A DNA stretch of 64,000 bases from an uncultured Acidimicrobiales bacterium (GTDB lineage Bacteria; Actinomycetota; Acidimicrobiia; Acidimicrobiales; SHLQ01). Below the pieces are notes generated by a model that ran no database searches, was not told where the DNA came from, and was given only the letters and a program-made list of their open reading frames with translations. Numbering within the stretch: the stretch's first letter is position 1; each line of letters opens with the position of its first letter. Location of the stretch: positions 8,891-72,890 of the forward strand of contig CAZFBD010000009.1 of the NCBI GenBank assembly GCA_964517125.1. The letters run 5' to 3'. Shown here piece by piece: positions 1 through 64,000 of the stretch. A program made the translations under genes and the position numbers.

Positions 1-1002
1 GGCCCGAGTGCCGGCGATGTTGCGCTCGATGTACGGCCGTTCGCGTGCCTCTTTGTCGGGCGAGACCTGGAACTGCTGGATGGCCGCCGGGTAGATGCCA
101 CCGGCGATGACGGCAATGAGCGCCCACAGACCGACTGCGATGGATGGCAGTGCCCAGCCCCGCCGCCAGATGTTGGCGACGAGCAGCCCGACGGAGAACA
201 GCGAGATGAGCAGGAGGAGCTGGATGGCTGGCAGCGAGGCGTTGATGTCGGTGTAGAACGCACCGCGGGCGAACCCCTGATTCGAGGTGAGCAGGTCGAA
301 CCGCTGCAGGTAGTAGTCGGCCGCCTTGAACAGTGCCAGGAACGCAAGGATGATCGACAGGTGCGCCTTGACCTGTGGCGTACTGCGGCGGTCGACGGTC
401 TGGATACGGATGCCGCCGTTGATGTAGTGCCAGATGGCGGTGATGATGCCGATGATGATGAAGGCGGCGAAGAACCAACTGACGACGAAGTTCAGGAACG
501 GCAGCCGGAACACGTAGAACGCGACGTCGCGGTTGAAGACCGGATCGGTCGTACCGAAGTCGACCGAGTTCGTGAACAGGATCCACTCGTTCCATTGCGA
601 CGCAGCACCTCCGCCGGCGACGAGCGCAAAGAACCCAGCGATGGCAAAGCGGACCAGGCCGGTGCGCCGGCCAACGGTTTCGTGCCAGCGAGCAAGCAGT
701 TCTTCCTCGGGCCCGGGCGGACGCAGGGCAGGAGCGATTCGGTCGGCGATGACCAGGTTGATCCATGCGAGAACAAAGAAGACGGCGATGAACACGACCG
801 AAAGCACGATTCGGGCCGTGAGCACGGTGGTCCACTCGCCGGTGCGACCAATGTCGTCGTACCAGAGGTAGTCGGTGTACAGACCAAAGAGTCCCCGCAT
901 CGACGCGAGGAGAAGGATGAGCGCGACCACCACGATGAAGCCGATGACACGGCCTCGACCTGGGCGACGGCTCGCGGATTCGGGTTCAGCGTCAGTTGCC
1001 AT
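1..1002 (-). CDS. UPF0182 family polytopic membrane protein (N-terminal 334 codons; gene continues beyond window start)
   Basis: The minus-strand frame is open from the window edge to ATG at 1000-1002. It is absent from the ORF track because it runs off the edge. My translation is MATDAEPESASRRPGRGRVIGFIVVVALILLLASMRGLFGLYTDYLWYDDIGRTGEW..., with the LYTDxLW[FY] N-terminal signature and repeated TM segments typical of UPF0182 (Rv3193c-like) proteins. Confidence 0.75.
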   Translation of the reverse strand, partial: MATDAEPESASRRPGRGRVIGFIVVVALILLLASMRGLFGLYTDYLWYDDIGRTGEWTTVLTARIVLSVVFIAVFFVLAWINLVIADRIAPALRPPGPEEELLARWHETVGRRTGLVRFAIAGFFALVAGGGAASQWNEWILFTNSVDFGTTDPVFNRDVAFYVFRLPFLNFVVSWFFAAFIIIGIITAIWHYINGGIRIQTVDRRSTPQVKAHLSIILAFLALFKAADYYLQRFDLLTSNQGFARGAFYTDINASLPAIQLLLLISLFSVGLLVANIWRRGWALPSIAVGLWALIAVIAGGIYPAAIQQFQVSPDKEARERPYIERNIAGTRA

Positions 1003-1041
1003 GTCCGTTTGAGGATATCGCTGTGTCGGGCAGACGTGAGT

Positions 1042-3189
1042 TCAGCTGGCGTTGAGTTCGATTGCTGCCGCACAGATGATTTGTGCGTGTTCAGCGATGC
1101 GTTGCGTTTTGACCTCGCGGTAGACGCTGCGAAGGCGGTCGACGAGGACGTCGGTGTCGTTCGCATCCTGGTCGACACACTCGACGATCTTGCGACGGAG
1201 GTTGTCGACCATGCGATCAACCTCGGCCTGCGGGTCGGCCGAGGGGGCCAGTTCGCTGACGGATTCCTGCAGAAAGGCCTGGGTGACGGACCAGTAGCGA
1301 AGACGGTGCACCTCGACGGTTCCCAACAGATCCTCGACCGGCGGGGCCTGATCGGCGGCTCGAAGTGTGGAGAGCACGTCGCTCTGTTCGTCGGCCAACA
1401 CCCGCTTGAGTTTTCGACCGATGCCGTCGCTGAGGATGCTCGCATCAGGCACGGCGTCGGGTGTATCGGATGGTGCAGTGGCGCTCGCCGGTTCGCTTTC
1501 GCCGGAACGGACAGCAGCGTCCTGGGTTTGACGCATGCGGGCGAACAGGCTGTCGACCCGTTCCTCGGGCTCATCGGCGGCAGCGACCGGCTCGATTTCG
1601 GGCTCTGGCTCGGCGGTAACGACCGGTTCGACTTCGGGCTCCGGCTCGGTGGCGACCTCGGCAGTCACGGGCTCGGGGAGGTCCTCAGCTTCGTCGACGG
1701 GTTCTTCCTCGAGAACAGCTTCGGGTTCGGGTTCGACCACTGGCTCCGTGAGATCGGCATCGGCATCGGCGGTCTCGTCGGCGACCACGTCAGCGGCAGC
1801 GACCTCCACCGCCTCGCCATCTTGCTCCACGTCGGCGTCATCGGCGCTCGCTGGGGCTTCCACGACTTCGAGTCGCTCGACGGGTGCCGGCGGCTCGGTG
1901 GCCGCTGGTTGTTCGCGTTGTGGTCGGCGATTGGCCGGGTGCCGGTCGGTATCGACGTCCTCTCGGACGGCTTTCAGGCTGACCACCTTGGCGAGCGGCC
2001 CGTCGTTGTCGGCGCCATCGGCATCGGACGTGTCGGTTTTGGCCTTCGGCTCGATATCGGGCTTCGGCGAAGGAGCATCGGGTTCGGCGGGTTCAGAGGT
2101 GGGCTCGGGCGCCGCTGTGGATGAGTCCACGTCCTCCGTTTCGGCGGCGTGGTCGGCGGACTCGGCCTCGGGGCCGGACGTCTGGTCGCCGGTCTCGGGT
2201 GCAGCGACGTCGGTACGGGCCTCGACCGTTTCCGGAGTTTCGGTCTCGGTCGACTCTGCAGCGACGCCAGCATCATCCACAGATGACACCGATGACACCG
2301 TGCGGGTTCGGGCTCCGGCGGGCGTGACCACTGGAAGCGGACCAGTGTCGAGCAGACCGGCGAGCTTCGCCGTCTCGATCTCGGCCTCGATCTCTTCGAG
2401 AGTCGAGTCGCTCACGTTGTGACCAGCGGTCTCCGCCGCCGCCCGCGCCTCGGACATGGAGATGTTCAGCTCGTCGCTGATCTCCTCGAGCGCACGACGC
2501 ACAACCTCGTGCGAGGCGAGCAGGCGTTCTCGCCCAGCCCTCAGCTGTTCGATCTGGCGACGAGCCGACGACCGCTTGCGGGCCAGATCTTCGAGGATCT
2601 GACGGCGGGTGAGCTCGGCCTCGCGAATGATCCGGGCGCCTTCGGCATCGGCGGCCTGCTGGCTGACACCGGCTTCGGAGGCGATGGCAACCGCGTCCTC
2701 GCGTGCCTTGTCGCGAATGGTTCCGGCCTCATCATCGGCTGCTTCGAGTCGGGTTCGTTCCTCGGTGCGGGCTGCAGAGAGGATCCGCTCCGCTTCGATG
2801 TCGGCCACCCGCGAGCGCTCGGCGTAGAGCTCCTCGGCTGCACCGATGATGTCGACGGCCTCGGCCTCGGCCTCGGCGATGCGATCGGTTGCAGCGGCGC
2901 GGGCTTCGGTGAGTACCCGGCCGGCTTCCTGACCGAGCTGTTCGGTGAGTGCCGCTTCGTCGGGCTCTGCGGTCTGCTGTGCCAGCGATTCCTGGAGCGA
3001 CAGAACCTCTTCGCGCAACCGGTCAACCTCGCTGTGCCAGGCGTCCCGATCGGCCTCGAGCGTCTTCACCCGAGCGGCGGTCAGCTCCAAGAAGGCCTGA
3101 ACCTCGGTGGCATCGACGCCACGAAGCTTCGACGAAAACGTCTTGCCTGCGATCGAGGCTGGGGAGAGATTGTCGGCGGACTCATCCAT
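1042..3189 (-). CDS. DivIVA-domain coiled-coil protein with long acidic Pro/Glu/Ala/Val-rich insert
   Basis: 715-aa ORF. The N-terminus GKTFSSKLRGVDATEVQAFLELTAARVKTLEADRD matches the DivIVA-domain pattern (F..x.RGYD..EVD.FL) and is followed by heptad-like coiled coil. The central ~250 aa is low complexity (PEPEVEPVVTAEPEPEIEP...). The C-terminal part is ordered. Confidence 0.75.
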   Translation of the reverse strand: MDESADNLSPASIAGKTFSSKLRGVDATEVQAFLELTAARVKTLEADRDAWHSEVDRLREEVLSLQESLAQQTAEPDEAALTEQLGQEAGRVLTEARAAATDRIAEAEAEAVDIIGAAEELYAERSRVADIEAERILSAARTEERTRLEAADDEAGTIRDKAREDAVAIASEAGVSQQAADAEGARIIREAELTRRQILEDLARKRSSARRQIEQLRAGRERLLASHEVVRRALEEISDELNISMSEARAAAETAGHNVSDSTLEEIEAEIETAKLAGLLDTGPLPVVTPAGARTRTVSSVSSVDDAGVAAESTETETPETVEARTDVAAPETGDQTSGPEAESADHAAETEDVDSSTAAPEPTSEPAEPDAPSPKPDIEPKAKTDTSDADGADNDGPLAKVVSLKAVREDVDTDRHPANRRPQREQPAATEPPAPVERLEVVEAPASADDADVEQDGEAVEVAAADVVADETADADADLTEPVVEPEPEAVLEEEPVDEAEDLPEPVTAEVATEPEPEVEPVVTAEPEPEIEPVAAADEPEERVDSLFARMRQTQDAAVRSGESEPASATAPSDTPDAVPDASILSDGIGRKLKRVLADEQSDVLSTLRAADQAPPVEDLLGTVEVHRLRYWSVTQAFLQESVSELAPSADPQAEVDRMVDNLRRKIVECVDQDANDTDVLVDRLRSVYREVKTQRIAEHAQIICAAAIELNAS

Positions 3190-3264
3190 TTCGACAATGG
3201 TACGCCGCCACCAAACGTGGTTCTGTGATCACCACGGCCCACTTTTGGCAATGGCGACTTCGGA

Positions 3265-4632
3265 TCAGAGCTGCCCGTCGGTGGGAAGATCGCCGACGTT
3301 TCCGCCGAGATCGCCGATGATCGCCAGCGCGTCGGCCAGGGTGTCGACCGGCTCGATGCGAAGGTCGTCGACCGCTGCTCGGGCTTCGTCCAGGTTCGCT
3401 GACGGCACGATGAACACGGCCGCATCAGCATCGCGGGCGGCGAAGGCCTTCTGATGAACGCCACCGATCGCGCCGACCGAACCGTCACGATTCATGGTGC
3501 CGGTCACGACGATTTCGTTGCCGCCGGTGAGGTCGCCTTCGGTGAGCACGTCGAGGATCGTAAGGGTGAACGCCAGACCGGCCGATGGCCCGCCGACGTC
3601 CTCGGTGAGAATCTCGACGTCGAACGGAAGCTCGGCGTCACGGAACTGGGTGGCAGCATTTGCGAGTCCGGCGCGCTCCAGGGTCCGGGTTCCCAAGACG
3701 ACGTCGGCTGCTCGTTCGGTCCCGTCGGCGCCCACGGCCCGGATCGAGACCGATTCGCCGGAACGTCGTGTGGACAGCTCCACAACCAGGTCCTCGAAGC
3801 TCGTGATCACTGCCCCATCGACCTCGGTGATCCGATCGCCGACCTGCAGCACCTCGGCGACAGGACCGCCTTCGACGACCCCGTCGATGGTGGCGCCCGT
3901 GGTTGCATCGGTGGCATCTGCGCCACGCATCACGCCAAGAAACGCCGCGGTGTCTCCTGTGAGCTCGACGACAAGGTCGATCGGGGCCTCACCGGGCGGG
4001 TTGATCAGCAGGGTCACGTCGTCGCCGATTGGCAACGGATCGACGGCGTCGAAGAACTCCTGGATGGTTGCCACGGGGGTGCCGTTGACGGCCGTGATCA
4101 CATCGTTGCGGGAGACGTCGCCATCGAGTGCGCCGCCTTCGATCACGTCGATGACCACAACACCGGCCGGTTCGGCCACTTCGAATCCCAGCTGCGACAG
4201 CGCTGCAGCGATGGAGTTGTTCTGCGACGACAGCATGAGCTGTGCGTTCTCTTCGCGTTGTTCATCAAAGCTGCGGCCCCGAAGAAGTTCGTCCTCGTGG
4301 AAGATCCGGTCCGAGTCCGTGAAACGGGAGATCAGCCACCCTGTGGGCGACAGCCGACGTTGGGTGACGGTCACGAAGCTCACTTCGCCGTCGGGGTTCT
4401 CGAAGAACTCGACCCCGTCGACATCGACGAACGATTCCGTCTCGAACGTGGAGCCGGGTTGCAGGACGAGGTACGGAATCCGAACGAGCGTGAGCCCGAC
4501 ACCAAGACCGAACAGCACCAGCGCAACCAGGAACCAATAGATGAAACTGCCGCCGGGTTCCACGTCGTCTGCCGTCTCAGGGCTGGAGGGAGTGACTACG
4601 CTGTCAAGCACATGACCAGCATCGCACGACAC
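3265..4632 (-). CDS. PDZ domain-containing Lon-like (S16) serine protease, YlbL/Rv3194c type
   Basis: 455-aa ORF with an N-terminal TM segment (FIYWFLVALVLFGLGVGLTLV) and PDZ-like segments. The C-terminal Lon catalytic-domain motifs are EDVGGPSAGLAFTLTILD and GTMNRDGSVGAIGGVHQK. It lies next to UPF0182, as in mycobacteria. Confidence 0.8.
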   Translation of the reverse strand: MSCDAGHVLDSVVTPSSPETADDVEPGGSFIYWFLVALVLFGLGVGLTLVRIPYLVLQPGSTFETESFVDVDGVEFFENPDGEVSFVTVTQRRLSPTGWLISRFTDSDRIFHEDELLRGRSFDEQREENAQLMLSSQNNSIAAALSQLGFEVAEPAGVVVIDVIEGGALDGDVSRNDVITAVNGTPVATIQEFFDAVDPLPIGDDVTLLINPPGEAPIDLVVELTGDTAAFLGVMRGADATDATTGATIDGVVEGGPVAEVLQVGDRITEVDGAVITSFEDLVVELSTRRSGESVSIRAVGADGTERAADVVLGTRTLERAGLANAATQFRDAELPFDVEILTEDVGGPSAGLAFTLTILDVLTEGDLTGGNEIVVTGTMNRDGSVGAIGGVHQKAFAARDADAAVFIVPSANLDEARAAVDDLRIEPVDTLADALAIIGDLGGNVGDLPTDGQL

Positions 4633-4761
4633 GGCGAAAACCCTCCGTCACCTCGGCAACTCCCCATCGAGCCGCGCCCCGAGCGACCACTGCTGCAAAA
4701 ACTGGGTGTTGGGTTCCAGCCGCCGGCGCAGGCCGAGTACGGCCCCGATGCGTATCCGTCG

Positions 4762-4893
4762 GTGTTGCGCCGGATCACGTCGTTGTTCCTGCTGCTGGCA
4801 TTGGTGGTCTTTCTTGGCGTGGCCGTCGCCGGCATGATCGGGTCGGTCATCCTCGTCGCCGGGTTCCTGCTCGAGCAGGCAATCAGCGGTTGA
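4762..4893 (+). CDS. possible 43-aa single-pass small membrane protein
   Basis: This is the tail of ORF 3454..4893, lying in the otherwise unexplained 270-nt gap. It reads VLRRITSLFLLLALVVFLGVAVAGMIGSVILVAGFLLEQAISG from GTG 4762, a basic N-terminus followed by one long hydrophobic helix. I see no clear RBS and the start is uncertain. Confidence 0.25.
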   Translation: MLRRITSLFLLLALVVFLGVAVAGMIGSVILVAGFLLEQAISG

Positions 4894-4900
4894 CCGGCGC

Positions 4901-5587
4901 TCAGCGCCCGAACAAGCCCTTGCGCACGCTGACCATGGAGTCGGCCTCGGGAGTCTCGATGGCTTCGGTTGCGGCCTCGACGGCTTCCGTCGCTTCCACC
5001 GTTGGTGATTCGTCGAAGACGGCCGCCAGATCTGGCATGGGACTCTCGTCCTGCAGGGAGTCGAACAGCGGGGCGCCCGTGTTCTCGGGCACTGGCTCGG
5101 GCTCGAAGATCGCCTCGAGTTCGGCTTCGGGTTCGAAGACCGATGCCTCGGGTTCAGCCTCGACCGGCTCTGGAACCTCGATCGACTCTGGGGTTTCGAT
5201 GGCCTCGGCCACGGGCGATGAGTCGGCGGCGGGCGCTGGATCGCCGAAGAACCGGTCGGGTGCCGGTGTGGGTTCCGGGAACGCCACGGGTTCGGGAGCG
5301 GCTTCCACTGGCGCCGGTTCCGCAACCGGAGCTGCAGCCAACGGCGGCTCGGGAATCACGGTTCGTTCGACCGGCGTGGGCTCGTCGGGGCGATCGTCGT
5401 CGTTGACTTCCACACGGAAGTACGGACGGAAGTCGAACTGCACCTCTTCGAGTCGGAAGATCCGGGGCGAGGCAACACTCTCCACGTTGCGGAGCCGTTC
5501 TGCAGCGACGATGGCGGCATCGAGACTTCCGCAGCGTTCGAATCCGGACGAGCCATCGGCCGATTCATACACGACAATGTGGGACAT
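4901..5587 (-). CDS. hypothetical protein: ~60-aa folded N-domain plus acidic Pro/Glu/Ala-rich tail
   Basis: Part of ORF 4901..6073. I placed the start at ATG 5585-5587 (MSHIVVYESADGSSGFERCGSLDAAIVAAERLRNV...), which has GGAG 9 nt upstream. The upstream extension is Arg/His-rich and overlaps the HEAT gene on the other strand. No family recognised. Confidence 0.5.
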   Translation of the reverse strand: MSHIVVYESADGSSGFERCGSLDAAIVAAERLRNVESVASPRIFRLEEVQFDFRPYFRVEVNDDDRPDEPTPVERTVIPEPPLAAAPVAEPAPVEAAPEPVAFPEPTPAPDRFFGDPAPAADSSPVAEAIETPESIEVPEPVEAEPEASVFEPEAELEAIFEPEPVPENTGAPLFDSLQDESPMPDLAAVFDESPTVEATEAVEAATEAIETPEADSMVSVRKGLFGR

Positions 5588-5659
5588 GTTCATTTCTCCA
5601 GGTGTTCGCACGATCCGGCGTGTGTTCCCATCGGACCTCCGAAACGGTTGTTGAGTCAT

Positions 5660-6244
5660 ATGGCCCATTCCCCCGAACCCGATACTGCTGAGGTGGTTCT
5701 GGCCGGCGCGTCCGGCGATGTCGAGGTTCTCGATCGGGCCAGCCGGTCGGCAGATCCAGTGTTGCGCATCCTCTCTCTTGGGTCGCGTCACCGATGTGGA
5801 CTGCTGACCGTCGAGGCCCTCCAGGCGGCCTGCACCGATCTCGATCGTGACGTCCGGTGCCGGGCGGTCGAGCTCGCGATCGGAACGGACCTCGAACTCG
5901 TCTCGATGCTCGAGGACCCCGACGATCTCGTGGTCGAAACGGTGGCGTGGGTGCTCGGCGAACGCGAGGACGACCGGGCCACAACGGTCGCCGCGCTCGT
6001 GGCGGTGGGAATGGATCATCCGGTTCCCATTTGCCGGGAAGCGGCGATTGCTTCGCTCGGCGCCATCGGCCACCCCGACGGGCTGCCGGCGATCTTCGCT
6101 GGGCTGACCGACAAGCCTCCCGTTCGGCGCCGATCAGTGCTTGCGCTTGCGCCCTTCGACGGACCTGAAGTGACCGAAGCGTTGGAGCGGGCGCTCACCG
6201 ACCGCGACCGTCAGGTTCGTCAGGCCGCCGAGGACCTTCTCTGA
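5660..6244 (+). CDS. HEAT-repeat (PBS-lyase type) protein
   Basis: From ORF 5579..6244, with the start at ATG 5660 (MAHSPEPD). It has repeated ~30-aa units such as DVRCRAVELAIG, LVVETVAWVLGE, ICREAAIASLGAIGHPDGLPAI and QVRQAAEDLL, typical of HEAT_2/PBS-lyase repeats. Confidence 0.6.
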   Translation: MAHSPEPDTAEVVLAGASGDVEVLDRASRSADPVLRILSLGSRHRCGLLTVEALQAACTDLDRDVRCRAVELAIGTDLELVSMLEDPDDLVVETVAWVLGEREDDRATTVAALVAVGMDHPVPICREAAIASLGAIGHPDGLPAIFAGLTDKPPVRRRSVLALAPFDGPEVTEALERALTDRDRQVRQAAEDLL

Positions 6245-6247
6245 AGC

Positions 6248-8005
6248 TCAGGTTCGGGCGAACTGCTGCATGAAGAGGTCGTGGTAGAAGCCACGATTTG
6301 CCAACAGCTCCTCGTGCGAACCCATCTCCATGATCCGTCCGGCATCGAGCGCAATGATCATGTCGGCGTGGCGAATCGTGGAGAGCCGGTGCGCAATCAC
6401 GAATGACGTGCGGCCCTCCATGAGTCGGTCCATCGCCAGCTGAATCTCGCGTTCGGTTCGGGTGTCCACCGATGACGTTGCTTCGTCCAGGATCAGGACA
6501 TCGGGTTCGGCCACGATGGCCCGTGCGATTGTGAGCAGCTGCCGCTGTCCCTGCGACAGGTTGGCGCCACCCTCGGCGAGGACGGTGTCGTAGCCGTCGG
6601 GAAGCCGCTCGATGAACCGATGTGCGTTGGCGTCCTTGGCGGCCTGCACGCACTCCTGGTCCGAGGCGTGGTCGCGTCCGTACTTCAGGTTGTACATCAC
6701 CGACTCGCTGAACAGGAACGGCGTCTGCAGCACCACGGCCGCCCGCAACCGCAGGTCATCGAGCCGGAGATCGATGATGGGGTTCTCGTCGAGCCGGATC
6801 TCGCCGTCGTCGATCTCGTAGAAGCGGCCGATGAGGTTGATGATGGTGGACTTTCCGGCGCCTGTGGGGCCGACCATGCCAATGGTCTGACCCGGCTTGG
6901 CGTGGAACGAGTTGTCGAACAGGATCTGCCGGCCGGCCTCGTAACTGAAGTCGACATCGTCGAAGACGACATCGCCGGCAGCTTCGGGGAACGGACGGGC
7001 GTCGGCTCCATCGGTGATGGCCGGAGACTCGTCGAGGAGTTCAAAGACGCGGTTGGCGCCGGCCGACGACTGGATCGCCTGGTTCATCGACCGCGAGATG
7101 GCACCGACCGGCTGCGAGAACTGCTGCGAGAACCCCAGGAACGAGACTGCGGTTCCCACGCCGATTCGACCGTTGGAGGCCATGACGCCGCCGATGAGCG
7201 CAACAGCTGCGACGTCGGCGTTGCTGACAAGACGCACCAACGGCATGATCAGCCAGCCCAGGAACGACGCCTTCTGGTCGGCGTCACGAGCGACGATCGA
7301 GCGCTCCCGGAGTTCGTCGATCGATGCGGACTGCTGTCCGTACGCCTGCAGGGTCTTCTGCCCGGTGACGCGCTCCTCGAGGAACCCGTTGATGCCACCG
7401 ACGGCCTGCTGCAGCTCGCCGAAACTTGCAGCCACCATCTTGCCAATGCGACCCATGACCAATAGCGAGAACGGCGCAATCGCCAGAACGACCAGCGTGA
7501 GGACGACGTCGAGGCTGAACATGATCACCGTGATGGCGACCATCTGAATGAACGCCGAGACAAGGCCGAACAGCGAGGACGAAAGGAACGTGTTGATGAC
7601 CTCGGTGTCGGAGGTCACCCGACTCATGAGGTCGCCGGACGAACGTGATTGGTGAAACCCGAGCGACAGCGTCTGCAGCTTCTCGAACAACTCCTGCCGG
7701 AGCCGTGCCATGGCGGTCTGGGCAGCAATGGCAATGAGGTTCGCCGCAGCCCAACGCAACACGAAGGTCAACAGTGCCAGGACCAGGATCAGCACTGCCT
7801 GCGACGTGAGGTCGTCGGTCTGGCCCTCGAACACGTCGTCGACGGCGCGGCCGAACAGCAGCGGCTGAATGGACTGCAGCAGGAGACCAGCGAGGAGCAG
7901 CACCAGCGCGCCCACCACGACGACGCGGCGAAGCAGCAGGTAGCCGAACAACCGTCGGAGCGTGGCAAGGATGTTCGGCGGCACTCGTGGGCCCGGGGCG
8001 GTCAT
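6248..8005 (-). CDS. ABC exporter, fused TMD-NBD half transporter (MdlB/type IV exporter-like)
   Basis: 585 aa. It has six N-terminal TM helices, Walker A GPTGAGKST, the ABC signature LSQGQRQ and Walker B ILILDEATS. It overlaps the upstream partner by 4 nt. Confidence 0.9.
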   Translation of the reverse strand: MTAPGPRVPPNILATLRRLFGYLLLRRVVVVGALVLLLAGLLLQSIQPLLFGRAVDDVFEGQTDDLTSQAVLILVLALLTFVLRWAAANLIAIAAQTAMARLRQELFEKLQTLSLGFHQSRSSGDLMSRVTSDTEVINTFLSSSLFGLVSAFIQMVAITVIMFSLDVVLTLVVLAIAPFSLLVMGRIGKMVAASFGELQQAVGGINGFLEERVTGQKTLQAYGQQSASIDELRERSIVARDADQKASFLGWLIMPLVRLVSNADVAAVALIGGVMASNGRIGVGTAVSFLGFSQQFSQPVGAISRSMNQAIQSSAGANRVFELLDESPAITDGADARPFPEAAGDVVFDDVDFSYEAGRQILFDNSFHAKPGQTIGMVGPTGAGKSTIINLIGRFYEIDDGEIRLDENPIIDLRLDDLRLRAAVVLQTPFLFSESVMYNLKYGRDHASDQECVQAAKDANAHRFIERLPDGYDTVLAEGGANLSQGQRQLLTIARAIVAEPDVLILDEATSSVDTRTEREIQLAMDRLMEGRTSFVIAHRLSTIRHADMIIALDAGRIMEMGSHEELLANRGFYHDLFMQQFART

Positions 8006-9816
8006 TGTCCGACCCCCGGTTCCGGGTCGGTCGGCGAGGCAGAGCGCAACAGGTCTTCGATCTCATCGATCGGTCCGAGCTGGGACTCGACGATGGTCCG
8101 GTACAGCTCGCTCTCGTCGAGCAGCTCCCCGTGGGTGCCATTGCCGACGAGCCGGCCGTGGTCGAGCAGCAGAATCCGATCTGCGCTCAGCGCTGCAGAC
8201 ACCCGCTGCACGACCATGACCACCGTGGTGTCGGCGTGGTCCTGGGCGAGCCTGGCCTGGATACGGGCTTCGGTCGCCACATCGACGGCGCTCGTGGTGT
8301 CGTCGAGGATGAGAATCGAGGGTGCCGCCACGACCGCACGAGCCAACGCAATCCGCTGACGCTGTCCGCCCGAAAGGTTGCTTCCCTTCTCAGCCAGATC
8401 GGTTTCGAGTCCGTCGGGGAGCGCCCGGAGGAACGTGTCGGCATCGGCAACATGCATGGCACTGGAGATCTGCGCATCGTCCGCGTCGGGTCGGCCCATG
8501 CGGATGTTCCGGTCGGCGCTGCCGGTGAAGATGTGGGCCTGCTGCAGCGCCACAGCGATGTGGCTTCGGAGATCGTCGATCCGGACATCGCGTACGTCGA
8601 CACCGTCGACGCGTACCGTTCCCGAGGTCACGTCGTAGAAGCGCGGGATGCAGCTGATCAGCGACGTCTTTCCGGACCCGGTGGCACCCAGGATGGTGAC
8701 GGTCTCGCCGGGGCTGATCTCGAACGACACGTCGTCGAGCACAGCAGGACCCGACGGTTCTCCGTCTGCGTTGAGGTAGTGGAGCGTGACGTTGTCGAAC
8801 TGGATTGCGCCACGGACGGTGTCGAGTGGGGCGGGGTCGGACGGATCCGCGACGTCGGGGCTCGTGCGGAAGATGTCTCGGAATCGGGTCATCGACGTGG
8901 CGAGACGTCCGAGCTCTGGCAGCACGAACGCCAGGAAGGCAATGGGCAGCATTGCGGTGAGGAGGTAGTTGAAGAAGGTGGTGAGCTCGCCAGCTGTCAA
9001 CGACGAAGCGCCCTCTCGGGCCGTGAAGAACAGCGCACCGGATACGGCGATGTAGATGAGCGTGACGAAGCTGGGCTCGAGTATCGCCACTCGCCGCGCT
9101 GGCCGCATGGCGGCCTGGTAGAGATCGGAGTTCCTGGATGAGTAGCGCTCGATCTCCAGCGGTTGGCGGACGAAGTTCTTCACGACCTGCACGCCGGCCA
9201 GGTTCTCCTGAAGAACGGTGTTCAGTGAGTCGAGGCGCTCCTGCTGTGCGGCATACAGGGGGTTGAGTCGGGGAATGATCCAGCCGATGAGTGCCACGTT
9301 CATGCCGAGCACAACAAGTGTGGGCAGCAGCAGCGATGGCGTCTCGGTCGCGACGAGGATGAGCGCACCAGTGAGCATGACCGGGGCCCGGATCACCATG
9401 GTGATGGCCAGCATCATCGCATTTCGAAGAATGGAGATGTCGCTGGTGAGGCGCACGAGTAGCGGCCCGGTACGGAACCGGTCGATGTCGCCGAACGACA
9501 GCGAGGAGATCTTCTCGTACAAGGCCAGGCGGGTCTGATGTGCGGTTTCGGTCGCGACGCGGGACGCAAGGTTGGCAGCCACCGCAGCACTGAGCATGGA
9601 CAGGACCGCGAAACCCAGCATTCGAAGCGACGTGGTGAGGATCACGCCCGTGTCCTGATTCCGGACACCTTCGTCGATGATCCGCTGGATCTGCTGAGGG
9701 ATGAGGAGTTCGAGCAGGACGGACGTCACCGAGGCCACCTGCGACCAGAACAGCAGCCACTTCTGCGTAGGAGACATCCGTTTCACCAAAAAGACAAGTG
9801 ATTCGACCGCTCCCAT
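8002..9816 (-). CDS. ABC exporter, fused TMD-NBD half transporter (heterodimer partner)
   Basis: 604 aa. It has Walker A GATGSGKTS, the signature LSGGQRQR and Walker B ILILDDTTSAVD. It is translationally coupled (8002-8005) to the downstream paralogue. Confidence 0.9.
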   Translation of the reverse strand: MGAVESLVFLVKRMSPTQKWLLFWSQVASVTSVLLELLIPQQIQRIIDEGVRNQDTGVILTTSLRMLGFAVLSMLSAAVAANLASRVATETAHQTRLALYEKISSLSFGDIDRFRTGPLLVRLTSDISILRNAMMLAITMVIRAPVMLTGALILVATETPSLLLPTLVVLGMNVALIGWIIPRLNPLYAAQQERLDSLNTVLQENLAGVQVVKNFVRQPLEIERYSSRNSDLYQAAMRPARRVAILEPSFVTLIYIAVSGALFFTAREGASSLTAGELTTFFNYLLTAMLPIAFLAFVLPELGRLATSMTRFRDIFRTSPDVADPSDPAPLDTVRGAIQFDNVTLHYLNADGEPSGPAVLDDVSFEISPGETVTILGATGSGKTSLISCIPRFYDVTSGTVRVDGVDVRDVRIDDLRSHIAVALQQAHIFTGSADRNIRMGRPDADDAQISSAMHVADADTFLRALPDGLETDLAEKGSNLSGGQRQRIALARAVVAAPSILILDDTTSAVDVATEARIQARLAQDHADTTVVMVVQRVSAALSADRILLLDHGRLVGNGTHGELLDESELYRTIVESQLGPIDEIEDLLRSASPTDPEPGVGQ

Positions 9817-10002
9817 CAGGTCACTCTATGCCCGCCTGTTCTCATCCGTTCTCGCCGGTGCTCGGAGCGATCGACATCGACCCGACCACGCTCACTGGGC
9901 GAATTACCACAGACCGTGCCTCAAATTGCATCTGTAGACTCGATTCGGTGACAATGAGGCCTGGTGCGGTGGTGGGCTGCGCCAATCGGTGAGAACGGCG
10001 AC

Positions 10003-11898
<1,896 letters not shown>

Positions 11899-11977
11899 GG
11901 CTCGCTGTCTGTCGTGATCGTTTCCATGTCAGACTGGGGAATCGGGGCCAACCAGGCTCCGGCGAGGGAGAACACCG

Positions 11978-14809
11978 GTGGCGACACCGAACATCGCGGG
12001 CTACAGCATCGAACGTCTCCTCGGGCGCGGCGGATTCGCTTCCGTGCACCTCGCTGCCGATGGCACCGGACAGCAAGTCGCCCTCAAAGTGCTGCTCTCC
12101 CACGTCGACGACACAGGTGATCTGAAGCGGTTCGAACGCGAGCGCCTCTCGATGTCGGCGCTCGGCGGGCACCCGCACATCGTCGGGATTCTCGACAGCG
12201 GCGAGACGACCGAGGGCCGGCACTGGATGGCTCTCGAGTACGTCCGCGGCGGCTCCGTTCGAGACCAGCTTGCCGAGTCCGGAGCCTTTCACTGGGCCAC
12301 GGTGACCACGATTGGTGTGCAGCTGTGCTCGGCGCTCGCTGCGGCGCACCGATCAGGTGTACTGCACCGCGACATCAAACCCGCCAACATTCTCTACGAC
12401 GGCGACAATGCCAAGCTGACCGACTTCGGCATCGCCCGACTCATGGGACAGAGTCAGCTCACGGCGGCTGAGTCGATCATCGGCACCTTGGCCTACACCC
12501 CTCCCGAAATCCTGCACAACGAGGGATTCGATGGCCGGGGCGACATCTACCAACTCGGCATCTCGCTCTACGAAATGCTCCTTGGTCGCGCTCCGTTCAA
12601 GTCGGGCACGAGCGACAACAAGGCCATGGTGATCCGCCGAATTCTGGAGAACCCCGCGCCGCCACTGGCGCAGTTCGACATTCCCGGGCCACTGTCCGAC
12701 CTGCTCGACGAAGTTCTGGCCAAGGACCCCGCCGATCGCCCCCAGACCGCCGACGACTTCGGTCGACGGCTCAACGAAGTGGAAACGCTGCTCGGCCGCC
12801 CACAAACCGCATTCGCAGACCCGGTTCCTGTGCCGGTCGCCGACCCCCGTCCCGTCGTCGATGAGATGCCCGCCGAGCCCGAGACCCCACCCATTCTTCC
12901 GGTACCCGATCCGCCAACTCCGACTCCGCCGACAGCCGAGCCGCCAACGCCGGAGCCCATGTCAGCTGCTCCCATTGCCGCTGACCCCGACGTGACGCTC
13001 GCCGATTTCCGCCCGGCCGACCACACCCAGGTCATGCCGCAGCCCGAGACGATCGTCGCCCGCCCGGTTCGCCCACAACTGCCCGAGCCAGCGCCAACGA
13101 GGGCGGTTGAGCGGCATCGAGGTCGCAATGCGGCGGTTGCCCTCCTCGGAACGGTAGCTCTCGCGGTGGCCGGATTCCTCCTGTGGCAGACGCTGCAGAC
13201 CGATCCTCAGGACTCGACTGAGCCGCCAGCGAACACCGACGAAGGCACCCTCGAGATCGTGCCCACGCTTGCCCAGATCGACCAGGGCGCGTTCGCTGCA
13301 CCCCCGGGTTCCATCGGCGTGGTATTCGGCGCCGTTGCAAACCAGTTCGGACTGACCGCAGTTGGCGGCACCGGTGACGGTGGATCTGCCACACAACAGA
13401 CCAGCGTCATGTGGACGATGGACGGCGAAGGCACGTGGACGCACTGGCCTCAGTTCGCGACCGCAGAAGACGCCGACCCCACCGGACAACGCTTGCGGGG
13501 AATCGGCATTCTCGATGGTGTCGCCTTCCTTGCCGTTGGCGAGTCCGACAACGACGGTGTCGCCTGGATTGGTGACCGAGTCGTCCGAATGCGGCCAACC
13601 ACCGACAGCACCTTCACCGGCGCCGGATCACAACGCCTGCTCGGCGCTGCCGGTGACGTTGGGCGAAACGAGTTCCTCGTCGTCGGCGAGCGACGGGACG
13701 ATTCAGGCAGCGTGCCGGGCTTGTGGGTCGTCGCAGCCGGCGAATCGTGGGCCGACCCCGTATGGGCTGCAGTACCGCTGTCCGGGCAGAACCCCGGCCG
13801 GCTGACCGACGTTGCCGTTGCGGGCGATTTCGCAACCGCCGTTGGCTGGGAAGACGTCGACGGCACCCGCCAGAGCGTCGTGCTGCTGCGGTCTGAGGGT
13901 TCCTGGTCGCGGTTGCTCGCCCCGATCGACGACGTCGAGCTCCAGGCCGTCGACCTGGTCGGCGACCGGCTGGTCGCAGTCGGCACCCGCACCACTGCGG
14001 GCGCCATGATTCCGGTTGCCCTGGTAGCCGACGTGAACGGCAACGGTTTCCTCCACGATCTTCCGGCTGGCACCGGCGACGCCCGGGCCCACGATGTCGT
14101 GGCGACTCGCGCCGGTGTCTTCGCCGTGGGTATGACTGCCGAGGTTGCTGGTACGGCAGCGCTCGACCAGGGCCTGGTCGATGGCGCGATCTGGCAGTTG
14201 ATTCCCGGCGACGAGCCCGAGGACGACTCGTGGACCACTCGGGACTCCGACCAGCTTCGGGCCGAAGGCCTGCAGGAGTTCTGGGCGGTTGTGGAGTACG
14301 ACGGCGCAGTCTTTGCCCTCGGGCGTGCCACGCACGACGACGGCCGCGAAATCGCAGCCGGGTGGACCGTCACCGTCGACCTCGGCGACACCCAGGCCGA
14401 CATCGACGACGAGGTCGCACAGGCACAACGCGAAGCCGCACCCGATGCGCCCGTGTCCGAAGTCGAAGGCGGCGACTCCCCATTGGGTGTCGCCTTGGGC
14501 GGGTGTGCGGCTCAGGCGATTGCCGATGCCCGCGATGCATCGGGCCAGGACGAGCTCAGCATGCAACCGGTCCTGATCGACGCCACCCAGGACTTTGCGC
14601 TGTGGATCTGCGCGGACTCCGATGCCCAACTCTGGTATCACGGAGCCCAACGCGACGGAGAACAGTCCATCACGCTTCCGGCCACGGAGGTCACCGGCGG
14701 GTACGAGGCGCGAAACGGCGAGACCACGTACCGGGTTGTCGACGGCCGGCTGACGGTGCAGGCCCCCAACGGCGAGATCACGCTGGATCAGCCGCTGCTC
14801 GACAACTGA
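11978..14809 (+). CDS. receptor-type Ser/Thr protein kinase with large extracytoplasmic repeat domain
   Basis: 943 aa starting at GTG, with GAGGGAG 7 nt upstream. Hanks motifs are GRGGFASV, ALK, HRDIKPANIL, DFGIARL and APE-like TPPE. These are followed by a Pro-rich linker, a TM segment (AAVALLGTVALAVAGFLLW) and ~535 aa of repeated beta-strand units (VGWEDVDGTRQSVVLL, LVAVGTRTTAG, VFAVGMTAE, VFALGRATHDDG). Confidence 0.9.
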   Translation: MATPNIAGYSIERLLGRGGFASVHLAADGTGQQVALKVLLSHVDDTGDLKRFERERLSMSALGGHPHIVGILDSGETTEGRHWMALEYVRGGSVRDQLAESGAFHWATVTTIGVQLCSALAAAHRSGVLHRDIKPANILYDGDNAKLTDFGIARLMGQSQLTAAESIIGTLAYTPPEILHNEGFDGRGDIYQLGISLYEMLLGRAPFKSGTSDNKAMVIRRILENPAPPLAQFDIPGPLSDLLDEVLAKDPADRPQTADDFGRRLNEVETLLGRPQTAFADPVPVPVADPRPVVDEMPAEPETPPILPVPDPPTPTPPTAEPPTPEPMSAAPIAADPDVTLADFRPADHTQVMPQPETIVARPVRPQLPEPAPTRAVERHRGRNAAVALLGTVALAVAGFLLWQTLQTDPQDSTEPPANTDEGTLEIVPTLAQIDQGAFAAPPGSIGVVFGAVANQFGLTAVGGTGDGGSATQQTSVMWTMDGEGTWTHWPQFATAEDADPTGQRLRGIGILDGVAFLAVGESDNDGVAWIGDRVVRMRPTTDSTFTGAGSQRLLGAAGDVGRNEFLVVGERRDDSGSVPGLWVVAAGESWADPVWAAVPLSGQNPGRLTDVAVAGDFATAVGWEDVDGTRQSVVLLRSEGSWSRLLAPIDDVELQAVDLVGDRLVAVGTRTTAGAMIPVALVADVNGNGFLHDLPAGTGDARAHDVVATRAGVFAVGMTAEVAGTAALDQGLVDGAIWQLIPGDEPEDDSWTTRDSDQLRAEGLQEFWAVVEYDGAVFALGRATHDDGREIAAGWTVTVDLGDTQADIDDEVAQAQREAAPDAPVSEVEGGDSPLGVALGGCAAQAIADARDASGQDELSMQPVLIDATQDFALWICADSDAQLWYHGAQRDGEQSITLPATEVTGGYEARNGETTYRVVDGRLTVQAPNGEITLDQPLLDN

Positions 14810-14810
14810 C

Positions 14811-16709
14811 TCAGGCGGCCACCTGCATGGGTGGCTCGCCCGACAGACCGTCGATGAAGTCTGCCGACGAACACGGTCGATCGAAGAGATAGCCCTGCCC
14901 AGTGGCGACTCCCAGTCGGCGCACCGCGTCGAGCTGTTGGTCCGTCTCGATGCCCTCGGCCACCACGTTCAATCCGTTCCGGTTCCCGAAATCGGCGATC
15001 GCCATGAGGAGATCATCGGCGTCGGGGGTGCCGACCCTGCCGATCAGCGACCGGTCCAGCTTCATCTCCGAAAAGGGAAAGGTCAGGAGCTGCGTCATCG
15101 ACGAATAGCCCGTGCCGAAATCGTCGATCGACAGTCCGACTCCCATTGATCGAAGTTCGGCTGCGACCTGCGGGGCGACCTCACCGGTCGACAGCGAATC
15201 GGATTCGGTCACCTCGAGGGTCAGGCGACTCGGTGCAATCGACGCCTGTGCAAGCTCGTGATTCAGGCGTTGCGGCAGATCGCCGTCCTGCAGGTGCGTC
15301 GCCGACACGTTCACGGACACACTCAAATCGGTGCGACCGATCTCGGAAAGGTCATGCAGTACTTCGATTCCCCGCGCGATCATCGCCCGATCGAACTGGT
15401 GCGAGAACCCGCGTTCCTCAATCTGCGGAATGAACACGTCGGGGTAGACCATGCCATCGGCACGGTCCCAGCGAGCGAGCACTTCGACACCGCGCACGTC
15501 ACCGGAGTCAAGGTCGACCAACGGTTGCAGGTACGGCACGAACTGTCCCGATGCGATCGCATGCTCCAGGTCGGCCGAGCGGATGTTCGCCCGTCGCAGT
15601 TCTTCCCGGAAGTCCGCGTCGCTCACAACGATCGAGTTCTTGCCTCGCTTCTTGGCTTCGCGTAGCGCTGCGCTTGCGTGGGCAACGAGGTCGTCGATGC
15701 CGCCCTCTGACGGGCGAAGCGAAACCATGCCGGCCGACGCACGAATGAACGGACGCCTCCTGGCGAACAGCCCGGACTCGGGAGCGAGTCGCATGACCTC
15801 GAGCTGATCGGCAATCGCTTCGAGGTCACCGCCCACTCCGGCAGCGATGAACTCGTCGCCGCCGAACCGGCCAACGCTCCACTGCTCTGGGAAGACGGCT
15901 TGGAGCGATGTTGCGACCCGAGCCAACAGCCGGTCGCCGGCGTCGTACCCAAGCTGGTCGTTGACCGTCTTGAAATCGTCGAGGTCAACGAAGACGCAGT
16001 GAATCGTCTCGTCACCGGCGGAGGCGGTCGTACGAAGATCGGCCAACACGCCGGATCGGTTCAGCAGCCCGGTCAACGAGTCCGACCGGGCCGAATGTGA
16101 TGCCCGTTCGGCGGTGATGACGGCATCGACCCGCCGGGAAATCAGGTCGTCCACCAGTCCGGAGATCCCAGCGGCGCCCCACCCGAGATGGATGAGAACG
16201 CCGAAGATCAGAACGACCTGCGCCCAGTGGTCCTGGAAACCCAGCACGAAAAGGTAGGGAACCGAATACGCAGCGTTCGTCAGCAGCACGTTCCGCTGGT
16301 ACGTCTGTGGCAGGTACACGGCGTCGCTGGCGATACCGAACACCAGCACCGAGGTGAGGATCCACGCGGTGTTCACGTCGGCCGCATCGTCCAAGACCAG
16401 GAGCGGAAGCGCAGCCCAGGCCACCGAGGATCCCGAAACCCACCACAACTCGAACACACGGCCGAAACGGCTCTCCACCTGTCGGGTCGAATAGCCGGCA
16501 ACCACCTGTGAGAGCAGGACAAACGCCCACGCGGCCACGAACAGGTCGCCCCAGAACATGACCAGCACAAAGACGGCGACGCCCAGGATTCCCGTTGCAT
16601 CGAGCGTGCTCACGCGGGCGCGTTGCTCTTCGAAGAGGCGGTCCGCTTCGTGCGCTCGGCGTTGGTCCCGGTTCATTGTTCTAGAATTCGGCCCTGGCGA
16701 AGAAAACAT
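14811..16709 (-). CDS. membrane-bound GGDEF-EAL protein (c-di-GMP synthase/phosphodiesterase)
   Basis: 632 aa. It has N-terminal TM helices, the GGDEF motif (RFGGDEFIAAG) and EAL-domain motifs (EVLARW, EVTESD, DDFGTGYSS). The start could instead be ATG 16676 (MNRDQRR). Confidence 0.85.
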   Translation of the reverse strand: MFSSPGPNSRTMNRDQRRAHEADRLFEEQRARVSTLDATGILGVAVFVLVMFWGDLFVAAWAFVLLSQVVAGYSTRQVESRFGRVFELWWVSGSSVAWAALPLLVLDDAADVNTAWILTSVLVFGIASDAVYLPQTYQRNVLLTNAAYSVPYLFVLGFQDHWAQVVLIFGVLIHLGWGAAGISGLVDDLISRRVDAVITAERASHSARSDSLTGLLNRSGVLADLRTTASAGDETIHCVFVDLDDFKTVNDQLGYDAGDRLLARVATSLQAVFPEQWSVGRFGGDEFIAAGVGGDLEAIADQLEVMRLAPESGLFARRRPFIRASAGMVSLRPSEGGIDDLVAHASAALREAKKRGKNSIVVSDADFREELRRANIRSADLEHAIASGQFVPYLQPLVDLDSGDVRGVEVLARWDRADGMVYPDVFIPQIEERGFSHQFDRAMIARGIEVLHDLSEIGRTDLSVSVNVSATHLQDGDLPQRLNHELAQASIAPSRLTLEVTESDSLSTGEVAPQVAAELRSMGVGLSIDDFGTGYSSMTQLLTFPFSEMKLDRSLIGRVGTPDADDLLMAIADFGNRNGLNVVAEGIETDQQLDAVRRLGVATGQGYLFDRPCSSADFIDGLSGEPPMQVAA

Positions 16710-16772
16710 GAGCCATTCGGCCCATGCCGCGGTTCATGGTTCAACTCGAGCGGAAAGTGACGATAGAAGATC

Positions 16773-17402
<630 letters not shown>

Positions 17403-17403
17403 T

Positions 17404-17994
17404 TCACACGCTTCGCCCGAGAAGCGAAACGAGACGAACACCCGGAGATGCATCTTCGGGTGGCTCCACCTGTCCTGCCGTGGAGAAGAACTCTGAACCC
17501 CGGATCTGGTCAAACATGGGGAAGAGAAACTCGAGCGCCGCCTCGGCGAGCTCGTCGGGAAGCTCCAGCGGGATGTTGCACGCCGTGGCGAGGTCCCAGG
17601 CGTGGGTCAACACATCGACCAGACGGAACCGGGCCACGACACTGCCCGGTCGGTCGCCAACCGGGTGCGCCACCACCTGCTCCATCGCGCCGGGCCGACG
17701 GAACGCTTCGATCGCTGCAAGCGCAGTACCACGCCAGGTGGCCATGGGGTTGGGACCCAGAATGGATGGGTTGATCGCCTGACTCACATCGAGGGGCTTA
17801 CCATCGAAGAGCAGCGGGATGGATGCGTCACCGAGCACGACATGGCTGATGAGTGCCTGGACATCCCAGTCGGCGCACGGTGTTTCGAGCTCGAGGTGCT
17901 CGTCGTCCACCTGGTTCAGCACGTTGCCGAACACCGCCATTGCAGCGACTGCATCCTCTGCGGGATCGGTGCCGAGGGGCGGACGGTCGGTCAT
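17404..17994 (-). CDS. DinB/MDMPI-like (TIGR03086-type, mycothiol maleylpyruvate isomerase N-terminal domain) protein
   Basis: 196 aa. The pattern TPCADWDVQALISHVV plus a C-terminal helical part is typical of actinobacterial DinB-fold metal-binding proteins. Family assignment is from memory only. Confidence 0.5.
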   Translation of the reverse strand: MTDRPPLGTDPAEDAVAAMAVFGNVLNQVDDEHLELETPCADWDVQALISHVVLGDASIPLLFDGKPLDVSQAINPSILGPNPMATWRGTALAAIEAFRRPGAMEQVVAHPVGDRPGSVVARFRLVDVLTHAWDLATACNIPLELPDELAEAALEFLFPMFDQIRGSEFFSTAGQVEPPEDASPGVRLVSLLGRSV

Positions 17995-17995
17995 G

Positions 17996-19558
17996 TCACT
18001 CCCACTCGATCGTGCCAGGCGGCTTCGAGGTGATGTCGTAGGCGACCCGGTTCACTCCCGAGACCTCGTTGATGATGCGGTTCGACATGCGGTCGAGCAG
18101 TTCGTAGGGCAACCGGGCCCAGTCTGCAGTCATGGCGTCCTCGGAGGTGACCGCTCGGATGATGACCGCATCGGCGTAGGTGCGTTCGTCGCCCATGACG
18201 CCCACCGAGTTCACTCCGGGCAGCACGGCGAACGCCTGCCAGATCTCGCGGTCGAGGCCGGCGAGACGAATTTCCTCGCGGACGATGAAGTCGGCTTCCT
18301 GCAGGATGGCGACCTTCTCGCGAGTGACCTCGCCAATGATCCGCACGCCAAGGCCCGGGCCGGGAAACGGCTGACGCCAGACGATCTCGTCGGGCAGGCC
18401 GAGTTCGGTGCCGACCGCCCGAACCTCGTCCTTGAACAACGCTCGCAACGGTTCGACGAGCTCGAACTCGATGTCGTCGGGGAGCCCGCCCACGTTGTGG
18501 TGGCTCTTGATCTTTGCTGCGTCGGACGTTCCGGACTCGATCACGTCGGGGTACAGGGTTCCCTGCACCAGGTACTGCGCACCGACGACCTCGGACTTCG
18601 CTGCTTCGAACACCCGGATGAACTGTTCTCCGATCGTCTTGCGCTTCGCCTCGGGGTCGATGACACCCTGCAGATGTTCGAAGAACCGGTCGGCAGCACT
18701 CACATGCTTCAGTTCGATCTTCTGGTGTCGCTCGAACGTCTCGACGATCTGATCGGACTCGCCCTTGCGCATGAGACCGGTGTCGACGTAGACGCACGTG
18801 AGGCGATCTCCGACCGCCTTGTGGACCAACGCCGCCGCCACTGCCGAATCGACGCCGCCGGAAAGAGCGCAGATGACACGTCCGTTGGAGCCGACCTGCT
18901 GTTGGATCAGCTCGACCTGCGTGTCGATGACGCTCGCCATGGTCCAGGCCTGCGATGCCCCGCACGCCTGACCGAGGAACTGCTCGATGACGTGCTGGCC
19001 GTGTGGGCTGTGGACGACCTCGGGGTGATACTGCACGCCGTACAGACCACGATCGGGGTTCTCGAACGCTGCGACCGGAGCGTCGGGGGTCGACGCCGTG
19101 ACTGCGAATTCCTGCGGCATGTCGGTGATGGCGTCGAAGTGACTCATCCACACGGTCTGCGATTCGGGTGTGCCGCTGAGCAGGCTTCCGGCCTCTTCGC
19201 TCACGGTCAGTTCGGTACGCCCGTATTCGCCACGCTCGTTGCGTCCGACCGTGCCCGCATTCTGGTGGGCGATGAGCTGCGCTCCGTAGCAGATGCCCAG
19301 CACGGGGATTCCCAGGTCGTAAACCTCGGGATCGATGGCCGGCGCACCTTCGACGTGCACCGACTTGGGCCCACCGGAGAAGATGATGCCCGCGGGTGCC
19401 TTTGCCTGAATCTCGGCCACGGTGATGGTGTGCGGCACGATCTCGGAATACACACGAGCTTCTCGGACACGACGCGCAATCAGCTGTGCGTACTGCGCAC
19501 CGAAATCGACGACGAGGACGGACTCCTCGGTGGGGTCTTGGGCTTCAGCCTGGCTCAT
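17996..19558 (-). CDS. guaA: GMP synthase (glutamine-hydrolysing)
   Basis: 520 aa. It has a GATase domain ([27 protein letters not shown]), the ATP-PPase P-loop SGGVDSAV and the C-terminal PPGTIEWE. Confidence 0.95.
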
Positions 19559-20667
19559 GGTTGCTGCACCAGGATCTCAGCCTTCTGGAAGTCCTTGAGA
19601 TCGGTGTAGCCACACATGGCCATGGACTGTCGGAGGCCACCGGCGATGTTGAGCGCGCCATCGTCGGCGTGGCTGGGACCGTTGATGATCTCCTCGAGCG
19701 TGCCCCGTGCGGGCGTTTCGATGCGGCCGCCCTGCGGGACGGTTGGATGCACACTCTGCACGCCCCAGTGCCAGCCACGTCCGGGCGCTTCGCTGGCTGC
19801 GGCAAGCGGAGCGCCGAGCATGACGGCGTCAGCGCCGCACACGACGGCTTTGGCAACATCGCCGCCGGTCGCCATGGAGCCGTCGGCGATGATGTGTGTG
19901 TACACGCCGGTCTCGTCAAGGTGACGCATGCGAGCTGCCCGTGCGTCGGCGAGGGCCGTCGCCTGCGGTCCGCCAATACCAAGGACACGACGGACGGTGC
20001 TGGCACGCCCGCTGCCGACACCAACGAGGATGCCGGCGGCACCCGTTCGCATGAGGTGCAGGGCAGCCGAGTAGCTTGCGCAGTCGCCGACGATCACCGG
20101 CACCTCGAGGCGACGAATGAACGTCTTGAGGTTCAGCGGTTCGCTCTCGTTGCGGCTGACATGCTCGGCCGAAATGACCGGCTGCTGAATGACGAGCAGC
20201 CCGAGTTCGGCCTTCAGGATGGTGTCGATGTGGTCGGCGGTTCGCTGTGGGCTGATGGCCGCACAACTCACGACATCGGCGTCGTTGATCTGGCGAATCC
20301 GCTCCACGATGAGGTCGGTGTCAACGGGAGCCGCGTACAGCTCCTGCATGCGGGCCATCGCCGTTGGCTCATCGAGCTCGGCGATTTCGGCGAGCACGGT
20401 GTCGGCATCCTCGTATCGGGTCCAGAGACCTTCGAGGTTCAGCACACCAACACCACCGAGGCGTCCGATCTCGATGGCGGTCGCTGGCGAGACCACCGAA
20501 TCCATCGCCGATGCCATGAACGGCAGGTCGAACCGGTAGGCGTCGATCTCCCACGTCAGGTCGATGTCCTCGGGATCTCGGGTACGTCGGGACGGGACGA
20601 TGGTGATGTCGTCGAATCCGTAGGCTCGGCGCCCGGATTTGCCCATACCGATATCGATCTCAGCCAC
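19555..20667 (-). CDS. GuaB3-type IMP dehydrogenase-related protein (no CBS insert)
   Basis: 370 aa. [61 protein letters not shown] closely parallels mycobacterial GuaB3 (Rv3410c). It overlaps guaA by 4 nt. Confidence 0.85.
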
Positions 20668-20906
20668 TGCGAAACCTCTCGCTGGAAAGAGAAAACACTA
20701 TCCGGAACTGGGGCTGGCCCTACCATTGGATCGGGAGATGGCTGGATTCCCGGAATCGGCGCACTCCCGCACCATTGGTGCATGGTCGACGTCGCATCCA
20801 TCCAGAGCCTTCTGGCCGCATTCCCGACTGCAGCTGCAGTGGTTGTCCCTGTTCTGACAACATGGGTTGGTGCGTTGGTCATCGAGCGCACGACGGAAGG
20901 CCGTCC

Positions 20907-22112
20907 GTGAAACAGATCTACAGCTCATCGCTGCTGAACAAGACCCTGTATGGCCTGCTCGGGCTCCCGATCGGGCTGGGGTGGTTCGTCATCTTCGCAA
21001 CGGCACTGAGCCTCGCTGGCAGTCTGCTGGTGGTTCTCGTCGGCTTCGTGTTGTTGTCCATCACCCTTCGCATCGCGGGCGGCGCTGCACAGCTGGAGCG
21101 GCGGCTGCTCACCGAACTGTTGAACGTCGACATTCCACGCTCCAGCCGACTGGCCGAGCCCGGGCGCCAATCCATCGGCGCGAAGATCGTGAATCCGCTG
21201 CGCGATGGCACGTACTGGCGAGAGCTCTTCTTCGTGCTGGCCAGGTTCCCGATCGGCATCGGCAGCTTTGTGGCTGCGCTCGGAGCGTGGACCTACCCCG
21301 TGTGGGCGTTGAGCACGTTCTTCTGGGGCTGGTGGGTGTTCGAGCAGTGGACGATCCTCATCATCGGCACCGGGCTGATCTCCCTGGTCCTCGGACCGCT
21401 CCTCGTGCATGCGTTCGCCGAGCTGCACATCTACCTCGCATCGCTGTTGCTCGGGCCATCACAAGCACAGCTGACCAGCCGGGCTCGCGAAGTCGAAGCC
21501 AGCCGAGACCGATCCGTGGAGGCCGCCGAAGCCGAGCGTCGCCGAATCGAACGGGACCTGCACGACGGTGCGCAGGCGCGCCTCGCAACCGTTGCCCTGG
21601 ACCTGGGGCGGGCCAAGCGAAAGCTGGAGCAGGGCGGCGACAGCGACGAGGTCGGCCGAATCATCGACGGCGCGCACGAAGACGCAAAGGCCGCGATCGT
21701 CGAACTGCGAGACCTGGCCCGAGGCATCCACCCGGCGGTTCTGACCGACCGTGGACTCGATGCCGCCCTGTCCGAGGTTGCCGCCCGATGCAGCGTGCCG
21801 ATCCACCTCGACGTGCGAATGGAGCGACGACCGACCGTGCCGGTCGAGAGCGCCGCATACTTCGCCGTGTGTGAACTGATCGCCAACATCAGTCGCCACT
21901 CCCGGGCCCGCAATGCGTGGGTCACGGTCCGCGGAACCGATGAGCGGGTCAACATCGAGGTCAGCGACGACGGGGTCGGTGGAGTGACTCCCGGACTCGG
22001 CACGGGAATCGCCGGCCTGTACGACCGCCTGACCGCCGTGGATGGCACGATGGCACTCCGAAGCCCGCTCGGCGGTGGCACCACCGCCCAAATCGAACTG
22101 CCGGTGGCCTGA
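20907..22112 (+). CDS. sensor histidine kinase, HisKA_3/HATPase_c with polytopic N-terminal sensor domain
   Basis: From ORF 20775..22112. I placed the start at GTG 20907 (VKQIYSS), with GGAAGG 6 nt upstream. It has several TM helices, the H-box ERRRIERDLHDGAQARL and ATPase motifs (ELIANISRHS, DDGVGG). Confidence 0.8.
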   Translation: MKQIYSSSLLNKTLYGLLGLPIGLGWFVIFATALSLAGSLLVVLVGFVLLSITLRIAGGAAQLERRLLTELLNVDIPRSSRLAEPGRQSIGAKIVNPLRDGTYWRELFFVLARFPIGIGSFVAALGAWTYPVWALSTFFWGWWVFEQWTILIIGTGLISLVLGPLLVHAFAELHIYLASLLLGPSQAQLTSRAREVEASRDRSVEAAEAERRRIERDLHDGAQARLATVALDLGRAKRKLEQGGDSDEVGRIIDGAHEDAKAAIVELRDLARGIHPAVLTDRGLDAALSEVAARCSVPIHLDVRMERRPTVPVESAAYFAVCELIANISRHSRARNAWVTVRGTDERVNIEVSDDGVGGVTPGLGTGIAGLYDRLTAVDGTMALRSPLGGGTTAQIELPVA

Positions 22113-22754
22113 ATGCGCGTTCTCGTCGTTGAAGACTCTGTCCTGTTGCGAGCCGGACTCGGCCGACTCCTCGAGGACGAACAGATGGAGCTCGTTGCCG
22201 CAGCCGACGACGCGGCCTCCTTCCTGCAGGAGTGGGAACGTACCCGGCCCGACATCAGCATCGTCGACGTGCGTATGCCGCCCACCCACACCGACGAGGG
22301 GATCCGGGCATCGATCGAACTTCGGTCCCGTCATCCCGAGGCCAGGATCCTCGTGCTCTCGCAGTACGTCGAAGAGCAGTACGCGTCCGAACTTCTCGCC
22401 GACGGCAATGGCGGCATCGGATACCTGCTCAAGGAACGCATCGCCGACGTCGGCGAATTCATCGACGCGGTCAATCGGGTGGCCGGAGGCGGCACCGCAC
22501 TGGACCCCGAAGTGGTCAGCCAACTCTTCGCCCGCCGCCGCAATCCCATCGACTCACTGACGCCCCGGGAGTCCGAAGTGCTGTCGCTCATGGCCCAGGG
22601 GTACACGAACTCGGCAGTGGCCGAGCAGCTCACGGTGTCCTCGGGTGCCGTCGAGAAACACACCTCGTCCATCTTCTCCAAGCTGAATCTGGAACCGAGC
22701 GCCACAGATCATCGGCGGGTGCTCGCCGTTCTGGCCTGGCTCGACCGCGCCTGA
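22113..22754 (+). CDS. LuxR/NarL-family response regulator
   Basis: 213 aa. It has a receiver domain (MRVLVVEDSVLLRAGL, DISIVDVRMPP) and a C-terminal GerE HTH (LTPRESEVLSLMAQGYTNSAVAEQLTVSSGAVEKHTSSIFSKL). The ATG directly follows the kinase stop. Confidence 0.9.
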   Translation: MRVLVVEDSVLLRAGLGRLLEDEQMELVAAADDAASFLQEWERTRPDISIVDVRMPPTHTDEGIRASIELRSRHPEARILVLSQYVEEQYASELLADGNGGIGYLLKERIADVGEFIDAVNRVAGGGTALDPEVVSQLFARRRNPIDSLTPRESEVLSLMAQGYTNSAVAEQLTVSSGAVEKHTSSIFSKLNLEPSATDHRRVLAVLAWLDRA

Positions 22755-22793
22755 CCCCCTCACCCCAGCCGGCTTTGCGCCGATTGGAGGTCC

Positions 22794-24485
22794 ATGGAGG
22801 TTCTGGTCGATGCGCGCCCCGATGACACGCACTCATCGACCGTCGCGCCCCTTCGCTGGCATGAGCGTGGAACGATCATCGCCGGCATGCTGCTTGCCTT
22901 CTATCTGGCCGCCTCGCTGCTGCTGGACACCTCCGCACATCTGACCACGGACGTGGGCGGCAAGGTCGCCAGCCTCGAAGCCATGACCACCCGTGGCGAC
23001 TGGGACCCCGACATTGGGTACTGGTTCGCCGAAGCTGATCCCGACGGCGTGTTGTTTCCGTTCGGCAAGACTCGACTGACCGAGCAGAACCAGTGGGTGA
23101 ACACCACGACCTTCACCATGGTGATGCCCGCCCGCCCGCTCTGGGCCTCCGGTGGCCTGCGTGCCGCTCTTCTCATTCCGATGCTGAGCGCCGTCGTGGC
23201 TGCCGCTGCCGCAGGCGCACTTGAGCGACGGTTCGACCGATCCTCGAACGGCTCATGGTCAATGTGGTGCATCGGCCTTGCGAGCCCAGCAGCCATCTAC
23301 GCGTTGGACTTCTGGGAACATGCGCCCGGTTTGGCGGCGATGAGTCTGGGCCTCGTCGCCGTGATCGACGCTCAGCGCCCGGACGGGCGATGGTGGCACG
23401 CAGCCGCCGCCGGACTCGCCTTCGGTTTCGCCGCAACCATGCGACAGGAAGCGCTGGTCTACGGGTTCGTCGCCGGAATTGTCCTCCTGGTCGGCGTCTA
23501 CCGACACCGCGGTCTGGTCTCCGCCGCCCTTCGGGGCGCCCTCATGGCTGGCGGAACGGTCGCCATGCTCGCCGCGCATGCACTGGCCGAGCTCGTGTTG
23601 ACGGGCGGAACGGTCCGGGCTGCTCGGGCCACGGGCACCATCGCAGCGACCGACTCCAACCTCGACCAGATCAACGCCGGGTTCATCACGACGTTCTTCC
23701 CGATCAACGGCGCCCATCCCTTCTGGTACGGGTTCGCCGCAGCCATGGCGGCCACCCTGGCCTGGCTCACCCATCGCGTGATTGGCAAACAAACGCTGGG
23801 TCCGGCGATTCGCCTCACCAGCCTCATCTGGGGCACGTGGGCGCTTCTCCTTCTCGTCGGCGGCCCCCGATTCGTGCCCGGAATGGTCCCCACCGCTCCC
23901 CTGGTGGTCGCCGGTGTCGTCGCGGCCATCCACCGGCGGGCATGGTTGCCATTGGCCCTGGGGCTAGCGCCGCTTCCACTCGTTCTCGCCACCGCGTTCT
24001 CCGACGGTTCGTTTGCCCAATGGGGAGGCCGATACCACCTGCTGACCGGGCTGGTGCTGGTCGTCCTCGGCATCTCCCTGCTCCGGCCACACGCACCGCG
24101 ATTCGTTCTTGCCCTTGCGGCAGCTGGCTTCGTCATCACCATGTTCGGCATTGGTTGGAGCATCGAACGAAGCCATCGGGTGGGCGACACCTGGACCGCG
24201 GTGGCGTCACAAAGCGAACCCGGCGATGACGTCGTCGTATGGGAGAACACGCTCAACTCCCGAGAGGCCGGGGCCGAGCTCATCGGACGGCGCTGGCTGG
24301 GTGCTCCCGATGCCACTGCGCAGAAATTGCTGGCCGACCTGCTTCGTTCCGAAGACATCGATTCCTTCATCTGGATCGATGCGCAGGGCGGACCGTTGGA
24401 AGCGTTCGTCGGCTTCGAGGCCGGAGCCGAACTGGGTGAGCTCGAGTTCTTCTCGTTGCGGATGACCCGCTTCCACCGGAACTGA
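22794..24485 (+). CDS. polytopic membrane protein, possible GT-C-type glycosyltransferase
   Basis: 563 aa with more than 10 predicted TM helices, an early extracytoplasmic loop containing acidic residues (DWDPDIGYWFAEADPDG) and a soluble C-terminal domain. The GT-C assignment rests on topology and neighbourhood only. Confidence 0.45.
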   Translation: MEVLVDARPDDTHSSTVAPLRWHERGTIIAGMLLAFYLAASLLLDTSAHLTTDVGGKVASLEAMTTRGDWDPDIGYWFAEADPDGVLFPFGKTRLTEQNQWVNTTTFTMVMPARPLWASGGLRAALLIPMLSAVVAAAAAGALERRFDRSSNGSWSMWCIGLASPAAIYALDFWEHAPGLAAMSLGLVAVIDAQRPDGRWWHAAAAGLAFGFAATMRQEALVYGFVAGIVLLVGVYRHRGLVSAALRGALMAGGTVAMLAAHALAELVLTGGTVRAARATGTIAATDSNLDQINAGFITTFFPINGAHPFWYGFAAAMAATLAWLTHRVIGKQTLGPAIRLTSLIWGTWALLLLVGGPRFVPGMVPTAPLVVAGVVAAIHRRAWLPLALGLAPLPLVLATAFSDGSFAQWGGRYHLLTGLVLVVLGISLLRPHAPRFVLALAAAGFVITMFGIGWSIERSHRVGDTWTAVASQSEPGDDVVVWENTLNSREAGAELIGRRWLGAPDATAQKLLADLLRSEDIDSFIWIDAQGGPLEAFVGFEAGAELGELEFFSLRMTRFHRN

Positions 24486-24505
24486 TCCGACAGGTCGGGT
24501 TCCCG

Positions 24506-25843
24506 TCAGCGGCCGAGGCCACCGACCACTTCACGGAACGTGCGTCCCACGATTCGGACATCGAAGCCGAAACCCTGCCGGCGCAGGTAGTAGAAGTCGT
24601 ACTGCAACTTCTCGAGCGCGTCGCCGTCGGTGTTTGCGTAGCCGAGCTTCACCTGCGCCCATCCCGTCAGACCCGGCCGAACCAAGTGGCGAGCGTCGTA
24701 GAACGGGATCTTCGAGCGAAGTTCGTCGACGTACTGCGGCTGCTCGGGGCGGGGCCCAACGATCGACAGCTCACCGCGAACCACACTCCACATCTGCGGC
24801 AGTTCGTCGATGTGTGTCCTTCGTAGGAAGTCTCCGAACGCCGTGATTCGCTCGTCATCGGGGCAGGTCCAGCTGCTGTTGTCCGTGCCCGGCGTCATGG
24901 TCCGGAACTTTGCGAGCCGGAAGGTCTCGCCGTTCTTGCCAACCCGCACCTGCCGGAAGAACAGCGGTCCGCGGTTCGCAACGAGGTTGCCCACGACAAT
25001 GGCCGGAATCACGAGTGCGAAGATCACTGAACCCACGAGCCCGATGGCGATGTCGAAGAGCCGCTTGATCCGCACGTACCGCATTCGATGCAGCTCGCCA
25101 ATGTCGAAGAGCATGGAGACCTGCGCAAGTTCCGAGATTGGGAGTTTGCCCAACCACCCTTCGTAGAAGAGGGCGAGCGTCCGAATTCGCATGCCCGACG
25201 AGTGCAGCGTCGTCGCTTGCGCCACGATCGATGGGTCGTCTTGGGCCGTGCGATCCAGCACCAGCACCGTCGGTTGCACCCGGGTGGCCACCTCCACAAG
25301 CGGGCACCCACCGGTGTCGGTCTCGCGGGCTTCACCAACCGCCATCACACCGGCGATCGACGCGGTGATCTCGGCACGGTCATCGAGGTCACGAATGAGC
25401 GCAGCCACATCGTCGGGCTGACCGCTCACGAGCAGGACCGATTCGCGGGCCGCCGACCACTTGCGCGAGTCCGTCGACAGGTTCCAGGAGATCAGGGCCC
25501 ACAGCGGAAACACGCCGATGAAGAGCGCAATCGACGAACGGGGAAGGAGCACGTCGGCCAGAGCCAGCTGGGCCATGGAGACGACCGACAGACTTGCGAT
25601 GATGGCGGCGAAACTGCGACCGATCGTCGCCAGCCTGGACTCGGGCATCTCGGGCAGACCCACGCTGTGCGAAGCCGCAATCAGCAGTCCTGCCCACGCC
25701 ACCCACCAGCCAACACCCGGTACGTCCGCGGCGAAATCGGCATACCGCGCCGGGCCAACCACCTGCACGTAGAACTCTCGAGACGCAAACACGGCCGCGA
25801 CGGTGCCTGCCCAGAGAATCCAGTGCAGGCGGCGAAGAGACAT
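24506..25843 (-). CDS. polyprenyl-phosphate glycosyl-1-phosphate transferase (WbaP/bacterial sugar transferase family)
   Basis: From ORF 24506..26215, with the start at ATG 25843 (MSLRRLHWILW). It has N-terminal TM helices and the C-terminal bacterial sugar transferase domain KRLFDIAIGLVGSVIF...FRQVRVGKNGETFRLAKFRTM...DELPQMWSVVRGELSIVGPRP...RPGLTGWAQV. Confidence 0.85.
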   Translation of the reverse strand: MSLRRLHWILWAGTVAAVFASREFYVQVVGPARYADFAADVPGVGWWVAWAGLLIAASHSVGLPEMPESRLATIGRSFAAIIASLSVVSMAQLALADVLLPRSSIALFIGVFPLWALISWNLSTDSRKWSAARESVLLVSGQPDDVAALIRDLDDRAEITASIAGVMAVGEARETDTGGCPLVEVATRVQPTVLVLDRTAQDDPSIVAQATTLHSSGMRIRTLALFYEGWLGKLPISELAQVSMLFDIGELHRMRYVRIKRLFDIAIGLVGSVIFALVIPAIVVGNLVANRGPLFFRQVRVGKNGETFRLAKFRTMTPGTDNSSWTCPDDERITAFGDFLRRTHIDELPQMWSVVRGELSIVGPRPEQPQYVDELRSKIPFYDARHLVRPGLTGWAQVKLGYANTDGDALEKLQYDFYYLRRQGFGFDVRIVGRTFREVVGGLGR

Positions 25844-25925
25844 TGCTGTCCTTTTCGGTTGTGTTGGGGCCAACGTGAGCGAGACCGCGCCCTCATCGCC
25901 CCCGCCCGAACGCCGATGGAATGGG

Positions 25926-27092
25926 GTGAAGGCCGTGATCATCCAGAACCCCCGAGACACGGGTGGACCCCAGCAACGTCGCGACACCTGGCGACGACTG
26001 CTCGAGGCCTCTGGGTACGACGTCACGATGCTTCGACCACCCATGGACCTGGCTCGGCCGTGGCGCTCGGTTCCACAGGCGCTCGACGTGGTCCGCGGCC
26101 ACGCGGTACCGGAAGCCATGGTGTGGCAACCGACGACCCTCATGCGTTCCCTCGACGAGCTCGCGCCCGACCTTGTCGTCACGCAGACCATCCGTATGTG
26201 GAACCCCGTCCTCACAACCCTCGAGTGCCCGGTACTCGTCGACTACGTCGACCAGCTCAGCGTCAGCTACGAGCAGCGAGCCGGGTGGGCATCCGGCTGG
26301 CAACGACATGCGTACCGAATCCTCGGTCGGTTTCATGCACGAGCCGAAGCCAGACTCCGGAGCACCGACGTCATCGGCATCACGGCCGGACGACGGGACG
26401 CCGAGCAGCTCGACGCCACATGGGTTCCGATCGTGGCGCCCGAGGGAAGCACGCCAACCGTCGACGAATCGAGTCGTCCTCACGATGTCGTCTTCTTCGG
26501 CTCGCTGAACTATCCGCCGAACATCGAAGCGATCGAATGGCTCGCTGCAGCCCCCGGAGCCGACACGCTTCGGGTACTGGTTGCAGGACGGTCAGGAGGA
26601 CCTCGGATTCCCGAGATCTGTGCCCAGCTCGGATGGACCTACCGCCCCGACTTCGAATCCGTCGAATGGCTTGCTCAGCAGGCCCGCGTGGCTGCCGTTC
26701 CTCTGGTCAGTGCTGCTGGCATGCAGATCAAGATGCTCGAGGCAGCGGCTCATGGGCTGCCACAAGTGGGCACCTCCATGGCCCTCCAGGGATTCGACCT
26801 CGAGTTTCCCATCGAGGTCGAAGACGACCCAGCCACATTTGTCGATCTGCTGCGTGCTCTGTCGGAAGACCCCCAGCGCGCCCACACGCTCGCAACTGCG
26901 GCGCAGTCCCACGTGCAGCAGCACTATTCGGTTTCCGCCTGCGGTGAACGGCTCCGCCGCGTGCTTGCTGCGAATCAGCCCAGCGAGAACGACGGGTCAA
27001 CGTGGTGGTCGAGCGCTGGTGCGCCAAGCAGTGAGAGCAACGCCGGGGCCACTTCCAACACGTCTACCGGTTCGCTCGGAAGAGCTGCCTGA
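25926..27092 (+). CDS. GT4-family (GT-B) glycosyltransferase
   Basis: From ORF 25803..27092. The start is either GTG 25926 (VKAVIIQNP) or GTG 25875. The C-terminal half (VVFFGSLNYPPNIEAIEWL, AAVPLVSAAGMQIKMLEAAAHGLPQV) fits the GT4 nucleotide-sugar binding domain. The last ~40 codons overlap the convergent gene. Confidence 0.65.
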   Translation: MKAVIIQNPRDTGGPQQRRDTWRRLLEASGYDVTMLRPPMDLARPWRSVPQALDVVRGHAVPEAMVWQPTTLMRSLDELAPDLVVTQTIRMWNPVLTTLECPVLVDYVDQLSVSYEQRAGWASGWQRHAYRILGRFHARAEARLRSTDVIGITAGRRDAEQLDATWVPIVAPEGSTPTVDESSRPHDVVFFGSLNYPPNIEAIEWLAAAPGADTLRVLVAGRSGGPRIPEICAQLGWTYRPDFESVEWLAQQARVAAVPLVSAAGMQIKMLEAAAHGLPQVGTSMALQGFDLEFPIEVEDDPATFVDLLRALSEDPQRAHTLATAAQSHVQQHYSVSACGERLRRVLAANQPSENDGSTWWSSAGAPSSESNAGATSNTSTGSLGRAA

Positions 27093-28426
27093 GGCGAATT
27101 CGCCACGAGCAGCGTGCCGATGGGGTGGTGGACACCCGACTTGTGTTCCGTGACCGCAACCCAGCGCAGGCCTGCCTCGCTGACGCGAACCTGCTGTCCA
27201 TCGATGTCGATGAGATCGGTGGCGTCGTCGAGGTGATAAGTGATCGTCACGGCCGTGCGTGAACGATCGACCTGCAGCCGGGAGCCGGCAACGGGAAGTT
27301 CGGACAGCCGCTGTTGCTCGCTGGCGGCGCGTTCCTCGTCATCGAAGTCGAACGTCAGATGCGGCACCATCGAGGCCTTCAGCTCCACGCTCTCGGCAAC
27401 GCCGAGGGCCGAAGCGAACGTACGTGGATCGTCGACCACCAGCGTCCGGTCGCCACCCTGGTCCACTTCGCCGCCACCGGTCTGCCCCATGGACGACACC
27501 AGGACGAGCGAACGATCGTGTGTCTGGCACCAGCGCAACACTCGGCCAAGAAAGCCGTCGAGCGCATCCATCGCAGCCGGGATTTCGGCCTCGTGGCGGG
27601 CCACCCATTCCGGACCGTTCGGCGTGACGTCCCAGTCGTCGGGAAACGTGGCCGGCCAATAGCGGTGCATCGACGCCGCCACGTGATTGGTGAAGAAGAC
27701 CGCAAGGTCCGGGCGAGAAGCGTCCAGTTGTGCTTCGAACGCATCGGCAAGGAGAAGGAACTGCGCGGTTCGCAGCCGCTCCTTCGATGCCCGTCCCGCG
27801 GCCACCCGGCCGGCAAGCATGCCGAGCTCGACAAGGGTTCGGACGCGGATACCACTCCCTCGCAGGGCACGGAGTCCGTCCATGTAGTCGGCGACCGGAG
27901 CCGCCGAGTCGACGGCTCGTCCGTTCTGTCGGGTCATCCGAAGGTTGAAGCGGTGCAGCGGCCCGAGGGTGGTGGGGAGCACGTTCGGGTCGTCGCCGAA
28001 CACGTCGGGTACCGCAAACACGGCTCCGGGAAGGTCCGCAGTCGTGTCGTTCAGCGGCGACGAATGCAGGGTTCCGAAAACCCCGACCCGACGTGTCTTC
28101 GCAATCGCCTGCCAGTACAGCGGCAGGTCGGCCGGCTTCGGGTCGCCGTACCAGTACACACCGTGTTTGTCGTGGGGAACACCCATGGCGAGTGTTGCCC
28201 AGCTCTGCGATGGGTAGAGCCCACGCTCGGGCTCCTCGTTGAGCACCGTCTCCGCCAACACGCTGGTCCGAAGAAGCTCAGCCACCGCGGAGTTCGGAGT
28301 GCGTTCGGCGTACCAACGCAGCAGACGCGGTGGTATCTCATTGATCTCGATCACGACGGCGCGGCGCATGTCGGAATGATCGGCACAGGTGCCGTCTGCG
28401 TTGAGGGTTGGGCGCATCGGACTCAT
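26975..28426 (-). CDS. alkaline phosphatase/nucleotide pyrophosphatase-family (AlkP-core) protein
   Basis: 483 aa. VVIEINEIPPRLLRWY, LYPSQSWATLAMGV, VFFTNHVAASMHRYW, LVLVSSMGQ and EVAPALLSLLG resemble type I phosphodiesterase/AlkP-superfamily proteins found in glycan clusters. Assignment is from pattern memory. Confidence 0.55.
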   Translation of the reverse strand: MSPMRPTLNADGTCADHSDMRRAVVIEINEIPPRLLRWYAERTPNSAVAELLRTSVLAETVLNEEPERGLYPSQSWATLAMGVPHDKHGVYWYGDPKPADLPLYWQAIAKTRRVGVFGTLHSSPLNDTTADLPGAVFAVPDVFGDDPNVLPTTLGPLHRFNLRMTRQNGRAVDSAAPVADYMDGLRALRGSGIRVRTLVELGMLAGRVAAGRASKERLRTAQFLLLADAFEAQLDASRPDLAVFFTNHVAASMHRYWPATFPDDWDVTPNGPEWVARHEAEIPAAMDALDGFLGRVLRWCQTHDRSLVLVSSMGQTGGGEVDQGGDRTLVVDDPRTFASALGVAESVELKASMVPHLTFDFDDEERAASEQQRLSELPVAGSRLQVDRSRTAVTITYHLDDATDLIDIDGQQVRVSEAGLRWVAVTEHKSGVHHPIGTLLVANSPQAALPSEPVDVLEVAPALLSLLGAPALDHHVDPSFSLG

Positions 28427-28456
28427 CGTTCACCCGCCACTGCCGATTTCATCGAT

Positions 28457-29260
28457 ATGGATGCCACGGTGCTCTACGTCGCCTTTGCGACGCCCACGAT
28501 TGACATGTCGTGGATTCCGTCCGGCACTCCCGTGATCGTCGTGCACAACGATTCGGTGCTCGATCCAAGCCAACTCACCCACGAGCCCGTCACCCATCTC
28601 CACCCGGGCGAGAACCTGGGATTCGGCGGCGGCGTCAACCACGCTCTGGCGCACGTGACGACCGAGCGAGTCGTGCTCTGCAACCCCGATGCCGACCTGC
28701 TGCCGGAGCACTGGCATGCCCTCACCGGAGCACCCCATCAGGTTGTCACCATTCCACTCGTCGACGATGCGGGACGCTCAACCAGTGTGATCAGCCCGTA
28801 CTGGACTCCAATCTCTCTGCTGATCACTGCGTTCCGGCTCGGCAGTCGCTTCGCTCCGTTGGGCAGCCGGCGCCGGCGCGCCTTGAGCCGTCTCAGCGGG
28901 TCGTGGGAGCGGAAGCAACGTGATGCGCTCGGCTCCGAACCGGGCGAATGGCCTCTTCAGGACCGCTGGGTCAGCGGTGCGGTGTTCTCCATCGACACCG
29001 AACGGCTGCGGTCGGTGAACGGCTTCGACGATTCGTACTTCCTGTACTTCGAAGACACCGATCTCTGTCAGCGTCTCGCTTCCAGGTATCCGGACATGCG
29101 GGCACAGCAGCGCGGTGGGTCAGCCGGCCGGCACGCCGTGGGCGGCAGCGCCGAGGGCACGTCGGGAGTCGTCGAACGAATTCGTCGAGAGTCGGCTGGA
29201 ACGTACGCCCAGCGGCAACCCGGGTGGGCCTGGAAGCCCGTGCAAACGCTACTCCGCTGA
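28457..29260 (+). CDS. GT2-family glycosyltransferase
   Basis: This is the C-terminal third of ORF 27314..29260; the remainder is antisense to the AlkP gene. The start is ATG 28457 (MDATVLYVAF). Motifs are NLGFGGGVNHAL, VLCNPDADL and SGAVFSIDTERLRSVNGFDDSYFLYFEDTDLCQRL. Confidence 0.8.
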   Translation: MDATVLYVAFATPTIDMSWIPSGTPVIVVHNDSVLDPSQLTHEPVTHLHPGENLGFGGGVNHALAHVTTERVVLCNPDADLLPEHWHALTGAPHQVVTIPLVDDAGRSTSVISPYWTPISLLITAFRLGSRFAPLGSRRRRALSRLSGSWERKQRDALGSEPGEWPLQDRWVSGAVFSIDTERLRSVNGFDDSYFLYFEDTDLCQRLASRYPDMRAQQRGGSAGRHAVGGSAEGTSGVVERIRRESAGTYAQRQPGWAWKPVQTLLR

Positions 29261-29264
29261 TGAT

Positions 29265-30668
29265 TCAGGCCAGCGAGTCCAGCCGGTCGTAGATGGCGTC
29301 CACATGTCGTTGCTCGGTACGCACCGAGCCGATCGCAATGCGAAGAACGGTTTGGTCGGTCAACTTCGTGTGGGTCAGATAGGCGTCGCCGTCGGCATTG
29401 ATGGTGTCTCGGACACGTTCATTGTCGGCGTCGCCACCCACGTGGCGGAAGGTCACCAGGGACAGCGGCGTCGGAGCAACCAGTTCGTAGCTGGGGTGCG
29501 CGTCGATTCGCAAGGCCAACGCCTGCGCCATCTCCACATGGTTCCGAATGAACGACGCAAGGCCGTCGGCGCCGTGGGTTCGGATCACGAACCAGAGCTT
29601 CAACGCACGGAACCGGCGACCAAGTGGAATCTGCCAGTCCCGATAGTCGATCACCGATCCTTCGTCCGAGGCCGAGTTGCGCAGGTACTCGGGCACGATG
29701 CTGAGCGCCGAGATCATGGGGCCGCGGTCGGCGACATAGAACATGGAGCAGTCAAAGTTCGTCAGCAGCCACTTGTGCGGGTTGAAGCAGTAGCTGTCCA
29801 CCCTGGAGAGGCCATCGTTCACGAACCGGTATTCGGGTGCCACCGCGGCAGATCCGGCAAACGCGCCATCGACGTGCAGCCAGGCGCCGAACTCCTTGCA
29901 CACGTCGGCGATCGCATCGACCGGGTCGAGGGCGGTGGAGCTCGTGGTGCCGGTGGTCGCCTGCACGAAGAATGGCCGACGATCCTCGATGATGTCCTGC
30001 AGAATCGCTTCGCGGAGCTTCACCGGGTCCATCGCATGGTCGGCGTCGGACGGGATCTTGCGCAGCTGTTCGGGAAACAGACCAGCGATGCGGATGCCCT
30101 TTTCGACCGACGAGTGCGCGTGCTCGGAGGTGTAGGCAACCAGCTGGTCCATGCGCCACTGGCCGGCGACCCGCTCGCGGGCAGAGAGGATTGCCACCAG
30201 GGCCGCACTCGACGCCGAGTCCTGAATGGTTCCGCCGCCGGGGCCGGATGACCGGAACCGGTCGGGAAGGCCACAGAGGTCCACCATCCAGTCCATCACG
30301 TGGGTCTCGAGCTCGGTGCAGGCTGGCGATGTCGCCCACAGCATCCCCTGTACTCCCAGGCCGGCGGACATGAGCTCGCCCAGGACCGATGCGGGCGAGG
30401 CATTTGCCGGAAAGTACGCAAAGAAGTTCGGCGATTGCCAGTGGGTGATGCCGGGCATGATGAGCGAGTCGACGTCGGCCATGATGTCGGACCACGATTC
30501 GGGCTCTGTCGGCGGTGCGCTGGGCAGAGCGGCCCGAAGGTCCCCGGGCGCCGACTGGCTGAGCACCGGGTAGTCCTCGACGTTCTCCCAATAGTCGGCG
30601 ATCCAATCGATCAGATCGTGACCCGCCTGGCGGAATTCGTCGGTGCTCATCGGTGGGTCGTACGTCAT
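29265..30668 (-). CDS. PLP-dependent group II decarboxylase (aromatic-L-amino-acid decarboxylase-like)
   Basis: From ORF 29265..30773, with the start at ATG 30668 (MTYDPPMSTDEFRQAGHDLIDWIADYW). Motifs are HWQSPNFFAYFPANAS and the PLP-lysine motif NPHKWLLTNFDCS. Confidence 0.85.
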   Translation of the reverse strand: MTYDPPMSTDEFRQAGHDLIDWIADYWENVEDYPVLSQSAPGDLRAALPSAPPTEPESWSDIMADVDSLIMPGITHWQSPNFFAYFPANASPASVLGELMSAGLGVQGMLWATSPACTELETHVMDWMVDLCGLPDRFRSSGPGGGTIQDSASSAALVAILSARERVAGQWRMDQLVAYTSEHAHSSVEKGIRIAGLFPEQLRKIPSDADHAMDPVKLREAILQDIIEDRRPFFVQATTGTTSSTALDPVDAIADVCKEFGAWLHVDGAFAGSAAVAPEYRFVNDGLSRVDSYCFNPHKWLLTNFDCSMFYVADRGPMISALSIVPEYLRNSASDEGSVIDYRDWQIPLGRRFRALKLWFVIRTHGADGLASFIRNHVEMAQALALRIDAHPSYELVAPTPLSLVTFRHVGGDADNERVRDTINADGDAYLTHTKLTDQTVLRIAIGSVRTEQRHVDAIYDRLDSLA

Positions 30669-30690
30669 GTTCGTGATCCTACAAGCGCGG

Positions 30691-31386
30691 CTACTTCGGC
30701 CCCGAACGATGTTCGGTGACGATCTCCAGGAGTCGATGCACCATGAGCGCGGTTGCGCCCCAGATGGTCTCATCGACCAGATCGAAGAAATGAATCTCGC
30801 GTTCCTGACCTTCGAATGACCAGAGCTCGCCCCGATACACGCCGGGGCTCATGAGCTCCTCGAGCGGAACGTGGAGAATCCGGTCCACCTCGTCCGGCGA
30901 AGGGACCAGCTCGGGGAGGGTGTCCAGGGCCGCCACGAAGGGGGTCACCAATGAGAAGCTGGCGCCGGTGACGAAGCTGTCGAGCTTCCCCAGCTTTCGG
31001 GGAACGTCGGCCGGCATGGCGACCTCTTCGAAGGCTTCGCGAACCGCTGCATGCCAGTCGGAAGCGTCCTCATCGTCGATGCCGCCGCCGGGGAAGGCGA
31101 TCTCGCCAGCGTGCTTGCGCATGTGTTGCGGCCTGCGGGTGAGGATGGTCGTGACGCCGTCGGGGCCGTCGTACAACGGAATCATCACTGCACTCCGGCG
31201 ACCCGGCTTCGCTGGCCGTTCGACCGGCGGTCCGCGGACGATTTCGACCGGCGAGTAGCCGTCGAGCGCCGACGCAACGTCGGCCACGGAATAGGTGCGG
31301 GCTGCCGGTATGCCCCAGGGCGGCGGTTCGCCCGGCCGGCTGGCCTCTGGGGTGGGGATCTGTTGTCGACCACCCCGCCGAGTCAC
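30691..31386 (-). CDS. Nudix hydrolase, CoA pyrophosphatase type
   Basis: 231 aa. ILTRRPQHMRKHAGEIAFPGGGID matches the NuCoA motif (LLTxR..x..H.G...FPGG), followed by the Nudix box AAVREAFEEV. Confidence 0.8.
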   Translation of the reverse strand: MTRRGGRQQIPTPEASRPGEPPPWGIPAARTYSVADVASALDGYSPVEIVRGPPVERPAKPGRRSAVMIPLYDGPDGVTTILTRRPQHMRKHAGEIAFPGGGIDDEDASDWHAAVREAFEEVAMPADVPRKLGKLDSFVTGASFSLVTPFVAALDTLPELVPSPDEVDRILHVPLEELMSPGVYRGELWSFEGQEREIHFFDLVDETIWGATALMVHRLLEIVTEHRSGPK

Positions 31387-31655
31387 GATTCGGTCAGACC
31401 TGCCAGGAACTCGTCGATGCCGTTGTCACGAAGGATTTCGAGCACGACCGACGGGTGCTGGGTTCCCGCTTCCCAGGTGGCCCAGGCTTCGAGCATGGTG
31501 TCGATGCCGTCGACATCGGAGTTCGCTTCGAGGACCTCGAGGAGAAACCCCGTCTTGAGGTAGCTCATGGTGCGGCCGGGAAGCTCGGTTTCGTCGGTCC
31601 AGTCCTTGAACTGGGTGCGCAGCTTCGCGGGAGAGGGAGGCGGTCGTTCGTCCAT
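31383..31655 (-). CDS. small acidic hypothetical protein (90 aa, or ~61 aa from internal ATG)
   Basis: The ORF is translationally coupled to the Nudix gene (ATGA overlap at 31383-31386). The sequence ...MSYLKTGFLLEVLEANSDVDGIDTMLEAWATWEAGTQHPSVVLEILRDNGIDEFLAGLTES looks helical. No family recognised. Confidence 0.45.
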   Translation of the reverse strand: MDERPPPSPAKLRTQFKDWTDETELPGRTMSYLKTGFLLEVLEANSDVDGIDTMLEAWATWEAGTQHPSVVLEILRDNGIDEFLAGLTES

Positions 31656-31665
31656 TGCGTTCAGG

Positions 31666-32514
31666 CTACCGGGACCCTGCCAGCTCGCTCCGGGTCAGGT
31701 CGGCCATCGCTGCCCGCAGCTTCTCGGTGGCAGGCCCCACTGTGAACTCCCGCTCGCCCACCGCCGTGGCGCCAATGGCGTCCCTCAGGGTGGAGAGCGC
31801 AAAGAACTCGACCGCGTCATCCAGACGATCGAGACCGACCTCGACCTCTCTGAGCTCAAGGCCAGCGTCGGCGGCGGCATCGAATGCGACCTGTCGAGTG
31901 ATCGAGTCAAGGATGCCGAGCGACATGGCGGGCGTCTCGTACACGACCTGGCCGGCCTCTTCCACCACCCAGCCAACGGTGAAGGTGGGGCCCTCGAGAA
32001 TTCGGCCGCTTCGACCGAGCAGAAGGGCGTCGGTGTGCCCAGCCAACCTCGCCTGTCGGATGGCTCCGAAGTTGTTGGCGTACGACAACGTCTTGGCTCG
32101 CAGCAGTTCCCAATCCGCGCCATCGGCATGCCATGGGGCAACGGTCGGGTGCAGGGTGAGCGACGCTGGCTGGGGAACGGCGGGCTCACCCGTGACCACG
32201 ACCCGAGTCGTTCCCTCGAAGGGATCGTCGCCCGCCGAGACGAGCACCCTGATCACTCCGTCGGGGAGGCCCTGCGCTGCGGTGTCTGCCCAGCTCTCGA
32301 TTGCGGCGTGGTCGGGTAGATCGATCCCGAGCATGGTCGCCGAACGTTCCAGCCGTTCCAGGTGGGGCTGCATGCGGAAGCATGTGCCGTTGAATGAGCG
32401 GATGACTTCGAAGACGCCGTATCCCCGGATGAACCCCATGTCGGAGACGGGGATCGCTGCGGTGGCGGCGTTCTGGATGTTGCCGTCGATGAGCACGGTG
32501 GTGAAGGCGGGCAT
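31666..32514 (-). CDS. class IV (fold type IV) aminotransferase: BCAT / D-amino-acid aminotransferase / ADC lyase family
   Basis: 282 aa. IPVSDMGFIRGYGVFEVIRSFNGTCFRMQPHLERLERSA is the hallmark N-terminal pattern, including the catalytic Lys region (LRAKTLSYANN). Confidence 0.85.
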   Translation of the reverse strand: MPAFTTVLIDGNIQNAATAAIPVSDMGFIRGYGVFEVIRSFNGTCFRMQPHLERLERSATMLGIDLPDHAAIESWADTAAQGLPDGVIRVLVSAGDDPFEGTTRVVVTGEPAVPQPASLTLHPTVAPWHADGADWELLRAKTLSYANNFGAIRQARLAGHTDALLLGRSGRILEGPTFTVGWVVEEAGQVVYETPAMSLGILDSITRQVAFDAAADAGLELREVEVGLDRLDDAVEFFALSTLRDAIGATAVGEREFTVGPATEKLRAAMADLTRSELAGSR

Positions 32515-32531
32515 GCCGCCATGGTCTCACG

Positions 32532-33476
32532 TCAGCGGCGTCGCTGGCGACCTGCGCGTTCCATGTTGAGACCGTCGCCGGTGAGCGAGAGTTTTGGCCC
32601 GCGCTTCGGGGCCGAACCAAGTCCCTTGGCGAGCAGCAGGACTCGCCACCGGTGGCCGTCCCATGGCTTGAGCAATTCGAGCATGCGGGCATCGTCGCCG
32701 CGCTCCTCGCCCGCCAGATGCCATGCCACCGTGTTGGGCAGGTGGTAGTCGCCCACCGGTACGGCGTCGGCGTCGCCCATGGCCGTTGCGGTGATCATGG
32801 CGCTGGTCCATGGCCCCATTCCCCGAATGCGTTCGAGCCGGGCCCTGACCTGTTCGGGGGTTCGGTCGGTCAGGTTGGTCAGCCGTGGCATTTCCCGTGC
32901 GACCCGAAGAAGGATTTCCGCCCGCTTGCGTTCGACACCAAAGGGGTGCAGGTCGGAGTAGCCGAGCTCGGCGACACGTTCGGGCGACGGAAGGACGTGA
33001 CCTCCCCACGGTCCGGGTCCGGGTTCGCCGAATTTCCATCCCAGCATGCGGCGGGCCTTGACGGCGTTTGCCACCTGGACCTTCTGACCGAAGATGCCAC
33101 CGATGATCGAATCCCAGAGCCGATCGGTTCGGCCGAGCAGGAAGGGGCGCTGACGCCACGCGTCGCCCATGCGACCAGACGGCGGTTCGAAGCCGGCGAT
33201 GTCGTCCTCGGATCCGAGGAGCCGTGGCGCCTGGTTGAGCATCCATTCCGCTCCGGGCCCCCAGGCTTCGGCCGCCACGTCGGTGTCCGTCAGGCGTTCG
33301 AGGGCGAGGGCGCCGGTGCCATCGGGGGTGAGGGTGTTCCAGCGGGTTTCGGTCGGCCCGACCATGACCGGCTGTTTCGTTCCACGAACGGTACGAGCCA
33401 GTTCCACCCACTGCGGTATGGAAAACGTCCGGCGACTCGACATCCCCCGATCGTACGGCACCCACCCGGTGCACAC
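32532..33476 (-). CDS. HhH-GPD superfamily DNA glycosylase (AlkA / 3-methyladenine glycosylase II-like)
   Basis: 314 aa. The HhH-GPD region is LERIRGMGPWTSAMITATAMGDADAVPVGDYHL, containing the catalytic Asp. The start may instead be ATG 33443. Confidence 0.7.
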   Translation of the reverse strand: MCTGWVPYDRGMSSRRTFSIPQWVELARTVRGTKQPVMVGPTETRWNTLTPDGTGALALERLTDTDVAAEAWGPGAEWMLNQAPRLLGSEDDIAGFEPPSGRMGDAWRQRPFLLGRTDRLWDSIIGGIFGQKVQVANAVKARRMLGWKFGEPGPGPWGGHVLPSPERVAELGYSDLHPFGVERKRAEILLRVAREMPRLTNLTDRTPEQVRARLERIRGMGPWTSAMITATAMGDADAVPVGDYHLPNTVAWHLAGEERGDDARMLELLKPWDGHRWRVLLLAKGLGSAPKRGPKLSLTGDGLNMERAGRQRRR

Positions 33477-33531
33477 GGTCTGGGGAGAACGCCTCTTCCG
33501 TCACCGCTCGATGTGCGCTACCACTTGAACG

Positions 33532-35064
33532 ATGTCCAAGTCGGTGCTTGCAACTGCCCTTCTCTTGTCCGGTGTCCTGCTTGCGGCAATCACGAGCCCG
33601 GCCGGGGCACAGGACGGCCCAACGGTGTTCATCACCTCTCCTGCAGAGGGTGCGACGGTGCAGTTTCCGCTCACCGTGACCGGGACAATTGACGAGGGAA
33701 TCGACCCAGCCGAGGTGTGGTTTGGTTGGGACGTCGGGAACGTTTTCACCGACGTGGATCTCGAGATCGCGGGCGACGGCACGTTCACGACTGTTCTGAA
33801 CTGGTCCCTCCCAACACTCCCATCATCGGAACTCTTCATCCTTCTCGACGCCGCCCAAGGACGGAACGACTCCCGCAATCTCGTCCTCACCGGCCTGCCG
33901 GTCGACCAGGAAGCGCCGGAGTTTGTTCTGTCGGTTCCCGGCGATCCAGCGGACCTCCCACTGACACTCTCTGGACGCGTGACCGATGCAACGGGAATCG
34001 GCACAACCAATCAGGTGGGTATCCCACTCCTGGTCGCCACCACCCCGGACTTTGGCTACGAACAAACGATCCTGGAGACCAGTGATCTGGACGCCGACGG
34101 GTCCTTCACGATCACCCTCGATCCAAGCTTGGACGAGAGCTTTGTCGGCGACACGTTGGTCCTCACCGGCTTCGCCGTGGACACCTACGACAACCTCGCC
34201 GAATTCGAGCGCACCATCACCCTCGCCAACGTCGTCGACAACACGCCCCCGCAGATCACCATCACCCGTCCCACCCGGACCAACAACGTCTCCTACCCCG
34301 TCACGATGGCAGGCAGCGTTGTCGAGGAGTCATCGATTGCCAGCGCCTGGATCGAGGTCACGTACGTCAATCCAGAAATTCCGGACCCGCCGACGCAGTT
34401 CACGGTGCCGATCAGAATTCATGGGGGTGGGGACCGGTGGTCGGTCGAGTTCGACCCCCGTCTCGTCGCCGGTTGGCGCTGGAGTGAGCGCGGCAGGTTC
34501 GACGTCATGGTCTGGATGACGGACTCGCGCGATCGAACCGACTTCGAGTCAACGAGTTTCAACACCCGCGAGATCGTCTGGTACTGCGTCGATTGGGCGG
34601 TGACGGTCGACCTCTCGCAGGGAGATGTTCCAACCGATGGGCCCGACATCATCCTGGGCACCCTCGGCGACGACGTGATCGACGCTGGTGCTGGCGATGA
34701 CGTGGTGTGCGGACGCGACGGCAATGACCAGATCTGGGGCGGAAAGGGCGCCGACATTCTGGCGGGAGAGGCGGGTCGGGATCGGATTCGAGGGGGCGTC
34801 GGCAATGACCTGGTGAGCGGCGGGACGGGCCGCGACCGGATTCGGCTTGGTCGAGGCACCGATATTGGATGGGGCGATGGAGGTCGGGACCGGATGTTCG
34901 GCGACGCGGGTGCCGATGCGTTGTTCGGCATGGGTGGAAACGACCGTCTGTCAGGTGGGTCGGGCGACGATTTTCTCGACGGCGGCATCGGCACAAACGT
35001 TGGGGATGCTGGCGCAGGAATCGACGCCTGCGAACGAGTAACCGCCCGCAACTGCGAACGCTGA
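33532..35064 (+). CDS. secreted protein: Sec signal, three Ig-like modules, C-terminal RTX (hemolysin-type Ca-binding) repeats
   Basis: 510 aa. The signal peptide is MSKSVLATALLLSGVLLAAITSPAGA-QD. Three modules recur (VFITSPAEGATVQFPLTVTGT, LSVPGDPADLPLTLSGRVTDA, ITITRPTRTNNVSYPVTMAGSV). At least 9 GGxGxD-type nonapeptides follow (GGKGADILAGEAGRDRIRGGVGNDLVSGGTGRDRI...GGSGDDFLDGG). Confidence 0.75.
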   Translation: MSKSVLATALLLSGVLLAAITSPAGAQDGPTVFITSPAEGATVQFPLTVTGTIDEGIDPAEVWFGWDVGNVFTDVDLEIAGDGTFTTVLNWSLPTLPSSELFILLDAAQGRNDSRNLVLTGLPVDQEAPEFVLSVPGDPADLPLTLSGRVTDATGIGTTNQVGIPLLVATTPDFGYEQTILETSDLDADGSFTITLDPSLDESFVGDTLVLTGFAVDTYDNLAEFERTITLANVVDNTPPQITITRPTRTNNVSYPVTMAGSVVEESSIASAWIEVTYVNPEIPDPPTQFTVPIRIHGGGDRWSVEFDPRLVAGWRWSERGRFDVMVWMTDSRDRTDFESTSFNTREIVWYCVDWAVTVDLSQGDVPTDGPDIILGTLGDDVIDAGAGDDVVCGRDGNDQIWGGKGADILAGEAGRDRIRGGVGNDLVSGGTGRDRIRLGRGTDIGWGDGGRDRMFGDAGADALFGMGGNDRLSGGSGDDFLDGGIGTNVGDAGAGIDACERVTARNCER

Positions 35065-35121
35065 TCAGGCGTCAGACCCCTGTTTGGTGGGGTGCGGCGC
35101 GCATGGTCCTGAGAGACTGCG

Positions 35122-35907
35122 GTGGTGCGAGTGTTGACATGGAATCTGTGGTGGCGGTTCGGCAATTGGGAAGAGCGCCAGCCTGCCATCGAGGCGACGC
35201 TCCGCTCCCTCGACGTTGACGTGGTGGCACTTCAGGAGACCTGGCCCGAACAGGCGGAGCACCTTGCGGACACTCTCGGGTGGAACCACGCCTTCTCCGG
35301 GACCCGCCCCTCCGACCGTCACCCCAACGGGTTCGGCAACGCGATCCTCTCGCGCCACCCAATCCGCACCACAAGGGAAATCACGCTCCCGGCCCTCGAG
35401 GGACCCGCATATCGGAGCGCGTTGTTCGCGCAGATCGTCGGTCCGACCACAATCGACGTGTACACCACCCACCTGGCCCACCGCTTCTCCGAATCCCCAA
35501 CGCGGGTGGCTCAGCTCACGGCGCTCTCAGATTTCGTGTGTGATCACTCCCCAACCAACGATGGAGCGGGACAGCCCACATTACTCATGGGCGACCTCAA
35601 CGCCGTCCCCGACAGCGACGAGATACGGAGGCTGACCGGCCGAGCCACGCCATACCATCCGGAATCGGTCTGGAGCGACGCTTGGGAGCAGGTTGGCCAG
35701 GGAACCGGCATCACGTGGAGCGACGCCAACCCCTACACCGGTGCCTCGACATGGCCGAACCGACGGATCGACTACGTCCTCAGCCGATGGCCGCGCACGG
35801 CCCCCACCGGCAACCCCGCCAGCGCCACGCTCGTCGGCCGTGAACCGATCGACGGCGTTGTCGCCAGCGACCACTGGGGAGTGCTTGTCGAGATCGTGAC
35901 CGGCTGA
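35122..35907 (+). CDS. endonuclease/exonuclease/phosphatase (EEP) family protein
   Basis: 261 aa with a GTG start. Motifs are VLTWNLWW, VVALQE, LMGDLNAVPDSDE and SDHWGVLVEI. Confidence 0.8.
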   Translation: MVRVLTWNLWWRFGNWEERQPAIEATLRSLDVDVVALQETWPEQAEHLADTLGWNHAFSGTRPSDRHPNGFGNAILSRHPIRTTREITLPALEGPAYRSALFAQIVGPTTIDVYTTHLAHRFSESPTRVAQLTALSDFVCDHSPTNDGAGQPTLLMGDLNAVPDSDEIRRLTGRATPYHPESVWSDAWEQVGQGTGITWSDANPYTGASTWPNRRIDYVLSRWPRTAPTGNPASATLVGREPIDGVVASDHWGVLVEIVTG

Positions 35908-35934
35908 AAAGCCCAAACCTGCAACAATGGAGGA

Positions 35935-36087
35935 ATGGGTCAACGACGTGAGCGCGCCTTCGCCAGTGTGCGCAACGAATGGAGCGAGGCCCCGTGGTTC
36001 GTTCTGCTCACCATTGTTGTGGTGGCATTCGTGGGTCCTGGCCTGGTCTGGGGAGCCTGGTTGGCGTTTGCCAGCTTGTTCAGCTGA
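35935..36087 (+). CDS. possible 50-aa small membrane protein
   Basis: My own translation of the 180-nt gap gives MGQRRERAFASVRNEWSEAPWFVLLTIVVVAFVGPGLVWGAWLAFASLFS-stop, a basic N-terminus plus hydrophobic helices. GGAGGA abuts the ATG with poor spacing. It is too short for the ORF track, so this is speculative. Confidence 0.2.
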   Translation: MGQRRERAFASVRNEWSEAPWFVLLTIVVVAFVGPGLVWGAWLAFASLFS

Positions 36088-37818
36088 TCACCGGTCGTCC
36101 GAGCCCGATCGTTGCACAAGACCAGCCTGCACGAGTTCCTCGAACGGCGCGGGCTTGGCAAACAGATAGCCCTGACCGCGGGGACAGTTCATCTCCGACA
36201 GTGACTCCACCGTCTCGGTGTCCTCGATCCCTTCGGCCACCATCTCCAAATCCAGGAGCGCCGCCATCTCGACCGTGGACCGCACGATCGACCAGTCGGT
36301 GTGGTCATTGGTGATTCGGCTGACGAAGGAACGGTCCATCTTCACCTGGGTGAATGGAAGGTCACGCAGCCTGATGAGCGACGAGAATCCGGTGCCGTAG
36401 TCGTCGAGTGACAATCCGACCCCGAGTGCTCGAAGTTCCTCGAGAACCCATGCGAGTTGCTTGAGGTCGTCGTCGATGTCCCGCTCGGACAGCTCGATGG
36501 TGAGTTGCCCGGCAGCAAGGCTTCCGTTGGAACGGAGCCGACGAATGGCTGGGAGGAGCTGCGGTGAACGAAGCCCCTCTGCCGTGATGTTCACCGAGAT
36601 TCGTAGTGGATCTCCGTTCGCCGTCGTGGCGTTCGAAATTCGCGCTGACGACTCGATCACGAACAGGTCGAGTCTGCTCGAGAGGCCCCCCTTGGCAACA
36701 GCGTCAAGGAACGCAAACGGTGGAAGTACACCCTTCTCGGGATGGTCCCAGCGAGCGAGAGCCTCCACGCCGACGACCTCGCTCGTGGCGAGGTCAACGA
36801 TCGGCTGGAACCACATGACGAGTTCGGTCTCGAGGTGCTGGGCCAGGCGCTGCATTGCGGCCAGGTCGTCTTCGCTCATCTTCTCGGTGATGGCGGTGTG
36901 CATGATTTGGGTCATGCCGCTGCGCTTTGCCTCCTCGGTTGCGCTGTCAGCTTGTCGTAGCAGCTCCGAGGTGGTGATTCCAGGAGCACCACGCGTGAGC
37001 CCGATGGAACTCTGCGGTTCAAGCACTGCGGTTCCGATCTCCAGCCGGGCCCCGATGTCTCGGACGAGTCCCTCGGCCAGAGCCTGTACCGCCTCATCCC
37101 CATCGACGTCCAGGATGAGCAGTCCGAATTCGTCACCGCCGAGTCGGGCGAGATGGACCAGTTCGGACTGCCGACCGGACAGTCGTTGTCCGATCTGTCG
37201 GAGCAGTTCGTCTCCGACGTTCGTGCCGAGTGCACCGTTGACCTGTGTGGTTCCGCGAAGGTCGATGATGCCCAGCACGACAGATTCCGGCGTCGAGTCG
37301 AGCGCTCGGCTGACCCGGCCGAGGAGAGCATCCCGGCTGAGCAGTCCGGTGAGACTGTCGGTTTCGAGGTGACGCTCCAGTTCTGCCTCTCGCTGCTTGA
37401 GAACGCCGAGGCCCTGCGCCAGCCCAAAGACCCGGTTTCCCTCGGTCGTTGCACGGATTCGACTGGTTGCGAGCACCCACTCGGTCGTGCCGTCAGGGCG
37501 ACGGAGCTGCACGTCGCCTTCGAAGGTTGTGTCCGGGTTTCGTTTGTTCGGATCGGACAGGGCTTCATCAGCGACCAGATCGATCATCGATGTGCCAAGC
37601 AGATCATCGAGTTCGTAACCACTCACCAGTTCGATCGCGCCGATCGCATCGAGAATCGTCATGTCTTCATCGACATCGTGCACGTAGAGCACGCAGCCGA
37701 TATCACCCAAGAGATCGTGCAGTGCCGTGTCTCCCGTCAGAAAGCGATCGACAAGACCAGCCTCCGCACGCGAGCGGGCTGCCGCCATCTCGTTCCGCCA
37801 AATTTCCGCCATCAACAT
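36088..37818 (-). CDS. cytoplasmic PAS-GGDEF-EAL protein (c-di-GMP turnover)
   Basis: 576 aa. It has a PAS-like N-terminus (VQLRRPDGTTEWVLATSRIRA), the GGDEF motif (RLGGDEFGLLI) and EAL motifs (EALARW, ELSERD, DDYGTGFSS). Confidence 0.85.
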   Translation of the reverse strand: MLMAEIWRNEMAAARSRAEAGLVDRFLTGDTALHDLLGDIGCVLYVHDVDEDMTILDAIGAIELVSGYELDDLLGTSMIDLVADEALSDPNKRNPDTTFEGDVQLRRPDGTTEWVLATSRIRATTEGNRVFGLAQGLGVLKQREAELERHLETDSLTGLLSRDALLGRVSRALDSTPESVVLGIIDLRGTTQVNGALGTNVGDELLRQIGQRLSGRQSELVHLARLGGDEFGLLILDVDGDEAVQALAEGLVRDIGARLEIGTAVLEPQSSIGLTRGAPGITTSELLRQADSATEEAKRSGMTQIMHTAITEKMSEDDLAAMQRLAQHLETELVMWFQPIVDLATSEVVGVEALARWDHPEKGVLPPFAFLDAVAKGGLSSRLDLFVIESSARISNATTANGDPLRISVNITAEGLRSPQLLPAIRRLRSNGSLAAGQLTIELSERDIDDDLKQLAWVLEELRALGVGLSLDDYGTGFSSLIRLRDLPFTQVKMDRSFVSRITNDHTDWSIVRSTVEMAALLDLEMVAEGIEDTETVESLSEMNCPRGQGYLFAKPAPFEELVQAGLVQRSGSDDR

Positions 37819-37950
37819 CCATCGACCGTTCAGCAGCGATGTGAAGGGCTCGTTGCAACGTTTGGTACTTCACATCCCGAACGCAAACGTGCCTCTTCGG
37901 TCACCCCACCCCCTGGGTAGAAGCCCAAACCCTCAACCTCACAAACGCCT

Positions 37951-37990
37951 GAAAAAGGAAGAAGGGCCCGACGCAAGCGTCGGGCCCTTC
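37951..37990 (-). terminator. intrinsic terminator of groES-groEL
   Basis: A perfect 13-bp stem pairs gaagggcccgacg (37961-37973) with cgtcgggcccttc (37978-37990), with loop CAAG. On the minus strand it is followed by UUCCUUUUUC. It lies ~120 nt downstream of the groEL stop. Confidence 0.8.
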
Positions 37991-38107
37991 CAAAATGCAA
38001 TCGCTCGGAGCGACCTCAACGTAACCGGCAAGTTTCGAGCCGCTAGGCGAGAAACCTGGTGAGAGAGTGAGGCGGCGAACCCTTCGGGTTCGTGCCGAGC
38101 GAACGGC

Positions 38108-39769
<1,662 letters not shown>

Positions 39770-39772
39770 CTA

Positions 39773-40063
39773 CTACTTGACGACTGCGAGCACGTCGCGA
39801 GCGTTGAGGATGAGCAGGTCTTCGCCGGCCGAGGAGATCTCGGTGCCGCCGTACTTGGAGTAGACAACGACGTCACCGACGCCGACGTCCATGGGGATGA
39901 CCTCACCGGTCTGGTCGGAGCGCTTGCCGGGACCGGCTGCGAGGACCTCGCCCTGCTGGGGCTTCTCGGTGGCGCTGTCGGGAATGACGAGGCCGCTTGC
40001 GGTGGTCTGTTCGGGAGCTGCCGGTCGCACAACAATGCGATCCTCGAGTGGCTGCAGGTTCAT
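39773..40063 (-). CDS. groES: co-chaperonin GroES (Cpn10)
   Basis: 96 aa. [46 protein letters not shown]..., located 15 nt upstream of groEL. Confidence 0.95.
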
Positions 40064-40116
40064 TCACGCCTCCTATGGCGATGGGAATGTGATGGGCAAT
40101 GGTCGTTCGAGGAGTG

Positions 40117-40143
40117 CTGGCACTCACAACGAACGACTGCCAA
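40117..40143 (-). promoter_or_regulatory. CIRCE-like HrcA operator (proximal)
   Basis: CTGGCACTC-N9-GACTGCCAA compared with the actinobacterial CIRCE TTGGCACTC-N9-GAGTGCCAA matches 8/9 in each arm. It lies 54-80 nt upstream of the groES start. Confidence 0.65.
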
Positions 40144-40164
40144 CGATAGAGAGCGCGGCCAGAA

Positions 40165-40191
40165 TTGGCAACCGAGCACCGAGAGTGCCAA
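40165..40191 (-). promoter_or_regulatory. CIRCE-like HrcA operator (distal)
   Basis: TTGGCAACC-N9-GAGTGCCAA has a perfect right arm (9/9) and a left arm matching 7/9. It lies 102-128 nt upstream of groES. Confidence 0.55.
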
Positions 40192-40213
40192 TTCGGCGAA
40201 TCCGGGGCAACGG

Positions 40214-40939
40214 TCAGCGGGCGACGCGTTGGAACCTGACGGTGTTGGAGCCGTTTGTCCAGACCATCTCGTTCCCCGTTTGCCCAATCTCGAAACCGGA
40301 CGCAAAGAGGTCGAGGAGTGCGCGCTCGGTCGGCACCATCTGTGCGCCACCGTCAGGGATCGTGCACAGCTCCTCGTTTCCTTCCACCAGCATCGGAAAC
40401 ATGGCGGTTCCGTCGCGCACGGTCTCTCCACCTGCGGTGTTGCAGCCGAAGTTTCCGGCGATGAAGCCCGCATCGATCTCCAGTTCGGGGATCTGTTCGG
40501 TGTTGATGCCCACCTCGACCGCTACGTCGTTGACCTCGGTCATTTTCCAGACGCCGTCGATCTCGATCTCGTCGGACGGGTCGATCGGCACGGCCGGCAG
40601 CTGGAAGACCGTTCCGCTGACCATGTCGCTGATCGTGAAGGACTCGAGCGTGGGGTCGACATCGATCTTGACGAGGTCTGCACAGTCGTTGCCGGCGTCG
40701 TAGGACTGGGTCGTCTGGACGGAGACCCGGTAGGTGCCGTCGACGAACTCCGTGAGGATCGCCTCCGGCGCACCATTGCATGAGTCAACCACCAGGGTCA
40801 CCTGCCCAGCCTGATCCCATTCGACCGCCAGGACGTCGACGTTCGACCGGTTCATCCAGAGCCAGCCGAGCCCGAGAGCGACCATCGTGAACACCGCGAC
40901 GGACAGCCCGATAACGGTGGTTGATCGTTTGGTCGCCAC
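40214..40939 (-). CDS. membrane-anchored META (HslJ-like) domain protein
   Basis: 241 aa. It has an N-terminal anchor (TVIGLSVAVFTMVALGLGWLW). The C-terminal half is GVWKMTEV...PELEIDAGFIAGNFGCNTAGGE...ELCTIPDGG...ERALLDLFASGFEI...NEMVWTN, which fits the META-domain pattern (W.l..., G..GCN..., C...e..l). Confidence 0.6.
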   Translation of the reverse strand: MATKRSTTVIGLSVAVFTMVALGLGWLWMNRSNVDVLAVEWDQAGQVTLVVDSCNGAPEAILTEFVDGTYRVSVQTTQSYDAGNDCADLVKIDVDPTLESFTISDMVSGTVFQLPAVPIDPSDEIEIDGVWKMTEVNDVAVEVGINTEQIPELEIDAGFIAGNFGCNTAGGETVRDGTAMFPMLVEGNEELCTIPDGGAQMVPTERALLDLFASGFEIGQTGNEMVWTNGSNTVRFQRVAR

Positions 40940-41006
40940 ACCCCAACGGTACGCGATTCAGGCAGCGAGCTTTCGCCGCCCGTCGTCCAGCCATAGGGTC
41001 GCGCCC

Positions 41007-41690
41007 ATGAGTATTGGTTTGGCGTATCTCCTGGCGGGGTTGGCCTTTGGTGGTTCCTACCTCGTGAAGTGGTGGTTGAAGCGCACGTACCGCATCTGGA
41101 GCGCGGTCGAGAATCAGTACCAGGTGACCGGCGCGCAGACGGCTGCGGCCATACTGAACGACCACGGCGTGGAAGGGGTGAAGCTGCAGCAGGTTCGGGG
41201 CAAGCTCACCGATCACTACGACCCGGCGAAGGACATTCTGCGGCTGTCGAAGTCGAACTGGGGCACAACCAGCGTGGCGGCCATGGCGGTGTCTGCGCAC
41301 GAAGCCGGCCATGCGTTGCAGGACCATTCGAACGATCTTCGGCTTCGACTTCGCCGCTTTCTGGTTCCGATGGCGGCGCTCGGGTCTCGGTTTGGTCCCA
41401 TGGTGGTTCTGGCTGGTCTGGTCACCGGAAGCGACGGCATCCTCAAGGTCGGCGCCATCCTTCTGGCCGGTATGACCATCTTCCAGATTGCGACGTTGCC
41501 GGTCGAGTTCAACGCCAGCCGGCGGGCGCTCGACAGCCTGGAGCGGCTGGGCCTGTCGGACCCAGCGCAGCGCGACGGTGTCGAGGCCGTTCTGCGTGCG
41601 GCGGCGCTCACCTATGTGGCTGCAGCGGCAACGAGCCTGGCCTATTTCGCCATGCTGTTCGCCCGCGGCCGCGGTCGCTGGATCGTCTGA
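41007..41690 (+). CDS. YugP-type putative neutral zinc metallopeptidase (membrane)
   Basis: From ORF 40887..41690, with the start at ATG 41007 (MSIGLAYLL). Motifs are DHYDPAKDILRLS and the zinc site VSAHEAGHALQD, plus C-terminal TM helices. Confidence 0.8.
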   Translation: MSIGLAYLLAGLAFGGSYLVKWWLKRTYRIWSAVENQYQVTGAQTAAAILNDHGVEGVKLQQVRGKLTDHYDPAKDILRLSKSNWGTTSVAAMAVSAHEAGHALQDHSNDLRLRLRRFLVPMAALGSRFGPMVVLAGLVTGSDGILKVGAILLAGMTIFQIATLPVEFNASRRALDSLERLGLSDPAQRDGVEAVLRAAALTYVAAAATSLAYFAMLFARGRGRWIV

Positions 41691-41745
41691 CCCGATCTGT
41701 GGTCGCTGGTGGTCGCATGGCGACCACCAGGGTCCACAGATTCCG

Positions 41746-42744
41746 TTAGAGGACGGGGAGGCGGAGGCTGGAGTTGGCGCCGTGGTCGAGTTCGGCGGGG
41801 CCGTCGGACAGCCAGCGCCACCAGCCTGCGGCGGCGATCATTGCGGCGTTGTCGGTGCACATCGAACGACTCGGCACGAACGCCTGGAGGCCATCCTCCA
41901 CACAGACGTCGAGGACACGCTCACGCAGACCCGAGTTGGCGGCGACACCGCCGCCGATACACAAGCCAGCAGCACCGAACTCGTGGACCGCTCGGCGAGC
42001 CTTGGTGACGAGCACGTCGACCACGGCCTCCTGGAACGACGCCGCCACGTCGGCGTCGGTGGAGTCGGGGTTCTTGCGAACATGATTGACGACCGAGGTC
42101 TTCAAGCCGCTGAAGGAGAAGTTGTACCCGTCGTTCTTCATGGCTCGGGGGAACGCGATGGCGGTGGGGTCGCCGGACTCGGCGAGCTGATCGATGATGG
42201 GTCCACCCGGGTAGCCGAGGCCGAGGTAGCGGGCGACCTTGTCGAACGCTTCGCCGGCGGCATCGTCGAGCGTTTCACCAAGGAGGCGGTACTGGCCGTG
42301 GCCTTCCATGAGCACGAGCATCGTGTGTCCACCAGACACCAGCAGGGTGACGAGCGGCATGGGGATTTCTGGCTCTTCGAGCGACGCGGCGTACAGGTGC
42401 CCTTCGAGGTGATTGACCGGCACGAACGGCTTGTCCCACACGAGGGCGAGCGACTTTGCCGCGCTCACTCCAATGAGCAGCGAGCCGATCAGGCCAGGCC
42501 CGACGGTTGCGGCAACCGCGGTGAGTTCGGGCGGTTCCACACCCGCTTCGATCATCGCTTGCGCAATGACCGGTGTGAGCATTTCGACGTGCGCCCGGCT
42601 GGCAACCTCGGGTACCACACCGCCATAGCGAGCGTGGATGTCGATCTGGCTGGACACCACCGACGAGAGGACGTTGGTGCCGGATTCGACGACGGACGCA
42701 GCGGTTTCGTCGCATGAGGTTTCGATGGCAAGGATCAGGCCCAT
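41746..42744 (-). CDS. tsaD: tRNA N6-adenosine threonylcarbamoyltransferase
   Basis: From ORF 41746..42819, with the start at ATG 42744 (MGLILAIETSCDETAASVV). Motifs are HARYGGVVPEVASRAH and NHLEGH. Confidence 0.9.
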   Translation of the reverse strand: MGLILAIETSCDETAASVVESGTNVLSSVVSSQIDIHARYGGVVPEVASRAHVEMLTPVIAQAMIEAGVEPPELTAVAATVGPGLIGSLLIGVSAAKSLALVWDKPFVPVNHLEGHLYAASLEEPEIPMPLVTLLVSGGHTMLVLMEGHGQYRLLGETLDDAAGEAFDKVARYLGLGYPGGPIIDQLAESGDPTAIAFPRAMKNDGYNFSFSGLKTSVVNHVRKNPDSTDADVAASFQEAVVDVLVTKARRAVHEFGAAGLCIGGGVAANSGLRERVLDVCVEDGLQAFVPSRSMCTDNAAMIAAAGWWRWLSDGPAELDHGANSSLRLPVL

Positions 42745-43280
42745 GGTGTCTCCAGGTCGTGCACGAAGTGCATGGTGTTGATGCGTTCCAGGTACTCGCC
42801 GGCGAACTCGGGGCTCCACAGCACCAGCGCGTCCTCACCGTTGTCTCCGTAGTAGCCCCGACGGATTCCTGCCGGGGCCAGACCGAAGCGACGGTAGAGG
42901 GTGAGTGCGTCGGTGTTGGTTGACCGAACCTCGAGCGTGAGCGCCCGACAGCCCGCACCCTGCGACGCTCGGATGAGCGCCAGCATGAGGTCGTGGCCAA
43001 AGCCCTGGCCCTGCGCCTCGGCGGCGAGCGCGATGGTGCTGACGTGCGCTTCGTCGGCCATGAACAGGACGCCCGCATGGCCGAGGGGTCGGTGGCTTCG
43101 TTCGAGGACGAGATGCGTTCGGTTGGAGCCCGTGACCTGGTCGATGGTCATTTTGCGGGACCACGGCGTGGGATAGGCGTGACGGTCGATGGCCATGATG
43201 TCGTGCACATCACGCGGCTCGGCGCGTCGTATCACCAGCTGCTGCTGGCCGGTGCCCGGTCGGGCGTCGACGTCAGTCAT
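42735..43280 (-). CDS. rimI: ribosomal-protein-alanine N-acetyltransferase (GNAT)
   Basis: From ORF 42735..43355, with the start at ATG 43280 (MTDVDARPG). It has the GNAT motif A (IALAAEAQGQGFGHDLM), and its position between tsaB and tsaD is the conserved one. Confidence 0.8.
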   Translation of the reverse strand: MTDVDARPGTGQQQLVIRRAEPRDVHDIMAIDRHAYPTPWSRKMTIDQVTGSNRTHLVLERSHRPLGHAGVLFMADEAHVSTIALAAEAQGQGFGHDLMLALIRASQGAGCRALTLEVRSTNTDALTLYRRFGLAPAGIRRGYYGDNGEDALVLWSPEFAGEYLERINTMHFVHDLETPWA

Positions 43281-43971
43281 CGGCTCGGGTCTTCCAGTTG
43301 ATTTCGGCATCAGGAAGACGCAGGTACATGGGCTCGAGCTCGCTGGCCTGGACAAACTCTTCGCGCAATGCGCGGTGGTGGGCGATGTCGACCAGCGAAC
43401 GGGCCGACGGATACGCCAGATCCTGTCCGGCGAACTCCACGTGCTTGAGACCCTTGAAGTCGCCCTCGTGGCGGATGGCTCCGTCGCCGACCAACAACAC
43501 GTCTTCCTTCACGGCCACGAGCTCACCGCACAGTTCCGATGGAACGGCGACCGTGGGTTCGGTGATGCGCTGGACCCCGCCCGGAACGGCGCGGTAGGAG
43601 GCGGTGAAGACCTCGCCTCGACGAGCATCGAGACAGGTGACGATTCGCCGGGAGGAGTGTCGGGCTGCGAAGGCCAGCATGTCCAGGCTGGAGACACCGA
43701 TCATGGGCACACCGAGCGCGTGCGCAATGGCCATGGCTGATGCGAGTCCCACCCGAAGGCCGGTGAAGAGGCCGGGTCCGACATCGACCGCGACCACGGA
43801 GATCTCGGAGAGCTCGACTCGGGCCTGCTTGGCGACGAACTGAATTTGTGGGGTGAGCGATTCGGCGTGACGGCGATCGCGTGCCGAGTGCGCCGAGGCG
43901 AGCACACCCTCGTGGCCACCAATGGCGACACCAACCTGCGTTCCGGCTGTTTCAATTCCCAGGATCAGCAC
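43273..43971 (-). CDS. tsaB: tRNA threonylcarbamoyladenosine biosynthesis protein TsaB
   Basis: From ORF 43273..44037, with the start at GTG 43971 (VLILGIETAGTQVGVAI). It also has VDVGPGLFTGLRVG. It overlaps the tsaE stop and the rimI start. Confidence 0.8.
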   Translation of the reverse strand: MLILGIETAGTQVGVAIGGHEGVLASAHSARDRRHAESLTPQIQFVAKQARVELSEISVVAVDVGPGLFTGLRVGLASAMAIAHALGVPMIGVSSLDMLAFAARHSSRRIVTCLDARRGEVFTASYRAVPGGVQRITEPTVAVPSELCGELVAVKEDVLLVGDGAIRHEGDFKGLKHVEFAGQDLAYPSARSLVDIAHHRALREEFVQASELEPMYLRLPDAEINWKTRADD

Positions 43972-44462
43972 GGTTCGTCTCCACTGGTGACGTCGAGTTC
44001 CAGTCCGGCCGCAATGGCGGGCTCGCGGGAGCACCAACGTTCACCGACAGGGCGAAGTTCGATCTGACGATCGTCGTCGCCCTCGCCGAAGGTGAACCGG
44101 ACTTCGAGAAAGTCGGCCGGCAGCGTGGACACGATGGCGTCGCCCCACTCGATGAGCACGACCCCGCCGGCGTCGAGGAGGTCGGGCAGGTCGAGGTCGA
44201 GAACCTCGGACATCTGTTCCAGCCGGTACACGTCGAGGTGATTGAGCGGCAGCCGACCCTGGTATTCACGAGCGAGCGTGAAGGTGGGACTGGTCATTGG
44301 CTCGGCCACGCCGAGCGCCGCCCCATACGCCTTCGAGAACGCGGTCTTGCCGGCACCCAGATCCCCGACGAGGACGAGAACATCGCCGGGGGCGGCCATG
44401 TTGGCCAGGACAGCACCGAGATGTCCGGTCTGCTCAGGTGAGGAGGTTTCGATGCGCAACAC
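43965..44462 (-). CDS. tsaE: tRNA threonylcarbamoyladenosine biosynthesis ATPase TsaE
   Basis: 165 aa. It has the P-loop LVGDLGAGKTAFSK, SPTFTLAREY and HLDVYRL. Confidence 0.85.
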   Translation of the reverse strand: MLRIETSSPEQTGHLGAVLANMAAPGDVLVLVGDLGAGKTAFSKAYGAALGVAEPMTSPTFTLAREYQGRLPLNHLDVYRLEQMSEVLDLDLPDLLDAGGVVLIEWGDAIVSTLPADFLEVRFTFGEGDDDRQIELRPVGERWCSREPAIAAGLELDVTSGDEPC

Positions 44463-44501
44463 GACCTCGATTCTACGGATGATTTTCGGCGGTGAGCGGC
44501 C

Positions 44502-45389
44502 TCAGGTCCGGCTTGCAGCAATGGCGTGTTGAACTGCGGTGGCCGCAAGCAGGCGGGCCGTCCCGACATCATCGGACAGGCCCGCGTCCGCATCGATCGG
44601 TCGGCCGACGGCAACCAGCGCGTCACCATCTGCCGGCCCGTGCGCCGGGATGATCGCTCGGGCCATGCCGTCGTGGCCCGCTTGGGCCAGAAGATGGCAC
44701 TGAGCCTTCGAGAACCTGCCGTTCGTGACGACGAGTCCGATGGTCGTGTTCTCGCCAAGTGGCGAGTCCTCCTCGGGCCATTCGAAGGAACCGTCAGCGA
44801 TTGCCGCCGCAGTGCCTTGTCCCTGTGGCTCGGTCGTCAGGTCTCCAACCGCATTGACGGCGACGAGTGCACCCACGACGAGATCGTCGCGGCGGACCTG
44901 GGCCCAGGCAATGCCGGCATCTCTGGCAGCATCTGGGCCGCGCCACTTGCCGACGGTGGCTCCGGTGCCTGCGCCGACCGCACCGATCTCGAACGTCGTC
45001 GATGCATCCTCCAGAGCCACTGCCCCCTGTTCCGGACCAGGCCGTACAGCACCATCGCCAACGCCCAGGTCGAACAGCGACAGACCCACAACGATTGGGA
45101 CCCGTCCAAACCGGGTTTCGAACCCAACATCGGCCGCTGCCAGCGACGCCATGACTCCGTCGGCGGCGGCCAGCCCGAAGGCCGAACCGCCGGAAAGGAC
45201 GAGAGCATCGATGGACTGCACGGTGCGGGTTGGGTTGAGCAGACCGAACTCGCGGGTTGCGGGAGCACTCCCTCGAATTTCTCCGGACGCAACCACAGCC
45301 TCATCGAATCGGACGACCGTGCATCCGGTGCGGGCATGGCTGTCGGTCTGGTGCCCCACCCGCATCCACGGGAACGCCGTCTCGATCAT
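44502..45389 (-). CDS. P1 family peptidase (S58, DmpA/L-aminopeptidase-like)
   Basis: From ORF 44502..45446. I prefer the start at ATG 45389 (MIETAFPWMRVGHQTD) because the longer form would overlap the divergent selenoprotein start. Motifs are TGCTVVRF, GEIRGSAPATRE and LSGGSAFGLAAADGV. Confidence 0.75.
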   Translation of the reverse strand: MIETAFPWMRVGHQTDSHARTGCTVVRFDEAVVASGEIRGSAPATREFGLLNPTRTVQSIDALVLSGGSAFGLAAADGVMASLAAADVGFETRFGRVPIVVGLSLFDLGVGDGAVRPGPEQGAVALEDASTTFEIGAVGAGTGATVGKWRGPDAARDAGIAWAQVRRDDLVVGALVAVNAVGDLTTEPQGQGTAAAIADGSFEWPEEDSPLGENTTIGLVVTNGRFSKAQCHLLAQAGHDGMARAIIPAHGPADGDALVAVGRPIDADAGLSDDVGTARLLAATAVQHAIAASRT

Positions 45390-45440
45390 GTTCGACACCA
45401 CGGGACCTCCTGGGCGGCGATTGAGTGGCATGCTGGAACC

Positions 45441-45701
45441 ATGCACATCAGCATCACCTATTGCGTTCCTTGAGACTATTCATCCCGCGCCGTGAGCGCG
45501 GTCGACGATCTGCTCAGCAATTACCAGCACATCATTTCGTCGCTGACCCTGCACACGGGCGGCAGCGGTGTCTTTGATGTCGTCGTTGACGACGTGGTGC
45601 TCTACTCCAAGAAGCAGACTGGGCGCCACGCGAATCCCGGCGAGGTATTGGAGCTCTTCACCGCGGCCCACGCCGACGGTGTCGCCCGCTACGGGACCTG
45701 A
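45441..45701 (+). CDS. SelW/SelT/SelH (Rdx) family redox protein with in-frame UGA (putative selenocysteine at 45471-45473)
   Basis: ORF-track entry 45492..45701 (MSAVDDLLSNYQHIISSLTLHTGGSGVFDVVVDDVVLYSKKQTGRHANPGEV) is the Rdx-fold body without its redox motif. The same frame upstream reads ATG(45441) MHISITYCVP-TGA-DYSSRAV. This gives the family-defining I.YC..[C/U] motif, with U encoded by the TGA. Confidence 0.6.
45483..45505 (+). promoter_or_regulatory. candidate bacterial SECIS hairpin
   Basis: The stem pairs CCGCGC (45485-45490) with GCGCGG (45496-45501), with apical loop CGUGA having G at loop position 2. It can be extended by U45483-A45505 and C45484-G45504 across a 2-nt bulge. The stem starts ~10 nt after the UGA and the loop lies ~18-22 nt from it. 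Confidence 0.4.
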
Positions 45702-45716
45702 CCCGGCAGCTGCCCC

Positions 45717-46081
45717 GTGAGAGCCGACCGACTGATCGCTCTGCTCCTTCTGCTGCAGCAGAAGGGCCGGATCACGGCGGCACAGGCCGCAGAAGAACTG
45801 GAAGTCTCCACTCGTACCGCTCGACGTGACCTCGAGGCGCTCGTCATGAGGGGGGGTTCCCGTGTACTCCACCCACGGTCGCTGTGGCGGGTGGCAGCTG
45901 ATCGGTGGAGCGTCGACAGATCTCACCGGGCTGTCGGCCGACGAGGCGCAGGCGCTCTTTCTATCTGCTGGCCCTGCGCTGGACAGCACACCCGAGCTCA
46001 AGTCGGCCATGAGCACCTCCGGAGGACGTCAAAGCCGAGATGCGCCGGATCACCGCCGAGCTTCAGGATGTGTGGGGCTGA
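45717..46081 (+). pseudogene. remnant of a YafY/DeoR-type HTH (WYL-family) regulator, frameshifted at a G7 run and truncated
   Basis: Frame 1 (from 45717) reads RADRLIALLLLLQQKGRITAAQAAEELEVSTRTARRDLEALVMRG. After the G7 run at 45850-45856 the homology continues in the +1 frame, (G)VPVYSTHGRCGGWQLIGGASTDLTGLSADEAQALFL. A third frame ends ...APPEDVKAEMRRITAELQDVWG-TGA at 46079-46081. The total of ~120 codons compares with the ~320 expected, and no WYL domain is present. Confidence 0.5.
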
Positions 46082-46807
46082 TCAGGCGAGTGCGGCTGCA
46101 AGGGCGTCGGCGCCGGCGGCGAGGGCATCGATCTGCTCGCTGGTGAGCGCGCGGTAGTGGTCGGCCATGAGTTTGTCGGTCATGGCGTCGATGGATGCCA
46201 AGGTCTCGTGGTCGGCGTCGGTGGCCGACGGAAGTTCTTCCCAACCGAAACCCGCCCCATCCTCGGGGCGCCGGATGGCGTGGGCGAGAACCGGGTCCAT
46301 TCCGTGGGCGACGATGGCGACCAGGTGAACGCAACCTCGGAGCTCCCGAAGAACGATCGCGTTGAACATGGCCGCACCCTCGGCATCTGCGGGCGGGGCT
46401 TCCGCTGCGTAACCGGCGAACAACGAGAGCGCTGCCAGCGAAGCCGACTCGATCAATGCGGCAGAGGCGTCATTGAATGCGTCGAGCCCCTCGACACCTG
46501 CGAAACGTTCCCGGCCGACATCCTCAGCCCAGTCCAGATAGTTGCGGCTGGCGTCGCGGGGCGCCATGCGTGCGGCAGCCGAGTCCCACATCTTCTTGAC
46601 GAGTGCCGGGTTGAAGTAGCCGAACGCCGAGGCCACGACCGCCGATTCGACATCGCCGAGCACGCCGCCACGGCCGAGGAAGTACATGCGAAAGCCGTCG
46701 AGTCCAGCAGCCTTCGCCTTTGCGATCACTCCGGGGTCGAAGTAGTGAACGGCGCCAACGCCGTTCAGGACGGGATCGATTCGTGTCGCTGCTTCCTCAG
46801 GTGTCAT
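46082..46807 (-). CDS. conserved hypothetical helical protein (actinobacterial; family not confidently recognised)
   Basis: 241-aa ORF with clean coding character: MTPEEAATRIDPVLNGVGAVHYFDPGVIAKAKAAGLDGFRMYFLGRGGVLGDV... Confidence 0.6.
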   Translation of the reverse strand: MTPEEAATRIDPVLNGVGAVHYFDPGVIAKAKAAGLDGFRMYFLGRGGVLGDVESAVVASAFGYFNPALVKKMWDSAAARMAPRDASRNYLDWAEDVGRERFAGVEGLDAFNDASAALIESASLAALSLFAGYAAEAPPADAEGAAMFNAIVLRELRGCVHLVAIVAHGMDPVLAHAIRRPEDGAGFGWEELPSATDADHETLASIDAMTDKLMADHYRALTSEQIDALAAGADALAAALA

Positions 46808-46894
46808 GGCGCGAGCATATTCGTTCGCCGGATTCCGAACACTGCCGGAGTAGGGATCGGCCGAGGCGCCTCCACGCCGTTACCCTGCAACCGC

Positions 46895-47467
46895 ATGGAT
46901 CTGATTCTCGTGCGCCATGGCCGTCCTGAACGTGTCGATCACGACCCCACGGGCGCCGACCCCGGGCTCACCGACCTGGGCCACCGCCAAGCGAGTGCGG
47001 CCGCCAGCTATCTGCTCGATACCAACATCGACCACCTGTATGTGAGTCCCATGCTCCGAGCCGTCGAGACCGCCGCGCCTCTGGCCGAACTGCACGGCCT
47101 CACCCCAACCGTCGTCGACGACATCGCCGAATTCGACATCGGCGAGCCCAGCTACATCCCGGGGGAAGAGGCCAACTACACGGCCGAGGACATCGACGAA
47201 CTGTTCCAAAAGATGACGTCGCCAGAGTTCGGCGAGCGGGTCATCCGGGGCATGGAGGGCATCATCGCATCCCATCCCGGCGACACGGCTGCCGCCGTGT
47301 GCCACGGCGGTGTCATCTCCCGATACGTGTGCCACATCCTCGGGTTGAACCCAACCGACACCTTCCTCGATGCGCACTACACCTCGGTCACTCGCATCCG
47401 AGGATCTGCAAGCGGCCGCCGATCAATCACCACGTTCAACGAGCACCACTGGTTGCGCTCGCTCTGA
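46895..47467 (+). CDS. histidine phosphatase family protein (phosphoglycerate mutase-like)
   Basis: This is the C-terminal part of ORF 46157..47467, with the start at ATG 46895. MDLILVRHGRPE carries the RHG motif, followed by YVSPMLRAVETA and AVCHGGVI. Confidence 0.8.
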   Translation: MDLILVRHGRPERVDHDPTGADPGLTDLGHRQASAAASYLLDTNIDHLYVSPMLRAVETAAPLAELHGLTPTVVDDIAEFDIGEPSYIPGEEANYTAEDIDELFQKMTSPEFGERVIRGMEGIIASHPGDTAAAVCHGGVISRYVCHILGLNPTDTFLDAHYTSVTRIRGSASGRRSITTFNEHHWLRSL

Positions 47468-47486
47468 GTCCCGTAGGTTCGTACGC

Positions 47487-48089
47487 ATGACCACGGCCGG
47501 GTGGGTTGCGCCAGATCTTTCAGACGAAGCCATTCGAGGGTCCGATCTGGACCGCATGGCCCGCTATCACGAGGCGCTCGAGGCGGCCGGCATGCGCGTC
47601 CTTCCCAGCGAACTCCGGCGGGTCCCGCTCACCGTCGATGCCCAACCGTCGAACTTCGCCTGGGATGGTGAGCGCGTCGTCCTCCTCGACACGACGCCAC
47701 CGCTCATCTGGGATGCCGGCGGCGGACCGTTCTGGGACTCTGGCAACTACCTGAAGGCCATTCCCGCTCCCCTGCGTCCGGCTGCCATGCATTTCGTCCG
47801 CAAGCAGGGTGACCTTTCCCGGACCAGCCGAGGTGTGCTGGCACTGACCGCCTTGTGGATGAAGCGCATCGATCTCCCCCAGTGGGTCCAGCCGGCGATC
47901 GACACCTTCAACCCGCTCCTCGACACGCCCATCACCATCGAGGAAACCGAGCGTGAGTACGCCGAGGTCATCAAGCGCATTCCGAACATCAAGCGCATGG
48001 CGCGCATCGAACGTTTCTGGCAGACCCGAGTGCGGCGCTCGGACTACCAGTTCTTCATCACCAACAGTTTCACGGGGGAAATTTTGTGA
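47487..48089 (+). CDS. hypothetical protein resembling the C-lobe of a kinase-like (APH/ePK) fold
   Basis: From ORF 47370..48089, with the start at ATG 47487 (MTTAGWVAPD). QPSNFAWDGERVVLLDTTPP resembles the catalytic-loop/DxD region of APH-like kinases, but there is no N-lobe or P-loop. It overlaps the next gene in a GTGA. Confidence 0.5.
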   Translation: MTTAGWVAPDLSDEAIRGSDLDRMARYHEALEAAGMRVLPSELRRVPLTVDAQPSNFAWDGERVVLLDTTPPLIWDAGGGPFWDSGNYLKAIPAPLRPAAMHFVRKQGDLSRTSRGVLALTALWMKRIDLPQWVQPAIDTFNPLLDTPITIEETEREYAEVIKRIPNIKRMARIERFWQTRVRRSDYQFFITNSFTGEIL

Positions 48090-49078
48090 TCGAACACGTG
48101 ACCGTCGTCGGCGCGGGCCTCTCCGGGCTCATCGCTGCACACGAACTCGCCCAAACCGGTGTGTCCGTTGATGTCCTCGACAAGGGACTCGGTGTCGGAG
48201 GACGCCTCGCAACCCGCCGCATCGCCGGCGCCACGTTGGACCATGGAGCGCAGTTCTTCACCGTCCGAGGACAGCGGTTTCGAGAGTTCACCGATGACGC
48301 CATCGAGGCCGGCATCGTCGATGTGTGGTGCCACGGTTTTGGCACCCGGGACCGGTACCCCCGCTACCGGTGTCCAGCCGGTATGACGGCGCTTGCGAAG
48401 TGGCTGGCGGACCGGACCCGATCCCACGGCGCCACGATCACCACCGACGTGCGGGTCGAATCCGTCGGAGCCGGAACGAACGAGTGGCTCGTGACCGACA
48501 CCGAAGGCCGAACTCGACCGACCGACGCCGTGATTCTGACGCCGCCGGTCCCGCAGACTCTCGACCTGCTGCGCATTGGCGGTGTCACCGTCGATGCGCC
48601 ACTGGACCGTCAGCTCGACGCACTCAGCTACAAGCCGACGATGGCATTGCTCGTCGTCCTCGACGGGCCATCGGCCGTTCCACGACCCGGTGGTGTCCAA
48701 CGCACCGAACGCGACCTCTTCACGTTCATCGCCGACAACGCCATGAAGGGCATCAGCGACGTTTCCGCATTGACCTTTCATGTGAACGGCCCCACGAGCA
48801 CTCGTCGGTGGGACGACGACCCCGAGGAGGTTCGCTCCGACCTTCTGCGAACTGCATCACCGTGGTTCGGCGGCGCCAAGGTGGTCGAATCGCAGCTGAA
48901 GACGTGGCGGTATGCCGGGCCGTACGTACCGTTCCCGGCGCCGTGTGTCGTTGCACATGTGGAACCCGGGCCGCTGGTTCTCGCGGGCGATGCCTTTGCC
49001 GGACCGAAGGTGGAAGGCGCCTTCAACTCGGGACTCGCAGCGGCAGCCGAGATTGCCTCGCGACTACCGGCCAGCTGA
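48086..49078 (+). CDS. NAD(P)/FAD-dependent oxidoreductase (amine-oxidase/renalase-like)
   Basis: 330 aa with a GTG start. It has the Rossmann motif VTVVGAGLSGLIAAHELAQTGVSVDVLDKGLGVGGR and the C-terminal GDAFAGPKVEGAFNSG. Confidence 0.75.
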   Translation: MIEHVTVVGAGLSGLIAAHELAQTGVSVDVLDKGLGVGGRLATRRIAGATLDHGAQFFTVRGQRFREFTDDAIEAGIVDVWCHGFGTRDRYPRYRCPAGMTALAKWLADRTRSHGATITTDVRVESVGAGTNEWLVTDTEGRTRPTDAVILTPPVPQTLDLLRIGGVTVDAPLDRQLDALSYKPTMALLVVLDGPSAVPRPGGVQRTERDLFTFIADNAMKGISDVSALTFHVNGPTSTRRWDDDPEEVRSDLLRTASPWFGGAKVVESQLKTWRYAGPYVPFPAPCVVAHVEPGPLVLAGDAFAGPKVEGAFNSGLAAAAEIASRLPAS

Positions 49079-49096
49079 CTCCGCAACCAACATCCG

Positions 49097-50320
49097 TCAG
49101 AAGAACGGGCTGAACCACATCTCGGGCTCTGGCTCGGGTTCGGCGACCACAACCCGACGCGGCCCCAGTCGCAACGCACGCATGGCCCACGCCCCGAGCA
49201 TGGGCCCCGGGGCAAGGAACAAGAACGCCCAGCCCCAACCCCAGGTGTCACGGAGAACCGGCACAAGAAAGATCGTGAACACCGTCAGGGTGAACCCGAC
49301 CGCAAGCTGCAACGTCAGCGCCGTCCCGACCCATCGGGCATCGACGACCTCGGTCACGATCGTGGAGAACTGTGCGCTGTCGGCGACGACCCAGAACCCC
49401 CATACCAGGCCCACTCCGACCACGATCACGGTGGGTGCATCGATCAGGAACCCCATCACGAACGCCACCGACGCCGACCACCGCATGGCCAACGCCGCCG
49501 CTTCGGACCGGGTCCACTTGTCGCTCATGCGGCCGGCGTACACCGACCCTGCTGCACCCACGCCAATGACAGCGAAGGCAGCCAGGCTGGCCTGACGGGC
49601 CGAGTCGAACACGTCACCGTAGAAGGCAGCGATCCACGCCCACATGGCGTAGAGCTCCCACATGTGACCGAAATACCCCAGGCTCGCCAGGCGAAACTCC
49701 CGGTTCCCGACGATCGTCCCGATCTGGGAGATGTCGAAGACTGCGGGCTTGGCCGTGTGCGGTCCGTCTTCACCCAACCGGTCGGCGAGCAGTCCGCCAA
49801 CGACCGTGATGCCCGACACGATGAGCAGAAGCGGACGCCAGTCCAATCCACCGATGGCGTTCAGTAGGTGCGGTAGCGCCGACCCCAGTGTGAGTGCACC
49901 GATCATGACGCCGAGTGCATACCCGCGTCCGACCCGATACCAGCTGGACATCGCCTTGAGCGCCGGCGGGTACACGCCCGCAAGGGCAGCACCGGTGACG
50001 AGTCTGCCGACCAGGGCCAGACCGAAACCATCGGTCAGCACGATCGACGCGTTGGCGAGCGCTGCCAGGCTGGCACCGATCAGCACAAGGCGACGGGGCG
50101 GGATTCGGTCCGCAAGACCCGCCGCCGACGAGAACACCGCACCGATCACAAAGCCCAGCTGCACGGCAATCGTCAGCCAGCTGGACTCCCCGCTCGACAA
50201 CATCCAGCGATCACGCAGCTGGCCGAGCACGGCAGCGGTCGAGAACCACGGCGACATCGCAAAGACGAGCGCGGTGGCAAGAATTGCGAGCTGCCTGCGC
50301 TGTTGCCGGTCCGCGTCCAT
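49097..50320 (-). CDS. MFS transporter
   Basis: From ORF 49097..50617, with the start at ATG 50320 (MDADRQQRRQLAILATALVF). It has ~12 TM helices and the loop 2-3 motif GLADRIPPRR. Confidence 0.8.
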   Translation of the reverse strand: MDADRQQRRQLAILATALVFAMSPWFSTAAVLGQLRDRWMLSSGESSWLTIAVQLGFVIGAVFSSAAGLADRIPPRRLVLIGASLAALANASIVLTDGFGLALVGRLVTGAALAGVYPPALKAMSSWYRVGRGYALGVMIGALTLGSALPHLLNAIGGLDWRPLLLIVSGITVVGGLLADRLGEDGPHTAKPAVFDISQIGTIVGNREFRLASLGYFGHMWELYAMWAWIAAFYGDVFDSARQASLAAFAVIGVGAAGSVYAGRMSDKWTRSEAAALAMRWSASVAFVMGFLIDAPTVIVVGVGLVWGFWVVADSAQFSTIVTEVVDARWVGTALTLQLAVGFTLTVFTIFLVPVLRDTWGWGWAFLFLAPGPMLGAWAMRALRLGPRRVVVAEPEPEPEMWFSPFF

Positions 50321-50360
50321 GTCTGCGGAACCGCCGGAGTGGCGCTCGGCATTCCGCACC

Positions 50361-51200
50361 TCAGGCGGGCGGCTTGCGGTTGTGGACCTTGCGGATCTCG
50401 ACGGATGCATCACGAATGGCGAACGCATCGAAGTCGAACACCAATGGCACGTGCGCCTCACTCTTCGCCGATCCCGCCCACTCGCTCTCGGTGCCGATCT
50501 GCATGTTCTTGATGAACGGAATCCATTCCTTCGGAACGAAGCAGTAGTCGGTGTGATGGCCCACGCGTCCGAACTCGGGGTCGGGCCGGAAGCGTGTGGG
50601 AGCTTCACGCGGGTCACCGTGCTCGAGGCCGGTGAACTCGTGGTACGCGCTCACATAGCCAGCGGCGTCCAGCACCGCTACCAGTTCGAGCATGTCATGG
50701 TTGGGATCGTTTCGGTGAAAGACCGGGTTGTTGTTGAAGTCGCCCGCGATCACGGTGGGCCCGCCGAGAAACCGTCGGTACAGGGTCATGGCCTGCATGG
50801 GCTGCGATGCCATGGGCTTCGACCGGAACTTCACCTGCGCGCGGTCGTTCAGCGCCCACACGGCCAGCACCTGATGGCTGACCGGACCGCTCACCTGAAT
50901 CGGGGCAACCCACTCCAACCGCTGATCCCACCGACCACCGTCGAGCTTGGCGATCGACGGCGGAAACGACAGCACGCCGAGTCCTCGTTGGGCATGTCGC
51001 CCGATCCACGCCATGGAGCTGTGCGCGATCCGGCCCGCTTTCAGCAGCCGAACTTCATTCCCGGCGCGAGCGGCTATGACGACGTTGGCGTCGAGCGCTT
51101 CGAGCTTTGGGTACTTCCGCTCGATCGACGGTCCGACCGTCCACACGACGATTCGATAGCAGCCGTCCGGGCGCGGGGTGATGTCGATCTCGACGGCCAT
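50361..51200 (-). CDS. endonuclease/exonuclease/phosphatase (EEP) family protein
   Basis: 279 aa. It has VIAGDFNNN and a HHTDYCFV-type C-terminal His. Confidence 0.65.
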   Translation of the reverse strand: MAVEIDITPRPDGCYRIVVWTVGPSIERKYPKLEALDANVVIAARAGNEVRLLKAGRIAHSSMAWIGRHAQRGLGVLSFPPSIAKLDGGRWDQRLEWVAPIQVSGPVSHQVLAVWALNDRAQVKFRSKPMASQPMQAMTLYRRFLGGPTVIAGDFNNNPVFHRNDPNHDMLELVAVLDAAGYVSAYHEFTGLEHGDPREAPTRFRPDPEFGRVGHHTDYCFVPKEWIPFIKNMQIGTESEWAGSAKSEAHVPLVFDFDAFAIRDASVEIRKVHNRKPPA

Positions 51201-51218
51201 TCGAGCAACGCTAGAGGA

Positions 51219-52805
51219 TCAGGCGGGGCGAGTCGTCAGCGTCGTGAAACACATCTCGTCGTTGGTGCCGTCGGCCCACAGGATGTACGCCGGCTCCAGA
51301 TCGGACCTGCGGAGCGACCGGTCCCAGCCACACTCGACCGTGATGATGTCCTGCGGACCCAGCACGATGCTGTCGACAGGCTCGTAGTTGTACTGCCAGT
51401 CGAAGTCCCAAACGGGAATGTCCAACAGGACGAGTTCGTCGGGGGTGCCCTTGTTGATGGTGAGTCGGAACCAGTCACCGATCTCGTGCATGTGCCCGAA
51501 CACGGACACGATCTCTCCAGTGGCATCGATGAAGCCAGCTGGAATGGAACAGCTCGACGAGGCGAGACCGTCGGTGAGGTGTGCGAAGTCGTCTGGCGTC
51601 ACGCCGCAGATTCGGTTGATTGAATCGTTGCGGACACCTTCGCCGCCGAATCGCTCGAGGGCGTCGGCCATCGCAGCATCGCGGTCACACAATGGGCCGC
51701 TCTCAGAGCTCATACACGGAATCTCCACGGGAGCGAGGAACTCCGAAAGCGTCACGTCCTTGAGATCGGCGTCGGCGGGCTCGAGCCCGAGTTCGAGCGA
51801 CGATGCATCCGCGGGCGCTGAGCCCTCGTAGTGATAGTGGATCTGCACGACCACGAACCCGCCTGGCGGAACCCAGAGGCCGTTGCCTTCGGGGTACTCC
51901 GTCGCATCCTGCCCAGGCGCCCAACCCAGGAACATGTCGCTCTCGCCAGCGCCGGAGCCGCCGTAGCACTCCCAGCCGGTGCGTCCATCTTCGCCGTCGC
52001 GGGCCTGCGCACGCTCCATCGACTCGGGACTCATGAGATAGCCGATGGCGTGGTGAACGACCGACGGTTCGTCGGGCACGAAGTCGAACCCCGTGATCCA
52101 GCCACCTTCGTCCAGCTGAAGGTCGTAGATCTGACAGCGGTAGTCGTCGGTGACGTTCGGGTCACCCATGTACGGCTGAGGTGGAAGCACGACAAGGTCA
52201 GGATTCGTCAACCCAGCCACAGGAATGGCCGGGCTGATGGAGGTATCGGGCTCCACATCGATGGGTGCTCCATCGGCGACCCAGTCGAGGACCGCCTGAA
52301 TCTGATCGGGGCGCAGACTGCGGTCGCCCTTGAAGGCCACACTCTCGCCAGAAGCTGGCCACGGCGGCATGTAGTTGGTGGTGATCACGTCACTCACCAG
52401 CAGGTGGGTGTCCACCACGTCCGCGACCGATTGCAGGTTCCAGTGACTTGCACCCGGGCCGCCATCGAAGTGGCAGACAGCGCACTTCTCTTCGAAGATG
52501 GGCTGAATGGATGTGCTGAAGTCGCCGTCGTAAACGGCCGGGGTTGGCTCAGCGGTTCCAGCAGCTTCGCTCCCATCGGGTTCAGCCTCTGGCTCGGATT
52601 CAGTCGAAGCATCGGACGCCACCGTGCTCGTGGTCTCGGCGGCCGATGTGCCGTCGTCAGACGTCGACGCGTCGACGGCTGCGTCATCAGCTGAGGCTGC
52701 ACTCTCGTCGGTGGCGACATCCTCGCCACATGCAGCGACCACGACCATCGCCGCGAACACGACGACAAGAAGGTGGCGCAACGAACGGGACCGAAACAGG
52801 GTCAT
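51219..52805 (-). CDS. lipoprotein with CxxCH motif and PHM/DBH-type (copper type II ascorbate-dependent) monooxygenase domains
   Basis: From ORF 51219..53120, with the start at ATG 52805. The lipoprotein signal is MTLFRSRSLRHLLVVVFAAMVVVAAC (lipobox VAAC). An acidic Ser/Thr linker leads to CAVCH. The copper-ligand motifs then follow in order: VVHHAIGY, FVVVQIHYHY, FGHMHEIG and NDEMCF. This is the same order and context as the CuH (HH...H) and CuM (HxH...M, EMC) ligands of peptidylglycine alpha-hydroxylating monooxygenase. Confidence 0.7.
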   Translation of the reverse strand: MTLFRSRSLRHLLVVVFAAMVVVAACGEDVATDESAASADDAAVDASTSDDGTSAAETTSTVASDASTESEPEAEPDGSEAAGTAEPTPAVYDGDFSTSIQPIFEEKCAVCHFDGGPGASHWNLQSVADVVDTHLLVSDVITTNYMPPWPASGESVAFKGDRSLRPDQIQAVLDWVADGAPIDVEPDTSISPAIPVAGLTNPDLVVLPPQPYMGDPNVTDDYRCQIYDLQLDEGGWITGFDFVPDEPSVVHHAIGYLMSPESMERAQARDGEDGRTGWECYGGSGAGESDMFLGWAPGQDATEYPEGNGLWVPPGGFVVVQIHYHYEGSAPADASSLELGLEPADADLKDVTLSEFLAPVEIPCMSSESGPLCDRDAAMADALERFGGEGVRNDSINRICGVTPDDFAHLTDGLASSSCSIPAGFIDATGEIVSVFGHMHEIGDWFRLTINKGTPDELVLLDIPVWDFDWQYNYEPVDSIVLGPQDIITVECGWDRSLRRSDLEPAYILWADGTNDEMCFTTLTTRPA

Positions 52806-52854
52806 ACCCCATGTTACGGACGATCGGCGTCGCAGTTGAGGCGCCGCTACGGAA

Positions 52855-53670
52855 TCAACCGTCGGTGCTGGCCGACCCGGTGAAGCTGCCCTGCGCACGT
52901 CGACGTCGCCGCATCTCGCTCCGGCTCGGCGGTGGAAGGTCGGGCGTGTAGCCAGGCGTGAACGCTCGTAGGCCGGCACCTCCGGCAGCGGCGGGCGGCG
53001 TCGAACACGGAATCGAGATGTTGTCGATCCAGATTCCCTCGAAGTCGTTGTATGCGCTGTCGACGGTGTCGAACGTGATGGCGATCTGTGCGCTCTGACT
53101 GGCCCAGGCGGACAGATCAAAGGTCAGGCGCTGGAACGCTCCGCTCGTGCCGCCGTCGTGGAAGACCTGGTACAGGGTGGCGGCCGGTCCGGCGGTTGGC
53201 AGCATGGAGATGGTGAAGACATCCCAGTTGCCGTTGCCGGTCCACAGTTCGATCTCGCGCCACACGTCCATCTCGAGATCCATCGCGCCGGACGCAGGCA
53301 ACGTGAAGACTGGGCTCGTCACGGTTCCGCCGTTCGCGGCTCCCGTGTTGTACGTGCCACCCACGCCGTTTCCGTAGTGCATGGAGTTTGACGGACTGAC
53401 CGAACGGCCGCTCGACACGCCCCAGAGTCCCCCACCCGATCCGGCCGTGTTGTCGATGGACCAGCCTTCGGTCGTGCCGGTGTCGAAGCAGTACACCGTC
53501 GGGCAACTCGACAGTCCCGACGGGGTCGCTGCGGCCACAGGCTCGGCAAGTGTCATGACGACGGGCGCCGTCCAGGCAACACCGCCCGCGACAAGGGCGC
53601 GTTGCATCATCGAACGTCGGGACAGCGAAGTCTCAGCTGAGGAGAGGGCGGGCTCACTCATGCAGATCAA
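52855..53670 (-). CDS. Tat-signal secreted protein, beta-rich (jelly-roll/MAM-like?) body, polybasic site and C-terminal Gly
   Basis: 271 aa. It has a twin-arginine leader SRRSMMQRALVAGGVAWTAPVV and a Gly/Asn/Thr-rich body (WSIDNTAGSGGGLWGV, GIWIDNISIP). The tail is PPSRSEMRRRRRAQGSFTGSASTDG-stop, which I verified codon by codon. Confidence 0.6.
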   Translation of the reverse strand: MICMSEPALSSAETSLSRRSMMQRALVAGGVAWTAPVVMTLAEPVAAATPSGLSSCPTVYCFDTGTTEGWSIDNTAGSGGGLWGVSSGRSVSPSNSMHYGNGVGGTYNTGAANGGTVTSPVFTLPASGAMDLEMDVWREIELWTGNGNWDVFTISMLPTAGPAATLYQVFHDGGTSGAFQRLTFDLSAWASQSAQIAITFDTVDSAYNDFEGIWIDNISIPCSTPPAAAGGAGLRAFTPGYTPDLPPPSRSEMRRRRRAQGSFTGSASTDG

Positions 53671-53776
53671 TCGACCGAAACATCACCTGCATGAGCGAAT
53701 TCACCCGACCAAGGGTCCCCACACACACCCACCGCGCATCCCACAATGGAAATTCGACACCCCCCCGGTGACCACC

Positions 53777-54667
53777 ATGACCAACTCCACACCTCCAGCC
53801 GACACACGCATCAGCACCGACCTGGTGCACGCGCTCGTCAAAGAGTTCATTCCGCAGCTCGCCGATGAACCCATCACCTTTCAGGAGTCGGGTTGGGACA
53901 ACGAGATGCACCGCGTCGGCGACGACCATGTGCTCCGGCTGCCACGTCGAGCGCAGGCTGCCGAGCTTGTACGCAACGAACAACGGTGGTTGCCCGAACT
54001 TGCGCCGAATCTTCCGCTGACCACTCCGGTGCCGGTGTTCGCCGGCAAACCGTCGCTCGGCTACCCCTTCGCCTGGAGTCTGCTCCCCTGGCTGAAGGGT
54101 GTGCCGTTGGTGCACTCCCCCGCACTTGCACAGGACAAGCTCGTCGACGACCTGGCCTCATTCCTCAATGCGTTGCACGTGCCAGCTCCCGATGACGCCC
54201 CCGAGAATCCGTTTCGGGGCATCCCCCTCGCCGAGCGCGACGACAAGATGCGCACCTACGCCGCCGACTGTGGCGAACTGATCGACCACGACCGGGTGAT
54301 CGAGCTGTGGGAAGAACTCTCCGACGCACCGGTCTGGGGCGGAGAGGACCTGTGGCTCCACGGCGACCTGCACCCACTCAACCTGCTCGTCCGGGGCGGA
54401 CGGCTGTCTGCCGTCATCGACTTCGGCGACCTCACCTCGGGAGACCCGGCAACGGACCTTGGCGTTGCCTGGATGCTCTTCGACGCCGAGGGCCGAGCCG
54501 CCTTCCGCAAGGCACTGCACATCGACGGGCACACGGTCGACATCCACACCTGGACCCGGGCCCGCGGTTGGGCACTGTCTTTCGCCGTCACCGTGCTCGC
54601 CCATTCCGACGGGGCACCGGCGATGCGTCGGATGGGACTGGCAACCATGAGCCAGGTACTCGGCTGA
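53777..54667 (+). CDS. aminoglycoside phosphotransferase (APH) family kinase
   Basis: This is the C-terminal part of ORF 53381..54667, with the start at ATG 53777 (MTNSTPPAD). Motifs are GWDNEMHRVGD, LHGDLHPLNLLV and VIDFGDLTSGDPATDL. Confidence 0.8.
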   Translation: MTNSTPPADTRISTDLVHALVKEFIPQLADEPITFQESGWDNEMHRVGDDHVLRLPRRAQAAELVRNEQRWLPELAPNLPLTTPVPVFAGKPSLGYPFAWSLLPWLKGVPLVHSPALAQDKLVDDLASFLNALHVPAPDDAPENPFRGIPLAERDDKMRTYAADCGELIDHDRVIELWEELSDAPVWGGEDLWLHGDLHPLNLLVRGGRLSAVIDFGDLTSGDPATDLGVAWMLFDAEGRAAFRKALHIDGHTVDIHTWTRARGWALSFAVTVLAHSDGAPAMRRMGLATMSQVLG

Positions 54668-54714
54668 AGGTCCCGAGCCGAAGCCTGTTGATGCATGCCC
54701 GTTAGGGTGCACCA

Positions 54715-55983
54715 ATGTCGACTCCCAGAGATGCCGTCATCGACGCACCAAATCGTGACGCTGTCCAGAAGCGCACGTTGCGCGTCCTCTGGGGTGCGTC
54801 GCTGCTGAGCCGCGGCGCGGTCTCATCGATGTTCCCCGTGTCGGTGCTCGCAATCAAGGAACTGCTCGGTTCCGATACGTGGGCTGGTCTGTCGACTGGT
54901 GCGAGCACGATCGGTTCAGCAGTGAGTGCAATTCTGCTCGCCACCTTCATGAAGCGGCGAGGTCGCAACCCTGGCATCACGGTGGGGTTCATCGTGGCGG
55001 TGCTCGGCGCAATCCTCGGCATCCTCGCAATCGAGTTGGGCAGCCTGCTGCTCTTCCTGCCGGCCATGGTGCTGGTCGGCTCCGGCTCCGGCACGTCGAA
55101 CCTGTCTCGGTATGCGGCAGCGGACCTGGCTTCAGAGGAGCGTCGCAGCCGCGACATCAGCACCGTCATCTTTGCCGCCACCTTCGGCGCCGTGCTGTTC
55201 CCGCTGTTCATCGGCGTCGCTGGCGACATCAGCGAGGGCGTTGGCATGAATGAAAACAGTGGCGGCTTTGCCATGGCCGTCATCTTGTTCATCCTCGGCG
55301 CTGCCCTCGTCTCCTTCCTCATGCGACCCGACCCGCTCGTCGTGGCCGGAGGCGTCGACCCGTCCGCGACCCGGAAGGGCAACGCCGTTCCCTTTCGCGA
55401 AGCGATCGCCATCGCCTGGAGCCATCCTCTCGCCCGACTCGCGCTGGTCACCCTGGTCGTCACCCAGGCCGTCATGGTGATGGTCATGGCCATGACGCCG
55501 CTGCACATGAAGGCCCATGGCCACGACACGGGTGTCGTCGGTCAGGTCATTTCAGTCCACACCGCCGGCATGTTTGCGTTCGCGCCGCTGGCTGGCTGGA
55601 TCTCGGACCGTTTCGGACGGCTCCCGACGATTGCGTTGGCTGGCGTCACGCTTGTGGTTGCCACATCCTTCACCGCCCTCGCCGGAGAGGCACCTCGCAT
55701 CCTGATGTTTCCCGGCCTCTACCTGCTCGGGCTCGGCTGGAGCTTTGGGATCGTGGCCGGAAGTGCGCTGCTCACCGAATCGGTCGACGAGCCAGATCGA
55801 GTCGTCGTGCAGGGAGCGGCCGACACCGCAACCAACATCGCCAGCGGATCTGGCGCATTGGCATCAGGTGTCGTCTTGAGCATGGCCGGCTTCCACATCC
55901 TGTCGTTCGTGGGAATGGCCGCAGCGGGCGCGCTGCTGATCCACGCTCGCTTCGAACATCGCCTGTCGCAGAAACTGGCCTGA
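54715..55983 (+). CDS. MFS transporter
   Basis: 422 aa with 12 TM segments, plus FMKRRGRNPG and SDRFGRLP loop motifs. Confidence 0.85.
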   Translation: MSTPRDAVIDAPNRDAVQKRTLRVLWGASLLSRGAVSSMFPVSVLAIKELLGSDTWAGLSTGASTIGSAVSAILLATFMKRRGRNPGITVGFIVAVLGAILGILAIELGSLLLFLPAMVLVGSGSGTSNLSRYAAADLASEERRSRDISTVIFAATFGAVLFPLFIGVAGDISEGVGMNENSGGFAMAVILFILGAALVSFLMRPDPLVVAGGVDPSATRKGNAVPFREAIAIAWSHPLARLALVTLVVTQAVMVMVMAMTPLHMKAHGHDTGVVGQVISVHTAGMFAFAPLAGWISDRFGRLPTIALAGVTLVVATSFTALAGEAPRILMFPGLYLLGLGWSFGIVAGSALLTESVDEPDRVVVQGAADTATNIASGSGALASGVVLSMAGFHILSFVGMAAAGALLIHARFEHRLSQKLA

Positions 55984-56013
55984 ACCGGCCTCCGATCCCC
56001 GCGAGGTGATCGG

Positions 56014-57141
56014 TTAGGCGGCCAGGCCGCTCACGGCGTCATCGAGACCCTGCACGTCGTACCCGAGCGCGTCGGCAACGTGTGGTTCGGTGACCTTGCC
56101 GGCGGCCACGTTCAGACCGTTGCGAAGGTGTGGGAGTGCGAGCATGGCGGCCTTTGGCCCCATGTCGGCGAGCGCAAGAGTGAACGGCAGCGTTGCGTTG
56201 TTCAGTGCGTAGGTCGAGGTCTTCGGCACGGCGCCGGGCATGTTCGCAACCGCGTAGTGCACGACATCGTCGACCATGTAGACGGGGTCCTGATGTGTGG
56301 TGGCGTGGGACGTCTCGAAGGCGCCGCCCTGGTCGATGGCGACATCCACCAGAACCGAACCGGCCCGCATGTTCCGAACCATCTCGGCCGAAACGAGCTT
56401 GGGGGCGGTATCGCCCTTGACGAGGACCGCACCAATCACGACATCGGCATCGGTGACGAGCTCTTCGAGCGCCGAGGCGGTGGAGTACACGGTTGACACC
56501 GCTGCACCCCAACGTGCATCGCAGTGATCGAGGACGGCGTTGTTGCGGTCCAGGATGGTCACCTGTCCGCCGAGACCAATGGCCATCTCGGCGGCGTGCT
56601 GGCCAACGACTCCGCCACCGATGACGACGACCTTGGCCGGAGCAACACCGGGAACACCGCCGATGAGGAGGCCAGCGCCACCGTTGGGTGCTTCGAGGTA
56701 GTTGGCGGCCGCCTGAATCGACATACGTCCAGCAACCTTGGACATGGGCGCCAGCAGGGGCAGCCCACCCTGATCGTCGGTCACGGTCTCGTAGGCGATG
56801 CATGTGGCGCCGCTGCTGACGAGGTCCTTGGTCTGGTCGGCGTCGGGGGCCAGGTGGAGGTACGTGAACAAGGTCTGGTCTTCGCGCAGCATGGCGCGCT
56901 CAACAGCCTGCGGCTCCTTCACCTTCACGATCATCTGTGATGCGGCGAATACGTCGGATGCAGTGTCGGCAATGGACGCTCCAGCGGAGCGGTAGTCGGC
57001 GTCGCTTGCGCCGATCCCGGTTCCGGCAGAGGTCTCGACAAGGACGTTGTGGCCGCGGCGAGCGAGCTCGCTGACGCTTGCTGGGGTCAGCCCGACCCGA
57101 CGCTCGTGGTTCTTGATTTCCTTCGGAACACCGATATCCAT
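56014..57141 (-). CDS. ald: alanine dehydrogenase
   Basis: From ORF 56014..57363, with the start at ATG 57141 preceded by [37 protein letters not shown] and VIGGGVVG are present. Confidence 0.95.
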
Positions 57142-57301
57142 GTCAGGCCCCCCTTTGGGCGTTGGCGCGTGTCGCGCGTGACGAATAGGGAAACCGTACG
57201 GGAATCTCCGCGCACAGTGTTCGCAAATATTCCGGCCGAACCCTGATAGCACGCTGGTTTCATTCCATATTTGACTCGATGTGCGATACCCTTTCCGGAC
57301 A

Positions 57302-57763
57302 ATGGACCTCGACAAGACAGATCGTTCAATTCTCCGCCAACTGCAGACCGATGGACGAACCACGCACGCCGAGCTCGCCGATCGGGTCGGCCTGTCGACT
57401 TCGGCGTGTCACCGTCGCGTCCGCCGGCTTGAGGATGCCGGGGTGATCGAGGGCTATGCGGCGGTCGTCAATCGCCATGCCGTCGGCCGAGCGGTGTCCG
57501 TCTTCGTCGAGATCTCGCTCGAGAGCCAACGTGAGGAACTCCTCGACCGATTCGAAGCTTCCGTGCAGCAGATTCCGCATGTGCAGAGCTGCCACCTGAT
57601 GGCTGGCAACGCCGACTACCTGGTGCACGTCACCTGCGCCGATGTCGCCGACTACGAGTCCATCCATCGCGAACACATCGCCGTCCTTCCCGGAGTAACG
57701 CAGGTCCGTTCGAGCTTCGCCATTCGCAAGGTCACCGAAACCACCGCCATCGATCTGGACTGA
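57302..57763 (+). CDS. Lrp/AsnC-family transcriptional regulator (AldR-like, divergent from ald)
   Basis: From ORF 57281..57763, with the start at ATG 57302. MDLDKTDRSILRQLQTDGRTTHAELADRVGLSTSACHRRVRRLEDAGVI is followed by a RAM domain. A 160-nt relatively AT-rich divergent intergenic region separates it from ald. Confidence 0.9.
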   Translation: MDLDKTDRSILRQLQTDGRTTHAELADRVGLSTSACHRRVRRLEDAGVIEGYAAVVNRHAVGRAVSVFVEISLESQREELLDRFEASVQQIPHVQSCHLMAGNADYLVHVTCADVADYESIHREHIAVLPGVTQVRSSFAIRKVTETTAIDLD

Positions 57764-57853
57764 GCAGCGAAATTTGTGACCGCTCACGAGCGCGTCGCAT
57801 CATGCGTGCGGAAACCACAGAAGGACTTCATGCCACGCCCGTGGAGCCAGACC

Positions 57854-58096
57854 TCAGGTTGAACGAGGCCGATCGACCTCACCCAGAACTCCCGAGAGCA
57901 TCCGGGCCCGGTCCTTCTCCGTGAGCTGTACGCGACCGTGATCCCGACTGAGCTCCACGACGTTTCGCGTTTCGATCAGGACGGTCTCACACGCCGGACA
58001 CGAAGCCAGGTGGTCGAGGGCCGCAGCCTCGGTTGCTTCGTCCAGCTCTCCTTCAAGGAACGTGGTGAGCTGTGCTGCGAGTTCTTCACAGGTCAT
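57854..58096 (-). CDS. zf-HC2 anti-sigma factor (80 aa, no TM)
   Basis: MTCEELAAQLTTFLEGELDEATEAAALDHLASCPACETV carries the H-x3-C-x2-C zinc-binding anti-sigma motif. It overlaps the upstream sigma-like ORF by 11 nt. Confidence 0.65.
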   Translation of the reverse strand: MTCEELAAQLTTFLEGELDEATEAAALDHLASCPACETVLIETRNVVELSRDHGRVQLTEKDRARMLSGVLGEVDRPRST

Positions 58097-58475
58097 GGGT
58101 GATGTCTCGTTTCGAAAGGATGTGTCGTAGGGACTGCCGACCGCGGTGCACTCGCATCTTCGCTGCCGATGAGCTGACGTTGAGCACCTCGGCTACTTCA
58201 CGCATGGAGAGCTGCTCCACGTCGCGCAGCACCACCGCCATGCGCTCGTCGGAACCAAGCTGAGCGAAGGCGCTCGAGATCTCCACTGCAATGTCGGACA
58301 GCACGGCCTGATCGGCCGACCCCAACGCGGTGGTTGCTGCTTCAGGCAGCATCGTCGGATCCACGGGCACGGCCCGACGTTGCCGCAACACCGTGAGCGC
58401 TTCCCGGTAGGCGACCTGCAGGAGCCTTGCCAACCAGACCAACCACCAAACCCCATTCCCGGGGTCTGACCCCAT
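58086..58475 (-). CDS. ECF sigma-70 family fragment: end of region 2 plus region 4 only (129 aa)
   Basis: From ORF 58086..59021. The only sensible start is ATG 58475, 27 nt after the upstream gene's stop. WLARLLQVAYREALTVLRQRR resembles region 2.4, and ERMAVVLRDVEQLSMREVAEVLNVSSSAAKMRVHRGRQSLRHIL is the region 4 HTH. Regions 2.1-2.3 are absent in every frame. Confidence 0.6.
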   Translation of the reverse strand: MGSDPGNGVWWLVWLARLLQVAYREALTVLRQRRAVPVDPTMLPEAATTALGSADQAVLSDIAVEISSAFAQLGSDERMAVVLRDVEQLSMREVAEVLNVSSSAAKMRVHRGRQSLRHILSKRDITHDL

Positions 58476-58501
58476 TGTGAGGTTGTGACCGCGTGGGGTG
58501 G

Positions 58502-60319
58502 TCAGTGCATGGGGTGGAGGGGGTTTCCCTTGGTGCTGTTGAGGAGCATCGAAACGAGATTGACCTGTTCGGCGTCGACGTCTGACCCGGTGACGCCGTC
58601 GGCTGCCACCAGGAACCCCTGCCCGCCGCGGGCCTCGAAGAGTGCAGCGTCGGTGTACAGTCGTGGCTTCACCACCGCCGGGTCCCCGTTCTCCGGGCAG
58701 AACGTCATGCAGTTGCCGCACTCGTTGCAGAGCTCGCTCAGGACCAGGTACTGCTGGCGGCCGGCACCCTCGCCGATCGACTCCTTCATGGAGTCGGGCG
58801 TGGGGATGGAGAAGAACGCGTCGTTCGGACACACGGTGATGCAGAAGTTGCAAGCGACGCAGCCGAACATCTCCAGATCGTGTTCGACCTCTCGCGGAAG
58901 CTTCTCGTTGCCCGACAGGTGATAGTCCTGCACACCATCGCCTCTGATGTGGGAGACGTGTTGCTCGCACGTGGTTGCGTACCCTCGCTCCGTGGCCGCA
59001 GCCTGACGCTGCGCCTTCCACTCAGGAAGCGTGCTCGCTCCGGACTCGCGAACCTGCTTCGTCAGCTCTTTCAGCATCGGAGCGAGACGGCCGTAGCCAC
59101 CGGGCTTGAGCAGGTCGGAACAGACCGTGGCGGGGTTGACGCCCATCGCGATCGTGTCGGCGAGGTTCTCCTTGGTGACGCCGGCGCTGAAGCTCACCAT
59201 GATCTCGCCGTCGTGACCGGGAACGTCGAGCACACCCGGCAACGCGTCGGACAACTTCGACAGCAGCGTCGATGCGAGGACATGCAACGGCGGGCCGCTC
59301 AGGTACATGGTGTCTTCGGGCATCCACTGCTTGGCGTTGTTCACCACCAGCGTGTTGGTGAGTTTGATGCCGAACGTGCGACCGCGTTCCTTTGCGTAAT
59401 CGTTGAGTTCGGCGATCAGCTCGATGCCTCGCTCGAACTGCAGATCTTCGGCGAACGCTTCCTCTTTGACGTCGACGTCGGTGTATCCGAGCTCGTCGTT
59501 CACGATGCCAGCCACGGTCTCGTAGCCCAGGAGGGTCGGGTTCAGCTTCACGATGACATCGAGTACGTGTTCGTCGATGAGGTGACGGGTGATCGACTCG
59601 ATCTCATCGGGCGGACAGCCATGGAACGTTGACAGCGTGAGCGTGTCGGACAAGGCGGTCGTGAAGTCGTGGTCGCGGTAGGCGGCGAACTCGTCGGGGA
59701 TGTCGGGCCGGAGTGCTTCGATCTCGGCGGTCGCATCGCGCATGCCGCGGATGAAACCGGCGACCTCGGGCGAGGAGATCCCGGCGAGGTCATAGCCAAC
59801 CGACATGTCGAAGACGTGTGGGCCCGGATCTGCACCAACGTGATCCCGGATGGGCTCCCAGTCGCGCAGGATGTCGAGCAGCATCGATGCCTTGGCGTAC
59901 TCGGTGAGGCTCTGCGGAATCCGCAGTTCCTGGCTCCACTCGATGTTGTACCCGATGGTCTGCATGTCGATGCATGGGCGTGCGATCTCGAGCTCGTCCA
60001 GGATCTGGATCGTCTTCAACTCGAAGAGGCGAGAGCCGCCGAGCCACGACAACACGATGTTCTCGGCGAGCTGGCTGTGTGGTCCTGCGGCGGGTCCGAT
60101 CGGCGACGCACACCGGCGGCCAAGAAAGTCGAAGCCCAGGTCGACGTCGGGGTCCGGCTTCCAGAATCGCGCCGTTGGAAGATCGAAGATCTTGTTGCGG
60201 GTGGCCCACTCGTGGTCGATTCGACGCAGCAGCTGACCCAACGACATGGGTGTGAGCGGTGGCGTGGCACCATGCGGCACATGCCCGGGATGGTTTGAGC
60301 TGAGGGCGTCCTGCGTCAT
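58502..60319 (-). CDS. DHOD/DPD-like TIM-barrel plus 2x[4Fe-4S] oxidoreductase, homologous to the N-terminal two-thirds of YgfK
   Basis: From ORF 58502..60514, with the start at ATG 60319 (MTQDALSS). LLRRIDHEWATRNKIFDLP...SPIGPAAGPHSQLAENIVLSWLGGSRLFELKTIQILDELEIARPCIDMQTIGYNIEWSQEL parallels the E. coli YgfK N-terminus as I remember it. Two ferredoxin motifs follow (CVACNFCITVCP, CNECGNCMTFCP). No GltD-like FAD/NAD domain is present. Confidence 0.7.
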   Translation of the reverse strand: MTQDALSSNHPGHVPHGATPPLTPMSLGQLLRRIDHEWATRNKIFDLPTARFWKPDPDVDLGFDFLGRRCASPIGPAAGPHSQLAENIVLSWLGGSRLFELKTIQILDELEIARPCIDMQTIGYNIEWSQELRIPQSLTEYAKASMLLDILRDWEPIRDHVGADPGPHVFDMSVGYDLAGISSPEVAGFIRGMRDATAEIEALRPDIPDEFAAYRDHDFTTALSDTLTLSTFHGCPPDEIESITRHLIDEHVLDVIVKLNPTLLGYETVAGIVNDELGYTDVDVKEEAFAEDLQFERGIELIAELNDYAKERGRTFGIKLTNTLVVNNAKQWMPEDTMYLSGPPLHVLASTLLSKLSDALPGVLDVPGHDGEIMVSFSAGVTKENLADTIAMGVNPATVCSDLLKPGGYGRLAPMLKELTKQVRESGASTLPEWKAQRQAAATERGYATTCEQHVSHIRGDGVQDYHLSGNEKLPREVEHDLEMFGCVACNFCITVCPNDAFFSIPTPDSMKESIGEGAGRQQYLVLSELCNECGNCMTFCPENGDPAVVKPRLYTDAALFEARGGQGFLVAADGVTGSDVDAEQVNLVSMLLNSTKGNPLHPMH

Positions 60320-60354
60320 GCAGCCAGCGTAGTTCTGCTTTACAAAATGTAAAG
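60320..60354 (-). promoter_or_regulatory. candidate promoter for a leaderless transcript, overlapped by a perfect 7-3-7 palindrome (60338-60354)
   Basis: The minus strand reads gcTTTACAttttgtaaagcagaacTACGCTggctgcATG. That gives a -35-like TTTACA, a 16-nt spacer, a -10-like TACGCT (TANNNT), and the ATG 7 nt further on. CTTTACA-AAA-TGTAAAG is a perfect inverted repeat in an AT island. Confidence 0.35.
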
Positions 60355-60365
60355 CGTGCGGGCGA

Positions 60366-61814
60366 TCATCGTTCACCGCCGCGTAACACACGCAGATAGG
60401 TGCCTGGCGAGATTCCGTACGCGGCCCGAAACTCGGCGTTGGGAACCAGCCTGGTCTTGGCGTACCGGTATCGATTGCGCACTCCGGGAGTGAGCAGCAG
60501 ACCGGTGGCCTCACGCCAGAAGACGTCCCGCACGAACGGCCGCTCTCGGCCGTGACGGACCAGAAGGCGTTCGACAGCTCGGGGCTGCAGGTGCGCAGCG
60601 TGGCCTTGCAGGATGGGAAGACTCAGCTGTGACCCCATCTTCTCCGCAGTGGCCCTCATGACTCCCGTGAGTCGAAGGGCTGCCGCGAACTCCTGCAGCT
60701 TCGCCGTGGAGACATCTGCGAGCTCGGTGAAGTCCCGCCAGGTTCCGGGCCGGATGGCCTTGCTCGCATACCAGTGAACCGATGCATGTAGCAGGCGTGC
60801 ATGCTTCGGGGCCGCGTGCAGCGTGGCACCTCCGAGCTCGAAGGCTTCGGGCGTATCGAAGTATGGAGCAGCGCCGTACGCGCCCATGCCGCCGACGGTG
60901 ACCTGCCGATGCACGTCCAGGATCAGCCGTTCGGCGGTGAGGTAGGTGCAGCCTTTGTCGACGGCAAATGGGTGCGTCATGTCCTGGAACAGCGGCGTGA
61001 ACGGGGAACCATCGGATCGAAGGGCGGCGGTTGCGTCGTCGTATCGGTCGGCGGGTACGAGGATGTCGGCGTCGCCGAACTCCCGCAGACTGGGGTCGGC
61101 GTGATCCAAATGGGCGACGGCAACACCCTTGAGGATGCGATGTGGAACTCCGGCACCATCAAGGAGGCGCACCGCCTGCAGCAGCATCTGTTCGACCCGC
61201 AGGCAATGCAGCTGGTTGGCTGCCCATCGTTCCTGCACGAGGTCCCGGTCACGTGCGGTGGCGTCGACCCATCCAAGGTCGATCGCATACGCAAGTTGCC
61301 CGATTCCGCCGCCAACCTCGACCGCGTCGATGACGTCTGCTGCTGGCCCGATGTCGGCCAGACGCAGCGGTGCAGTGGAACCTGCGGACCGACCGAACGT
61401 CTGGAGGAGGAGCCACAGGTCAGCGATGGACGGCGCATGACGCGGCTCGATGTCGGGCGCAGTTCGGAGAGGCGATTTCTCGACACTCAGCGAGAATTCG
61501 CCTGGAGCCCAGGTGTCGGTCAGATCGATGCGGAGCAACCCAAGCTTCACGAGTTGAAAGGCGAGGTTGGTGGCGTCCGCGAGTCGGACCGACCGTTCGG
61601 TGGCGGGGTCTCCGTCGTCGGCGATCTGCTCTATCGTTCGCCCAGCCGCAAGTTGATCCCAGATTCTGGTCCCGGTGGCATTCAGCCGAATCGGCAGATG
61701 CCCGGTGGGCTCGACGGGCACCAAGAGCAACTCGTCCGCCAGGCGCCGATGCAGATGCGGTTGCGGCAGAAGGCGACCGGTGATCTCGCTGGTGACAGCG
61801 GCCGTCGACATCAC
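60366..61814 (-). CDS. PqqD-like (RRE) domain fused to PF14907-type uncharacterised nucleotidyltransferase
   Basis: 482 aa. The N-terminal ~90 aa, ELLLVPVEPTGHLPIRLNATGTRIWDQLAAGRTIEQIADD, fits the PqqD/RRE pattern. The body has HRILKGVAVAHLDHADPSLREFGDADILVPADRYDDATAALRSDG, typical of NTP_transf_5. It overlaps the BY-kinase gene by 4 nt. Confidence 0.65.
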   Translation of the reverse strand: MMSTAAVTSEITGRLLPQPHLHRRLADELLLVPVEPTGHLPIRLNATGTRIWDQLAAGRTIEQIADDGDPATERSVRLADATNLAFQLVKLGLLRIDLTDTWAPGEFSLSVEKSPLRTAPDIEPRHAPSIADLWLLLQTFGRSAGSTAPLRLADIGPAADVIDAVEVGGGIGQLAYAIDLGWVDATARDRDLVQERWAANQLHCLRVEQMLLQAVRLLDGAGVPHRILKGVAVAHLDHADPSLREFGDADILVPADRYDDATAALRSDGSPFTPLFQDMTHPFAVDKGCTYLTAERLILDVHRQVTVGGMGAYGAAPYFDTPEAFELGGATLHAAPKHARLLHASVHWYASKAIRPGTWRDFTELADVSTAKLQEFAAALRLTGVMRATAEKMGSQLSLPILQGHAAHLQPRAVERLLVRHGRERPFVRDVFWREATGLLLTPGVRNRYRYAKTRLVPNAEFRAAYGISPGTYLRVLRGGER

Positions 61815-63439
61815 CGGGTGGCGTACCCGTGCGAGTAGACGTCGTTGCCTTCGGTACTCGCACCGACGAGGACCGTGCCCAACGTGTCGATTCGGCTGGA
61901 CCGCAGGATGCGGTGTGCTTCCGAGAGTTCTTTGGCCGACGTCTTGCCTGCACCAACAACCATGACCGCGGTGTCGCAGTGGACGGCGAGCTCGACGGTG
62001 TCGGCAACCGACAGGATCGGTGCACTGTCGATGATGACCCGGTCGTACATGCTGCTCACCTTCTCCATGAGCACGCCCATTGCCGGCGACCTCAGCAGAT
62101 CGATCACGTTCTCAGCCTGCACGTGCCCGGACGGAATCACATCGAGGTTGTCGTCGACGAGCGTTCCGAAGATGACTTCGTCGAGCGACAGCGTCCCTTC
62201 GAGATAGTCGGACAGGCCCTGCCGGTTGGAGATGTCGAGCCGGATCGTGGCCATCGGGCGGTAGAGGTCGGCCTCGATGAGCAGCGTGCGAGTGCCACCG
62301 AAGGCGGAGAGGGAGGCGAGCCGCAATGACGTGGTGGTCTTTCCCTCGCCCTCGTTGGCGCTGGTCACCAACACCCGGCGAAGCGGTCCGTTGCCGATCT
62401 CCGCAAGACTCAAACCGGACAACACCCGCTGGTAGGCCTCGTCCACGCCGTGGGTCACGCCGCGGCTGCGGATCTTCGGAATGGATGCCAGGTGGTCGAC
62501 GGGGATTGCAGCGCCGATGTCATCGGCGGTTGCCAGGCGACCGTCGAGCGTCTCCAGAAGAAGGACGAGGCCGGCGGCCAGAATGAGCCCCGCCACGCCG
62601 CCAAGCAGGAGGTTGCGGGCGACGTTCGGTTCGAACGGCCGAGCGGGAACGTCGGCGGTTGCGTTCATTCGTGCCGAGATCGTGGGACCGCTCAGCAGGT
62701 CCTGTTGCACCTGCAGCTGCGAACGGGTGCCCTGTAGACGTGCGATCTGCAGGTCGAGTGCGTCGAGCTCGGTCCTGGCCAGTTCGACGAGGAGCAACCG
62801 TTCGGTTCCGAGTCGTGCGATCTCGACTGGATCGGTAGACGACGCAATCACTTCGTCAAGCGCCGTGGTGGGCGCAAGCACAATGTCTCGTCGTTCGAGC
62901 AGGCCGGCCACCGAGGTGTCGATCGCGGCGAGCGAGCCAGCCAGCTCGCTGAGCTCGAACTCGTGCCGAAGGTCGAGATACGTCTGGGCCCATGCGTTCG
63001 CTGCCGCTGCGGCGTCAGGGCCGTTGCCCGCGGTGGCCCGGAAAAGGATGGAGTTCCGGTTGCCAGCATCCTCGCTTGCCTCGTCGGCGATGATCGTGAC
63101 CGTGGTTTCCGGCGGACTCGCAGCCGTGGCAGCGCTTTGAAAGGCGTTGCCATTCAGGAATGCCTGCTCACCGGCAACCGACCTGGTGACATCGAGGGCG
63201 CCGTCCAATGCAAAGAGGCTCGCCGTTTCACGTGTACGTACCAACACCGTGGCCGTCGAGCGGTAGCTCGCATCCTGCAGGACCGTTGCCGCAACCGCGG
63301 CAGCAATCACCAGTGCGAAGCAGGCAAGGAACGCCCACTTTCGTCGGCCGAAGATCTGCAGGTAGTCACGAAGCTCAAGCTCCGCCTGCAATCCGCCCGC
63401 GACAGAACCCGATGAGGTGATCACATCAGGCCCGCCCAT
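61811..63439 (-). CDS. polysaccharide co-polymerase / bacterial tyrosine (BY) autokinase (Wzz + CpsD-like fusion)
   Basis: 542 aa. It has a Wzz N-terminus (LRDYLQIFGRRKWAFLACFALVIAAAV), a coiled periplasmic-type domain and a second TM. Motifs are Walker A ANEGEGKTT, Walker A' LLIEADLYRP and Walker B VIIDSAP. The Tyr tail is short (VYSHGYATR). Confidence 0.85.
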   Translation of the reverse strand: MGGPDVITSSGSVAGGLQAELELRDYLQIFGRRKWAFLACFALVIAAAVAATVLQDASYRSTATVLVRTRETASLFALDGALDVTRSVAGEQAFLNGNAFQSAATAASPPETTVTIIADEASEDAGNRNSILFRATAGNGPDAAAAANAWAQTYLDLRHEFELSELAGSLAAIDTSVAGLLERRDIVLAPTTALDEVIASSTDPVEIARLGTERLLLVELARTELDALDLQIARLQGTRSQLQVQQDLLSGPTISARMNATADVPARPFEPNVARNLLLGGVAGLILAAGLVLLLETLDGRLATADDIGAAIPVDHLASIPKIRSRGVTHGVDEAYQRVLSGLSLAEIGNGPLRRVLVTSANEGEGKTTTSLRLASLSAFGGTRTLLIEADLYRPMATIRLDISNRQGLSDYLEGTLSLDEVIFGTLVDDNLDVIPSGHVQAENVIDLLRSPAMGVLMEKVSSMYDRVIIDSAPILSVADTVELAVHCDTAVMVVGAGKTSAKELSEAHRILRSSRIDTLGTVLVGASTEGNDVYSHGYATR

Positions 63440-63449
63440 CCGTGGAACC

Positions 63450-63998
63450 TCAGGGACTTCCGGTGACCGAGATCACGAGGAGGAGGAAGTCGGACGGTTG
63501 AAAGTCGCCTCGATCCAAGAAGTTCGCCACCTTCATGTCGGCGCTGATCTCTGCACTTGCGGTTGCATTGTCGAGAGGTAGCCCTGCTCCAGCGGTCGTC
63601 CAGACACAGCCAGCCCCGAGGTAGCCCGCGAATGTGAAGGTCGCTCCGGCCTGCGCAGTGAGGGCGACTGATCCAGGGCCTACCACGGCCGAGAAGGAAC
63701 CAGATGGAGGGCAGGTGTCCGAGTGCAGTGTGCCGCCAATGATTGCGTTACCGAGGACGGTCGGAAACGGGGAGCATGGCGAGCCTGCGGGCGGTGTCGG
63801 GAACCCAAACGCTCCCCCGATGCAAGTTCCCGTGGCTGGATCGACCCTGAACGAATACAGCGTCGTCGTCATTGCACCAGCGACTGAGGTTTTGAGGATC
63901 TGTGGAGCCACGTAGGCGGCTCCAGTTGTGGCCAAGCCGGTCTTGAGCAGTCGCCGACGACTTGCTCCGTTTGCTCCGGCAGCCTCACCCTGGGTCAC
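63450..63998 (-). CDS. Tat-signal secreted hypothetical protein (Gly/Ala/Thr-rich, 4 Cys)
   Basis: 182-aa ORF with a GTG start 2 nt from the window edge, so the true start could lie outside. It has a twin-arginine leader SRRRLLKTGLATTGAAYVAPQIL and a beta-rich mature part. Confidence 0.55.
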   Translation of the reverse strand: MTQGEAAGANGASRRRLLKTGLATTGAAYVAPQILKTSVAGAMTTTLYSFRVDPATGTCIGGAFGFPTPPAGSPCSPFPTVLGNAIIGGTLHSDTCPPSGSFSAVVGPGSVALTAQAGATFTFAGYLGAGCVWTTAGAGLPLDNATASAEISADMKVANFLDRGDFQPSDFLLLVISVTGSP

Positions 63999-64000
63999 AA

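Follow-up and report, generated by a model that had tools for sequence, protein, structure and literature searches.

At this locus the question is whether a TGA codon at positions 45471–45473 of the 64,000-nt stretch of DNA that we analyzed (the window) ends translation or is read as selenocysteine (Sec). As an earlier note on this DNA had said, the list of open reading frames contains only a 69-aa ORF running from GTG 45492 to 45701. The note had also read an ATG at 45441 in the same frame, and translation of 45441–45701 bore this out: it gives MHISITYCVP*DYSSRAVSAVDDLL...YGT*, in which MHISITYCVP is followed by the TGA and by DYSSRAV…, running into the 69-aa ORF. The position of this ATG agrees with that of the N-terminus in full-length homologues. 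The 69-aa ORF is found in databases as a protein (P0001) labelled "selenoprotein W-related protein" by JGI, from which gene callers have cut off the first 17 residues, and more than 110 of the 120 homologues listed are 69–70 aa long, so the truncation foreseen in the note is real. Our reading is that 45441–45701 on the (+) strand very probably encodes an 86-residue SelW-like/Rdx protein with Sec at residue 11, directed to the UGA by a SECIS hairpin at 45485–45501 (Table 1).

Table 1. Coordinates of the features discussed in the text (positions of the window)
Feature	Position	Strand	Remarks
Predicted SelW-like/Rdx selenoprotein CDS	45441..45701	+	86 codons including 1 Sec; stop TGA 45699–45701
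CxxU redox motif TGC-GTT-CCT-TGA (Cys-Val-Pro-Sec)	45462..45473	+	Aligned to CTQC of PDB structures
In-frame UGA, probably read as selenocysteine	45471..45473	+	Conserved TGA; Cys (TGC/TGT) in other homologues
Spacer GACUAUUCAUC, UGA to hairpin	45474..45484	+	Nucleotide-level constraint
Putative bacterial SECIS-type hairpin, 6-bp stem 45485–45490/45496–45501, loop CGUGA 45491–45495	45485..45501	+	bSECIS fit, covariation
Truncated 69-aa ORF called by gene callers	45492..45701	+	GTG "start" is a Val codon in the hairpin loop

The note had placed the protein in the Rdx family, and profile searches upheld this assignment. With U replaced by C for scoring, the PF10262 (Rdx) score rose from 33.6 bits for the 69-aa ORF to 59.3 bits with the TGA read through (cut-off 22.6; profile positions 2–71 of 74 covered), and TIGR02174 (CXXU_selWTH) scored 45.7 bits against a cut-off of 34.2. 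The best-scoring model, and the only one at equivalog level, was NF041051 (SelTWH_Campy) at 69.8 bits, under which we do not file the gene because this lies below the equivalog cut-off of 88. A sequence search of the PDB aligned ITYCVPC to the I(E/R/T)YCTQC of 3DEX, 2FA8, 2OKA and 2OBK, and the TGA column falls, as the note had anticipated, on the second Cys of CxxC in these solved Rdx structures (YCVP(U) versus YCTQC). The full-length homologues P0004 and P0010, like a deep Cys clade considered below, also have Cys at this column. The fold was tested on P0004, a natural Cys homologue that is 63% identical to the window protein. Its AlphaFold model (pLDDT 90.2) contains strands at residues 3–9, 34–41, 47–51 and 54–58, helices at 16–33 and 70–79, and CVPC at 10–13, an order (β1, CVPC loop, α1, β2, β3, β4, α2) that corresponds to a thioredoxin-like β-α-β-β-β-α arrangement. 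The best 21 Foldseek matches of this model were bacterial SelW-related structures (TM 0.76–0.89), with 2FA8, 2OBK, 2P0G and 3DEX at the top (TM 0.79–0.89). Mammalian SelW and MIEN1 (2NPB, 2LJK) share the Rdx fold (TM 0.64–0.68) and carry CxxU/CxxC in the same place, but at an identity of only ~23–27%, and eukaryotic SelW uses a 3′-UTR SECIS with SBP2/eEFSec. At the level of sequence, membership of the predicted window protein in the Rdx/SelW family is thus confirmed.

If the TGA were a genuine stop, the real product would be the 69-aa protein starting at GTG 45492, and the ITYCVP frame would be a leader peptide or a remnant. Every gene caller annotates this form, and GTG 45492 is invariant, as expected of a start codon; this invariance is, however, explained by the hairpin, since it is common to the neighboring GCC and AGC codons. 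The 69-aa product would lack the fold-defining β1 strand and CxxC/U motif, an absence noticed earlier and borne out by Pfam, the PDB alignment and the AlphaFold model of the homologue, and no Shine-Dalgarno-like, purine-rich ribosome-binding motif was found in the 15 nt before GTG 45492. Moreover, the upstream peptide is conserved in frame among 125 unique sequences. Its codons vary synonymously while the residues stay unchanged (GTC, GTT, GTG or GTA for Val−2; TAC or TAT for Tyr−4), which indicates that the segment upstream of the TGA is translated. Coding conservation is found on either side of the TGA in 80 genome loci, and this argues against orthologues starting at the equivalent of 45492, an outcome that the note had regarded as damaging to its proposal. 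Finally, the deep Cys clade encodes a single uninterrupted protein across the same position. We consider a genuine stop to be very improbable.

Next to this stands the conservation of the TGA itself. The sequence YCVP-TGA-DYS was found in frame in the window and in all 80 of the Acidimicrobiia genome loci fetched, and a relative is encoded in 578 species-representative genomes. When the genome and metagenome scans were pooled, 125 of 143 unique sequences had TGA and 16 of the other 18 had Cys. The TGA form also occurs on complete MAG chromosomes (e.g., OZ244166.1, OZ243946.1, OZ244139.1, OZ244202.1 and OY730477.1). This invariance in 125 unique orthologues, together with protein-level conservation upstream, supports the decoding of TGA as Sec proposed in the note. 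It also bears on the suggestion that the gene is a pseudogene or an assembly error, with the TGA arising from a recent nonsense mutation or a sequencing artefact. A homopolymer frameshift does lie ~150 nt downstream, in the neighboring HTH ORF, which means that the assembly is not error-free, but the same TGA recurs in independent genomes and metagenomes, and an identical 69-aa protein is found on two independent contigs. Judged from these sequence comparisons, a pseudogene or assembly error appears effectively refuted, and we give it next to no weight.

Among the 18 non-TGA sequences, 14 form a deep Cys-only clade. The remaining four have TGC, TGT, TCA (Ser) or GGA (Gly), each one base from TGA, and all four retain a perfect hairpin. 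The note had held that sense codons other than those for Cys or Sec would speak against Sec; such codons do occur, but as rare TGA derivatives that keep the hairpin. One genome with a Cys form is GCA_964344855.1. The Ser form (CVPS) is widespread, being present on 15 contigs. A database entry with apparent Trp (P0041) in fact has TGA, which was called as Trp.

We then consider the element downstream of the UGA. The sequence and geometry given in the note proved right: CCGCGC (45485–45490) and GCGCGG (45496–45501) enclose the loop CGUGA (45491–45495), the stem beginning 11 nt and the loop 17 nt after the UGA (loop at +18 to +22). Published constraints for bSECIS elements are a loop of 3–9 nt, a stem of 4–16 bp, a minimum free energy not exceeding −7.5 kcal/mol, and a G in loop positions 1–2 followed by U, 16–37 nt from the UGA (PMC13188914). 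The window hairpin satisfies all of these, with a 5-nt loop, G at position 2 followed by U, 6 bp, a distance of 17 nt and, for the hairpin alone, −10.2 kcal/mol. In the genome alignment, 77 of 81 minimal 17-nt folds agree with the model in their loop (CGUG followed by A, G or C), placement of the G and spacing. All of the bSECIS criteria were passed by 54 of the 81 minimal hairpins; all 27 failures miss −7.5 kcal/mol, 13 of them have fewer than four uninterrupted pairs, and four (L018, L034, L058 and L064) miss the loop criteria as well, via a register shift. RNAalifold recovered de novo only the three innermost pairs and did not support an extended lower stem. Rfam gave no match for the whole window at the gathering threshold or for 45400–45720 at E ≤ 10; as bacterial SECIS elements are poorly represented there, this negative is uninformative. 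The note had proposed folding 45468–45520 and looking for compensatory changes in orthologues. The single-sequence fold does not stand out (z = −1.34; matched by 20 of 200 shuffles of this 64.5% GC sequence), so that the significance of the hairpin rests wholly on comparative evidence, whereas the compensatory changes were found.

The comparative evidence is strong and of several kinds. First, codons within the hairpin are frozen (GCC for Ala+6 and GTG for Val+7, each in 79 of 79; AGC for Ser+8 in 64 of 65), whereas at other, equally invariant Val, Arg and Ser positions of the gene the codon entropy is 1.0–2.0 bits. The spacer also differs between forms: Tyr+2 is TAT in 112 of 125 TGA forms versus TAC in 10 of 14 deep Cys-clade forms, and Ser+3 is TCN in the former versus AGY in the latter. 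Second, 92.5% of the hairpin cells in the 81-sequence alignment are paired, compared with 16–66% when the partner is slid by 1–2 columns; with the partner slid by +3, 41% are paired and the covariation score (0.125) equals that observed (0.120). Double-sided changes were found in 17 cells at four of the six pairs, and none of 500 shuffles, which ignore phylogeny, matched the covariation score. In the enlarged set, switches between C-G and U-A or between G-C and A-U occur at five of the six pairs, and parsimony on a tree built from ~190 nt suggests at least seven and at least three independent switches at two of them. Pairing is kept even where the peptide has changed (RTVSA with CGCAC/GUGCG; HAVRV with CACGC/GCGUG). 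Third, the hairpin is linked to the TGA. Of the TGA forms, 120 of 125 carry the exact core GCCGUGNGC, compared with 4 of the 18 sequences without TGA (Fisher p = 3e-12, a test that ignores phylogeny), and the loop column reads CGUG plus A, G or C in 124 of 125 unique TGA forms of the pooled set.

Five full-length homologues served as an initial control but gave an ambiguous picture: the hairpin is retained in the Cys, Ser and Gly forms, and the "Trp" form proved to be TGA. A deeper Cys clade recovered in the metagenome scan settled the matter, as its 14 sequences lack both the hairpin and the RAVSA peptide. Their joint loss indicates that the RNA constrains the peptide, and not the reverse. 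Because the four non-TGA variants keep a perfect hairpin, a hairpin need not mean that Sec is decoded today. These results bear on the possibility that the hairpin is not a SECIS and is conserved through the RAVSA peptide and GC-rich codon bias, or through mRNA stability or translational pausing. CGC, GCC, GTG, AGC and GCG are all favored at 64.5% GC, and both the hairpin-bearing Cys, Ser and Gly variants and the non-significant single-sequence fold would fit this explanation. Against it, the gene's other invariant Val, Ala, Arg and Ser codons show free synonymous variation, the RTVSA and HAVRV changes preserve pairing while altering the peptide, and the deep Cys clade has lost hairpin and RAVSA alike. 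We regard a non-SECIS role as highly improbable. A SECIS, as proposed in the note, is supported by the fit to the published model, the frozen synonymous sites, the compensatory changes and the co-occurrence with TGA; a lack of hairpin conservation, which the note had named as grounds for abandoning the idea, was not observed.

The nature of the inserted residue is a further issue, as UGA might be read as Trp, Cys or Gly without Sec machinery, with the hairpin as a generic read-through stimulator. Consistent with this, neither the window nor ~572 kb of related loci yielded Sec machinery. Specifically, ARAGORN found no tRNA-Sec in the 64-kb window or in 60 related loci (L002–L061); SelA, SelB, SelD and FdhA were absent from 20 large window ORFs outside the part covered by locus L001 (Pfam) and from the L001 gene table; and tblastn with E. 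coli SelA, SelB and SelD gave no match in the ~572 kb, as expected of such sparse sampling. The Cys, Ser and Gly variants indicate that the protein tolerates other residues, and P0041 was called with Trp. Several observations nevertheless oppose the use of a standard amino acid. The hairpin fits a specific bSECIS geometry that includes the G-U loop motif. TGA is the ordinary stop codon of the window, ending 34 of 40 long high-GC3 ORFs, which implies that the genetic code is not reassigned. CxxU is a documented SelW-like state at this column, with 427 Sec versus 56 Cys forms among GOS SelW-like proteins (Zhang & Gladyshev 2008, PMC2398784). The Actinomarinales, a sister order within Acidimicrobiia, are documented to have Sec machinery, with selA/B/C/D in 84 of 84 complete genomes (bioRxiv 10.64898/2026.04.03.716425). 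Lastly, relatives (L083 and L085) contain a gene of the UGSC selenoprotein family (PF24696; 149 bits with read-through; PMC2398784) that is absent from the window. Its TGA lies exactly at the U of UGSC, and its hairpin, GUGCA-GUG-UGCAC, lies 19 nt downstream. The UGSC protein is unrelated and has a UxxC motif; the in-frame TGA and the GUG-loop hairpin at nearly the same spacing, in the same lineage, suggest the same decoding system. We give read-through with a standard amino acid only a small chance, and we infer that SelB and tRNA-Sec are present in the source genome. The most abundant uncharacterized selenoprotein in the Actinomarina preprint is 78 aa long and could be an orthologue of the window gene.

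With Sec decoding as the preferred reading, selenium would be inserted at UGA 45471–45473, and Sec 11 would complete the Cys-Val-Pro-Sec (CxxU) motif in the loop between β1 and α1, the protein presumably acting as a thiol/selenol oxidoreductase. By analogy with E. coli fdhF, the hairpin, a 6-bp GC stem within the CDS, would direct decoding by bringing SelB·GTP·Sec-tRNA(Sec) to a ribosome that has paused at the UGA. Standard gene callers end the frame at this codon and resume at the hairpin-loop GTG, which yields the 69-aa database product. The fdhF-type SECIS and bSECIS consensus (PMC13188914, Fig. 2) has in common with the window element a stem-loop in the CDS just 3′ of the UGA and a small apical loop with G at position 2 followed by U. 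However, the window element is very short (6 bp and a 5-nt loop), its binding by SelB is presumed, and neither a conserved lower stem nor a bulged U was detected in it, as RNAalifold supports only the core.

Bacterial SelW-like/Rdx selenoprotein genes have been known since 2005 (Zhang et al. 2005, PMC1088965), and in the 2005 and 2008 surveys (PMC1088965, PMC2398784) SelW-like CxxU proteins ranked first in abundance among the bacterial selenoprotein families of marine metagenomes. The window gene shares with them the fold, the small size, the CxxU at the β1-α1 loop, the in-frame UGA with a coding-region hairpin downstream and the systematic mis-annotation, and Sec forms outnumber Cys forms here as in GOS. 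The Acidimicrobiia subfamily differs in its signature (YCVP-U-DYS, NYQH and RHA versus the YCTQC-xW usual in members from proteobacteria and Streptomyces), and a literature search found no published description of it in Acidimicrobiales, Ilumatobacteraceae or Microthrix. As SelW-like CxxU proteins rank with the most common bacterial selenoproteins known, the finding is correct but ordinary, and it changes no concept.

Mis-annotation at UGA codons is a textbook problem. Here, the gene and hundreds of its orthologues in Acidimicrobiia MAGs (Acidimicrobiales, Ilumatobacteraceae and Microthrix) are deposited as 69-aa fragments without the active site, and re-annotation would add a selenoprotein and mark the lineage as Sec-decoding. 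The dataset also offers a clean natural experiment in which a probable coding-region SECIS constrains both synonymous sites and peptide and is gone in the Cys-only sister clade. A broader proposal, which we put forward tentatively and consider rather doubtful, is that CVP-U Rdx is a class-wide ancestral Sec core gene (at least 578 species-level genomes), that its SECIS dictates RAVSA, and that Cys, Ser and Gly conversions, in genomes that still have the TGA-encoded UGSC protein, keep a perfect "fossil" SECIS. If so, either Sec would have been lost at this one site very recently and repeatedly while the Sec trait persisted, or the hairpin would have a second function, and the CVPS form would be a mutant occurring in nature that has no second redox residue. 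The gene may be truncated in essentially every public annotation.

The surroundings of the gene were also analyzed. A scan for promoters and terminators found nothing. The window was also scanned for further TGA codons that might be read through; the additional hits were taken, without being checked one by one, for neighboring genes in the same frame. Among 81 loci, the gene neighborhood of the window is unique, and in the absence of a conserved neighboring partner the context gives no functional inference. A DAGK-Rdx-rubrerythrin arrangement occurs in ~5 loci, and a gene for a SpoU-type methyltransferase lies downstream of the Rdx gene in 13.

The only ORF called at this locus starts at a GTG, and translation of 45441–45701 in the same frame gave MHISITYCVP*DYSSRAVSAVDDLLSNYQH...RYGT*. 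The earlier note had read the gene from an ATG at 45441 through an in-frame TGA at 45471, and every coordinate and reading in it proved correct. It had also expected gene callers to report a truncated product. Among the 120 database homologues listed, nearly all are indeed called at 69–70 aa with the same cut site, five being full length, and the JGI name for the truncated product is already "selenoprotein W-related protein." The window has a GC content of 64.5%, and its best relatives in a genome scan were Acidimicrobiia MAGs throughout. A reassigned genetic code was excluded because TGA is an ordinary stop codon here, ending 34 of 40 long high-GC3 ORFs of this genome (Pfam-confirmed genes included).

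Features of the selenoprotein locus and of the loci compared with it (window positions unless a locus is named)
Feature	Position	Strand	Remark
S58 (DmpA-like) peptidase gene	44502–45389	−	JGI call; divergent from selenoprotein gene
In-frame internal stop TGA	45471–45473	+	Translation of 45441–45701
Spacer, UGA to hairpin	45474–45484	+	Nucleotide-level constraint, equivalent columns in all loci
Hairpin 5′ stem CCGCGC	45485–45490	+	Pairs with GCGCGG
Hairpin loop CGUGA	45491–45495	+	Sequence reading
Hairpin 3′ stem GCGCGG	45496–45501	+	Pairs with CCGCGC
Sole called ORF at locus	45492–45701	+	GTG start, 69 aa; ORF list
P0041 coding loci	L087:444–716, L088:428–700		Divergent member NYHPQASRAAAD, TGA in DNA
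Sec-to-Cys (TGC, TGT), Sec-to-Ser (TCA) and Sec-to-Gly (GGA) forms	L082:289–558, L083:10001–10291, L085:10001–10270, L089:76–348
Deep Cys-only clade members	L137, L149, L150, L152, L157, L158, L161, L164–L169, L171
UGSC-family gene, PF24696	L083:1978–2523, L085:2617–3156		Split by callers into two ORFs at in-frame TGA

Scanning species-representative genomes turned up 578 relatives; the 80 loci kept are all from Acidimicrobiia, Acidimicrobiales, Ilumatobacteraceae or Microthrix MAGs. Their tblastn matches begin at query residues 1 to 3 and therefore cross the stop, and all 80 loci and the window carry an in-frame ...YC(V)(P)-TGA-(D/N)Y.... Specifically, Val-2 (counted from the TGA codon) is encoded by GTC (40), GTT (24), GTG (13) or GTA (2) and Tyr-4 by TAC (67) or TAT (12), with both residues fixed. 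Such synonymous variation around fixed residues marks the stretch upstream of the TGA as translated.

Next to the Pfam Rdx profile (PF10262), the 69-aa ORF scored 33.6 bits and matched only from profile position 22 on; with the 17 upstream codons added and U written as C, the score was 59.3 bits and the match spanned positions 2–71 of 74. NCBIfam TIGR02174 (CXXU_selWTH) gave 45.7 bits (cut-off, 34.2), and the top NCBIfam match, the Campylobacter-type equivalog NF041051, gave 69.8 bits, below its cut-off of 88, so the gene was not filed under it. In a PDB sequence search, I-T-Y-C-V-P-[U] aligned with I-x-Y-C-T-Q-C in the Rdx structures 3DEX, 2FA8, 2OKA and 2OBK; the TGA column thus corresponds to the second Cys of CxxC, in line with the CxxU motif and Rdx membership originally proposed. 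Structure was modelled for P0004, a natural full-length Cys homologue (CVPC) with 63% identity. This model (pLDDT, 90.2) comprises β1 (3–9), CVPC (10–13), α1 (16–33), three strands and α2, and its best 21 Foldseek matches were bacterial SelW-related crystal structures (TM, 0.76–0.89; rmsd, 1.4–1.8 Å), followed by MIEN1 and mouse SelW.

The GC-rich hairpin that had been described downstream of the UGA is present exactly as read, with its stem 11 nt and its loop 17 nt from the UGA, and on its own (45485–45501) it folds at −10.2 kcal/mol. The bacterial SECIS (bSECIS) model specifies an apical loop of 3–9 nt on a 4–16-bp stem, a G in loop position 1 or 2 that is usually followed by G or U, a UGA–loop spacing of 16–37 nt and an MFE of ≤ −7.5 kcal/mol (PMC13188914), and the window hairpin agrees with all four requirements. 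As the fold of a single GC-rich sequence it is unremarkable (z = −1.34; 20 of 200 shuffles equally stable), so the case for a SECIS must be comparative.

We therefore turned to a gap-free alignment of 81 sequences (the 80 loci plus the window), in which 92.5% of stem cells are paired. Sliding the 3′ partner by 1–2 columns left 16–66% of cells paired; sliding it by +3 left 41% paired, yet gave a covariation score of 0.125, equal to the observed 0.120. The observed score was reached by none of 500 column shuffles, and double-sided changes occur at four of the six pairs (17 cells). RNAalifold alone supported only the inner three pairs in this alignment and gave no sign of a lower stem. On a neighbour-joining tree from which the hairpin was left out (~190 nt, making switch counts approximate), parsimony suggests that the outer pair switched between C-G and U-A independently at least seven times, and pair 27–37 at least three times. 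The strongest single test for RNA-level constraint is the comparison of synonymous sites. Codons inside the hairpin are nearly frozen (Ala+6 GCC, 79/79; Val+7 GTG, 79/79; Ser+8 AGC, 64/65; Arg+5 CGC, 63/67), and codon bias was ruled out as the cause because equally invariant residues elsewhere in the gene vary in codon, with entropies of 1.0–2.0 bits (Val+36, 1.35; Val+38, 1.04; Ser+45, 1.62; Arg+51, 2.02). Covariation and frozen sites both favor the SECIS-like element that had been predicted.

The DNA of the five full-length homologues served as a first control for whether the hairpin is tied to Sec. In P0041, whose column reads "Trp," the DNA has TGA and the gene was called under another code (TGA read as Trp); its hairpin, GCCUCC-CGUGC-GGCGGC, lies 3 nt further downstream and keeps the CGUG loop on a different peptide. 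The Cys (TGC, TGT), Ser (TCA) and Gly (GGA) forms are each a single base away from TGA, and all four have a perfect hairpin. The Ser form, in which the second redox residue is absent, occurs on 15 contigs, Tara samples among them, and the Gly form on one contig of 573 bp. With this control alone, conservation of the peptide could explain the hairpin as well as a SECIS could. For a second control, the Cys form was used to query metagenomes, which added TGA forms and a deeper clade with Cys alone (YCVPCDYS...); 143 unique 69-nt segments were pooled. The exact core GCCGUGNGC is found in 120 of 125 TGA forms, the other five having compensatory (CGCAC/GUGCG), wobble or shifted hairpins, and the loop CGUG[A/G/C] in 124; TGA forms average 5.47 of 6 pairs with a median MFE of −8.7 kcal/mol. 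In comparison, the hairpin is absent from the deep-clade Cys sequences (14 of 18 non-TGA forms; 1–4 of 6 pairs, 0 to −5.7 kcal/mol), and the only non-TGA forms with it are the four one-base derivatives (Fisher p = 3e-12, uncorrected for phylogeny). These four are best read as recent conversions with a fossil SECIS. The deep clade, from sediment and soil metagenomes, belongs to the same subfamily (YCVPCDYS...NYQH) and is variable where Sec forms have RAVSA, with AQAFRVT, EHALAAA or similar peptides in its place. Watson-Crick switches occur at five of the six pairs in the enlarged set, and because several of them alter the peptide (RTVSA, HAVRV) while pairing is kept, the RNA structure appears to constrain the protein sequence and not the reverse, with the hairpin tied to TGA.

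The spacer also differs between forms: Tyr+2 is TAT in 112 of 125 TGA forms versus TAC in 10 of 14 deep-clade Cys forms, unlike Tyr elsewhere in the same gene, which prefers TAC; for Ser+3, TGA forms use TCN and the Cys clade uses AGY; and Pro-1 favors CCT. This constraint may reflect UGA context or an extended SECIS.

With respect to Sec decoding, we found no tRNA and no sel genes in the 64-kb window, no tRNA-Sec among 60 scanned loci (L002–L061), and no tblastn match to authentic E. coli SelA, SelB or SelD in 572 kb of related DNA. On L083 and L085, a UGSC gene that callers split into two pieces, both matching its family, lies about 8 kb upstream of the Rdx gene, which has the Cys (TGT) or Ser (TCA) form. 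Read through as EALAD-TGA-GSC-TTC, this UGSC gene has TGA exactly on the U of UGSC and matches the family at full length (149 bits). A GUGCA-GUG-UGCAC hairpin follows, its GUG loop 19 nt beyond the TGA (18 nt in the Rdx gene); a common loop and spacing in two unrelated selenoprotein families would be expected for one SelB. Since the UGSC gene keeps TGA at U, these genomes apparently still decode Sec despite Rdx having switched to Cys or Ser. In Actinomarinales, another order of Acidimicrobiia, selA, selB (divergent), selC and selD are reported present in 84 of 84 complete genomes by a 2026 preprint (bioRxiv 10.64898/2026.04.03.716425). The UGSC gene of relatives and this machinery lend good, indirect support to Sec decoding in the lineage. 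That preprint gives as its most abundant predicted selenoprotein family a 78-aa protein, labelled "uncharacterized" and without a UniRef90 match (bioRxiv 10.64898/2026.04.03.716425), which may be the Actinomarinales orthologue of the window Rdx selenoprotein.

SelW-like proteins in GOS comprise 427 Sec versus 56 Cys forms (PMC2398784), and it has been proposed that the family originally carried Sec (PMC1794560); we found no publication on the family in Acidimicrobiales, Ilumatobacteraceae or Microthrix. Judged from sequence comparison, the window gene is a predicted new member, or sub-clade, of the already well-known SelW-like selenoproteins, and the earlier note's observation and its interpretation as a putative SelW-like selenoprotein with a SECIS are both upheld.

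The CxxU motif and thioredoxin-like fold suggest a thiol/selenol oxidoreductase role; the physiological substrate is unknown for the whole SelW-like/Rdx family (PMC1088965). No conserved gene neighbourhood was apparent among the 81 loci: the window gene adjoins a tsaEBD-groES/EL cluster, and in some relatives the Rdx gene lies after a DAGK-like kinase and before a rubrerythrin. Only ~51 nt (45389–45441) separate its ATG from the JGI-called start of the S58 peptidase, and leaderless transcription is possible because no sigma-70-like promoter was detected there. Downstream, an HTH_11/DeoR-type regulator fragment (45717–45857; 37.3 bits) within 45717–46146 (+), absent from the JGI gene table, is broken at a G7 run (45850–45856), where one added G would restore ...EALVMRGGVPVYSTHGRCGGWQL...; the break either stems from misassembly of the homopolymer or marks a pseudogene. 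The 3′ end of this ORF overlaps a convergent HTH_67 gene (46082–46807, minus strand).

What the first reader, a model, noticed from the sequence alone, without database searches (positions are those of the whole stretch)
51219..53670. Extracytoplasmic PHM/DBH-type copper monooxygenase lipoprotein with a heme-c motif, paired with a Tat-exported protein ending in R5 + 13 aa + Gly
The 51219..52805 gene encodes a lipoprotein (lipobox VAAC). Its mature part carries CAVCH, a c-type heme attachment motif. It then carries, in the correct order and local context, every copper ligand of peptidylglycine alpha-hydroxylating monooxygenase / dopamine beta-monooxygenase. These are VVHHA, VQIHYHY, GHMHEIG and DEMC.

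Bacterial members of this family are, to my knowledge, functionally uncharacterised.

Fifty nt upstream on the same strand is a Tat-signal secreted protein. Its C-terminus is ...SEMRRRRRAQGSFTGSASTDG-stop. In eukaryotes a C-terminal Gly is the obligatory substrate feature for PHM, and polybasic sites mark prohormone cleavage.

Hypothesis (inference): this is an enzyme-substrate pair that performs C-terminal hydroxylation or amidation outside the cytoplasm. The fused heme-c module would supply electrons in place of ascorbate.

Caveat: Gly is common in high-GC proteomes, so the terminal Gly may be a coincidence.
Basis: partly seen in the sequence, partly recalled or inferred. Interest (0 to 1): 0.66.

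Follow-up and report, generated by a model that had tools for sequence, protein, structure and literature searches.

The report
Heme-fused bacterial copper monooxygenase, no partner
The gene does encode a membrane-tethered bacterial relative of the copper enzymes that make amidated hormones and noradrenaline, fused to its own heme electron carrier. The neighbouring secreted protein is only a chance neighbour, not its substrate, so what the enzyme acts on is still unknown.

Summary
The sequence observation is confirmed. Window 51219-52805 (-) encodes a 528-aa lipoprotein made of:
- a signal peptide with lipobox Cys26;
- an acidic, disordered tether;
- a class-I cytochrome c module (CAVCH plus invariant Met146 in MPPWPA);
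- a complete two-domain PHM/DBH-type copper core. The proposed CuH ligands are H251, H252 and H323; the proposed CuM ligands are H438, H440 and M518.

All these residues are invariant in 36 aligned relatives. An AlphaFold model matches DBH and PHM over both domains.

The enzyme-substrate interpretation is not supported:
- The upstream Tat protein (B) has 23 relatives (90%-identity clusters), against more than 650 for the enzyme.
- B lies beside the enzyme in only 1 of 80 related loci, and the enzyme is absent from 5 of 5 loci of B relatives.
- B's closest orthologue, the only one found still adjacent to the enzyme, ends in Ser rather than Gly.
- B is a folded CBM/MAM-like beta-sandwich, not a peptide precursor.
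- The positions matching the PHM residues that hold the peptidyl-glycine carboxylate (R240, N316, Y318) are L/F/M, F and T/S.

The enzyme belongs to a very large, unstudied bacterial family (2,186 50%-identity clusters at E<=1e-30) with no conserved gene neighbour. Close relatives fuse an isoprenoid/quinone-binding YceI domain in front. This suggests an electron path quinol to heme c to CuH to CuM, and a hydrophobic substrate.

The parts
51219..52805 (-). Gene A: 528-aa lipoprotein = cytochrome c module + PHM/DBH-type two-copper monooxygenase core
   Evidence: ORF. Identical public protein P0001. Domain evidence.
52728..52805 (-). Sec-type signal peptide with lipobox V-A-A-C (Cys26)
   Evidence: Cys26 is invariant in 36/36. 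A lipobox-like pattern is present in 104/120 homologues. There is no twin-arginine motif. Judged by pattern only; no predictor was run.
52536..52727 (-). Acidic Ala/Ser/Thr/Asp/Glu-rich disordered tether (residues 27-90)
   Evidence: pLDDT below 50 for residues 27-83. Composition. Length and sequence vary among relatives.
52266..52535 (-). Class-I c-type cytochrome module (residues about 91-180): C108-x-x-C111-H112, with Met146 in MPPWPA as the probable sixth ligand
   Evidence: Invariant residues. Cytochrome_CBB3 hits 36/36 relatives, best E=3.3e-7; A itself scores E=0.023 over residues 100-151. CcoP and other cytochrome c chains appear as weak profile hits.
51786..52223 (-). PHM/DBH N-terminal (CuH) domain, residues about 195-340: H251, H252, H323; C224 and C280 match the PHM C81-C126 disulfide
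   Evidence: PF01082 at E=2.9e-5. Profile against PDB PHM at E=1e-4, with HH and HY aligned. hhalign 92.7%.
51222..51785 (-). PHM/DBH C-terminal (CuM) domain, residues about 341-528: H438, H440, M518; C492 and C519 match the PHM C293-C315 disulfide
   Evidence: Foldseek aligns both domains to PHM and DBH. PF03712 hits 25/36 relatives. hhalign register GHMHEIG to VHTHHLG and NDEMCF to SDEMCN is weak, E=0.021. The PHM sequence and numbering used were verified.
51561..51734 (-). Family-specific helical insert (residues about 358-415) with invariant C364, C373, C400 and the motif APxEIPC...GPLCDR; absent from PHM
   Evidence: Helices 375-390, 393-399 and 404-407 in the model. Invariant columns. 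The insert is shared by the YceI-fused relatives.
52806..52854 (-). 49-nt intergenic spacer between B and A
   Evidence: Sequence. No terminator-like or promoter-like site was found on this strand. Co-transcription is possible but untested.
52855..53670 (-). Gene B: Tat-type signal + CBM/MAM-like beta-sandwich ('choice-of-anchor J'-like) + disordered Pro-rich linker + basic tail. An incidental neighbour, not part of the enzyme system
   Evidence: ORF. NCBIfam choice_anch_J at E=2.9e-4, below cut-off. AF2 pLDDT 71.5, strands 58-220, tail disordered. Foldseek CBM22, CBM27 and MAM at E about 3e-6. Non-co-occurrence with A.

Best explanation
Gene A encodes a stand-alone enzyme tethered to the outer face of the cytoplasmic membrane of an Acidimicrobiia-type actinobacterium.

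Proposed assembly and mechanism:
- A Sec/lipoprotein signal exports the protein unfolded (inferred from the signal type). Cys26 would be lipidated, heme would be attached covalently to C108/C111, and copper would be loaded outside the cell (all inferred).
- The catalytic part is a non-coupled two-copper monooxygenase of the PHM/DBH fold. CuH is held by H251/H252/H323. CuM, the O2- and substrate-activating site, is held by H438/H440/M518 (shown by homology, fold and invariance).
- Ascorbate is presumably absent from this compartment. The fused cytochrome c is proposed to pass single electrons from the respiratory chain to CuH, and from there across the cleft to CuM, where O2 is activated and a C-H bond of the substrate is hydroxylated (inferred).

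The substrate is not the neighbouring protein B and is probably not a peptidyl-glycine. The PHM carboxylate-binding positions are replaced by hydrophobic or small residues, and the family carries its own Cys-rich helical insert in the C-terminal (CuM) domain.

Close relatives (43% identical, same insert) carry an N-terminal membrane anchor and a YceI-like isoprenoid/quinone-binding lipocalin in front of the cytochrome. I therefore favour a hydrophobic, membrane-associated substrate and/or a quinol as the ultimate electron donor: quinol to heme c to CuH to CuM.

Protein B is an unrelated Tat-exported beta-sandwich protein that lies upstream only in this organism and its nearest relative.
For: Architecture and ligands:
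- Translation and motifs.
- Invariance in 36 and in 120 relatives.
- Pfam across the family (PF01082 36/36, Cytochrome_CBB3 36/36, PF03712 25/36).
- Profile against PDB PHM at E=1e-4, with CuH ligands aligned.
- hhalign 92.7% probability.
- AF2 model pLDDT 83.6.
- Foldseek DBH at 3.4e-13 and PHM at 4.5e-11 over both domains.
- CuM register and disulfide equivalents: using a PHM sequence verified.

Stand-alone nature:
- No neighbour cluster is shared by more than 13 of 81 loci, by two clustering methods.
- All window neighbours recur only in L009 and L017.

Not a peptidyl-Gly enzyme:
- The position matching R240 is L/F/M; N316 is F in 114 of 119; Y318 is T/S/N/A/I.
- R240 forms the salt bridge to the peptide carboxylate in PHM (PMC9064607).

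Family size and spread:
- 650 or more close homologues.
- 219 GTDB species genomes; the best 80 are nearly all Acidimicrobiia-type (Acidimicrobiales, Ilumatobacteraceae) or unclassified Actinomycetota MAGs.
- 2,186 50%-identity clusters at E<=1e-30.

YceI clue:
- 21 of 24 long relatives carry PF04264, with E down to 2e-23.
- P0147 is 43% identical to A over residues 96-525.
- YceI lipocalins bind octaprenyl compounds and ubiquinone-8 and partner with cytochromes (PMC9113575).
- Cbp2D carries a YceI-like domain plus c-type cytochrome domains, and one of those domains reduces copper LPMOs (PMC8981238).
Against: - No biochemical datum exists for any member; 8 literature searches found none.
- A's own Pfam scores are below the curated cut-offs.
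- The C-domain has no significant sequence-only match to PHM.
- A itself has no YceI domain, and no YceI gene lies in the window or next to the 80 related loci, apart from one hit about 5 kb away in L026. The lipid/quinone idea is therefore transferred from relatives.
- The R240/N316/Y318 equivalences rest on a weak alignment register, although that register is anchored by the invariant HxH and DEMC motifs.
Confidence: 0.7

Rival explanations
1. One reading: A hydroxylates or amidates the C-terminal glycine of the co-encoded Tat-exported protein B, perhaps after cleavage at the R5 site. A and B would form a dedicated enzyme-substrate pair.
For: - The genes are on the same strand, 49 nt apart, with no terminator-like site between them.
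- B ends in Gly, and its tail is disordered and so accessible.
- C-terminal Gly is more frequent in the B family (9/23) than in a background of 937 ORFs from related loci (9%).
- The A-B adjacency is kept in the closest relative, L009/L006.
Against: - B was found in 1 of 80 loci carrying an A relative; A was found in 0 of 5 loci of B relatives.
- The B family has 23 members against more than 650 for A.
- The only orthologue found still adjacent to A ends in Ser and has RKRR in place of R5.
- The two B relatives ending in Gly whose loci were examined (P0132, P0135) are not next to A.
- The Gly counts are not phylogenetically independent.
- The positions matching the PHM carboxylate-binding residues are not Arg, Asn or Tyr.
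- B is a folded 170-residue beta-sandwich exported by Tat, not a propeptide.
- Eukaryotic amidation signals are X-Gly-Lys/Arg, with the basic residues after the Gly (established knowledge), which is the opposite of the order here.
- No PAL-like lyase was looked for or noticed.
Confidence: 0.04
2. A is a DBH/tyramine-beta-hydroxylase-like enzyme acting on a soluble small amine or aromatic compound taken up or exported by the neighbouring MFS transporters and further processed by the nearby flavin amine oxidase.
For: - The best fold match is human DBH.
- The window has two MFS transporters and an Amino_oxidase gene within 4 kb of A.
- The same layout is seen in L006/L009.
Against: - These neighbours recur only in the nearest relatives: L009 has all of them, and the short contig L017 has only orf279 and the downstream MFS, out of 80 loci.
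- No neighbour is conserved family-wide.
- Foldseek does not really separate DBH from PHM (E 1e-13 against 1e-11).
- There is no DOMON domain.
- The YceI fusions point to lipids or quinones rather than soluble amines.
Confidence: 0.08
3. The copper core is not a substrate monooxygenase. Instead it acts as an oxidase, reductase or detoxifier that uses the heme c-Cu-Cu chain only for electron transfer, for example reduction of O2, peroxide or lipid peroxyl radicals, or copper handling.
For: - There is no conserved substrate-related gene context.
- YceI lipocalin plus cytochrome pairs have been implicated in detoxifying lipid peroxyl radicals (PMC9113575).
- Other relatives are fused to AhpC/TSA peroxiredoxin and thioredoxin-like modules (P0226).
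Against: - The full PHM/DBH ligand set, including the catalytically essential Met at CuM, is invariant. In all characterised members this set serves C-H hydroxylation (PMC9064607).
- A conserved, family-specific insert in the C-terminal (CuM) domain looks like a substrate-binding elaboration. This last point is inference.
Confidence: 0.15

Closest known systems
Peptidylglycine alpha-hydroxylating monooxygenase (PHM, the catalytic core of PAM; PDB 1PHM, 1OPM, 1SDW)
   Same: - Two-domain beta-sandwich fold (Foldseek E=4.5e-11, TM 0.65 on PHM).
- CuH His-His...His and CuM His-x-His...Met ligand sets, in the same order and local motifs (HH, QxHY, HxH, DEMC).
- Equivalents of the C81-C126 and C293-C315 disulfides.
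- Extracytoplasmic or lumenal location.
   Different: - Only about 15% sequence identity.
- Bacterial and lipid-anchored, with a fused c-type cytochrome in front.
- A helical, Cys-containing insert of about 55 residues in the C-terminal (CuM) domain.
- The carboxylate-binding positions R240, N316 and Y318 are L/F/M, F and T/S.
- No PAL partner is known, and the presumed reductant is heme c rather than ascorbate.
Dopamine beta-hydroxylase / tyramine beta-monooxygenase / MOXD1 (PDB 4ZEL)
   Same: - Best structural match (E=3.4e-13).
- The same non-coupled two-copper core.
- Like DBH, the catalytic core is preceded by an accessory N-terminal domain.
   Different: - DBH's accessory domain is a DOMON domain, not a cytochrome c.
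- DBH is a soluble or membrane glycoprotein of secretory vesicles and depends on ascorbate.
- There is no evidence here for an amine substrate.
Cellvibrio japonicus Cbp2D/Cbp2E (YceI-like X158 domain plus c-type cytochrome domains) as electron donors to copper LPMOs (PMC8981238)
   Same: - The same logic of electron supply: an extracytoplasmic c-type cytochrome, associated with an isoprenoid/quinone-binding YceI-like domain, reduces a copper monooxygenase in place of ascorbate.
- Relatives of A combine YceI, cytochrome c and a Cu enzyme in one chain.
   Different: - The copper enzyme there is a mononuclear histidine-brace LPMO acting on polysaccharides, and it is a separate protein.
- Here the enzyme is a two-copper PHM/DBH core fused in cis.
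- There are no carbohydrate-binding modules.
- This is an analogy of mechanism, not homology of the catalytic part.
YceI lipocalin + cytochrome b561 pairs (BcnA/LcoA; E. coli YceI/YceJ) (PMC9113575)
   Same: An isoprenoid/quinone-binding lipocalin is coupled to a cytochrome at the cell envelope. The same pairing of module types is seen in the YceI-fused relatives of A.
   Different: The cytochrome there is a membrane b-type protein, and no copper monooxygenase is involved. A itself has no YceI domain.

Membership tests
PHM/DBH copper type II monooxygenases (non-coupled binuclear copper monooxygenases) | N-terminal (CuH) domain homologous to PF01082 | tested here: met
   A scores E=2.9e-5 (24.7 bits, under Pfam's cut-off of 30). 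36/36 relatives hit, best 9.7e-9. Profile against PDB PHM at E=1e-4. hhalign 92.7%.
PHM/DBH copper type II monooxygenases (non-coupled binuclear copper monooxygenases) | C-terminal (CuM) domain homologous to PF03712 | tested here: met
   The support is structural and from relatives. Foldseek aligns about 345 columns over both PHM domains. PF03712 hits 25/36 relatives and 18/24 YceI-type relatives, best 2.7e-12. A alone gets no significant sequence hit.
PHM/DBH copper type II monooxygenases (non-coupled binuclear copper monooxygenases) | CuH ligands: three His (PHM H107, H108, H172) | tested here: met
   H251/H252 align with H107/H108, and H323 aligns with H172. All are invariant in 36/36.
PHM/DBH copper type II monooxygenases (non-coupled binuclear copper monooxygenases) | CuM ligands: His-x-His plus Met (PHM H242, H244, M314) | tested here: met
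   H438, H440 and M518 are invariant. hhalign places GHMHEIG on VHTHHLG and DEMC on DEMC, but the score is weak (E=0.021). PHM numbering was verified. Ligand identities come from PMC9064607.
PHM/DBH copper type II monooxygenases (non-coupled binuclear copper monooxygenases) | About 11 Å solvent cleft between the two Cu sites; actual Cu binding; O2-dependent hydroxylation | not testable with these tools
Biochemistry is needed.
PHM proper (peptidylglycine-specific) | Residues that anchor the substrate's C-terminal carboxylate and backbone (R240, Y318, N316) | tested here: not met
   In 120 homologues the equivalent positions are L/F/M (never R), F (114/119) and T/S/N/A/I. The R240 salt bridge is described in PMC9064607. 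The roles of Y318 and N316 are from my own knowledge of the PHM-substrate structures.
PHM proper (peptidylglycine-specific) | Glycine-extended peptide substrate encoded or available; conserved terminal Gly in the proposed substrate | tested here: not met
   The B family ends in G in 9/23. The adjacent orthologue ends in S. B is absent from 79/80 loci that carry an A relative.
Class I c-type cytochromes | CxxCH heme-attachment motif plus a distal Met ligand, within a cytochrome c fold | tested here: met
   C108, C111, H112 and M146 are invariant. Cytochrome_CBB3 hits 36/36 relatives, best 3.3e-7, and Cytochrom_C hits 29/36. A itself scores only 15.4 bits against a cut-off of 27. The region is helical in the model. 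Covalent heme itself cannot be tested here.
Bacterial lipoproteins | Signal peptide ending in a lipobox [LVI][ASTVI][GAS]C | tested here: met
   VAAC at residues 23-26 follows a hydrophobic helix. The Cys is invariant. A lipobox-like pattern is present in 104/120 homologues. Pattern only; no LipoP or SignalP was available.
Tat-exported proteins (protein B) | Twin-arginine motif (S/T-R-R-x-F-L-K), then a hydrophobic region, then an AxA cleavage site | tested here: inconclusive
   B has SRRSMMQRALVAGGVAW...VAAA. Relatives show RRxFLKK/RRxLLKK. No Tat predictor was available. The public gene call starts after the RR motif (P0121).
Choice-of-anchor J / MAM / CBM-like beta-sandwich (protein B) | Match to NF038128 or PF20773, and a beta-sandwich fold | tested here: inconclusive
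   NF038128 at E=2.9e-4, 21.1 bits against a cut-off of 30. PF20773 at E=0.014. One relative is named this way by NCBI (P0135). Foldseek gives CBM22, CBM27 and MAM at E about 3e-6, with TM up to about 0.57.

The most novel reading that the evidence does not exclude
The family is the first bacterial functional class of the PHM/DBH fold. In this reading it is an ascorbate-independent, respiratory-chain-driven copper monooxygenase (quinol to YceI, or membrane, to heme c to CuH to CuM) at the outer face of the membrane. It would hydroxylate a hydrophobic isoprenoid-type or other membrane-associated molecule, and would be widespread in marine and freshwater Acidimicrobiia and other phyla.
Probability: 0.3. 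Interest if true: 0.75.

Novelty: new variant of a known kind. Interest (0 to 1): 0.5.

Why it matters
PHM and DBH are textbook eukaryotic neuroendocrine enzymes. A recent review of metalloproteomes lists them only under eukaryotes (PMC7435645). How electrons reach CuH and cross to CuM is still debated for them.

Here the same copper core sits in a very large bacterial family (2,186 50%-identity clusters at E<=1e-30), with a heme c wired in front and, in relatives, a quinone/isoprenoid-binding domain as well.

If the proposed chain works, three things follow:
- It offers a natural, ascorbate-free, spectroscopically tractable system for studying electron delivery in non-coupled binuclear copper enzymes.
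- It points to an unknown oxidative reaction at the envelope of abundant aquatic Actinomycetota.
- It parallels the cytochrome-driven activation of LPMOs.

The specific claim of bacterial C-terminal amidation of a co-encoded protein would have been striking, but it is not supported.

Tried and rejected
- Sequence-only search of A against PDB chains gave only E about 1 hits; the family profile was needed.
- A C-domain-only profile against the PDB found no PHM hit; the top hits were spurious cysteine desulfurases at E about 0.2.
- hhalign of the C-domain against a single PHM sequence was weak: 2.3% probability, E=0.021. It was used only for the register.
- The first neighbour clustering used an ORF caller that dropped real genes overlapped by over-extended ORFs, for example orf279 and B in the window. 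I repeated it with direct tblastn of the window's neighbours and with unfiltered six-frame ORFs. The conclusion was the same.
- Looking for YceI in the window and next to the 80 loci found only one hit, about 5 kb away in L026.
- Eight literature searches for bacterial PHM/DBH-like or cytochrome-c-fused forms found no characterised member. The PAM evolution review PMC6529398 does not mention bacteria. FEBS Lett PMID 20227408, on the YceI-like X158 domain, is not held.
- The promoter and terminator scan around the genes was uninformative.
- A Pfam scan of the 279-aa gene downstream of A found nothing.
- I considered whether the R5 run marks a PEP-CTERM-like sorting signal and rejected it, because no hydrophobic helix lies between the PEPT motif and the basic cluster, as a PEP-CTERM signal requires.

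Full report
**What is in the sequence**

Both genes lie on the minus strand.

Gene A (51219-52805) starts at an ATG, 49 nt after the stop codon of gene B, and encodes 528 residues. In order these are:
- a signal peptide ending in the lipobox VAAC (Cys26);
- an acidic, Ala/Ser/Thr-rich stretch (residues 27-90) that the structure model leaves disordered (pLDDT below 50);
- CAVCH at 108-112 and MPPWPA at 146-151;
- VVHHA (249-253), VQIHYHY (320-326), GHMHEIG (437-443) and DEMC (516-519).

Gene B (52855-53670) ends ...SEMRRRRRAQGSFTGSASTDG. Its likelier start is the ATG at 53661, which matches the MSEPALSS start of its orthologues.

**Is it more than chance?**

Yes. A has an identical copy in public metagenomes and more than 650 homologues.

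In a 36-sequence alignment of relatives that are 44-66% identical to A, the following are invariant:
- the lipobox Cys;
- C108, C111 and H112;
- M146;
- H251 and H252;
- H323 and H325;
- H438 and H440;
- M518;
- eight further cysteines.

Of 120 homologues, 118 keep CxxCH and 118 keep MPPW.

Pfam places A's residues 216-325 on the PHM/DBH N-terminal domain (PF01082, E=2.9e-5, 24.7 bits, under the curated cut-off of 30). Scanning all 36 aligned sequences gives PF01082 in 36, Cytochrome_CBB3 in 36, Cytochrom_C in 29 and the PHM/DBH C-terminal domain PF03712 in 25.

A profile of the family finds rat PHM in the PDB at E=1e-4. The family HH aligns with H107/H108, and QIHY aligns with QVHY (H172). 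hhalign gives 92.7% probability for the same region.

An AlphaFold2 model built from the alignment is confident (mean pLDDT 83.6, pTM 0.75). Its best PDB matches are human DBH (E=3.4e-13) and about thirty PHM entries (E about 1e-10). These align over about 345 columns, which covers both copper domains, with TM 0.65 normalised to PHM.

The C-terminal domain is the weak point for sequence methods. On its own it finds nothing significant. hhalign against the PHM C-domain, using a sequence I recalled and then verified residue by residue against PDB chains, scores only E=0.021. Even so, it returns exactly the expected register:
- GHMHEIG on VHTHHLG (H242/H244);
- NDEMCF on SDEMCN (M314);
- SSC on ISC (C227);
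- VEC on ARC (C293);
- EMC on EMC (C315).

Together with the fold match and the invariance, I regard the CuM assignment as sound.

**Protein B**

B has a twin-arginine N-terminus: SRRSMM in the window and RRxFLKK in relatives.

Its core is a well-predicted beta-sandwich (residues about 55-222). This is followed by a disordered Pro-rich linker and a short basic helix. The closest solved folds are CBM22, CBM27 and MAM domains (E about 3e-6). Weak HMM hits point to 'choice-of-anchor J' and InhA-like MAM domains.

B is therefore a folded secreted domain protein, not a small peptide precursor.

**Test of the enzyme-substrate idea**

1. Family sizes differ by well over an order of magnitude: 23 relatives of B against more than 650 of A.

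2. I fetched 80 loci from species-representative genomes that encode an A relative; 219 such genomes were found.
- tblastn with B hits only L009, the 67%-identical closest relative.
- 70 of the 80 loci have at least 1.5 kb of upstream sequence.

3. Five loci of B relatives were examined, and none has A nearby.
- In L003 and L006 B sits in the same AsnC-AlaDH-MFS-APH-B block as in the window; L005, a short contig, keeps the APH-B pair.
- So B's stable neighbour is the divergently transcribed APH kinase gene, not A.

4. In L006/L009, the one relative found that keeps B next to A, the B orthologue ends ...LRKRRLGSGSFTALAESADS. It has no terminal Gly and no R5 run.

5. Across the B family the last residue is Gly in 9 of 23.
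- This exceeds a 9% background measured on 937 ORFs from related loci.
- It is not conserved, and the counts include close relatives.
- I record this enrichment as a small unexplained residue.
- For comparison, the A family itself ends in Gly in 34 of 120.

6. The basic run is the family-wide motif PEPT-x-x-ELRxRxR. It is not a prohormone-type X-Gly-Lys/Arg site.

7. In PHM the peptide's C-terminal carboxylate is held by a salt bridge to R240 (PMC9064607), helped by Y318 and N316 (my own knowledge of the PHM-substrate structures). Using the HxH and DEMC anchors, the equivalent positions in 120 A-family members are L/F/M, T/S/N/A/I and F.

**Context of A**

No gene is a conserved neighbour of A. 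The most widespread neighbour cluster occurs in 13 of 81 loci, both with a filtered ORF set and with unfiltered six-frame ORFs within 3 kb. These clusters are housekeeping enzymes of sub-lineages, for example amidohydrolase, Nudix, argininosuccinate lyase, thiolase, SDR and aldehyde dehydrogenase.

All of the window's own neighbours recur only in the two nearest relatives. These neighbours are:
- the 279-aa gene directly downstream, which has no Pfam hit;
- two MFS transporters;
- a flavin amine oxidase;
- APH;
- AlaDH;
- AsnC.

A is therefore best described as a stand-alone gene.

**The wider family and a functional clue**

An exhaustive HMM search of 1.84 billion cluster representatives found 12,866 proteins at E<=1e-3, 6,338 at E<=1e-10 and 2,186 at E<=1e-30.

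Among the 150 best, I scanned 24 of the longer relatives (about 670-880 residues). In 21 of them the extra N-terminal part is a YceI-like domain (PF04264, E down to 2e-23, above the curated cut-off). In the two whose N-termini I read (P0147, P0153), a membrane anchor precedes this domain.

One of them, P0147, is 43% identical to A from the cytochrome module to the C-terminus, and it includes the family-specific helical insert APxEIPC...GPLCDR. These are therefore close relatives, not a distant branch.

YceI lipocalins carry octaprenyl phosphate, octaprenylphenol or ubiquinone-8 in their barrel, and are genetically paired with a cytochrome b561 (PMC9113575).

In Cellvibrio japonicus, Cbp2D combines a YceI-like ubiquinone-binding domain with c-type cytochrome domains. 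Its isolated cytochrome domain CjX183 reduces and activates copper LPMOs in place of ascorbate (PMC8981238).

This is the closest known precedent for what the domain order YceI - cytochrome c - copper monooxygenase implies: electrons from a quinol, or a lipid ligand, are delivered through heme c to copper.

Other relatives carry AhpC/TSA and thioredoxin-like modules or EF-hands. Shorter forms from Myxococcota, about 413 residues long, hit both PHM Pfam domains clearly (P0251).

In one locus the YceI-fused gene follows SDR, P450, ferredoxin and SnoaL-like genes on the same strand (L091). This is a single, unreplicated hint of a hydrophobic small-molecule pathway.

**Most likely mechanism**

Shown by homology, fold and invariance: A has a c-type cytochrome module and a complete PHM/DBH two-copper core behind a lipoprotein signal.

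Inferred:
- The protein is exported by Sec, lipidated at Cys26, and receives heme and copper outside the cytoplasm.
- It hangs from the membrane on a flexible acidic tether.
- The heme accepts electrons from the respiratory chain and reduces CuH (H251/H252/H323).
- The electron crosses to CuM (H438/H440/M518), where O2 is activated and a C-H bond is hydroxylated.

The substrate is unknown. Three observations make me favour a hydrophobic, membrane-associated molecule over a peptide C-terminus:
- the loss of the carboxylate-binding positions;
- the invariant Phe next to the CuM methionine;
- the YceI fusions in relatives.

I could not measure heme-Cu or Cu-Cu distances, because the model coordinates are not exposed.

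**Comparison with what is known, and novelty**

By fold and ligands the catalytic part belongs to the PHM/DBH superfamily. It fails the PHM-specific substrate-binding test and lacks DBH's DOMON domain. I therefore file it as a new variant of that kind of enzyme, not as a PHM or a DBH.

Eight full-text searches found no characterised bacterial member and no description of the cytochrome-c fusion. A review of metalloproteomes lists PHM and DBM as eukaryotic only (PMC7435645).

On the other hand, precomputed Pfam hits already mark many members with PF01082 and PF13442, so the architecture is visible in databases even if it is unstudied.

**Verdict**

- The amidation and substrate-pair interpretation is not supported.
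- What remains is an uncharacterised, very large bacterial family of heme-c-fused PHM/DBH-type copper monooxygenases with a plausible ascorbate-independent electron supply.
- Interest is moderate (0.5). It would be high if the quinol-heme-copper chain and a lipid substrate were demonstrated.

Noticed in passing
window 52855-52990 (-), i.e. the C-terminal ~45 residues of protein B; alignment A2: The B family shares a semi-conserved tail: a Pro-rich linker, then F-P-E-x-P-E-P-T-x-x-E-L-R-x-R-x-R (R256 invariant). The tail is predicted to form a short helix in an otherwise disordered region. No hydrophobic helix lies between the PEPT motif and the basic cluster, so it is not a PEP-CTERM signal. 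It may be an unrecognised sorting or anchoring signal for this 'choice-of-anchor'-like domain. C-terminal Gly is also over-represented (9/23 against a 9% background) without being conserved.
   Followed up: partly
window 53601-53670 (-): The public gene call for B (P0121, 251 aa) starts at Met21, downstream of the twin-arginine motif. Orthologues conserve MSEPALSS...SRR upstream, so the ATG at 53661 is the likelier start. The public call would then be missing the N-terminal part of the Tat signal, including the twin arginines.
   Followed up: partly
window 53786-57763, and loci L003, L005, L006: B lies in a conserved block AsnC regulator - alanine dehydrogenase - MFS transporter - APH-family kinase (divergent) - B in L003 and L006. 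The short contig L005 keeps only APH-B. The block is independent of the copper enzyme.
   Followed up: partly
window 50361-51200 (-): A 279-aa ORF lies 18 nt downstream of A on the same strand. It has no Pfam hit at E<=1e-3. It is conserved (79% identity) directly after A only in the two nearest relatives, L009 and L017.
   Followed up: partly
P0043, P0055, P0057, P0069 (relatives of A of about 700-740 aa; alignment A1 columns 610-795): A subgroup of A relatives carries a C-terminal extension of about 190 residues with several conserved Cys and no precomputed Pfam hit. P0069 alone stands for 101 sequences on 22 contigs.
   Followed up: no
L091 1773-9634 (locus of the YceI-fused relative P0153): A same-strand run: SDR - cytochrome P450 - ferredoxin - SnoaL-like - 419-aa unknown - [YceI-cytochrome c-Cu monooxygenase] - leishmanolysin-type M8 peptidase - DUF6457. 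It looks like a small-molecule oxidation cluster. It was seen on the two near-identical contigs read (L091, L092) and in a third listed place with the same genes.
   Followed up: no
P0226 (1251 aa) and P0236 (1064 aa): More distant relatives combine the cytochrome c / PHM-like region with AhpC/TSA peroxiredoxin plus thioredoxin-like modules, or with EF-hand calcium-binding motifs. This shows a wide range of accessory redox domains in this superfamily.
   Followed up: no
window 51219-53120 (-): The mechanical ORF for A extends 105 codons upstream to a TTG and overlaps the 3' end of B. The conserved start is the ATG at 52805: all relatives begin there and the lipoprotein signal follows at once.
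   Followed up: yes
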